The notes under the pieces were generated by a model. It made no database searches. It was not told where the DNA came from and was given only the letters and a program-made list of their open reading frames with translations. A stretch of DNA of 27,120 bases from an uncultured Candidatus Saccharibacteria bacterium (GTDB lineage: Bacteria > Patescibacteriota > Minisyncoccia > Phycocordibacterales > PALSA-1337): assembly GCA_964548575.1 (NCBI GenBank), contig CAZJQW010000003.1, forward strand, positions 1-27,120, written 5' to 3'. Of the stretch, positions 1 to 27,120 are shown piece by piece. Every line of letters begins with the position of its first letter. The first letter of the stretch is position 1. The translations under genes were made by a program, and so were the position numbers.

Positions 1-63
1 ACTCCCATGGGTTTCTCCGCACGATTTTGAGTCGTGTGCGTCTACCAATTCCGCCATCCCGGC
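1..63 (-). tRNA. tRNA-Leu(CAA), 3' end beyond the window edge
   Basis: Reverse strand reads GCCGGGATGGCGGAATTGGTAGACGCA-CACGA-CT-CAA-AA-TCGTG-CGGAGAAACCCATGGGAGT. It has a typical Leu D-loop, a 5-bp anticodon stem with anticodon CAA (27-29) and a long variable arm. Confidence 0.95.
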
Positions 64-127
64 CTTTTTACGAGCGTGACTATAGTCTACAAGAATTCTG
101 CTCGAAATCAAACTAGTTTTAGAAAAT

Positions 128-155
128 AAAAAAAAGCTGTCCAGAGGACAGCTTT
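128..155 (-). terminator. Intrinsic terminator of the 195-953 gene
   Basis: Perfect stem AAAGCTGTCC(133-142)/GGACAGCTTT(146-155), followed by a T-run on the minus strand. Confidence 0.8.
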
Positions 156-194
156 GAAAGATAACTGACTGACACAGGATTTTGGCTGTGGCGT

Positions 195-953
195 TCAAAC
201 TCCCATCTTAAGGATTTGATCCTTCGCATCCAGTGTATGTGCGAGCTTGGAAGCTAGTTGGGCCGATTCAACTTGAAGTTTTGCCCACTTCTCACACAGA
301 TGCATATCTTCATACGATTTGTGATTGCAGCAGTCGTAGCTCAGTCTCCCAAATAACTTTGAGCAGTTCCGATAAATTCGGACCGCTTGCTGTGGGTCGT
401 ATTTTTCGACTACCTTTCCGATCTCGTAGGCTTCTTCAGTCAATGATTCGCCAAGCCAATGCTCGTCGCTCAGATGGAGCGCGCAGTCTACTTTGCCGAT
501 GAGCAAGAGAGCTTTCGTGTGAGGTGTGATCTCGCTATGGTACCTGAAAGCGTCATTGATGTACGCTTTCGCTGACTTGAAGCGCCTGTAAGAGCGGAGC
601 ACGCTCTGCAAGATGTCGATCGCTTCCGGCGAAGCCTTTTCTGTGCCGACAAGGTCGACTCCTTTCCACGCGAAATCTAGAGCCCTCATTCTGCACCAAA
701 ATCCGAGAGGAACCCAGATTGGCGAGGACAAGACGAATTTGGCAAAAGCGATGGGGGAGCGCAATCCAGCTTTGAATGACGCGAAGGCGCTACCAGCGAT
801 CGTGATGTAAGTGCTCGCAAGAGCGATGTATGCGGCCGACCGCTCTTTTGCGTCTTTTGACCGCAAGGCTTTTCGATTTTTCTTTTGTGAAAAGAATAGT
901 TTGAGCCTCGAAATAGCCGAATCATGATTCCAACTCAATTTGTAAATGGACAT
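195..953 (-). CDS. Hypothetical protein (252 aa), largely helical with a hydrophobic stretch near residues 40-85
   Basis: Long ORF with an SD-like AAGAAAGGA upstream of ATG and its own terminator downstream. No family motif recognised. Confidence 0.75.
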   Translation of the reverse strand: MSIYKLSWNHDSAISRLKLFFSQKKNRKALRSKDAKERSAAYIALASTYITIAGSAFASFKAGLRSPIAFAKFVLSSPIWVPLGFWCRMRALDFAWKGVDLVGTEKASPEAIDILQSVLRSYRRFKSAKAYINDAFRYHSEITPHTKALLLIGKVDCALHLSDEHWLGESLTEEAYEIGKVVEKYDPQQAVRIYRNCSKLFGRLSYDCCNHKSYEDMHLCEKWAKLQVESAQLASKLAHTLDAKDQILKMGV

Positions 954-989
954 TGTTTGTTCCTTTCTTGGTTCACTGCCTGAAATTAC

Positions 990-1003
990 TATAACATGTT
1001 ATA
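990..1003. promoter_or_regulatory. Perfect 14-bp palindrome TATAACATGTTATA, possible operator
   Basis: Lies in the divergent intergenic region between the hypothetical gene and parB. Confidence 0.35.
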
Positions 1004-1052
1004 TGACGTTTATCAAGACTGCCAAAGTGGAATTTTGAAATATCTGCATAAA

Positions 1053-1061
1053 TGCTAAAAT
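1053..1061 (+). promoter_or_regulatory. Extended -10 promoter (TGcTAAAAT) of parB, probably leaderless
   Basis: TGn-TAnnnT ends 6 nt before ATG 1068; no SD. Confidence 0.6.
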
Positions 1062-1067
1062 GTTCAC

Positions 1068-2060
1068 ATGACTACAACCTATGTAAATGATGCAATCTTT
1101 TGGATCGAATTGGAAAAGATACATCCCAATCCGTATCAGCCCAGGCGAGAGTTCGACGAAGCCAGACTTAAAGATCTATCCGAATCTATTCGCATGTACG
1201 GAGTGCTACAGCCTCTCGTTGTCACAAGAAAAGAAGTATTCCATGAAGGAGGAGGAATGAGAGTAGAGTATGAACTTATTTCAGGAGAGCGCCGTCTGCG
1301 AGCTTCCAAGCTTGCGGGTCTTGCGCAAGTTCCAGCTCTCATAAGGAGCGGCCAAGAAGACGCTCAGCTCAAACTCGAGATGGCTATCATAGAAAACCTT
1401 CAGCGCGAAGATCTGAACGCCGTTGACCGCGCACGTTCTTTTGACAGGCTGGCCAAGGAATTTGGATTGAAGCAGTCTCAAATAGCCGACAAAGTTGGGA
1501 AGAGTAGAGAGTACGTTTCGAACTCGATGCGTATACTCCTGCTTCCACCAGAGATGATCACTGCCTTGGAAGAGGGAAAGATATCGGAGGGGCATACGAG
1601 GCCTTTGCTCATGCTCATCGACAGACCGGAAGAGCAGCTGGTCTTATTCAAAGAGATCCAGACAAAAAAGCTGACTGTTCGAGAGGCCGAGTCTCTCTCT
1701 AGGCGCGTAGCAACAGAAAAGATCAGGAACAAAGGCAAGTATCTAGATCCTCAGATCATTGAGATAGAAAAGAATTTTACAGAGTCTTTGGGTACGCGCG
1801 TTCGAATCGAGAAAAATAAAGAGGGAGGAACTGTCACTATAGATTTCTTCAGTCCAGATGATCTTCAGGCTCTCTTGGAAAGATTGAAGGGAGAAAGATC
1901 TGAAAAGATAGATGACAAAATGACACAAAATCCACAAATTGAATCAAAGCCGGATTCTTCTGATACGAAACAGACACCAGTGGATGATCGCGCCCCCCAA
2001 GACATAAAGAAGCAAGAAGATAGCGAAGACTTGTATTCCTTAAAAGATTTCTCCTTATAG
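1068..2060 (+). CDS. parB: ParB/Spo0J chromosome-partitioning protein
   Basis: NPYQPRREF, GVLQPLVV, the CTP-binding motif GERRLRA, IIENLQREDLN and an HTH region. Confidence 0.95.
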   Translation: MTTTYVNDAIFWIELEKIHPNPYQPRREFDEARLKDLSESIRMYGVLQPLVVTRKEVFHEGGGMRVEYELISGERRLRASKLAGLAQVPALIRSGQEDAQLKLEMAIIENLQREDLNAVDRARSFDRLAKEFGLKQSQIADKVGKSREYVSNSMRILLLPPEMITALEEGKISEGHTRPLLMLIDRPEEQLVLFKEIQTKKLTVREAESLSRRVATEKIRNKGKYLDPQIIEIEKNFTESLGTRVRIEKNKEGGTVTIDFFSPDDLQALLERLKGERSEKIDDKMTQNPQIESKPDSSDTKQTPVDDRAPQDIKKQEDSEDLYSLKDFSL

Positions 2061-2065
2061 GCATC

Positions 2066-2110
2066 AAAAGAAAAGGCCTGATCGTCCGGATGATCAGGCC
2101 TTATATTCTT
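2066..2110. terminator. Bidirectional intrinsic terminator
   Basis: 11-bp stem AAGGCCTGATC(2073-2083)/GATCAGGCCTT(2092-2102), with an A-run before and T-rich sequence after. Confidence 0.8.
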
Positions 2111-2227
2111 GTATCTCCCATTGTATTTGTAACTCACCGGTGGCGTCTAGACGCCTGCACCATAAGACTATTTTCGTCCACAGCCAGGAGACCGAGTGAG
2201 TACCTTTTTTTATATTATCTCTGCTCC
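2066..2227 (-). ncRNA. Candidate structured small RNA between parB and topA; ends approximate
   Basis: Perfect TGaTATAAT upstream (2242-2234), a multi-stem core at 2129-2203 and a terminator at 2073-2102. The only ATG ORF contained in the interval is 9 aa. Confidence 0.45.
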
Positions 2228-2233
2228 AGAACA

Positions 2234-2242
2234 ATTATATCA
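2234..2242 (-). promoter_or_regulatory. Consensus extended -10 (TGaTATAAT) with no protein gene downstream
   Basis: Plus strand ATTATATCA at 2234-2242, just 3' of the topA stop. Confidence 0.55.
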
Positions 2243-2264
2243 TGTCTTTTAGAGAAAGGGTCCA

Positions 2265-4580
2265 TTATTTTTGCTCCGATTTCTTTTTTTGAAATCCGCG
2301 CTTGGCTTTCGGAGTAGCGAGTATTTCGAGGGCTCGTTCTAGAGTGATGCCGTACACGTCATCGGGTGATTTTATAGATCGAAATTCTCCGTCCTCCATA
2401 ATATACGGGCCGAACCTTCCTCGTGATGCGATGATGTCTTTGCCTGTCTTCGGGTTTGTTCCAAGCTTCTTGGGCAAACTCAAGAACTTGAGAGCTTCCG
2501 TGACAGTGACTTTTGATGGGTCGATTCCTTTGGGGATAGAAGCCATTTTTGGTTTCACTGGCTTTGGTTCGAGTGGTTGTTCAGCCTGATTCTTTGGTAC
2601 AACTTCTCCATCTTTGACTACATTTTCGGCTTCCTTATCTGCTTTGATTTTCTTTTTCTTAGCGCCTTTTTTTTTCTTTTCTAGCCTCTTTCCGAGTTGG
2701 ACGTATGGTCCGAACCTGCCAGTCAATACGAATATAGGCAAACCAGTTTCTGGGTCATGCCCTATGGGTTCGTCTTTTTTAAATTCGTGACCCTCGAGAG
2801 TAAGTGCGCCTTCGCAATCGGGATATTTGGAACAAGAAAGGAACTTGCCATTCTTTCCAAGTTTGATCTCCATAGGTCCTTTGCAAGTGGGGCATTTGAA
2901 TTTGGGATCAGCTTTGCCGAGGTTCGTGAGCTTGTCAATCTTTTCTTTTGACTTAACTTCGCTGTGGAATGGCTTGTAGAAATCGCGTAAAGTCTTCTCG
3001 TATGTACGAGTGCCGTTCGCTATCTCATCGAGGTGGTCCTCCATTTCGGCTGTGAATGAATCGCTGATATAAGTTGGGAAGTTCTCTTCCAGAAATGATG
3101 AAACAACATCTCCAGTGTCTGTGGGTATTATAGATTTGTTTTCTTTCTGTATATACCCGCGGTCTTCAATAGTTTTTGAAATAGAAGCGTATGTAGAAGG
3201 TCGTCCGATGCCTCTTTTCTCGAGCTCTTTGATGAGTCCAGCTTCGGTGTACCTTGGGGGAGGTTGAGTTTGCTTCTCCTCTGAATCTATAGACATGAGA
3301 TCTATAAGCTCACCTACTGTGACTTTGGGTAAGATACCTGCTTCGCCTTCAGACTCTGGATCTGCTTTGAGCCAACCATTGAATATGACTCGAGACCCTG
3401 TCGCTTCAAATACGGGCACCTCCGAGTCTGATTCGACGTTCGCACAAACTTTTGTTCTGGCTATGCGAGCATCTGACATTTGTGAAGCGATAGTTCTCTG
3501 CCAAATGAGTCGGTAGAGTTTCTTTTGCTCGTCCGAATGGCCAGCGGATAACTTGTTCATGTTCGTAGGTCGAACAGCTTCATGGGCTTCCTGTGCATTC
3601 TTGCTCTTTGTCGCATAGGTTCTAAATGACAGATAATCCTTCCCGTATGATTTCTCTATAGCGCCTGCGATCTGGCCCAATGCTTGTTTGCCTAGATTGG
3701 TAGAATCTGTACGCATATAGGTGATGTGACCTGACTCATACAGCTTCTGTGCAATGCCCATAGTTCGGGATGGAGAGAAGCCTAGTCTGGAGCTCGCTGC
3801 TTGTTGGAGAGTAGAAGTTATGAATGGTGCGCGAGGCGATCTCTTTTGTTCGGTTTCTTCTACGCTCGCTATCTTCCACGCGCCTTTTTTCGCACGCTCT
3901 AAAATATTCGAGACCTGCTTTTGTTCTTTTGGCTCTACAGAGCAAGTGAGCCTGAGAGACTCTCTGTTCGCTGTTTTCCATTCTCCGGCGATGACCCAGT
4001 ATGTTAGAGGATTGAATGCACGAATCTCGCGCTCCCGTTCCATGATGATGCGCAGAGCGGGAGATTGGACCCGACCAGCAGAAAGGCCGTATCTGACTTT
4101 TTTCCAAATAAGCCCTGAAAGGTCGTATCCTACTATGCGGTCGAGAACACGCCTGGCCTCTTGAGCTTCACGCAGATGTTGGTCTATGTCTCTTGGGTTT
4201 TCCAAAGCTTCCAATACAGCTTCCTTTGTGATCTCGTGATAGGTGATGCGCTTGAGCTTCTTTTTTATCGAAGCACCCACACGGTCTTTGAGGACTTCGG
4301 CGATGTGCCAAGCAATAGCTTCTCCTTCTCGGTCGGGGTCTGTTGCTAGGAGTATCTCTTCCGCTTTTACAGCAGAGCTTACTATGTCGGCGATCACCGG
4401 TTCTTTTTTCGCAACTACTTCATAGTGTGGCAAAAATCCGCCCTCGATGTCGATGGCTTTTTTGCTGGATTTGGGCAGATCGCGCACGTGGCCAACCGAT
4501 GCTTTTACGATGTAGCCATTCCCAAGATATTTTGAAATCGTCTTTGATTTCGAAGGTGACTCGACTATTACTAGCTTCAT
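2265..4580 (-). CDS. topA: DNA topoisomerase I (type IA)
   Basis: LVIVESPSK, ASVGHVRDL, ATDPDREGEAIAWH, SAGRVQSPAL, catalytic GHITYMRTDS and AQEAHEAVRPT. The C-terminus has one Zn ribbon plus GRFGPY repeats. Confidence 0.98.
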   Translation of the reverse strand: MKLVIVESPSKSKTISKYLGNGYIVKASVGHVRDLPKSSKKAIDIEGGFLPHYEVVAKKEPVIADIVSSAVKAEEILLATDPDREGEAIAWHIAEVLKDRVGASIKKKLKRITYHEITKEAVLEALENPRDIDQHLREAQEARRVLDRIVGYDLSGLIWKKVRYGLSAGRVQSPALRIIMEREREIRAFNPLTYWVIAGEWKTANRESLRLTCSVEPKEQKQVSNILERAKKGAWKIASVEETEQKRSPRAPFITSTLQQAASSRLGFSPSRTMGIAQKLYESGHITYMRTDSTNLGKQALGQIAGAIEKSYGKDYLSFRTYATKSKNAQEAHEAVRPTNMNKLSAGHSDEQKKLYRLIWQRTIASQMSDARIARTKVCANVESDSEVPVFEATGSRVIFNGWLKADPESEGEAGILPKVTVGELIDLMSIDSEEKQTQPPPRYTEAGLIKELEKRGIGRPSTYASISKTIEDRGYIQKENKSIIPTDTGDVVSSFLEENFPTYISDSFTAEMEDHLDEIANGTRTYEKTLRDFYKPFHSEVKSKEKIDKLTNLGKADPKFKCPTCKGPMEIKLGKNGKFLSCSKYPDCEGALTLEGHEFKKDEPIGHDPETGLPIFVLTGRFGPYVQLGKRLEKKKKGAKKKKIKADKEAENVVKDGEVVPKNQAEQPLEPKPVKPKMASIPKGIDPSKVTVTEALKFLSLPKKLGTNPKTGKDIIASRGRFGPYIMEDGEFRSIKSPDDVYGITLERALEILATPKAKRGFQKKKSEQK

Positions 4581-4615
4581 GTGTTCCTAGTATTACACGA
4601 TATTCCATGTTAGGT

Positions 4616-5518
4616 CTAGTGATTCATCTTGAACTTGCCGTCTTTTTGAGTTACAAGGCCATGTATTTCGAGAGTTCCAATTGTAACATTCACAAGAGTC
4701 ATAACCATGCCAGTTCTTTCCACAAGCTCGCTCGCTGTTCCAGGTTCGCGCTGCAATTCTGCAATGATGCGTGTTTGCTCATCGGTGAGACGTATCTGAT
4801 CAAGAAAGTTAATGCTCCTTTCGGGATCATAGCCCAATGATTCCAGAATGTCTCTACCAGATCTTATGAGTGCCGCTCCTTTGCGAATGAGCATATTGGG
4901 TCCGTAGGAACGGTCTCTGCTTATGTCTCCAGGTACGCAGTATATTTCACGATGAAAATTCTCGGCGTACTTGGCAGTAAGAAGGGTACCTGAATGTTGA
5001 GCGCCTTCTATAATGAGCACTGCGTGAGATACGCCAGCCATGAGAACATTGCGCTTTGGAAAAGTCCATTCCCCGCCATTTTTGTAGTGTTCGAATGGAG
5101 ATACAAGACAACCACCGCTTTCGAGTATCTTTTCTGCTAATTCGAGACGTGAGGGCGGGTACAATACTTTGGGATGAAGTCCTGAACCAGGAAAAGCCAT
5201 GGTCTTGAGGCCAGCCTTTATGGCTGCTTCGTGTGCAATGGAATCTATGCCTATTGCCATCCCTGAGACAATGCATATATTGCGTCCGCTAAGACCGCCA
5301 ATGATGCTCCTGCACATTTCGCGTCCATAGTCGCTATTGCGTCGCGACCCAATGACGCATAGGTATTTGTATTCATCGCCAGGAATATTTCCTGCTATCT
5401 CTAACCATTTTGGCTTGCCTGGAGTTTCCAATAGCAAAAAGGGGAATTCTGGTTGATAAATGCGTCTCGTATCGAACCTATCGAAAAGGGTGATGCTTTG
5501 GCTTTGTTGTTCATTCAC
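4616..5518 (-). CDS. dprA: DNA-processing protein DprA/Smf
   Basis: VIGSR, IVSGMAIGIDSIAH, FPKRNVLMAG, SGTLLTA, VPGDI and a C-terminal winged-helix-like segment; classic dprA-topA synteny. GTG start. Confidence 0.93.
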   Translation of the reverse strand: MNEQQSQSITLFDRFDTRRIYQPEFPFLLLETPGKPKWLEIAGNIPGDEYKYLCVIGSRRNSDYGREMCRSIIGGLSGRNICIVSGMAIGIDSIAHEAAIKAGLKTMAFPGSGLHPKVLYPPSRLELAEKILESGGCLVSPFEHYKNGGEWTFPKRNVLMAGVSHAVLIIEGAQHSGTLLTAKYAENFHREIYCVPGDISRDRSYGPNMLIRKGAALIRSGRDILESLGYDPERSINFLDQIRLTDEQTRIIAELQREPGTASELVERTGMVMTLVNVTIGTLEIHGLVTQKDGKFKMNH

Positions 5519-5524
5519 GAAGGC

Positions 5525-5533
5525 ATCGTATCA
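5525..5533 (-). promoter_or_regulatory. Extended -10 (TGaTACGAT) of dprA
   Basis: Ends 6 nt before GTG 5518. Confidence 0.55.
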
Positions 5534-5571
5534 CTTGGTGATAAAGCAACCTTCAAAAAGTCCTGAAATAA

Positions 5572-5580
5572 TGATAAAGT
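5572..5580 (+). promoter_or_regulatory. Extended -10 (TGaTAAAGT) of serS
   Basis: Ends 9 nt before ATG 5590; the same 9-mer precedes pyrD. Confidence 0.55.
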
Positions 5581-5589
5581 TTATGCACT

Positions 5590-6852
5590 ATGTTAGACAT
5601 CAAATTCATTCGAGAGAATAAAGAGCTCATCACTTCGGCGTCCAAGAAAAAGCATATCCAGTTTGCGGTGGACGACCTTTTAGCTGTTGATGACAAGAGG
5701 CGGATTCTTTTGGCTAGCGTCGAGAAATTGCGGGCAGAGCAAAATGCCGCAAATGCCAAGATAGCATCTTCAGAAGGGGAGCAAAGGGCCGCGCTCATCT
5801 CGAGCATGAAGCAAGTCAAGTCTGACCTCGAAAGGAGCGAAGAAGAATTGAAAGAGATCATGAAGACTTGGCAGTCTCTCATGCTTTCTGTGCCGAATAT
5901 TCCCGATATATCTGTTCCAGACGGACTTTCTGATGCCGATAACAAAGAGCTGAGATCATGGGGCGAGAAGACTTCCTTTGTATTTGATCCGAAAGATCAC
6001 GTAGAGATTATGACTACTCTCAAAATGGTTGACTTTGATCGAGGTTCGAAGGTGCACGGATTTCGTGGGTACTTTTTGATAGGAGATGGTGCACGTTTGG
6101 CTTTTGCCATCTGGAACTATGCTTTGGATTTTTGGAGCAAAAAATCATTCGTGCCAGTTATTCCACCCATACTCGTTCGCAAGATCAACCTTTTTGGCAC
6201 AGGCTATCTGCCTCAAGGCGAGGAAGACATGTACAAAACTCAAGATGGAGATTTCTTGGCAGGTACCGCAGAGGTGCCTCTCATGGGATTTTACTCGGAC
6301 GAAGTTCTACCCCAATCCGAACTTCCCAAAAAATTCCTCGGATTTTCTCCATGCTATAGGAGAGAAGCGGGCGCGCACGGAAAAGATGTACGAGGCCTCA
6401 TCCGCGTCCACGAATTCTACAAATTCGAGCAAGTCATCCTTTGCGAAGCGAACCACGAGACCTCGGTCAAACTGCATGAGGAGATCAATGGCAATACAGA
6501 AGAATTCATCGAGACTCTCGGCATACCGTATAGAACAGTGGTGAATTGTGGAGGCGATGTCGGGCTTGGCCAAGTAAAAAAATATGATATAGAGCTTTGG
6601 GTACCCAAAGAAGGCAAGTATCGCGAGATTTCCTCAGCTTCATATTTCCATGATTTTCAAACGAGGCGTCTCAATATCCGATACAAGGACAGTGAAGGTG
6701 TCCTCAGGTATGCTCACTCCCTCAACTCAACAGCCATTCCTACCCCGCGAATCCTCGTATCTCTCATCGAAAACTATCAGCAAGCCGATGGTAGTGTGAA
6801 GGTTCCTGACGCCCTAGTCAAATATTTTGGAAAGGATAAGATCTCACTCTAA
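5590..6852 (+). CDS. serS: Serine--tRNA ligase
   Basis: MLDIKFIREN start, N-terminal coiled coil, LAGTAEVPL, CYRREAG, RVHEFYKFEQ, EISSAS and HSLNSTAIPTPR. Confidence 0.98.
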   Translation: MLDIKFIRENKELITSASKKKHIQFAVDDLLAVDDKRRILLASVEKLRAEQNAANAKIASSEGEQRAALISSMKQVKSDLERSEEELKEIMKTWQSLMLSVPNIPDISVPDGLSDADNKELRSWGEKTSFVFDPKDHVEIMTTLKMVDFDRGSKVHGFRGYFLIGDGARLAFAIWNYALDFWSKKSFVPVIPPILVRKINLFGTGYLPQGEEDMYKTQDGDFLAGTAEVPLMGFYSDEVLPQSELPKKFLGFSPCYRREAGAHGKDVRGLIRVHEFYKFEQVILCEANHETSVKLHEEINGNTEEFIETLGIPYRTVVNCGGDVGLGQVKKYDIELWVPKEGKYREISSASYFHDFQTRRLNIRYKDSEGVLRYAHSLNSTAIPTPRILVSLIENYQQADGSVKVPDALVKYFGKDKISL

Positions 6853-6853
6853 C

Positions 6854-7762
6854 ATGAAGCTGAGGAGCAGAATCTCCAATATACAATCGAAGAAATACAT
6901 CGAGAAAAAAAAGACTCGGATGGTAGTCTCGATATGTCTAACGATAGTCTCTCTTGTAGTTTGGGGATTTGCGGTCGTACGACTTTCCAATATCCATGCT
7001 TTGGCCATCGAAGAAATCGTAGTCGAAGGTGCTGACCCTATCTTGAAATCAAAGATCGAATCCGCCGCATTACAAGCTTTAGAAGGCAAACGATTCGGCC
7101 TTTTTTCAAAGGGCAATGCTTGGTTCTATTCGAAGCAAAGCGTTGTGAGTGCAGTGTTGGCTGTTTCTCCTCAAATAACCGATACGGAAATCTCTCTAAA
7201 ATCTAGCTTTTTACAAATTAAGGTGAACGAAAAAGTTCCATCGGCATTGGTGTGCATCGGGTTTCCTGATTTGAATACAGACTTTGATGAAGATGAGTCA
7301 GACTCCGAAGCCCCTTGTTACTTTGCTGATGAGGATGGTCTCCTTTACGCAGAGTCTCCAAAATTCTCGGGCAAGGTCTACAATAGATATTTTGTACCTA
7401 GTTTGTCTTCGTCAGAGGATGTGGAGAAACCGATCATAGGTTCATTCGCCACTTCAACAGAGATCTTTACGGCATTGCAGGATTTTACGAAATCTATGCA
7501 GGATTCACATATAGAAGTCGAAGCTATTCTCATAAAAGAGGATGGGGAATTTGAGATGTTCACACATTCAGGGCTTGGTGATAAAACACTGACGATCATA
7601 TATCTGAATTATGCCCGGCCATTATCGGAGCAGGGTGCAAATCTCGTGTCTTTTTGGAAAGAAATGTCTAAACAAAAATCTGGAACTGGAGCTCAAGGAG
7701 TCCCATCATTCGAATACATCGACGTGAGGTATGGTTCTCATGTATATTATCGAGTGATATGA
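6854..7762 (+). CDS. FtsQ/DivIB-like single-pass membrane protein
   Basis: Basic N-tail, one TM helix, a POTRA-like region, LQIKVNEKVP, CYFADEDG and C-terminal YIDVRYGSHVYYR. ATG 6854 follows the serS stop by 1 nt. Confidence 0.6.
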   Translation: MKLRSRISNIQSKKYIEKKKTRMVVSICLTIVSLVVWGFAVVRLSNIHALAIEEIVVEGADPILKSKIESAALQALEGKRFGLFSKGNAWFYSKQSVVSAVLAVSPQITDTEISLKSSFLQIKVNEKVPSALVCIGFPDLNTDFDEDESDSEAPCYFADEDGLLYAESPKFSGKVYNRYFVPSLSSSEDVEKPIIGSFATSTEIFTALQDFTKSMQDSHIEVEAILIKEDGEFEMFTHSGLGDKTLTIIYLNYARPLSEQGANLVSFWKEMSKQKSGTGAQGVPSFEYIDVRYGSHVYYRVI

Positions 7763-8712
7763 GGAATTTTTTCATCTTGGTTTGGGGAGGCCTCACCGCA
7801 GTCGGTACTGGCATATTGATCGCATATCTTTTGATAAGCGGGTGGAATAGCCTAGTTCCAAGCCTTACAAATGGCAAAGCCGCAGAAATGTTAAAGAAGA
7901 CTATGGTCTTCAATGCTGCCGAAGAAGAAGATGCAATCATGATCGCAGCTCATAGCGAACTTTTGAAAGGAGACATAACCGCTAAGTCATATTTTGTTCG
8001 GAATATCACGGGTACGACGACTTTGGCTTACACTGGAGAGTTTGTTCCTGTTGGCGGAGGTTCGGTCATCGCAGAGAAGGATGCGGAGACTATGATGCCC
8101 ATAGCTTCCATCACAAAGCTTGTGACCGCTGTTATCGTAAATGAAAATATCCCGCCAAATGCGAGGATCACTTTGACTCGAGACATTGTAGGAGTGTATG
8201 GAAATACTGCGAACTTCAAAGTTGGAGAGACATTCAAGGCACAAGACCTCATGTATCCTCTTCTCATGGTCTCTTCGAATGATGCGGCAGAAGCATTCGC
8301 GAGATATTCTGGACGCAATAATTTCATTAAAGCAATGAATGATTTTGCTCAAGAGATTGGTGCTTATAGAACATATTTTGCGGATCCGTCTGGCCTTTCG
8401 AAATTCAATGTTTCCACAGCCAAAGACGTCGCTCTCATCCTTGAATGGATTGCCAAAAACCGGCCTCAGATTATGGCGACTACTCAACTCAAAACCAAGA
8501 CCATTCGAGATCATACTTGGGTCAACCCGACTCATTTCTTGTCATGGACGAACTATGCTGGCGGTAAGAATGGCTACACGACTGAAGCCAATAGGACCGC
8601 AGCCTCTCTATTCAGGATAGGCAAGAATAACGAATTGTATGCTGTAGTCATTTTGGGCAGCAAGTCGCGCGATAGCGATGAATTCAAGCTGTTGAATAAG
8701 ATAAAGCAATAG
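7759..8712 (+). CDS. D-alanyl-D-alanine carboxypeptidase (peptidase S11)
   Basis: N-terminal TM helix, SxxK (ASITK), SxN (SSNDAA), DPSGL and a KTG-like GKNGYT. 4-nt overlap with the upstream gene. Confidence 0.9.
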   Translation: MRNFFILVWGGLTAVGTGILIAYLLISGWNSLVPSLTNGKAAEMLKKTMVFNAAEEEDAIMIAAHSELLKGDITAKSYFVRNITGTTTLAYTGEFVPVGGGSVIAEKDAETMMPIASITKLVTAVIVNENIPPNARITLTRDIVGVYGNTANFKVGETFKAQDLMYPLLMVSSNDAAEAFARYSGRNNFIKAMNDFAQEIGAYRTYFADPSGLSKFNVSTAKDVALILEWIAKNRPQIMATTQLKTKTIRDHTWVNPTHFLSWTNYAGGKNGYTTEANRTAASLFRIGKNNELYAVVILGSKSRDSDEFKLLNKIKQ

Positions 8713-8718
8713 GGTACA

Positions 8719-9804
8719 TTGGCGTTTGTGAAGAATAAGCAAAAAAAAGCGAGATCGACCAAAAAGAAGGCCAATAATGAGCGTGCCAATAAGAAGCCTG
8801 CGAAGAGAGCTGGCCATTTTTGGGCGCACTCGAACAAGCCTTTTTTCGTGATCGCTCCTATGGCCAATGTGACTGATTCGGTTTTTCGAGAGATGTTCGC
8901 AAAATTCGGTGGACCTGATGTGATGTGGACGGAGTTCGTTTCTGCCGATGGTTTGAATTCTGCTGGAAAGAATCACCTCATGCCTGCTCTCAAATTCTCA
9001 AGAAAAGAAAAACCTATCGTGGCGCAACTTTTCACTTCGAAGCCTGAGTCGATGGAAAAGGCCGCAGTTTTGATACACAAACTTGGATTCGATGGACTCG
9101 ATATAAATATGGGATGCCCTGATCGTGCTGTCTTGAGACAAAGATCGGGCGCAGCATTGATCCAAGATCCAATGAATGCGATTGCTGTTCTGAACGGAGC
9201 TCGAAGAGGGTGGGGTAGAGGTGAAGAGGCGAGGATGGCTGTTTCAGTAAAGACAAGGATTGGATATTCAGAGTTGGATTTAAAATGGATTCGAACTTTG
9301 CTAGAGCAGAATTTGCCCGTACTTACAGTTCATCTCCGTACTCGAAAAGAATTATCGGAAGTTCCGGCGCATTGGGAGCTCATGCCAAAGATAGTGAAGC
9401 TTCGAGACAAGGTTGCACCCAACACATTGATAATTGGAAATGGTGATGTGCCGAGCATCGATCACGCTACTCGACTCATCAAGGAAACAGGTTGCGATGG
9501 AGTGATGATAGGTAGAGGAGTCTTTGGCAAGCCATGGTTCTTCGCCAAAGCACACGCAACAAAAACAGAGCGTGCGAAGTTCGAATTGTCTTTCACTCCA
9601 CGAAAGCGTCTCGAAATACTCATCGAGCACGCCAAACTTTACGAGAAGACATTCAAGGGAAAAAATTTTGATATCATGAAAAAGCACATCAAGGCTTATG
9701 TCTCAGGTTGGGACGGCGTGAAAGAATTCCGGATGCGCCTCATGGAAGCGAAGAGTGCGAAGGAGTTGAAGAGGATTGCTAAAGAGGTGAAGTTACCTGA
9801 TTAG
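8719..9804 (+). CDS. tRNA-dihydrouridine synthase; start uncertain (TTG 8719 or GTG 8728)
   Basis: APMANVTD, TEFVS, DINMGCP, SVKTRIG, LTVHLRT, IGNGDV and GVMIGRG. Confidence 0.95.
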   Translation: MAFVKNKQKKARSTKKKANNERANKKPAKRAGHFWAHSNKPFFVIAPMANVTDSVFREMFAKFGGPDVMWTEFVSADGLNSAGKNHLMPALKFSRKEKPIVAQLFTSKPESMEKAAVLIHKLGFDGLDINMGCPDRAVLRQRSGAALIQDPMNAIAVLNGARRGWGRGEEARMAVSVKTRIGYSELDLKWIRTLLEQNLPVLTVHLRTRKELSEVPAHWELMPKIVKLRDKVAPNTLIIGNGDVPSIDHATRLIKETGCDGVMIGRGVFGKPWFFAKAHATKTERAKFELSFTPRKRLEILIEHAKLYEKTFKGKNFDIMKKHIKAYVSGWDGVKEFRMRLMEAKSAKELKRIAKEVKLPD

Positions 9805-9856
9805 ATAATCTTACAAAAACCCTCTGCCATGATCCCTTGTTGAGATTAGTCAAGCA

Positions 9857-10468
9857 CTATTTTCTATTACTCAGCGCATTCCTTATTGTCTCACCGTCTA
9901 CGTATTCCAATTCCGCGCCAGTGGAAAGGCCGCGGCCCAATTCTGAGATTTTTGCGTTTGTAGTGATGCGGCTTATGGCGTCACGTACAATAGTCTCCGT
10001 ATGTTCTCCATCAGAAGTCGTATTCATTGAAAGGATTATTTCTTTAAGGTTTGGTTCGGCTGATATACGTTCGAGCAAGGCCTTTAGTCTTATTCGCTTC
10101 TCGGGTTCTTTGTCGAGAATCGGCACCGTGCCTCCAAGAATGAAGTATAGGCCTTTGTAAGCGCCTGACCTTTCAATGGATTCGAAATCAGAATTGCGTT
10201 CGACGATCAGGAGGATCGATTGGTCACGAGAAGAATCCGTGCAAATTGGGCACTTGGTAGTCTTATGTAATAGATCTTTTTTTAGAAACAGCCTGTGACA
10301 GCTATCACATTCAGCGGTGCCTTTTTTGGCCTCGGTTATCGTGTCAACAAATTCCTTTATGGAAGCCGGGGACTTATTTAAGAGGTAATAAACAAAGCGC
10401 TTGGCCTGGCGCGGCCCTATTCCAGGGAAGTGTCCGAATATCTCTTCTAGTTTGCGCATATTGTCCAT
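9857..10468 (-). CDS. recR: Recombination mediator RecR
   Basis: PGIGPRQAKR, C4 zinc finger (CDSC...CPIC), YKGLYFILGG and GAELEYVD. Start moved to ATG 10468 because a promoter sits directly upstream. Confidence 0.95.
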   Translation of the reverse strand: MDNMRKLEEIFGHFPGIGPRQAKRFVYYLLNKSPASIKEFVDTITEAKKGTAECDSCHRLFLKKDLLHKTTKCPICTDSSRDQSILLIVERNSDFESIERSGAYKGLYFILGGTVPILDKEPEKRIRLKALLERISAEPNLKEIILSMNTTSDGEHTETIVRDAISRITTNAKISELGRGLSTGAELEYVDGETIRNALSNRK

Positions 10469-10474
10469 AAAACC

Positions 10475-10483
10475 AGTATACCA
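10475..10483 (-). promoter_or_regulatory. Extended -10 (TGgTATACT) of recR
   Basis: Ends 6 nt before ATG 10468. Confidence 0.6.
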
Positions 10484-10517
10484 AATATGGCTATATTGCA
10501 CATTTATTTTAATTATG

Positions 10518-10523
10518 TATAAT
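10518..10523 (+). promoter_or_regulatory. -10 element TATAAT of rplU
   Basis: Ends 10 nt before ATG 10534. Confidence 0.5.
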
Positions 10524-10533
10524 GAGTCGCATT

Positions 10534-10851
10534 ATGGAATTCGCAGTCATTGAGACAGGAGGAAAGCAATATACGGTGGGGAAAGGCGATGTTATCACCA
10601 TCGAGAAGCTTTCTGGCGAGCACAAAGAGGGCGACAAAGTCGTTTTCGACAAGGTTTTGCTCGTAGATGACGGCAACAATACTTTTATCGGCACACCTTA
10701 CATCGCCAAAGCCTCAGTCAAGGGAACTATTACTCAGATCGGTCGCGCAGCCAAGGTCATCGTCATCCATTACAAGCAGAAGAGCAGGTATTTCAAGAAG
10801 AACGGACACAGACAGCATTTCTTCAAGGTGAAGATAGACGCTTTGGCATAA
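10534..10851 (+). CDS. rplU: 50S ribosomal protein bL21
   Basis: FAVIETGGKQY and KNGHRQHF. Confidence 0.97.
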   Translation: MEFAVIETGGKQYTVGKGDVITIEKLSGEHKEGDKVVFDKVLLVDDGNNTFIGTPYIAKASVKGTITQIGRAAKVIVIHYKQKSRYFKKNGHRQHFFKVKIDALA

Positions 10852-10897
10852 GAAACAGAAAATAGAAAGCAGAAAATGGAAAATGGAAAAGGAAAAT
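10852..10897 (+). repeat. Degenerate heptamer tract (RGAAARY), about 6 units
   Basis: From 10857: AGAAAAT AGAAAGC AGAAAAT GGAAAAT GGAAAA GGAAAAT, just after the rplU stop. Confidence 0.85.
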
Positions 10898-10910
10898 GGG
10901 GCGAACAGCC

Positions 10911-11077
10911 TTATTTTTGTATATTAGAAATCTCGTTTGTTTTACGGATGAAAGCTTGCAGAAGTTTCTGAATACTTTGAATCTGAGGTTTAATTTGCTC
11001 AAAATCTTTACTGTCTATGTATTTAATGTCGCGTGCGATTATCGATCTTTAAGCTCGGTAAATCCTGTCTTATGCAT
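10911..11077 (-). pseudogene. Internally deleted and frameshifted four-helix-bundle (23S-rRNA-IVP/bAvd-like) gene remnant
   Basis: ATG 11077 gives MHKTGFTELKDR*. A second frame (11042-10911) gives IIARDIKYIDSKDFEQIKPQIQSIQKLLQAFIRKTNEISNIQK*. These resemble the N-terminal F-x-(D/E)-L-K and C-terminal I-A-x-D-L-x-Y-I...L-x-x-(F/L)-I-R segments of that family as I recall it; roughly 65-70 central codons would be missing. Confidence 0.6.
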
Positions 11078-11114
11078 TTATCTGTTTTCTGCTTTCCATT
11101 TTCCACTTTCCACT
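11078..11114 (-). repeat. Degenerate heptamer tract (RGAAARY), inverted relative to 10852-10897
   Basis: Minus strand after the dnaB stop: AGT GGAAAGT GGAAAAT GGAAAGC AGAAAAC AGATAA, then the ATG of the remnant. Confidence 0.85.
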
Positions 11115-12485
11115 CTAAAATCCACCAAAGTCCGCCTTCTCCATACTCATGAATGTGGTCTTCTTGCTGTCGAAGAATAGCTTGACCATGCCTGTTGGAC
11201 CGTTTCTGTGCTTCTCGATGAGGATCTCGGCTTCTTCTTTGCGGCCACCTTGTTCCATATCAGATTCGCGGTGAATGAACATGACGACGTCAGCGTCCTG
11301 CTCGATGGATCCAGAGTCTCGAAGGTCGGAGAGTCTAGGCTTGCCACCACGCTGTTCGACTGCACGAGAGAGCTGTGAGAGAGCGAGGACGGGTACTTCG
11401 AGCTCGCGGGCGAGATTCTTGAGTGAACGAGAGATCTCCGTGACCTGTTGGACCATGTTGTCGCTACTCCTAGTTTGCGTTGGAACCATGAGCTGGAGGT
11501 AATCGACGATGATGAGGCCAAGACCTTTTTCATTTTTGAGCCTTCTCGCGACTGCGCGCATTTTCAAGATATTGTTTCCAGGTTGATCGTCTATATAGAT
11601 AGGAGCTTCGGAGAGCTTGGCGATGGATTCGCCGATCTTCTTGAAATCATCTCCCACTGATAGATTGTGACCAGTGCGGATTTTCCAAGAGTCGACTTGA
11701 GATTCGGCGGCGAGCATGCGGTCTACGAGCTGTTGAGAACTCATTTCGAGAGAGAAGATGGCGACAGGAACTTTGAAGTTCACTGCAGCTTTGCGTGCGA
11801 TGTCTAGGGCGAGGGAAGTCTTACCCATAGAAGGACGTGCGGCGAGGATGATGAGGTCGGACTTTTGGAAGCCGGCGAGCTTGCTGTCGAGCTCGGGGAA
11901 ACCGGTGTGCACTCCTCGAATCTCATTGGTATTCGCTGCAAGGTATTCGAGGCGTTCCCATGCTCCGGACAGTGTATCTTTGAGAGCGATGAACTTGTGT
12001 GAGCCAGTCTTGTTCGTCACTGCATAGAGAGACTTCTCCGCTTTCTCGAGAATGCTGTGAAGCTCTTCCTCTTCTTCGTAGCCAAGGTTGCTTATGTTTT
12101 CCGCAGCTCGGAGAAGCTCTCGCATGATGTGCTTTTTCTGAATGATCTCAGCGTAGTGGACAGCATTCGTCGATGAGGGAACCATCTGAATGAGCTCCGT
12201 GAGCATAGTCATCCCTCCGATCTGCTCTAGCTGTTCTTTTTCTTTGAGACGCGCGGAAACTGTGAGGACGTCGATAGGGGAGCTCTTTGAATGAAGTTCG
12301 AACAAGCACTCCCAAATGATCTTGTGCTGACCCGAGTAGAAAGACTCGGAATTTATGATGTCCATGATATCGTGCATCACATCACCTCTCATCATGACCG
12401 ATCCGAGAAGAGCTTTTTCCGCATCCAGGCTGTGTGGCGGGATCTTGAGATCTTTGGTCTTGAAATAGGGTGAAGCGGTATTCAT
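11115..12485 (-). CDS. dnaB: Replicative DNA helicase
   Basis: PPHSLDAEKALLG, Walker A AARPSMGKT, FSLEMS, IVDYLQLM, SQLSRAVEQR, LSDLRDSGSIEQDAD and KHRNGPTG. Normal length, no intein. Start taken at ATG 12485. Confidence 0.98.
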   Translation of the reverse strand: MNTASPYFKTKDLKIPPHSLDAEKALLGSVMMRGDVMHDIMDIINSESFYSGQHKIIWECLFELHSKSSPIDVLTVSARLKEKEQLEQIGGMTMLTELIQMVPSSTNAVHYAEIIQKKHIMRELLRAAENISNLGYEEEEELHSILEKAEKSLYAVTNKTGSHKFIALKDTLSGAWERLEYLAANTNEIRGVHTGFPELDSKLAGFQKSDLIILAARPSMGKTSLALDIARKAAVNFKVPVAIFSLEMSSQQLVDRMLAAESQVDSWKIRTGHNLSVGDDFKKIGESIAKLSEAPIYIDDQPGNNILKMRAVARRLKNEKGLGLIIVDYLQLMVPTQTRSSDNMVQQVTEISRSLKNLARELEVPVLALSQLSRAVEQRGGKPRLSDLRDSGSIEQDADVVMFIHRESDMEQGGRKEEAEILIEKHRNGPTGMVKLFFDSKKTTFMSMEKADFGGF

Positions 12486-12504
12486 GTAAATTATTGGGAC
12501 ATCT

Positions 12505-12513
12505 ATTCTATCA
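12505..12513 (-). promoter_or_regulatory. Extended -10 (TGaTAGAAT) of dnaB
   Basis: Ends 19 nt before ATG 12485. Confidence 0.55.
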
Positions 12514-12519
12514 CGCACT

Positions 12520-12548
12520 TGCTCTTATCATAGAGCAAAATAAGAGCA
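12520..12548. promoter_or_regulatory. Inverted repeat TGCTCTTAT-N11-ATAAGAGCA, possible operator
   Basis: Lies between the divergent dnaB and pyrD promoters; an extra half-site ATAGAGCA sits in the spacer. Confidence 0.4.
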
Positions 12549-12580
12549 TTTGCGGTGCATATTGTGTGGATATCTCTGTG

Positions 12581-12589
12581 TGATAAAGT
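12581..12589 (+). promoter_or_regulatory. Extended -10 (TGaTAAAGT) of pyrD
   Basis: Ends 8 nt before ATG 12598. Confidence 0.55.
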
Positions 12590-12597
12590 ATAAGACA

Positions 12598-13656
12598 ATG
12601 ATTTACAAAATAGTCCTAAAACCGATGTTCTTTCTATTCGATCCTGAGCTGGTACATGACTTCATGACGGGCTTCGGAATATTACTCGGGTCAAATCCAG
12701 TAGGCAGAGCTTTGACTCGATTGATCTATGGCTATAAAGGGCCGGATATTTCAAAGAATGTAGATGGTATCAGGTTCAAGACCCCTTTCCTTTTGTCTGC
12801 GGGATTTGACTACAATGGGCATCTTTCGCTGATTTTGCCTCAGATCGGATTGGGTGGAGAAGAAATAGGTTCTGTGACTGCGAAAAAGTGCGAAGGCAAT
12901 CCGAAGCCTCGTCTAACTAGGCTTCCAAAATCAAAGAGCATCATTGTCAATAAGGGATTGAGAAATGACGGCGTGGATTCGATCATTTTGCGCCTAAAAA
13001 GAACACCTCGTGAAAAAGATTTTGTTCTCGGTATTTCTATAGCAAGAACGAATGACAAATGCGCCGCTTCGGTAGAGGAGGGAATTGCGGATTATGCGTA
13101 TTCTTTCAAGCGCTTGAATGAAGAAGGAGTCGGCGATTATTATACGATCAATATTTCTTGCCCCAATGCATTTGGAGGCGAGGCATTTACTACTCCAGAG
13201 TTGCTCTCGAAGCTTCTGGATGCTTTGAAATCTATTCCATGCTCCAAGCCTGTCTATATCAAGATGCCCATAAATCTTTCCTGGGACAAATTTAACGAGC
13301 TTTTGAAAGTTATCGATCAAAAGGGGATGCACGGCGTCGTCATCGGCAACCTCAACAAGGACTACGAATCCCTCGATCACCGTTTCGAAGCGCCGGCTCA
13401 CTATAGAGGTGGTCTTTCCGGAAAGCCTTGCAGAAAACCTTCGACTGACCTCATTCGTCAAACTCGCTCTACTTATGGAAGGAGATTCACGATCATCGGA
13501 GTCGGCGGTGTGATGTCTCCCGAACACGCCAAAGACAAATTCGACGCAGGCGCAGATCTTATACAACTCATTACCGGGATGATCTATGAGGGTCCGGGGT
13601 TGATCAGGAAGCTAAACAACCAAGTATCTTATTGGAATTCGAATCTCAAAAATTGA
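12598..13656 (+). CDS. pyrD: Dihydroorotate dehydrogenase, class-2-like scaffold
   Basis: N-terminal extension LFDPELVHD, SAGFDYNG, GSVT, GNPKPRL, NISCPN, GGLSGKP, IIGVGGV and ADLIQLITGMIYEGP. Confidence 0.92.
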   Translation: MIYKIVLKPMFFLFDPELVHDFMTGFGILLGSNPVGRALTRLIYGYKGPDISKNVDGIRFKTPFLLSAGFDYNGHLSLILPQIGLGGEEIGSVTAKKCEGNPKPRLTRLPKSKSIIVNKGLRNDGVDSIILRLKRTPREKDFVLGISIARTNDKCAASVEEGIADYAYSFKRLNEEGVGDYYTINISCPNAFGGEAFTTPELLSKLLDALKSIPCSKPVYIKMPINLSWDKFNELLKVIDQKGMHGVVIGNLNKDYESLDHRFEAPAHYRGGLSGKPCRKPSTDLIRQTRSTYGRRFTIIGVGGVMSPEHAKDKFDAGADLIQLITGMIYEGPGLIRKLNNQVSYWNSNLKN

Positions 13657-14466
13657 TCCAGTCCCATTTGATCTTGGTTTATAATGAATGGATATTCCTA
13701 GTTTGTCCGCTATACATTTTACAGTGATCAGGCCTACACCAGTGCCATTCTTCTTTGTCGTAAAAGGCTCTTCGCCGATAAGGCGCCTTTTAAAGTATGG
13801 AAAACCTACTCCTGTATCTTCTACGCTCAAACATATATGTCTACTTTCGGTCTTTGAATAAATGCTGACCATTTTTTGACCAACACATGGTCCACAAGCG
13901 TCCACGGCATTGTTGATAAGATTGAGTAAAATCTGGTGCAAAAGAGATGGGTGGATCGAGAATAGATGATCTGTCGTGAGGTCTCTAAGCAAAGTATTGT
14001 TCATCCTTGCATTGTATGTAACCAGGTTGAAGCAAGTAGTAGTAGCTGATTTTAAACTCGTAGTCATTTCTCGACCTACCGCCTCGAAATCTAGGCCTTT
14101 CTTTACACTGATGATATATGAACCCAATTGTCGAGCGCTGCTTTGAGCTGTATCTATGACCTCTCTTATCTCATCGATCTTTTCTTGAGAGTTTCCTTCT
14201 AGCCGTTCTATTGTAAGAGCGATGGCTTGGAGTGGGCTCATGATGTCATGGATGACACCTTTTGATAATGATCCAAACTCAACCGCCGGTCCGAGTTGTG
14301 CTATGTACTTGTTTCGAATCCTGCGATTCTTATTGTTTAGCTTTCTTTGCTTTGTAAAGTTTGAAAAAAAGGGAAAAAGAATACTGCGCGAGATTCTAGC
14401 TCTGCGCGCAGTAGCCAAGAATTCATCACACGCCTGCCTGCTTAAAGTGAAGAATTTTTCTTTCAT
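13612..14466 (-). CDS. Histidine kinase core (HisKA + HATPase_c) with no sensor or TM region
   Basis: H-box HDIMSPL, N-box QILLNLINNAVDA, G1 EDTGVGF and F/G2 PFTTKKNGTGVGL. An in-frame TGA lies 69 nt upstream of the ATG. Confidence 0.85.
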   Translation of the reverse strand: MKEKFFTLSRQACDEFLATARRARISRSILFPFFSNFTKQRKLNNKNRRIRNKYIAQLGPAVEFGSLSKGVIHDIMSPLQAIALTIERLEGNSQEKIDEIREVIDTAQSSARQLGSYIISVKKGLDFEAVGREMTTSLKSATTTCFNLVTYNARMNNTLLRDLTTDHLFSIHPSLLHQILLNLINNAVDACGPCVGQKMVSIYSKTESRHICLSVEDTGVGFPYFKRRLIGEEPFTTKKNGTGVGLITVKCIADKLGISIHYKPRSNGTGSIFEIRIPIRYLVV

Positions 14467-14642
14467 CTTTTTAACCCGGTCGCGACCACTTTTTTGAAGC
14501 TGATCCAGATGACTGGATAGGGGAAATGCTTTTCATCGTGATTAGTGTGACTTTTAATGTTATGTCGACTCATAACGACTTCAAAATAGCAGTATAGAGT
14601 GAAATCGAAATCAAATTGGCTTAAATTATCCATAAAGTGAGA

Positions 14643-15332
14643 TTAACGATTTGATTTCAAAGATCGTGACTGGATGATATACCCTCTCCCTGGGATGTTC
14701 GATATGAGATCAGGCCTGTGTTTGGCATTTATCTTCTTTCTCAAGTTTCTGATATGTGCCTCGACTGTGTTGGAAAAAGGATTGCTGTCAGCAGACCAGA
14801 CATGTTCTATAAGAAGAGCTCTAGAAAGTACAGAACCAGAATTTCTGACCATGAACTCTAGAAGGTTGTACTCCTTTCGTGTTAGAGGGATTAATGATCC
14901 TGCTCGATATGCTAGCTTCTTCTCCATATCAATGACCAAGTCTCCGAGCTCCATAGTCTGCTTTGCTATTTCGCGTGGCCTTCTCGTCAAAGCTCGGATA
15001 CGAGCGAACAGCTCTTTGAAAGTAAAAGGCTTTGTCATATAGTCATCTGCTCCTGAATCCAGAGCCGATGCTTTCATGTCAGTATCATCCTCTACGGATA
15101 AGAAAAGGACTGGAGTCGAAATTCCAGTCCTTCTTAGTTCTTGGCAGACCTCGATGCCGTTTCTCTTTGGTAGCGAGTAGTCGAGGATGACCAAGTCGCA
15201 GGCAAAGCTTTTTGCGAGGAAGAGTCCTTCTGACCCGTCTCCGGCGACTTCTACGATGTATCCTTCTGAAGTCAGACCGAGCCGGATCATATCGGCAGTA
15301 TTTCTATCATCTTCTATAATCAGTATCTTCAT
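14643..15332 (-). CDS. OmpR/PhoB-family response regulator
   Basis: KILIIEDD, phospho-acceptor DLVILDYSLP, ADDYMTKPF, LTRKEYNLL, VEAHIRNLRKK and PGRGY. TATACT (15348-15343) ends 10 nt before ATG 15332. Confidence 0.95.
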   Translation of the reverse strand: MKILIIEDDRNTADMIRLGLTSEGYIVEVAGDGSEGLFLAKSFACDLVILDYSLPKRNGIEVCQELRRTGISTPVLFLSVEDDTDMKASALDSGADDYMTKPFTFKELFARIRALTRRPREIAKQTMELGDLVIDMEKKLAYRAGSLIPLTRKEYNLLEFMVRNSGSVLSRALLIEHVWSADSNPFSNTVEAHIRNLRKKINAKHRPDLISNIPGRGYIIQSRSLKSNR

Positions 15333-15366
15333 GTCGAAACTTAGTATACCTAAATAGTTTTGGAAG

Positions 15367-15386
15367 TTAAGCCTAAAAAGGCTTAA
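15367..15386. promoter_or_regulatory. Inverted repeat TTAAGCCT-AAAA-AGGCTTAA
   Basis: Perfect 8-bp arms between the divergent regulator and rpsB promoters. Confidence 0.35.
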
Positions 15387-15409
15387 AATCGTGGATAACA
15401 GGTGCATAA

Positions 15410-15438
15410 TTGACTAATAACCCTTATTCTGATAACTT
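15410..15438 (+). promoter_or_regulatory. Sigma70-type promoter of rpsB
   Basis: TTGACT(15410-15), 17 nt, then (TGa)TAACTT(15433-38), ending 11 nt before ATG 15450. Confidence 0.6.
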
Positions 15439-15449
15439 TGAGCTTACAT

Positions 15450-16142
15450 ATGGATACAAAAAAGACTATCGAGACGATGTTCGAAGCGGGAGCTCATTTC
15501 GGCTTGGGACGTTCGAGGAGACATCCTTCAGTGGCTCCTTACATTTTTGGTACAAAGAACAGCACGGATATTTTTGACCTTGAGAAGATCGAAGGGATGC
15601 TCGCAAAAGCCAAAGAATTCATTGCAGGGCTTGCAAAAGAAGGCAAGATCGTACTGTTCGTCGGAGGCAAGAAGGAAGCTTCAGCAGCCGTCAGGAATGC
15701 CGCTCAGTCTATAAATATGCCTTACGTAGACAGCAGATGGATCGGAGGCACTATCACGAACTTTGGACAGGTCAGGAAGCGTATCGACCGCTACGAAAAA
15801 CTTGTTGGAGACCGCGAAAAAGGCGAGCTTGCAAAATACACCAAGCGCGAGAGGATGCTCATAGACAAAGAGATAGCTTCTCTCGAGAAGATGTTCTTCG
15901 GAATAGTCTCCTTGAAGAAAGCACCAGACGCTCTCGTCATAGTTGACCCTCGCCACGAGAAGAATGCAATAAAGGAGGCTGCAGATTTCAATATTCCTGT
16001 TATCGCATTGGCAAGCTCAGATTGCAATATTGGAGGGATCGCTCATCCTATAGTGGGTAACGACGCTGCGAAGGCCAGCATCCAATTCTTTGTAAACGAG
16101 ATCGCACAGGCATATCACTCGGGAAAGATAGCTAAGGCATAA
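15450..16142 (+). CDS. rpsB: 30S ribosomal protein uS2
   Basis: MFEAGAHFG, RWIGGTITNF, AIKEAADFNIPVIAL and GNDAAKASI. Confidence 0.98.
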   Translation: MDTKKTIETMFEAGAHFGLGRSRRHPSVAPYIFGTKNSTDIFDLEKIEGMLAKAKEFIAGLAKEGKIVLFVGGKKEASAAVRNAAQSINMPYVDSRWIGGTITNFGQVRKRIDRYEKLVGDREKGELAKYTKRERMLIDKEIASLEKMFFGIVSLKKAPDALVIVDPRHEKNAIKEAADFNIPVIALASSDCNIGGIAHPIVGNDAAKASIQFFVNEIAQAYHSGKIAKA

Positions 16143-16309
16143 GATAGTATATAATCATGATAGGACCTGTAATCATATCCTCACTTTTACGCGATGGAGA
16201 TGAAGGGAATAAGCGTGCAAAGAATTTGGGGACGAAACAAACAGAAAAGAAACCCGAAGCAAAGCCCGAGACTCCTAAAGCTGAAAATGATAAAATAAAC
16301 AAAAATAAT

Positions 16310-16906
16310 ATGGCAACTACAATCACAACAGAACAAGTAAAAGACCTTCGAGACAGGACAGGTGTTTCGGTTATGCAATGCAAGAAAGCCTTGGAAGAGG
16401 CCGGAGGCGACATGGATAAGGCCATGGTTATTTTGCACAAGAAGTCAGGCGAAATGTCTTCAAAGAAGGCTGACAGGACATTTGGAGCCGGAGTTGTTCA
16501 GGCTTATATTCACGCAAATGGAAACGTCGGAGCGATCGTGGAGCTCAACTGTGAGACAGACTTTGTAGCAAAGAACGAGGCTTTCATCGCTTTGGCTAGA
16601 GACATCGCTATGCACGTCACAGCGACCAATCCAAAGTTTTTGAAGAAGGAAGATATCCAGGAGAGCGATACTGTTGCGGCAAGAGCGGTATTCGAGGAAG
16701 AGGTAAAAGGCAAGCCAGAAGCTGTGAGGAAGACAATCTTGGAAGGCAAGCTCAAGGCATATTTCTCGGAAATGGTTTTGCTCGATCAGCCCTTCATCAA
16801 AAATCCTGAGATTACCATTCAGGGACTCATCGATCAGGCCGTTCAAAAGTTTGGCGAGAAGACGGCTTTGGCAAGGTTCAAGCGTTTCAAAGTGCTCGGA
16901 GAATAA
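16310..16906 (+). CDS. tsf: Elongation factor Ts, short form (198 aa)
   Basis: VKDLRDRTGVSVMQCKKAL, VELNCETDFVA, MHVTA and LLDQPFIK; follows rpsB. TGaTAAAAT (16288-16296) ends 13 nt before the ATG. Confidence 0.97.
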   Translation: MATTITTEQVKDLRDRTGVSVMQCKKALEEAGGDMDKAMVILHKKSGEMSSKKADRTFGAGVVQAYIHANGNVGAIVELNCETDFVAKNEAFIALARDIAMHVTATNPKFLKKEDIQESDTVAARAVFEEEVKGKPEAVRKTILEGKLKAYFSEMVLLDQPFIKNPEITIQGLIDQAVQKFGEKTALARFKRFKVLGE

Positions 16907-17281
16907 ATGTATACACTCATAGCTATTTTCTACGCGTCGCTTCTCTGCATGCTCATCATGCTTCTCTTGAAGCGCGCTGAAGTGAAGAGTGGCAGGAGGA
17001 ATATCGTGTCTCGATTGGGCAGGGGAACCGACCACGTTTTTGGAGCGGTCTTTTCGACTATAGGCAGATGGATATCATACGTGAACAGGAAGACTTTCAT
17101 AGTCATTGCCCAATGGATCGCTTTTCATGTCTTACTTCGGATCCGCAAAGTCTATGTGGAGGTGAAGTCCGCCGCTCTCGCCAACCCTCATTCCAAGAAA
17201 GTCATCGATGCGGTCCGCGGAAGGGCAGATGTGAAGAGGCATGGGGCGTCATTCTATTTGAGGAGGATATCTGACAAGTGA
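16907..17281 (+). CDS. Hypothetical membrane protein (124 aa)
   Basis: ATG directly after the tsf stop, an N-terminal hydrophobic helix and a basic C-terminus. Confidence 0.8.
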   Translation: MYTLIAIFYASLLCMLIMLLLKRAEVKSGRRNIVSRLGRGTDHVFGAVFSTIGRWISYVNRKTFIVIAQWIAFHVLLRIRKVYVEVKSAALANPHSKKVIDAVRGRADVKRHGASFYLRRISDK

Positions 17282-17286
17282 GGACA

Positions 17287-17370
17287 GGTAACTAGTAACT
17301 AGAGAATAGAAAGTAGAAAATGGAAAGTAGAGAATAGAAAATGGAGAATATAAAAGAGAAGTAGAAAAAT
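17287..17370 (+). repeat. Degenerate heptamer tract, 9 in-register units plus a decayed tail
   Basis: GGTAACT AGTAACT AGAGAAT AGAAAGT AGAAAAT GGAAAGT AGAGAAT AGAAAAT GGAGAAT (17287-17349). Confidence 0.85.
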
Positions 17371-17404
17371 GCCGCAGCTCCCGAAGGAGATGCGGCGGTT
17401 TGAT
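17365..17404. terminator. Intrinsic terminator between convergent genes
   Basis: GCCGCA-g-CTCC-cgaa-GGAG-a-TGCGGC (17371-17396), T-rich afterwards on the minus strand. Confidence 0.7.
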
Positions 17405-17773
17405 TTAGCCTGAAAAGCTGTCTATAGGAACCACATCCAGATAGAGAGCATCTGTTTTTGGCAACGCCCGTACTCTTAAGATTTTTTTGGAAGAGCCTTT
17501 CCAGAAGATCTTGATTTGCATTTCGTCCACTAAATGCCTATGAAGCAAGAATTTAATCGCCTGGATGAAATCATATTGGTCTGGAACCGAAAGACTTATA
17601 AACCTGCTCACCAGTTCCAGATTGTCAAAGAGGATCACTGTTCCATCTGTACCAGGAACCCTGTATCTGGGTTTATCTGTGGACTGCCCAAGGAAGGCTT
17701 TTTCAATGGTCGTCTTGTACGGAATAACGTCTTCGAGCTCGCATTCCGTGTACGCATTTTTAACTATTTGCAT
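17405..17773 (-). CDS. Hypothetical protein (122 aa)
   Basis: SD GAAAGGA close to the ATG, a clear upstream promoter and a downstream terminator. No family recognised. Confidence 0.7.
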   Translation of the reverse strand: MQIVKNAYTECELEDVIPYKTTIEKAFLGQSTDKPRYRVPGTDGTVILFDNLELVSRFISLSVPDQYDFIQAIKFLLHRHLVDEMQIKIFWKGSSKKILRVRALPKTDALYLDVVPIDSFSG

Positions 17774-17786
17774 TTTTCCTTTCTAT

Positions 17787-17843
17787 ACCGAATCACCGTG
17801 CACAGATGCAGTTAGTGCACACATTCGGTTTGTTTAGCATCTG
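17787..17843 (-). promoter_or_regulatory. Structured, pseudoknot-capable 5' leader of the 122-aa gene
   Basis: Three helices: ACCGAAT 17787-93/17823-29, GTGCAC 17798-803/17815-20 and CAGATGC 17803-09/17837-43. Confidence 0.4.
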
Positions 17844-17849
17844 AAAAGG

Positions 17850-17878
17850 AAAGTACACTAATAATGATTGCTTGTCAA
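17850..17878 (-). promoter_or_regulatory. Sigma70-type promoter TTGACA-17-TACTTT
   Basis: -35 at 17878-17873, -10 at 17855-17850, exact 17-nt spacer. Confidence 0.65.
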
Positions 17879-17992
17879 TTAAGATATACGGTATTATCAC
17901 ATAGAGAAAGGAAAGTTATGAATCAACACCGTTGGTACAATAAGTTTGTTGATAGGAAGGATTACTTCACTTTCATTCAAAAAAAGTAGATG

Positions 17993-18001
17993 TGATATAG
18001 T
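17993..18001 (+). promoter_or_regulatory. Extended -10 (TGaTATAGT) of the GH3 gene
   Basis: Ends 10 nt before ATG 18012. Confidence 0.55.
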
Positions 18002-18011
18002 TGATGCGATT

Positions 18012-19136
18012 ATGAAACAGCTATTCATCGTAATTTTTATATTTGCAGTTTTATTCTCCGTTATTTATTATGGTTGGACTTCCCGACCACAAGAAAATCA
18101 ACTCGTTGCTAATCTTGTTAATGTACAGACAATTAATCCAGTCACTGCTAATCCAGTCACTGCTAAAGTTCAGCAAATGTCTTTAGATGAAAAGATAGGG
18201 CAAATGCTCATAGTAGGCTTTGAACATAATTATGTGGATAGTCATATCAAAATGATGATTGAAAAGTATCATATTGGTGGCATAAATCTCCTGAAAAGGA
18301 ATGTTAAAGACAAAAATCAAATAACTGAAATGATTTCCCAATTACAGAAATTATCCGACATACCTATTTTTATTTCGACTGATCAGGAAGGTGGTGCTTT
18401 CTCACGTTTCAAATTTTTAAAAGAACTTACGGTACAAACCAAAATAATGTCAGTTGAGAAAGCAGAAGCTTTAGCATACAAGAGGGCTATAGAACTCAGA
18501 GCTTTGGGAGTTAACATGAATTATTCTCCGGTTCTTGACTATGTTTCGGACCCAAAATCATATTTATACTCTCGGACTTTTGGAACAAGCCCAGAAAAGA
18601 TTGGTGACCTTGGAAATGCGATGATAAAAGGATATATGAAAGGGGGTGTTATACCCGTAAGTAAACATTTTCCTGGGTACGGGAATATTTATCCAGATCC
18701 GCACAAGAATGAAGCTGTTACAAACATAAGCAGTGATGATTTTCTGACCAATCTTTTGCCTTTCATAGAGGTAATTCAGGATAACCGTGAAGGAGCTATT
18801 ATGACTGCTCATATTAAGATCCCCAGTATTGATGCAAAGCCTGCAACTGAATCCCACAGAATCTTAACGCAAATCCTAAGAGATAAACTCGGTTTTGAGG
18901 GAATTATTATAACCGACGATATGGAAATGGCTTCAGTAGGAACTTCGACGGAAAATTCCGCTTTGGAAGCAGTCAAAGCTGGTGCAGATATGATTATTTC
19001 CACTTATACTCCAGAAAAACACATAAAAATATTTAATCGCCTGAAGGAGGCTGTTAACAACGGAGAAATCGCTGAAGAAAAGATTGATAAGTCTGTGGAA
19101 AGAATACTTAAGTTAAAAAATATTCTGATTTTGTAA
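18012..19136 (+). CDS. Membrane-anchored or secreted GH3 beta-N-acetylhexosaminidase (NagZ-like)
   Basis: N-terminal TM/signal, MSLDEKIGQM, DQEGG, NYSPVLD, SRTFG, KHFPGYGxxxxDPH, IMTAH and IITDDMEM. Confidence 0.9.
   Translation: MKQLFIVIFIFAVLFSVIYYGWTSRPQENQLVANLVNVQTINPVTANPVTAKVQQMSLDEKIGQMLIVGFEHNYVDSHIKMMIEKYHIGGINLLKRNVKDKNQITEMISQLQKLSDIPIFISTDQEGGAFSRFKFLKELTVQTKIMSVEKAEALAYKRAIELRALGVNMNYSPVLDYVSDPKSYLYSRTFGTSPEKIGDLGNAMIKGYMKGGVIPVSKHFPGYGNIYPDPHKNEAVTNISSDDFLTNLLPFIEVIQDNREGAIMTAHIKIPSIDAKPATESHRILTQILRDKLGFEGIIITDDMEMASVGTSTENSALEAVKAGADMIISTYTPEKHIKIFNRLKEAVNNGEIAEEKIDKSVERILKLKNILIL
18134..18166 (+). repeat. Perfect 15-bp tandem duplication (NPVTA x2) in the GH3 linker
   Basis: TAATCCAGTCACTGC TAATCCAGTCACTGC TAA. 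Confidence 0.9.
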
Positions 19137-19248
19137 AATAGGCTAGCGCTTTACTATTAGCCAAAGTTAATCTAATGTTGTACCAGAATCGATTTTTTCG
19201 ATAGGCAATGGTACTGCCTCAAAGTGTCCGAACATTGAAAAAAACTAT

Positions 19249-19848
19249 ATGGTATACAACTGGTTAGAAGAATTCAAAAAGATGGGTGCACTATGGGCTC
19301 ACAGCGGGCAAGCAGAGGAGCCGCATTTGCTCATAGATTCTGAGGTTCATAGCAATAGCTATTTTGATTCTACGGTTTTGGAAGCAAAAAACGGATTGTT
19401 TCGAGAGTGCTGCCACGACCTCATGCTCAAGCTCGTCCAGAATGGATTTGCACCTAAAAAGGTCAATCGGGTGATATGTCCAAAAGAAGACGGTAAGATG
19501 GCCTACAAATTGGCCAGCGTGATTTCTGAATTACGAGCAAAGCCTTGTCTGTGGTCCGAGCTCCCCCTGCCTGTACCTATAAAAGCCAATGAAGAAATAC
19601 TTCTTTGCATGGAAGTTATCGATCGTAGCGACCCGGTTCTCCATATGTTGCATGCTGCGCAGAGCGGCAATTGCTCGCCTCTTCTTGCTGTTCTGTTGAA
19701 CACGTGCAGAGTGACAGAGGCTTGGAGTCAACACGTCGTGTCACTAGTTGATCATGAGATAAAACAATGGCCGGTAAGCCGCTGTCCACTTTGTGAGTCA
19801 GGCTCAAAGCCCGTGAGTTTCAATGAACTGAAGTGTATAGCCAAGTAA
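19249..19848 (+). CDS. Orotate-phosphoribosyltransferase-like protein with a degenerate PRPP loop
   Basis: HLLIDSEVHSNSYF resembles PyrE HFxLxSGxHSxxY, and the C-terminal CPLCESGSKPV resembles the PyrE tail. The expected VEDVxTTGGS position reads CMEVIDRSDP. Confidence 0.55.
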   Translation: MVYNWLEEFKKMGALWAHSGQAEEPHLLIDSEVHSNSYFDSTVLEAKNGLFRECCHDLMLKLVQNGFAPKKVNRVICPKEDGKMAYKLASVISELRAKPCLWSELPLPVPIKANEEILLCMEVIDRSDPVLHMLHAAQSGNCSPLLAVLLNTCRVTEAWSQHVVSLVDHEIKQWPVSRCPLCESGSKPVSFNELKCIAK

Positions 19849-19863
19849 GCGTTAGAATGTTAG

Positions 19864-19895
19864 CCCGTTCTCTTGGAGAGAGCGGGTTTTTTCTT
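19864..19895 (+). terminator. Intrinsic terminator
   Basis: CCCGTTCTCT-tgg-AGAGAGCGGG followed by TTTTTTCTT. Confidence 0.75.
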
Positions 19896-19931
19896 GCCCA
19901 AAGGGGAATTCTAATCTATAATGTCGCAACC

Positions 19932-20004
19932 GCCACCTTAGCTCAGTTGGTAGAGCAACGCTTTTGTAAAGCGAAGGTCCCCAGTTCAAGTCTGGGAGGT
20001 GGCT
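19932..20004 (+). tRNA. tRNA-Thr(UGU)
   Basis: Acceptor GCCACCT/AGGTGGC, D-arm TAGCTCAGTTGGTAGAGC, anticodon loop TT-TGT-AA (19965-67) and T-loop GTTCAAGTC. CCA is not encoded. TATAAT at 19917-22. Confidence 0.97.
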
Positions 20005-20106
20005 CAGAAAAGACGATATTCTAACGTGCATCTAGTTGACACTAGTCTTTAAATAGTGCAATATTTCAAGAGGTAGGAAACTAGAATATTCAAAAGAAAG
20101 GCAGGT

Positions 20107-21039
20107 ATGGCAGAGAATAAAAATGTTATTAAACTCTTTGAAAGATTGAGCGAGCGGTCCAGATTTATCTACCATTTCGCAACACTGAAGCAGAAAAAGC
20201 CGATTCACCCAAACGTGAACTGCTTACACATACTTTTGGCATTGATCGAGGTCGAGGATGGCCTTGGAGCGAAAAGGCTCAAGGATATGGGAGTGGATAT
20301 GGGCAAGTTGCGCGAAGTGGTAATATCGGAGCTAGGCAGACACTTCGAGAAAGATCCTGATCTTGATTTCAATCCTCGCGTCATATCTGCATTTCGACAA
20401 GCGGATAGGATAGTCCAGGCTTCACAGATCGATCCTGAGCACATATTGCTCGGCATGATACTGCATGGTGCCAATGAGGCGGCAAAGATCCTCAAGCAAT
20501 TTTCTATCTATCCGACCCATATTCAGGATGCAGTGTTTGCTCTCAAGAACAAAATGGCAGAAGAGTCCTTGATAGAAGATGCTTTGGACCCTCTCAAATC
20601 GGATGAAGAGAAGGAGCATGCAATGTTCCTGCTCTGTAGGTGCATTCGAGACACGATGCAGTCTATGAATGGTTCCATTTATGGAACCAGCATTCGACAT
20701 ATGCGAAAGATTATCGCATATCTGAACTCCTCGATATTGCCGTATCGGAAGGACCTCGACGTAGTTGTTGTCGATGTTGCTACCCGTGTCCCTGACCTGG
20801 AGGTCATCAGACAGAGCGCCACTTTTCTGATGAAGAGCCATGAAGGCATGAATCATCTGAGGAGATTCAGGTCTCTCATGGAACAGTCGAAGCTCGGATC
20901 GCGTGAGGATTACCAGTTCGGAGCAGTCGTGCAAGCTATGCTTCTTGGGGATAGAGTCGAGAGAGCCGTGGACTATTTCTCAAGATGGAATGACATCGTT
21001 CATAGGGTTGAAGCGGAAAGTCGTCTATCTGAAGATTAG
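20107..21039 (+). CDS. Clp N-terminal (double repeat) domain protein with an unknown C-terminal domain and no AAA+ module
   Basis: Two Clp_N-like repeats (VNCLHILLALIE..GLGAKRLKDMGVD; IDPEHILLGMI..EAAKILKQF). No Walker A/B motif in the last ~160 aa. Confidence 0.75.
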   Translation: MAENKNVIKLFERLSERSRFIYHFATLKQKKPIHPNVNCLHILLALIEVEDGLGAKRLKDMGVDMGKLREVVISELGRHFEKDPDLDFNPRVISAFRQADRIVQASQIDPEHILLGMILHGANEAAKILKQFSIYPTHIQDAVFALKNKMAEESLIEDALDPLKSDEEKEHAMFLLCRCIRDTMQSMNGSIYGTSIRHMRKIIAYLNSSILPYRKDLDVVVVDVATRVPDLEVIRQSATFLMKSHEGMNHLRRFRSLMEQSKLGSREDYQFGAVVQAMLLGDRVERAVDYFSRWNDIVHRVEAESRLSED

Positions 21040-21069
21040 TTGCGCCATAAAGAAAAGCGAACTCACAAC

Positions 21070-21097
21070 AGCCATGGTTAAATCCGTGGCTTTTTTA
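21070..21097 (+). terminator. Intrinsic terminator
   Basis: AGCCATGG-ttaaat-CCGTGGCT followed by a T-run. Confidence 0.75.
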
Positions 21098-21127
21098 TTC
21101 CTCCCATTGGAGTCTACGCCATTTTTC

Positions 21128-21136
21128 TGCTAAAGT
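21128..21136 (+). promoter_or_regulatory. Extended -10 (TGcTAAAGT) of pheS
   Basis: Ends 7 nt before ATG 21144. Confidence 0.55.
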
Positions 21137-21143
21137 TATGCGC

Positions 21144-21857
21144 ATGAAAGGGCATTTACACCCGATAACCCAATTCATCCGCGAAGCCACGGCGATATTC
21201 TCCGAGATGGGATTCGTGGTCAGAACTGGTCCTGAGCTCGAGACGGAGCACTACAATTTCGATGCATTGAATGTGGCGAAGGATCATCCTTCACGCGATA
21301 TGCAGGATACTTTTTGGATAAAGCAGAAACCCAAGGAGAGCGGTGAGAAGTCAGACCGTCCAGTCATGCGCACTCAAACTTCATCGGTTCAGGTTCGATT
21401 TCTTGAAAAGAACAAAGACGGTCTTCCTTGCGCGATCATCGTACCTGGAAAAGTATTCAGGAATGAAGCAACAGACGCTACGCATGAAGCACAGTTCTAT
21501 CAGCTCGAAGCCCTCTATGTAGACAAGAACGTTTCCCTTGGACATTTGAAAGGCACAGTCGAGCACCTATTCAAGAAGATGTATGGGGATGATGTCCAGA
21601 TCCGCTTTAGGCCCAGCTATTTCCCATTCGTGGAGCCGGGAGTGGAAGTAGACATGCTATTCAATGGCAAATGGCTCGAAATGGGAGGCGCAGGAATGGT
21701 CCACCCCAATGTATTCAAGTCCGTTGGCATTGATCCCACTGTGTGGAGCGGTTTTGCATTTGGCCTTGGCGTAGATCGGTTGGTCATGCGCATGCACAAC
21801 ATCACTGACATTCGCATGCTTTACAATGGCGACCTAAGATTCATCAATCAATTCTAA
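21144..21857 (+). CDS. pheS: Phenylalanine--tRNA ligase alpha subunit lacking the N-terminal coiled coil (237 aa)
   Basis: GHLHPI, NFDALN, HPSRDMQDTF, RTQTSSVQ, FYQLE, RPSYFPFVEP, GAGMVHP and FAFGLGVDRL. Confidence 0.97.
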   Translation: MKGHLHPITQFIREATAIFSEMGFVVRTGPELETEHYNFDALNVAKDHPSRDMQDTFWIKQKPKESGEKSDRPVMRTQTSSVQVRFLEKNKDGLPCAIIVPGKVFRNEATDATHEAQFYQLEALYVDKNVSLGHLKGTVEHLFKKMYGDDVQIRFRPSYFPFVEPGVEVDMLFNGKWLEMGGAGMVHPNVFKSVGIDPTVWSGFAFGLGVDRLVMRMHNITDIRMLYNGDLRFINQF

Positions 21858-23797
21858 TGAAAGTCCTCAGATCCTGGCTACAAGATCATATCGAGGAAAC
21901 ATTGCCGAGCGCGAAGGCAGTCGAGGAGGCAATGCTCATGAAGTCTTCGGAGATAGAAGGCGTCGAGGAGGTGCAAGTGGGAGGAAAATCTGACGCTGTT
22001 TTGGATGTAAAGACTTTGCCAGACAGGGCACATTATATGCTGTCACATAGAGGAGTTGCGTATGACTTGTGTGCCATTCTGGGACTAACTTTTAAAAATA
22101 GTGATGCAAAATTGCCAGAATTAGGAGCCGAGGTGAAGGTTCGGATTGAGACTGATAAGTGCAATAGGTATATAGCTATTCCGGTCAGGAATGTTGCGAA
22201 TGGCGAGTCTCCAGCTTGGATCAAGGAAAGATTGGAGGCGATCGGTGCCAGGGCCATTAGCGCTATTGTGGATGCAACGAACTATGCCATGTTCGATACG
22301 GGCCAGCCTTTGCATGCTTTTGATGCGGATAAGGTGAAGGGTGCCATCATCGTGAGGCAAGCCAAGGAAGGCGAGGAGATAGAGCTTTTGCCAGAACGAG
22401 TCTTGGTCAATGGTGAATGGCAGAACAAGGAACGCAAGCTCAAACTGGGTGCGGCAGATATGGTCATTGCCGATCACGAAGGATTGCTAGCTATCGCAGG
22501 AGTCAAAGGCGGTCTCAAGGCCGTCGTGACTCCAGAGACAAAGAATATCATTTTGGAGTCTGCTAGCTTTGATCCTGTTTCTGTGCGAAGGACTTCGACG
22601 AGACATAACATTCGTAACGATTCGTCCAAGAGGTTCGAGAATGAGATCACGGCTCATTTAACAGTAGTTGGTGCTTCAGTTTTCGTGGATCTTATTAAGG
22701 AGTTTTCTACGGATTGTGAAGTGGGCAAGATGACTGATGTCTATTCAAAGTTGCCCGAGAAGTGGTCTGTAGAAGTTTTTCACAAGAAGATAGAATCAAC
22801 ACTAAACATTGAAGTCGGAGCTTCGAAAGTTCTTGAGATATTTAAAGCCCTTGGCATTGAGACGAAGCAAGAAGGCGAAAAATACATAGTCACGCCTCCA
22901 TTTGAAAGACTGGATTTGGTAATAGAAGAAGATTTTATAGACGAGGCGGGTCGCATCGTCGGTTTGGATAAAGTTAAGAGTGTGTTGCCGAAAGGAGATT
23001 CAAGGCATGCCTTTGCAAAGGATTTCTTGCTAGCTGAAAAGATCAAGGACTTCTTCTATGAGAGGGGATTTAGCGAAGTGCAGACGAGGTCATTTGTAAA
23101 TAAAGGAGATATTGAAGTCGCGTATCCCATGGCATCTGATAAGGGATTTTTAAGGACAAGTTTAAAAAGTGGAGTCAAAGAGTCTTTGGACAAGGCAATG
23201 CTAAATGCGCCTCTTCTTGGTTTGGATGAAGTTAAGATCTTTGAGGTCGGAAATGTATTCCCAAATAAAGGCGAAGAGATGGAGCTTTGTTTTGCAGTGA
23301 ATTATGCGAAGAAGGTGAAGAATAAAGATCAGGTCATAAAGACTGAGCTCGAAAAGACCGCGGAGGAATTAGGACAGGCTTTGGGTGTAGAGCTGAAAGC
23401 GGAGATCGAAGGAGGCATTGCTGTTGTGAAGGACCTCAATAAATTGGATGTGAAGCTCGATATTAGAGACATCGAGCTCGGCTCTGCATCTCGGGTCACA
23501 TTCAAACCATTTTCAACTGAGCCATTCGTCGTGCGTGACATAGATTTGTTCGTTTCAAGTGGAATATCGGACTCGGAAGTTAAAGAAGTAATCGCAAATT
23601 CAGCCAAGAAGGCCGCGAGCGAGTTATTGGTCAAAGGACCAGATCTATTTGATAGTTTTGAAAAGGATGGCAGAAAGTCATATGCATTCCGCATGATATT
23701 CCAAGCTGGAGATAGGACTCTGTCTGATGAAGAAGCCAATGGGGTCATGGAAAAAGTCTATTCTGAGGTCAAGAAAAAGGGTTGGGAAGTGCGATAG
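21857..23797 (+). CDS. pheT: Phenylalanine--tRNA ligase beta subunit, short (646 aa), B2/OB domain absent
   Basis: B3/4 (GQPLHAFDADK, IAGVKGG, SKRFE), B5 (RLDLVIEEDFIDE) and a C-terminal FDX-ACB domain (RDIDL..SYAFRMIFQ..DRTLSDEE). 1-nt overlap with pheS. Confidence 0.95.
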   Translation: MKVLRSWLQDHIEETLPSAKAVEEAMLMKSSEIEGVEEVQVGGKSDAVLDVKTLPDRAHYMLSHRGVAYDLCAILGLTFKNSDAKLPELGAEVKVRIETDKCNRYIAIPVRNVANGESPAWIKERLEAIGARAISAIVDATNYAMFDTGQPLHAFDADKVKGAIIVRQAKEGEEIELLPERVLVNGEWQNKERKLKLGAADMVIADHEGLLAIAGVKGGLKAVVTPETKNIILESASFDPVSVRRTSTRHNIRNDSSKRFENEITAHLTVVGASVFVDLIKEFSTDCEVGKMTDVYSKLPEKWSVEVFHKKIESTLNIEVGASKVLEIFKALGIETKQEGEKYIVTPPFERLDLVIEEDFIDEAGRIVGLDKVKSVLPKGDSRHAFAKDFLLAEKIKDFFYERGFSEVQTRSFVNKGDIEVAYPMASDKGFLRTSLKSGVKESLDKAMLNAPLLGLDEVKIFEVGNVFPNKGEEMELCFAVNYAKKVKNKDQVIKTELEKTAEELGQALGVELKAEIEGGIAVVKDLNKLDVKLDIRDIELGSASRVTFKPFSTEPFVVRDIDLFVSSGISDSEVKEVIANSAKKAASELLVKGPDLFDSFEKDGRKSYAFRMIFQAGDRTLSDEEANGVMEKVYSEVKKKGWEVR

Positions 23798-23811
23798 AAC
23801 AAAATTTGACT

Positions 23812-23837
23812 CACCGCAAGTCTTGCGTGCCTTTTTT
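23812..23837 (+). terminator. Probable weak terminator after pheT
   Basis: CAC-CGCAA-gtc-TTGCG-TG followed by CCTTTTTT. Confidence 0.45.
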
Positions 23838-23962
23838 AAAGGAATATAATTGTGGCAATACAATATATCGCCGCGTTATTTCTTATCTCCAAACATAGTA
23901 GGCGCGGACACAATGTCAGTTTATTAGAGTAATTATTGTGTATGCCTATTATGCTTTCACCT

Positions 23963-24415
23963 ATGCAAAGGGATTATATATCCCGAAAAGAGTTCGCATA
24001 TCTCAAAACCTATATGGACGACGGCTTTATCGGAATAGATAAAGTGATGACATTTGGTTTTGATGAGATTGGGAATCGATTTGGTAAAGTTGAGAAACAG
24101 TTCAGTAAAATTGACGAACACTTTACTAAAGTTCAAGATCAGTTCAAACTGTTCGATGTTAAATTCAGTAAAATTGACGATCAGTTTACTAAAGTATGGG
24201 ATCAATTGAATCGTCTTGATAAGCGTCTCAGTCATGTCGAAACTGAGCTTATTGAGATAAAGAAACACCTAAATAGTCTAGAAATGCGTTTTGAGGCATT
24301 TGAGAAGCGTTTGGACGTAAAATTTGAGTCATATGAAAGATCTATTCAGCTCCTTATTCACATGAATACGAGAATAGCCGAAGATCTCGGTGAGATGCGA
24401 CATCTAAATCGCTAA
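23963..24415 (+). CDS. Heptad-repeat coiled-coil protein; start uncertain (23936-23963)
   Basis: F/L every 7 residues (FGKVEKQ FSKIDEH FTKVQDQ FKLFDVK FSKIDDQ FTKVWDQ LNRLDKR LSHVETE), in AT-rich DNA. Confidence 0.75.
   Translation: MQRDYISRKEFAYLKTYMDDGFIGIDKVMTFGFDEIGNRFGKVEKQFSKIDEHFTKVQDQFKLFDVKFSKIDDQFTKVWDQLNRLDKRLSHVETELIEIKKHLNSLEMRFEAFEKRLDVKFESYERSIQLLIHMNTRIAEDLGEMRHLNR
24101..24195 (+). repeat. 32-bp direct repeat, copies 63 bp apart (2 mismatches), inside the coiled-coil gene
   Basis: TTCAGTAAAATTGACGAACACTTTACTAAAGT (24101-32) vs TTCAGTAAAATTGACGATCAGTTTACTAAAGT (24164-95). Confidence 0.85.
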
Positions 24416-24452
24416 TTGTGCATAATAATACGGCTCAACCAAGCCACAATAA

Positions 24453-26642
<2,190 letters not shown>

Positions 26643-26647
26643 AGGGC

Positions 26648-26740
26648 GGAAAGTAGAAAGTGGAAAATAGATGTGGAATCGCAGAAGTCATCTGCGATTT
26701 CTATTTTCTATTTTCTATTTTTCGTTTTTCTACTCTTTCT
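26648..26740. repeat. Inverted pair of heptamer tracts enclosing a hairpin
   Basis: Plus strand GGAAAGT AGAAAGT GGAAAAT (26648-68). Minus strand after the hsp20 stop: AGAAAGAGT AGAAAAAC GAAAAAT AGAAAAT AGAAAAT. Confidence 0.8.
26677..26699. terminator. Bidirectional hairpin between gyrB and hsp20
   Basis: AATCGCAGA-agtca-TCTGCGATT, a 9-bp perfect stem, T-rich downstream on the plus strand. Confidence 0.7.
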
Positions 26741-27120
26741 ACGCTGTTCTAACTTTGAGCTTTGATTGCCTCTTCTTGTCCAATTTCGGTAGCTTCAATA
26801 TCAAAAGTCCGTGTTTCTCGATCGCCTCCGCTTCATCTACGTCTATCTCTTCTGGAAGGGTAATAGATCTCGAGAATGATCCCCAATACAATTCTCGAAG
26901 AAAATAATCTTCATTTCTTGCGACTCTCTCTTCTTCTCTTTTGCCTCTAATCGTTACAAGATCGCGAGTGATAGAAATGTCGAGGTCTTCTGGGCGCACG
27001 CCGGCTATCATACTCTTTATGACTATCATGTCAGATGTTTGATAAACATCCACGGTTAGCTCTCCATCTTGTTCGGTTTCTTGGTCCATCCATGATTCAC
27101 CTCCGGAGAGGGTGGAGCTT
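26739..27120 (-). CDS. Hsp20/alpha-crystallin small heat-shock protein, 5' end probably beyond the window
   Basis: GELTVDVYQT, AGVRPEDLDI, TIRGKR, ELYWGSFSRSITLP and GLLILKLPK. The frame is open to the window edge (..SSTLSGGESWMDQ..), so ATG 27089 may be internal. Confidence 0.92.
   Translation of the reverse strand, partial: SSTLSGGESWMDQETEQDGELTVDVYQTSDMIVIKSMIAGVRPEDLDISITRDLVTIRGKREEERVARNEDYFLRELYWGSFSRSITLPEEIDVDEAEAIEKHGLLILKLPKLDKKRQSKLKVRTA

Follow-up and report, generated by a model that had tools for sequence, protein, structure and literature searches.

Small RNAs (sRNAs) embedded in the 3' untranslated region (3' UTR) of an mRNA are well described in enterobacteria. Those of 'type I', such as DapZ and MicL, are transcribed from a promoter of their own that coincides with, or closely follows, the end of the preceding coding region, use the terminator of the parent mRNA, and measure roughly 100-300 nt. 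DapZ/MicL-type sRNAs depend on Hfq and possess conserved seed regions. The sRNA repertoire of bacteria also turns over, and young sRNAs arise in variable intergenic regions. Very little is known about the regulatory RNAs of CPR/Patescibacteria; a verified sRNA with a mapped promoter would therefore be a useful data point and an example of new RNA genes arising in highly reduced genomes.

Here we analyse a spacer between the convergent genes parB and topA, for which an earlier note had proposed a structured small RNA of about 160 nt (hereafter the element). Each sequence feature that the note listed was located at its given position. The element shares with the enterobacterial 3'-UTR sRNAs that have their own promoter the place of the promoter, the shared terminator, and a non-coding character, although it is a candidate predicted from sequence and, unlike the DapZ/MicL type, comes from a genome in which neither Hfq nor conservation of the RNA was found. 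It also resembles young species-restricted sRNAs, which are likewise confined to a single species, lie in a rearrangement-prone spacer, and combine a promoter and terminator with no selected structure; those sRNAs are known from expression data, whereas the element is predicted from sequence signals. Finally, the hairpin at its end, flanked by an A-tract and a T-tract, is of the same kind as the bidirectional terminators found between convergent genes and is equivalent to the single terminator of the closest relative, but in our locus 160 extra bases part the terminator from topA.

The parB/topA junction and its terminator

The window analysed is the whole of contig C3 (27,120 nt), which belongs to a genome assembly of 656,305 bp in 107 contigs with an estimated completeness of 90%. 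Named relatives of its ParB, at 74-80% identity, are assigned to Candidatus Taylorbacteria, Parcubacteria, Paceibacterota or Patescibacteria, which places the organism among the CPR bacteria, in the Parcubacteria group. The parB and topA genes are arranged tail-to-tail, and the 204 nt between their two stop codons constitute the spacer studied here, a length at about the 75th percentile for convergent spacers of this genome. The features of the locus are listed in Table 1.

The strong terminator claimed in the earlier note at 2073-2102 was called on both strands by the terminator scan, and its hairpin is far above chance (z = -5.3 on the minus and -7.1 on the plus strand, with 0 of 200 shuffles as good). 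Located 12 nt past the parB stop, it is common to parB, topA, and the candidate RNA, and its minus-strand tail (UUUUCUUUU) is clearly better than that of the plus strand (UUAUAUUCUUGU). It is the only terminator that the scan called on the minus strand, with none between the topA stop and 2102. Because of this, the element is necessarily part of the transcribed 3' UTR of the dprA-topA mRNA; indeed, since the short spacer between the topA stop and the promoter (2243-2264) has no terminator, topA transcripts run on into it. The earlier note had held that its proposal would fall if the element were simply the topA 3' UTR. Membership of the UTR does follow from the lack of an earlier terminator, and the element may amount to no more than this, although an independent transcript is also predicted from the promoter described below. 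On the minus strand, the element is followed by the terminator and then by 1 kb antisense to parB, and the next minus-strand gene is located at 953-195.

Table 1. Annotated and predicted features of the parB/topA junction (positions within the window)
Feature	Position	Strand	Remarks
parB	1068-2060	+	Domains ParB_N, HTH_ParB, and ParB_C
Bidirectional intrinsic terminator	2066-2102	both	Hairpin 2073-2102; minus-strand U-tract UUUUCUUUU at 2072-2064
Single-stranded linker (AAAUACAAUGGGAGAUACAAGAAUAU)	2103-2128	-	Predicted; joins core to terminator
Three-way-junction core	2129-2203	-	Predicted; closing stem pairs 2203-2191 with 2141-2129
Hairpin B, GGCGU-CUAG-ACGCC	2142-2155	either	Perfect 14-bp DNA palindrome GGCGTCTAGACGCC; single copy in the genome
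Hairpin A	2159-2184	-	9 pairs, 4 of them G-U; alternative 13-pair form 2154-2188
Single-stranded A/U-rich 5' tail (GAGCAGAGAUAAUAUAAAAAAAGG)	2204-2226	-	Predicted; carries an A7 run complementary to T7 on the plus strand
T7 run	2205-2211	+	One base past the 3' arm of the closing stem; possible back-up terminator for parB read-through
Predicted transcription start, G	2227	-	7 nt past the last T of the -10 box, preceded by T; derived from leaderless promoters
Perfect extended -10 promoter TGATATAAT	2234-2242	-	No -35 box, like the genome's other promoters
topA stop-to-promoter spacer	2243-2264	-	22 nt; no terminator
topA	2265-4580	-	Toprim, Topoisom_bac, Zn-ribbon, and C-terminal repeats; stop TAA at 2267-2265
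dprA	4616-5518	-	Directly upstream of topA

The extended -10 box as a promoter type of the genome

The perfect extended -10 box that the earlier note had placed just past the topA stop is present on the minus strand (2242-2234), 22 nt beyond the TAA, and its observation that this promoter points at no protein gene holds as well, since no start codon opens a frame past the predicted start. The significance of such a box depends on how promoters look in this genome. The motif TGNTATAAT occurs at 56 sites in the 656-kb genome, compared to a mean of 26 for 100 permuted motifs of the same composition. Between genes, 40-42 sites were counted versus 6-9 expected (8.2 from the permuted motifs and 6-9 from Markov models of intergenic sequence), while within coding sequence there are 12 versus 15 expected, the division between the two rests on crude ORF calls.

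At 26 of the 56 sites, an ATG that opens a long ORF follows 4-9 nt downstream, most commonly after 6 intervening nt, and these sites are the promoters of leaderless mRNAs (examples are C1:12219, C2:19383, C9:11932, C10:12688, C13:3200, and C25:1682). Alignment of the 26 sites revealed neither a -35 box nor any further conserved position; the sole addition is the start context (pyrimidine at -1, purine at +1), and no feature beyond TGNTATAAT and this context was found to separate real from chance sites. A relaxed box, TANNNT, lies 5-8 nt before the candidate ATG of 209 of 630 ORFs, against 87 at a control spacing, and a Shine-Dalgarno-like core precedes 160 of the 630. The loci of relatives contain 32 sites of the TGNTATAAT type in 497 kb, 11 of which have an ATG following, pointing to use of the same promoter type in these organisms. 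Judged by these counts, TGNTATAAT without a -35 box is the real promoter type of the genome. Read against the alignment, the site at 2242-2234 carries everything that the proven promoters carry, and its predicted start, T2228/G2227, fits their pyrimidine(-1)/purine(+1) pattern.

A non-coding precedent for this arrangement is provided by the genome's own RNase P RNA gene (RF00010, class A; contig C46:514-921, or L127:115-522; 93.6 bits, E = 1e-28). The match begins 5 nt past a TGTTATAAT box, so that this gene is likewise situated downstream of a lone extended -10 without a -35 box, and the RNase P case shows that non-coding RNA genes in this genome use this promoter type. The likeness is limited to the promoter: RNase P RNA is universally conserved and has its Rfam match, whereas the element matches nothing. 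The score of 93.6 bits is below the Rfam gathering score of 100, and because it falls short of this value, standard annotation would miss the gene. A useful by-product of the analysis is therefore that the -35-less TGNTATAAT box predicts transcription starts, including those of many leaderless mRNAs and of RNase P RNA, and the rule may be used for annotating promoters and non-coding RNAs in the lineage.

How much weight the single site at 2242-2234 can bear is a separate matter. Locally the site exceeds chance, which is expected to place ~0.014 TGNTATAAT sites in a spacer of 204 nt. Genome-wide, however, about 4 intergenic sites without a downstream gene were observed versus 3.5 ± 2.4 for the permuted motifs; one of these is RNase P, and the other orphan sites can, as a class, be explained by chance. 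Because chance sites concentrate in this no-gene class, statistics alone do not prove selection of the site. Its persistence is no proof of selection either, as a spurious promoter with a terminator 160 nt away would hardly do harm and its survival is thus uninformative. What can be expected is that the site is active: no promoter determinant other than the -10 box is conserved in the genome, and a perfect copy should for this reason fire wherever it is placed.

Restriction of the element to a single assembly

A BLAST search with the element in its own genome and 60 relatives (36 of the same genus) returned only the element itself, and blastn-short, nhmmer, and tblastx produced chance-level matches only among ~110 related loci. 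The loci fetched for comparison included the topA 3' ends of genomes in the same genus as well as 80 parB loci from metagenomes. The core was also cast as a covariance model of 26 pairs; across 70 same-genus genomes, this model produced one noise match, located elsewhere (E = 0.25), and the 100 syntenic loci searched with it (429 kb) contain no match at E <= 10. The pattern ACTCACNCGGT-N40-60-ACCGGTGAGT has 4 matches across all GTDB species, in unrelated phyla, where ~20 would be expected by chance on simple arithmetic, and the covariance model rejected all four. Viral contigs yielded 0 matches for two patterns, and phage and plasmid collections did not match the element; TGNTANAAT occurs on the topA-sense strand in none of the 61 other syntenic spacers. 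Across these collections, then, the element is unique to one assembly. The earlier note had suggested collecting parB/topA-adjacent homologues and testing them for covariation, and had counted the lack of either conservation or covariation against its proposal; no homologue was found in the collections searched, so that the proposal falls short by this measure of its own.

The convergent parB/topA arrangement itself is conserved, with spacers of 0-2171 nt over 61 syntenic loci. About 17 of the 61 have spacers of 50 nt or less, and many others hold unrelated inserted genes. An exact-protein look-up of ParB for closer strains gave no match. In a set of 5.8 billion proteins, the most similar ParB shares 84% identity, and the contig that encodes it breaks off at the parB stop codon and so lacks the spacer. 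The closest relative with downstream DNA (ParB 83%) possesses a spacer of 28 nt, which is one A6-hairpin-T6 bidirectional terminator overlapping the end of topA. This one-terminator spacer points to a compact ancestral junction to which ~160 bp were gained on the topA side, and in this comparison the extra 160 bp are an insertion and not an ancestral sequence.

The junction is an insertion hot spot in the wider group, the inserted genes differing between species (L005-L113, L116, L118). Some further spacers deserve mention. L008 (spacer positions 165-228) and L019 (168-230) share a 64-nt block of 80% identity (GAGGCCNNTTGCAGCCTCGCNTCTGGNAAGAT...) within surrounding spacers of ~320 nt that are unrelated, and this block could be a conserved non-coding element or a fragment of a small gene. 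The 150-nt spacer of L020 / L113 has inverted repeats of ~30 nt at its flanks (TGTCATTCCCGCGAAGGCGGGAATCC ... GGATTCCCGCCTTCGCGGGAATGACA) and resembles a repeat element or, alternatively, a long hairpin.

An independent transcript or an inert insert

The explanation that we prefer, and to which we grant about an even chance, is that of a lineage-specific insert which serves as the 3' UTR of topA and whose own promoter additionally yields a separate non-coding RNA of ~160 nt. Separate transcription would start at about G2227 under the control of the extended -10 box at 2242-2234 and end at about 2066. In its sequence signals, namely a promoter 22 nt past the topA stop and a terminator shared with the mRNA, the unit is arranged like a 3'-UTR sRNA that has a promoter to itself and ends at the terminator of its parent mRNA. 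The further traits of that class, a conserved seed or structure and Hfq, were not found, the element having no homologue and the genome no Hfq. The transcript would accordingly be young and restricted to its lineage and would not belong to a conserved structured-RNA family; the element is, on present signals, probably a young small RNA. Its value at present would appear low, as that of a single-genome candidate without conservation or a target.

Much of the same evidence may also be read as describing DNA with no role at all, that is, an indel leftover in a recombination-prone junction that is transcribed only as topA 3' UTR, carries a -10 box by chance, and produces no meaningful RNA. The extreme plasticity of the junction (0-2171 nt over the 61 loci, often with unrelated inserted genes), the uniqueness of the element, the chance number of orphan promoter sites, the ordinary fold reported below, and a spacer length only at about the 75th percentile of convergent spacers all suit this account. 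It has more difficulty with a perfect copy of the genome's only conserved promoter determinant, which is expected to fire anywhere and of which only ~0.014 chance sites are expected in the spacer, and with the mere 28 nt kept by the closest relative. Furthermore, streamlined genomes of 0.65 Mb tend to shed useless DNA. We therefore regard inert DNA as a serious alternative but, on balance, a rather unlikely one.

Predicted fold of the minus-strand RNA

In its minimum-energy structure, the RNA runs from the 5' tail through the closing stem, hairpin A, hairpin B, and the linker to the terminator. Its elements largely agree with those described in the earlier note. The closing stem comprises 12 Watson-Crick pairs with single bulges at 2195 and 2131, just as described, and the GGCGU-CUAG-ACGCC hairpin is found at 2155-2142. 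The other inner hairpin had been described as 13 bp long (2154-2188); this form is possible, but the minimum-energy fold contains 9 pairs (2184-2159), and because 4 of these 9 are G-U, hairpin A is favoured on the minus strand. The 13-pair form and hairpin B both need G2155/G2154, so that the proposed competition between the inner hairpins is borne out by the pairing, while the 'switch' suggested on its basis is without backing.

For the core (2125-2207), the fold energy amounts to -27.7 kcal/mol on the minus strand versus -21.6 kcal/mol on the plus strand, with z = -2.5 (5 of 200 shuffles as good) and z = -1.4 (18 of 200), respectively. The full 162-nt transcript with the terminator reaches z = -3.0, mostly due to the terminator, and z = -0.8 without it; sliding windows across the element go no lower than -2.0 to -2.1. 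For calibration of these values, 700 intergenic windows of 83 nt were drawn at random from this genome; z <= -2.5 is attained by 8.6% of them and z <= -2 by 12%. The predicted fold is thus plausible but not exceptional for intergenic DNA of this genome, and the description of the element as 'structured' is not upheld, 9-12% of random windows being as good.

These figures bear directly on the proposal of the earlier note, a selected and functional regulatory RNA that acts on other genes through its three-way junction and possibly through competition between its hairpins. The promoter and terminator are as it described, the four G-U pairs do make the minus-strand fold better than that of the plus strand, and the z-score of the 162-nt transcript is low, albeit largely on account of the terminator. 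Against it stand the frequency of equally good folds between genes, the lack of a homologue and hence of covariation, the lack of an Rfam match, and the results on targets: a word-7 search of the 162-nt RNA versus the genome found no complementarity above chance, and Hfq was not found in the genome. The best antisense match, 12 nt long, pairs the linker (AUGGGAGAUACA, 2118-2107) with the dprA mRNA (5097-5108) and is at chance level given that ~12 exact 12-mers are expected by arithmetic. Taken together, these observations render a selected structured regulator unlikely.

If the preferred independent transcript has a function, this would most likely be exerted by base-pairing of the 5' tail or the linker without Hfq, or alternatively by a duplex with parB read-through transcripts, which would escape the terminator on its weaker plus side; both suggestions are speculative. 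A species-specific, Hfq-less regulatory RNA that pairs with parB read-through, or with other mRNAs via its tail or linker, is in our estimation a slim prospect. Were it true, the overlap with parB would create a duplex of ~140 nt for RNase III and thereby link the levels of ParB and topoisomerase I.

A reading of the spacer on the plus strand, with the closing stem followed by the T7 run (2129-2211), had also been offered. On that strand, the two could act as a back-up terminator for parB that stops polymerases passing the first hairpin and so shields topA from antisense transcription. This role would be compatible with the other explanations. The T7 run at 2205-2211 is real and begins one base past the 3' arm of a stem that, being purely Watson-Crick, forms on both strands, and the plus-strand tail of the first terminator (UUAUAUUCUUGU) is poor in comparison to that of the minus strand (UUUUCUUUU). 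However, a stem enclosing 49 nt is atypical and was not called by the terminator scan, folding on the plus strand is weak (z = -1.4; 18 of 200 shuffles do as well), and relatives make do with one hairpin. As it furthermore leaves the perfect minus-strand promoter unexplained, we consider this reading improbable.

Coding potential and known RNA families

The possibility of a small protein, encoded by a 46-codon minus-strand frame (2234-2094) that is open over most of the spacer or by a frame of 9-15 codons, can practically be dismissed. The sole start codon of the long frame (TTG, 2234) is part of the -10 box and immediately follows a TAA in the same frame, no later ATG, GTG or TTG opens it and no ribosome-binding site was found, tblastx gave nothing in ~110 related loci, Pfam had no match to the frames of the element, and a frame of this length is expected by chance (arithmetic) in about half of such spacers. 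From 2227 onwards, no frame begins with ATG, GTG or TTG, and the other frames in the transcript span 6-15 codons.

The earlier note had been unable to match the element to SRP RNA, 6S RNA, tmRNA, or riboswitches and had proposed a search of Rfam, which indeed revealed no matching family. With Rfam 15 at the gathering threshold, the whole window contains one tRNA only, outside the element, and a permissive scan of 1950-2400 gave best scores of 10.7-20.8 bits against thresholds of 41-59, mostly from terminator look-alikes. For 6S RNA, there is no match in the genome to RF00013, a model whose sensitivity is limited in that it found 6S in just 5 of 14 control genomes, and the predicted fold is a three-way junction plus terminator, not a rod with a central bubble. 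ARAGORN and Rfam place no tmRNA, tRNA, or RNase P RNA at the element; the tmRNA of the genome is located at C57:1935-2299 and the RNase P RNA on C46. A riboswitch or cis-regulatory leader was rejected, as no regulated gene lies directly downstream on the minus strand.

Two identities at the DNA level were also tried and rejected. A miniature inverted-repeat element (MITE) would account for the inverted arms, but the sequence is present in a single copy, has no counterpart in relatives, phages, plasmids, or viral contigs, and shows no clear end duplication. As regards a ParB-binding site, the window contains no match to the parS sequence TGTTTCACGTGAAACA with <=3 mismatches, and the palindrome GGCGTCTAGACGCC is unrelated to it.

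SRP RNA (4.5S/ffs) was a further candidate. Neither RF00169 nor RF01854 has a match in the genome itself or in 25 further genomes of the genus. This genome and the same-genus genomes searched also lack the Ffh M domain and any SRP54-type GTPase, and a six-frame motif search of the former agrees. The element cannot be read as the 'missing SRP RNA', because Ffh and FtsY are absent and no SRP RNA is to be expected in the lineage. The absence of SRP as a whole (RNA, Ffh, and FtsY) was observed in this genome and 12-25 same-genus genomes, including one that is 100% complete and one in a single contig. Absence of SRP (ffh, ffs) in Parcubacteria has been published (PMC4508563); the apparent absence of FtsY may extend beyond that report, in whose text a search revealed no mention of ftsY.

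Other orphan-promoter units in the genome

Orphan sites were defined by the absence of an ORF of >=90 codons within 150 nt downstream of TGNTATAAT, and 5 sites qualify: those of RNase P RNA, of a 77-codon helix-turn-helix ORF, of two short units on contigs C18 and C59, and the site at 2242-2234. The C18 unit (C18:4494-4690; L125) is a second promoter-to-terminator unit without a sizeable protein gene. It extends for ~170 nt after its promoter (TGCTATAAT), ends in a hairpin and a T7 run, and converges on the gene at 4573-5397. Its only ORF has 24 codons (MIKLLKKTTVKLVEYFYCKVIGVQ), and the unit displays no Rfam match and no similarity to the parB/topA element. On C59 (C59:186-330; L126), a TGTTATAAT box without a sizeable ORF is followed by a tRNA-like T-arm (CUGUGGUUCGAGUCCACAG), which was called by neither ARAGORN nor Rfam, and the T-arm-like sequence is followed in turn by a hydrophobic ORF of 31 codons (MKDFFAVISAIGTLSLFLIGAFVLPAKVHVS).

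Follow-up and report, generated by a model that had tools for sequence, protein, structure and literature searches.

A decayed four-helix-bundle gene between inverted heptamer tracts in a patescibacterial genome, and the link between this gene family and heptameric repeats

The closest known relative of the element described here is the 23S rRNA IVS that contains an S23p ORF, as found in Leptospira and Coxiella burnetii. In Coxiella, three tandem GACAGAT units, with a copy number that varies between strains, are located upstream of the S23p start codon (PMC4990558). [quoted passage not shown] Proteins of the S23p family (PF05635) are homologous to bAvd, the accessory protein of diversity-generating retroelements, and display the same four-helix-bundle (4HB) fold (PMC10053308). 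bAvd itself is a positively charged, RNA-binding pentamer (bioRxiv 10.1101/2023.10.23.563531). A further point of comparison is REPIN/RAYT, in which many genome-specific intergenic hairpins accompany one small repeat-flanked gene and the empty hairpins by far outnumber the gene (PMC3116915).

Tandem 7-nt intergenic units have been reported as cyanobacterial STRR, Xanthomonas GGGAATC, Nostoc GGGGAYT, and Beggiatoaceae TAACTGA repeats (PMC4692102, PMC4679880). They are found near start or stop codons, often as convergent pairs, with a unit that differs by lineage, and have been treated as G-quadruplex or regulatory elements (PMC4692102, PMC4679880). Rehm et al. described 186 GGGAATC tracts and 70 convergent pairs in X. 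campestris, and according to their supplement repeat 15, at 6 nt from bccP, extends over the start codon of XCC0516 (PMC4692102). XCC0516 is the protein of the crystal structure 2GSC. The S23p/4HB family is mentioned neither by Rehm et al. (PMC4692102) nor in the TAACTGA paper of MacGregor (PMC4679880), and our full-text literature searches returned no paper linking 4HB genes to heptamer tracts. The pieces have thus been described separately, and the link between them was not found in the searchable literature.

In the present study we analysed one stretch of patescibacterial DNA of 27,120 nt, here called the window. Its rplU and dnaB genes are convergent and separated by a gap of 263 nt at 10852-11114. 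A sequence-only reading had described this gap as a hidden four-helix-bundle remnant between inverted heptamer tracts, and the positions and the order of parts that it gave were all confirmed on the sequence. The features of the window that matter here are as follows; numbers beginning with L denote related loci.

10522-10851, plus strand: rplU, with its stop codon at 10849-10851
10852-10899, minus strand: 3' arm, the pyrimidine-rich heptamer complement (purine on the plus strand), reaching the rplU stop
10911-11042, minus strand: helix-4/C-terminal part, IIARDIKYIDSKDFEQIKPQIQSIQKLLQAFIRKTNEISNIQK, placed by PF05635/TIGR02436 matches, tblastn, and family profile
11042-11047, minus strand: predicted 4-nt deletion (frameshift) at ATCGAT, 8 nt here against 12 in orthologues (AATCAACTTTTA)
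11039-11065, minus strand: GFTELKDR and a stop in the frame of the ATG, end of helix 3; consensus GSLTELKNQL
11063-11077, minus strand: start-codon region ATGCATAAGACAGGA and predicted junction of the large deletion; ATGCA is common to the starts of L020, L021, and L082
11078-11114, minus strand: 5' arm, purine heptamers GGAAAGT GGAAAAT GGAAAGC AGAAAAC AGATAA, from the dnaB stop to the ATG
11115-12518, minus strand: dnaB, with its stop codon at 11115-11117
17283-17790, minus strand: third heptamer site, with a long tract, a GC hairpin, a 122-aa ORF, and a short partner tract
26643-26741, no strand assigned: second inverted heptamer pair, between the stops of gyrB and hsp20, enclosing no more than a 9-bp hairpin; a scar or an 'empty' element

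On the minus strand, the ATG at 11077 opens a frame that reads MHKTGFTELKDR up to a stop, and a second frame reads SIIARDIKYIDSKDFEQIKPQIQSIQKLLQAFIRKTNEISNIQK and ends with the stop codon at 10913-10911. The layout of the 5' arm matches that of intact orthologues. As had been proposed, inverted heptamer arms bound the remnant: they are complementary over 26 nt at 81-85%, or over 18 nt at 94%. In the minimum-free-energy RNA fold the 3' arm pairs with the 5' arm in a stem of ∼27 bp, with modest z-scores for the fold of both the window remnant (−2.4) and the intact L021 element (−2.6). Three consecutive RGAAARN units, allowing at most two mismatches, gave 18 matches in the window, where shuffled sequence would lead one to expect 0.18, and all 18 matches fall at three sites: the rplU/dnaB gap, 17283-17370, and 26643-26741. 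No intrinsic terminator (GC-rich stem and U run) was found within 10400-11500, a promoter/terminator scan gave nothing above chance, and an Rfam scan of the window placed no family over the hairpins and detected no rRNA. Any remaining function of the window copy would at most be that of a hairpin where the dnaB and rplU transcripts end. For DnaB, an exact-sequence match was obtained with the M12 start and not with the long-ORF start; rplU differs by one SNP.

Terminal inverted repeats able to form a stem around the insert are shared with 23S IVSs, as are the PF05635 ORF, the heptamers in tandem immediately before its start codon, the decay of this ORF while the stem stays, and the lack of a recombinase (PMC4990558). 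Unlike an IVS, which sits in helix 25 or 45 of 23S rRNA, the window element lies between protein-coding genes, from the dnaB stop to the rplU stop, and its arms consist wholly of heptamer repeats. It is a decayed IVS-type S23p/4HB element outside rRNA.

The two other heptamer sites differ in content. The pair at 26643-26741 folds with −46.9 kcal/mol (z = −6.7). At the third site, a tract of ∼85 nt (17283-17370) begins behind the stop codon of ORF 16907-17281, and the partner tract (17774-17790) touches the ATG of the 122-aa ORF 17405-17773. This layout is cassette-like, with a cargo that is not a 4HB gene. ORF 17405-17773 was considered as a second cargo and rejected; it has only 36 distant relatives and a confident AlphaFold model. 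It gave no significant PDB match and only weak RelE/HigB-like matches, and PADLOC found no defence-system match for this ORF or for the 4HB proteins. Window ORFs with a family match encode ParB, TopA, DprA, SerS, Dus, RecR, L21, and DnaB, along with the further housekeeping proteins PyrD, S2, EF-Ts, PheST, GyrB, and Hsp20. The cassette had been called transposase-less, which agrees with the absence of transposases, integrases, and reverse transcriptases among the window ORFs scanned or annotated. A few window ORFs have no family match at all.

The identity of the fragment was established by several comparisons. The C-terminal peptide aligns to positions 77-105 of 106 in PF05635 (E = 0.003) and to positions 73-108 of 109 in TIGR02436 (E = 2e-4), at the C-terminal end of both models and thus in the right register. 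Because the remnant is a fragment of ∼40% of the protein, its scores are low: alone it reaches 18-21 bits against a Pfam cut-off of 33.8, and with TIGR02436 (cut-off 24) the C-terminal piece scores 21.4 bits and the joined 56-aa peptide 24.2. A word-indexed homology search with the 56-aa peptide gave no match, and intact orthologues were therefore needed as a bridge. With tblastn, the remnant matched residues 83-126 of intact orthologues from the same locus at 38-46% identity (E = 3e-6 to 6e-5), and hhalign against a 28-member family alignment gave 98% probability. In a profile of 103 family sequences the C-terminal piece scores 34.7 bits and a continuous reading through both pieces, over positions 77-125 of 127, 46.3 bits; of the profile, positions 77-127 are left, split by the frameshift. 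The window copy has no complete four-helix ORF with the invariant SNIAEGF motif. Judged by its sequence, the remnant appears to be a pseudogene of the PF05635/TIGR02436 4HB family and not a functional member, so that the proposed four-helix-bundle identity was borne out. The family profile also matches PDB entries 2GSC (XCC0516, E = 7e-28) and 2RLD, with five chains each.

The same locus was compared in relatives, as the sequence-only reading had suggested, and intact (L005, L020, L021), deleted (L002), and empty (L019) alleles were all recovered. The window DnaB is 63-83% identical to those of 80 metagenome-assembled genomes of related Patescibacteria, which marks the window as Paceibacterota and similar to Cand. 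Taylorbacteria, and almost all relatives have the gene order dnaB, recR, and then convergent rplU. The three intact alleles have a 4HB ORF of 127-128 aa that follows the dnaB stop immediately and on the same strand, enclosed by the inverted heptamer arms particular to each genome, and their cassettes contain no other ORF. The public annotation of the L021 protein is 'four helix bundle protein', with the domains PF05635 and PF22296; its homologues number 5,957. In L002 both arms are kept with only the last 12 codons (LLQGLITKTNSF) between them. Most relatives have a clean empty site; in L019 only 15 nt without any tract separate the dnaB stop from the recR start. L016 has kept the 3' arm, and its 4HB gene and 5' arm are replaced by a 210-aa ORF without a Pfam match and a NUDIX gene. 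DnaB is near-identical among L016, L019, and L021. At the same site, the more distant L056 carries a divergent PF05635 gene (E = 4e-17) and a membrane ORF between heptamer arms.

These patterns at the dnaB site in L021, L019, L016, L002, and L056 show that the arms come and go with the ORF: arms and ORF are gained and lost as one unit. The ORF decays faster than the arms, in a series that runs from the intact gene over 55 codons (the window) and 12 codons (L002) to an empty hairpin. Occupied sites are scattered over the DnaB tree, near-identical genomes differ in whether they carry the cassette, and ORFs of 79-84% nucleotide identity occur in unrelated flanks. The suggestion of a mobile cassette is supported only indirectly, by this presence/absence polymorphism and by the unrelated contexts. 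Inspection of occupied against empty sites by eye revealed no target-site duplication, and no recombinase encoded by the element was found, so that the cassette is to be called putatively mobile.

To what extent heptamer arms accompany the gene family as a whole was seen in a metagenome scan with the 28-member alignment, which yielded 80 loci. These provided 77 non-redundant 4HB ORFs whose two flanks were both present. Within the 70-nt flanks, the mean score of the best period-7 window was 14.5 of 21 on the upstream side and 12.6 on the downstream side; periods 5, 6, 8, and 9 reached 8.4-8.9. A tract was present in at least one flank of 78% of the 4HB genes, compared to 22% of 73 neighbouring control ORFs, which confirms the statement that such genes often lie between 7-mer repeats; about a fifth of the 4HB genes have no clear tract. 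The arms of one locus are more complementary to each other than to those of other loci (median 10 vs 6.5, p = 2e-19), and in 70 of 77 cases purines are more frequent in the upstream arm than in the downstream one. The median distance from the stem to the ORF is 6 nt on the ATG side and 2.5 nt on the side of the stop codon, and the tracts are phased with the start codon, as in (ANGAWTT)3-ATG ... stop-(WTCWTAA)n. In RNA fold predictions the two arms are paired with each other. Among the stem mismatches, G-U pairs (34) are not in excess over A-C (29), and there is thus no positive evidence that selection on pairing acts at the RNA rather than the DNA level. In 56 of 58 cases the upstream neighbour points in the same direction as the 4HB gene, and in 55 of 62 the downstream neighbour does so too, at gaps of ∼33-37 nt, which indicates that the cassette fills a spacer inside an operon. 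9-mers from the cassette arms recur elsewhere in their own locus at 3.2 per kb, compared to 1.2 for arms of other loci (p = 2e-5), and the inspected examples are short empty hairpins between genes. Inverted heptamer arms are a genuine hallmark of the 4HB gene family.

The same layout extends beyond Patescibacteria. A tblastn search against plasmids returned 35 records, mostly cyanobacterial, ten of which were inspected. Inverted heptamer arms were found in Nostoc edaphicum ((GGGAGTA)8 / (TCCCTAC)4), Geminocystis, Picosynechococcus, Leptolyngbya, and Riemerella (Bacteroidota); the tracts are direct, not inverted, in Pseudanabaena ((AAAAGCT)12) and Gemmatirosa. Several plasmid copies are located between cas genes (cas6/cas4, cas10/cmr3), and the Azospirillum copy lies inside 23S rRNA and is a classical IVS. 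The Azospirillum IVS and XCC0516 of Xanthomonas conform to this design as well. The gene with heptamers was thus seen in every phylum sampled: Patescibacteria, cyanobacteria, Bacteroidota, Gemmatimonadota, and Proteobacteria. These arms resemble the published heptamer repeats in their tandem intergenic 7-nt units, their position near start and stop codons, their frequent convergent pairing, and their lineage-specific unit; the difference is that here the repeats enclose a gene (PMC4692102, PMC4679880).

Taken as a whole, the gap very probably contains a small selfish cassette in pseudogenised form. An alternative is that the arms are pre-existing, host-wide REP- or terminator-like hairpins, into whose loops 4HB genes insert. 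It would account for the two tracts in the window without a 4HB gene (26643-26741 and 17283-17370), for the numerous short 'empty' hairpins near cassettes, which share the repeat unit, and for the ∼186 tracts in Xanthomonas against a single 4HB gene (XCC0516) identified among their neighbours, and 23S IVS elements are likewise located at helix tips. We nevertheless consider it unlikely. The empty allele L019 has no tract of any kind while its near-identical relative L021 has arms and ORF together, the tracts are in fixed phase with the start and the stop codon, and the decay series down to a bare hairpin means that empty hairpins can derive from cassettes.

Within the reading of a decayed cassette, the anatomy of the lesions differs from what had been proposed, namely a single internal deletion near the palindrome ATCGAT (11041-11046) that left the two ends of the protein. 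Our comparison points to two lesions. The first appears to be a deletion of ∼200 nt (about codons 2-5 to ∼71) that removed helices 1-3, SNIAEGF included, with its junction placed within 11063-11080, directly behind the ATG; homology to helix 3 resumes at GGA, after the retained ATGCA. The second would be a separate deletion of 4 nt at 11042-11047, the apparent source of both the ATCGAT palindrome and the frameshift, from which the premature TAA after GFTELKDR arises. GFTELKDR and the following IIARDI are read as one stretch by the closest intact orthologues (L005, L082), by hhalign, and by the family profile. In hhalign, GFTELKDRSIIARDIKYI forms one unbroken stretch against the family sequence GSLTELKNQLLIARDIxYI, and MAFFT likewise aligns through the junction, with a 4-nt gap. 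The cassette is decaying, as had been proposed. With ∼200 nt gone behind the ATG and a 4-nt frameshift, the window copy would no longer make a protein.

The single event proposed before, a deletion of ∼212 nt at ATCGAT that joined a true N-terminus MHKTGFTELK (FTDLK motif) to helix 4, would account for the frame change as well. The gene start of L021, ATGCAGATTGAGAAATTTACAGACTTAAAGA, also fits the first 32 nt of the window remnant fairly well (local score 12 vs 6 mid-gene), and a short probe with L082 prefers the N-terminus (8 vs 5 mid-gene). Full-length alignment to the same L082, however, puts the GFTELKDR stretch mid-gene, as does L005, which is phylogenetically closer than L021 (mid-gene 12 vs N-terminal 5; ACCGAGCTTAAA matches ACCGAGCTCAAA of L005 mid-gene at 11 of 12 bases). 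In the profile of 103 members, placing the supposed N-terminal piece at the N-terminal FTDLK position earns 0.1 bits, against +11.6 bits for the same piece as part of a continuous reading, and both the hhalign and the MAFFT alignments run unbroken through the proposed junction. A single deletion is accordingly improbable. Of the two ends claimed for the protein, the C-terminal one stands, and GFTELKDR reads as the end of helix 3, not as part of the N-terminus.

Two further explanations can be dealt with briefly. Tandem and inverted repeats are difficult to assemble, and the short gap might be a repeat-caused assembly collapse of a full-length gene. The independent Logan assembly SRR27710297_853 (19.9 kb) contains the same 263-nt gap without an indel, so the gap is not an assembly artefact. 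This assembly differs from the window at 6 positions in 7,371 nt, three of which lie inside the gap (Fisher p = 8e-4), with one of them in the coding remnant and the other two in the 3' tract, and the adjoining 5.6 kb are identical. The three SNPs within the gap mean that the one sequence is not a copy of the other, and a collapse is extremely improbable. The gap sequence is no longer under constraint. Finally, although PF05635 proteins are sequence and structure relatives of bAvd (PMC10053308), the remnant is hardly conceivable as a leftover avd gene of a diversity-generating retroelement, given that window ORFs with a family match are housekeeping genes, that no reverse transcriptase was matched among the ORFs scanned or annotated, and that the intact orthologous cassettes contain the 4HB ORF only. 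Unlike bAvd systems, the 4HB cassette has its gene alone within heptamer arms, and neither a reverse transcriptase nor template/variable repeats accompany the avd-like gene.

How a selfish 4HB cassette would work can be outlined by analogy. The intact cassette consists of purine-rich 7-nt repeats up to the ATG, a 4HB ORF of ∼125 aa, and complementary 7-nt repeats from the stop onwards. As in IVSs, read-through from the host operon would transcribe it. The arms of the transcript would pair into a stem of ∼25-30 bp, like those of ORF-bearing 23S IVSs, and RNase III would cut this stem, in which case the insertion would do little harm to the host transcript. By homology to bAvd, the 4HB protein would be a pentameric, basic, nucleic-acid-binding barrel, with the heptamer repeats as the likely candidate ligand. 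The window copy would persist solely as a hairpin-bounded spacer between the convergent 3' ends of dnaB and rplU.

More tentatively, PF05635 proteins and heptamer tracts could be one widespread two-part system, in which the gene always sits in its own repeats and the pentameric protein binds or propagates hairpins of the same unit dispersed over the genome. Such a system may resemble REPIN/RAYT in its logic, without known transposase chemistry. The likeness is one of analogy only: the chemistry of RAYT, a Y1 transposase, is known, whereas no catalytic domain is recognised in the 4HB protein, and the arms are tandem 7-mers and not a palindromic REP unit (PMC3116915). At the window locus the flanked gene belongs to PF05635, and no transposase family, Y1 (IS200/IS605-like) included, was matched.

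The window locus is itself of modest interest, and the general link between gene and heptamers is the more valuable result. One lineage shows the element at every stage, from intact over half deleted and almost gone to an empty hairpin and a clean empty site. Annotation of the gene-dense genomes of Patescibacteria (candidate phyla radiation) will probably overlook or misinterpret hairpins and remnants of this kind. The link provides a candidate ligand for an orphan protein family and a candidate origin for heptamer repeats, both of which are testable in culturable bacteria. If the two-part system is real, it would explain the excess of heptameric intergenic repeats such as cyanobacterial STRR and Xanthomonas GGGAATC, the origin of ORF-bearing 23S rRNA IVSs, and what the genes annotated by the thousand as 'four helix bundle protein' do.

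Heptamer tracts built from the genome's own repeat unit were also found within or close to coding sequences in two relatives that carry an intact four-helix-bundle cassette directly after the dnaB stop, L020 and L005:

L020 4209-4240: tract in frame within recR
L005 5572-5607: tract in frame within recR
L020 5292-5322: further tract copy, shortly upstream of the rplU stop
L005 6042-6079: further tract copy, shortly upstream of the rplU stop

Both recR-internal tracts are placed in the zinc-finger loop, between its two CxxC pairs. Tracts that share a unit therefore spread or homogenise within one genome, ORFs included.

Gene order was compared in the 60 of 80 relatives in which both genes were found, and the order dnaB, recR, convergent rplU was seen in all of them except L055. 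In the window (9857-11114) and in SRR27710297_853, a separate Logan contig of the same locus, recR is located on the opposite side of rplU. Since recR is flanked by direct copies of the 3′ tract in L020 and L005, a rearrangement mediated by heptamer tracts is conceivable. Across 7.4 kb aligned between the window and the Logan contig, three of the six SNPs fall in the 263-nt rplU/dnaB gap (10884, 10892 and 10991), two of these in the 3′ heptamer tract, which suggests relaxed constraint or rapid tract turnover.

The dnaB-recR spacer is a hotspot. In L016, whose DnaB is near-identical to that of L021, the orthologous site (11365-12600) still has the 3′ arm known from the L021-type cassette; a NUDIX gene and an ORF of 210 aa have replaced the four-helix-bundle gene and the 5′ arm. 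Other relatives carry different, apparently unrelated ORFs in this spacer.

Two further sites in the window carry such tracts:

26643-26741: inverted pair of heptamer tracts of the type in the rplU/dnaB gap, with no gene inside
from 17283: tract of ∼85 nt, (GTAACTA)2 then (RAGAAWR)n, directly after the stop of ORF 16907-17281

The stop codons of gyrB and hsp20 are the exact limits of the empty pair, and a 9-bp hairpin lies inside it. Its predicted RNA fold has an energy of -46.9 kcal/mol (z = -6.7). The site is probably what a cassette left behind after complete decay, or else a hairpin element on its own. At the second site (17283-17790), the long tract is followed by a GC hairpin and then, on the minus strand, by an ORF of 122 aa (17405-17773), the ATG of which adjoins a short complementary tract. 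The family of this ORF is small and uncharacterised, with 36 representatives and the conserved pattern FRIPAAD...FF.N.EL..RF...P.Q...W. The AlphaFold model of the ORF product has a pLDDT of 90. No match in the PDB was significant, and the RelE/HigB-like matches are weak. The ORF may represent a second kind of cargo.

Other repeats in the window comprise a perfect 15-nt duplication (TAATCCAGTCACTGC x2.2) at 18134-18166, near the start of a GH3-like ORF (17946-19136), and in-frame 21-nt tandem repeats at 24084-24193 in ORF 23936-24415, which has a weak, sub-threshold DUF16 match.

On cyanobacterial plasmids (L161 and L163), four-helix-bundle cassettes separate cas6 from cas4 and cas10 from cmr3. 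Such placement may explain why a large clustering study (PMC10910872) has '23S rRNA IVP' as one of its CRISPR-associated domains, and it may reflect operon insertion rather than a CRISPR function.
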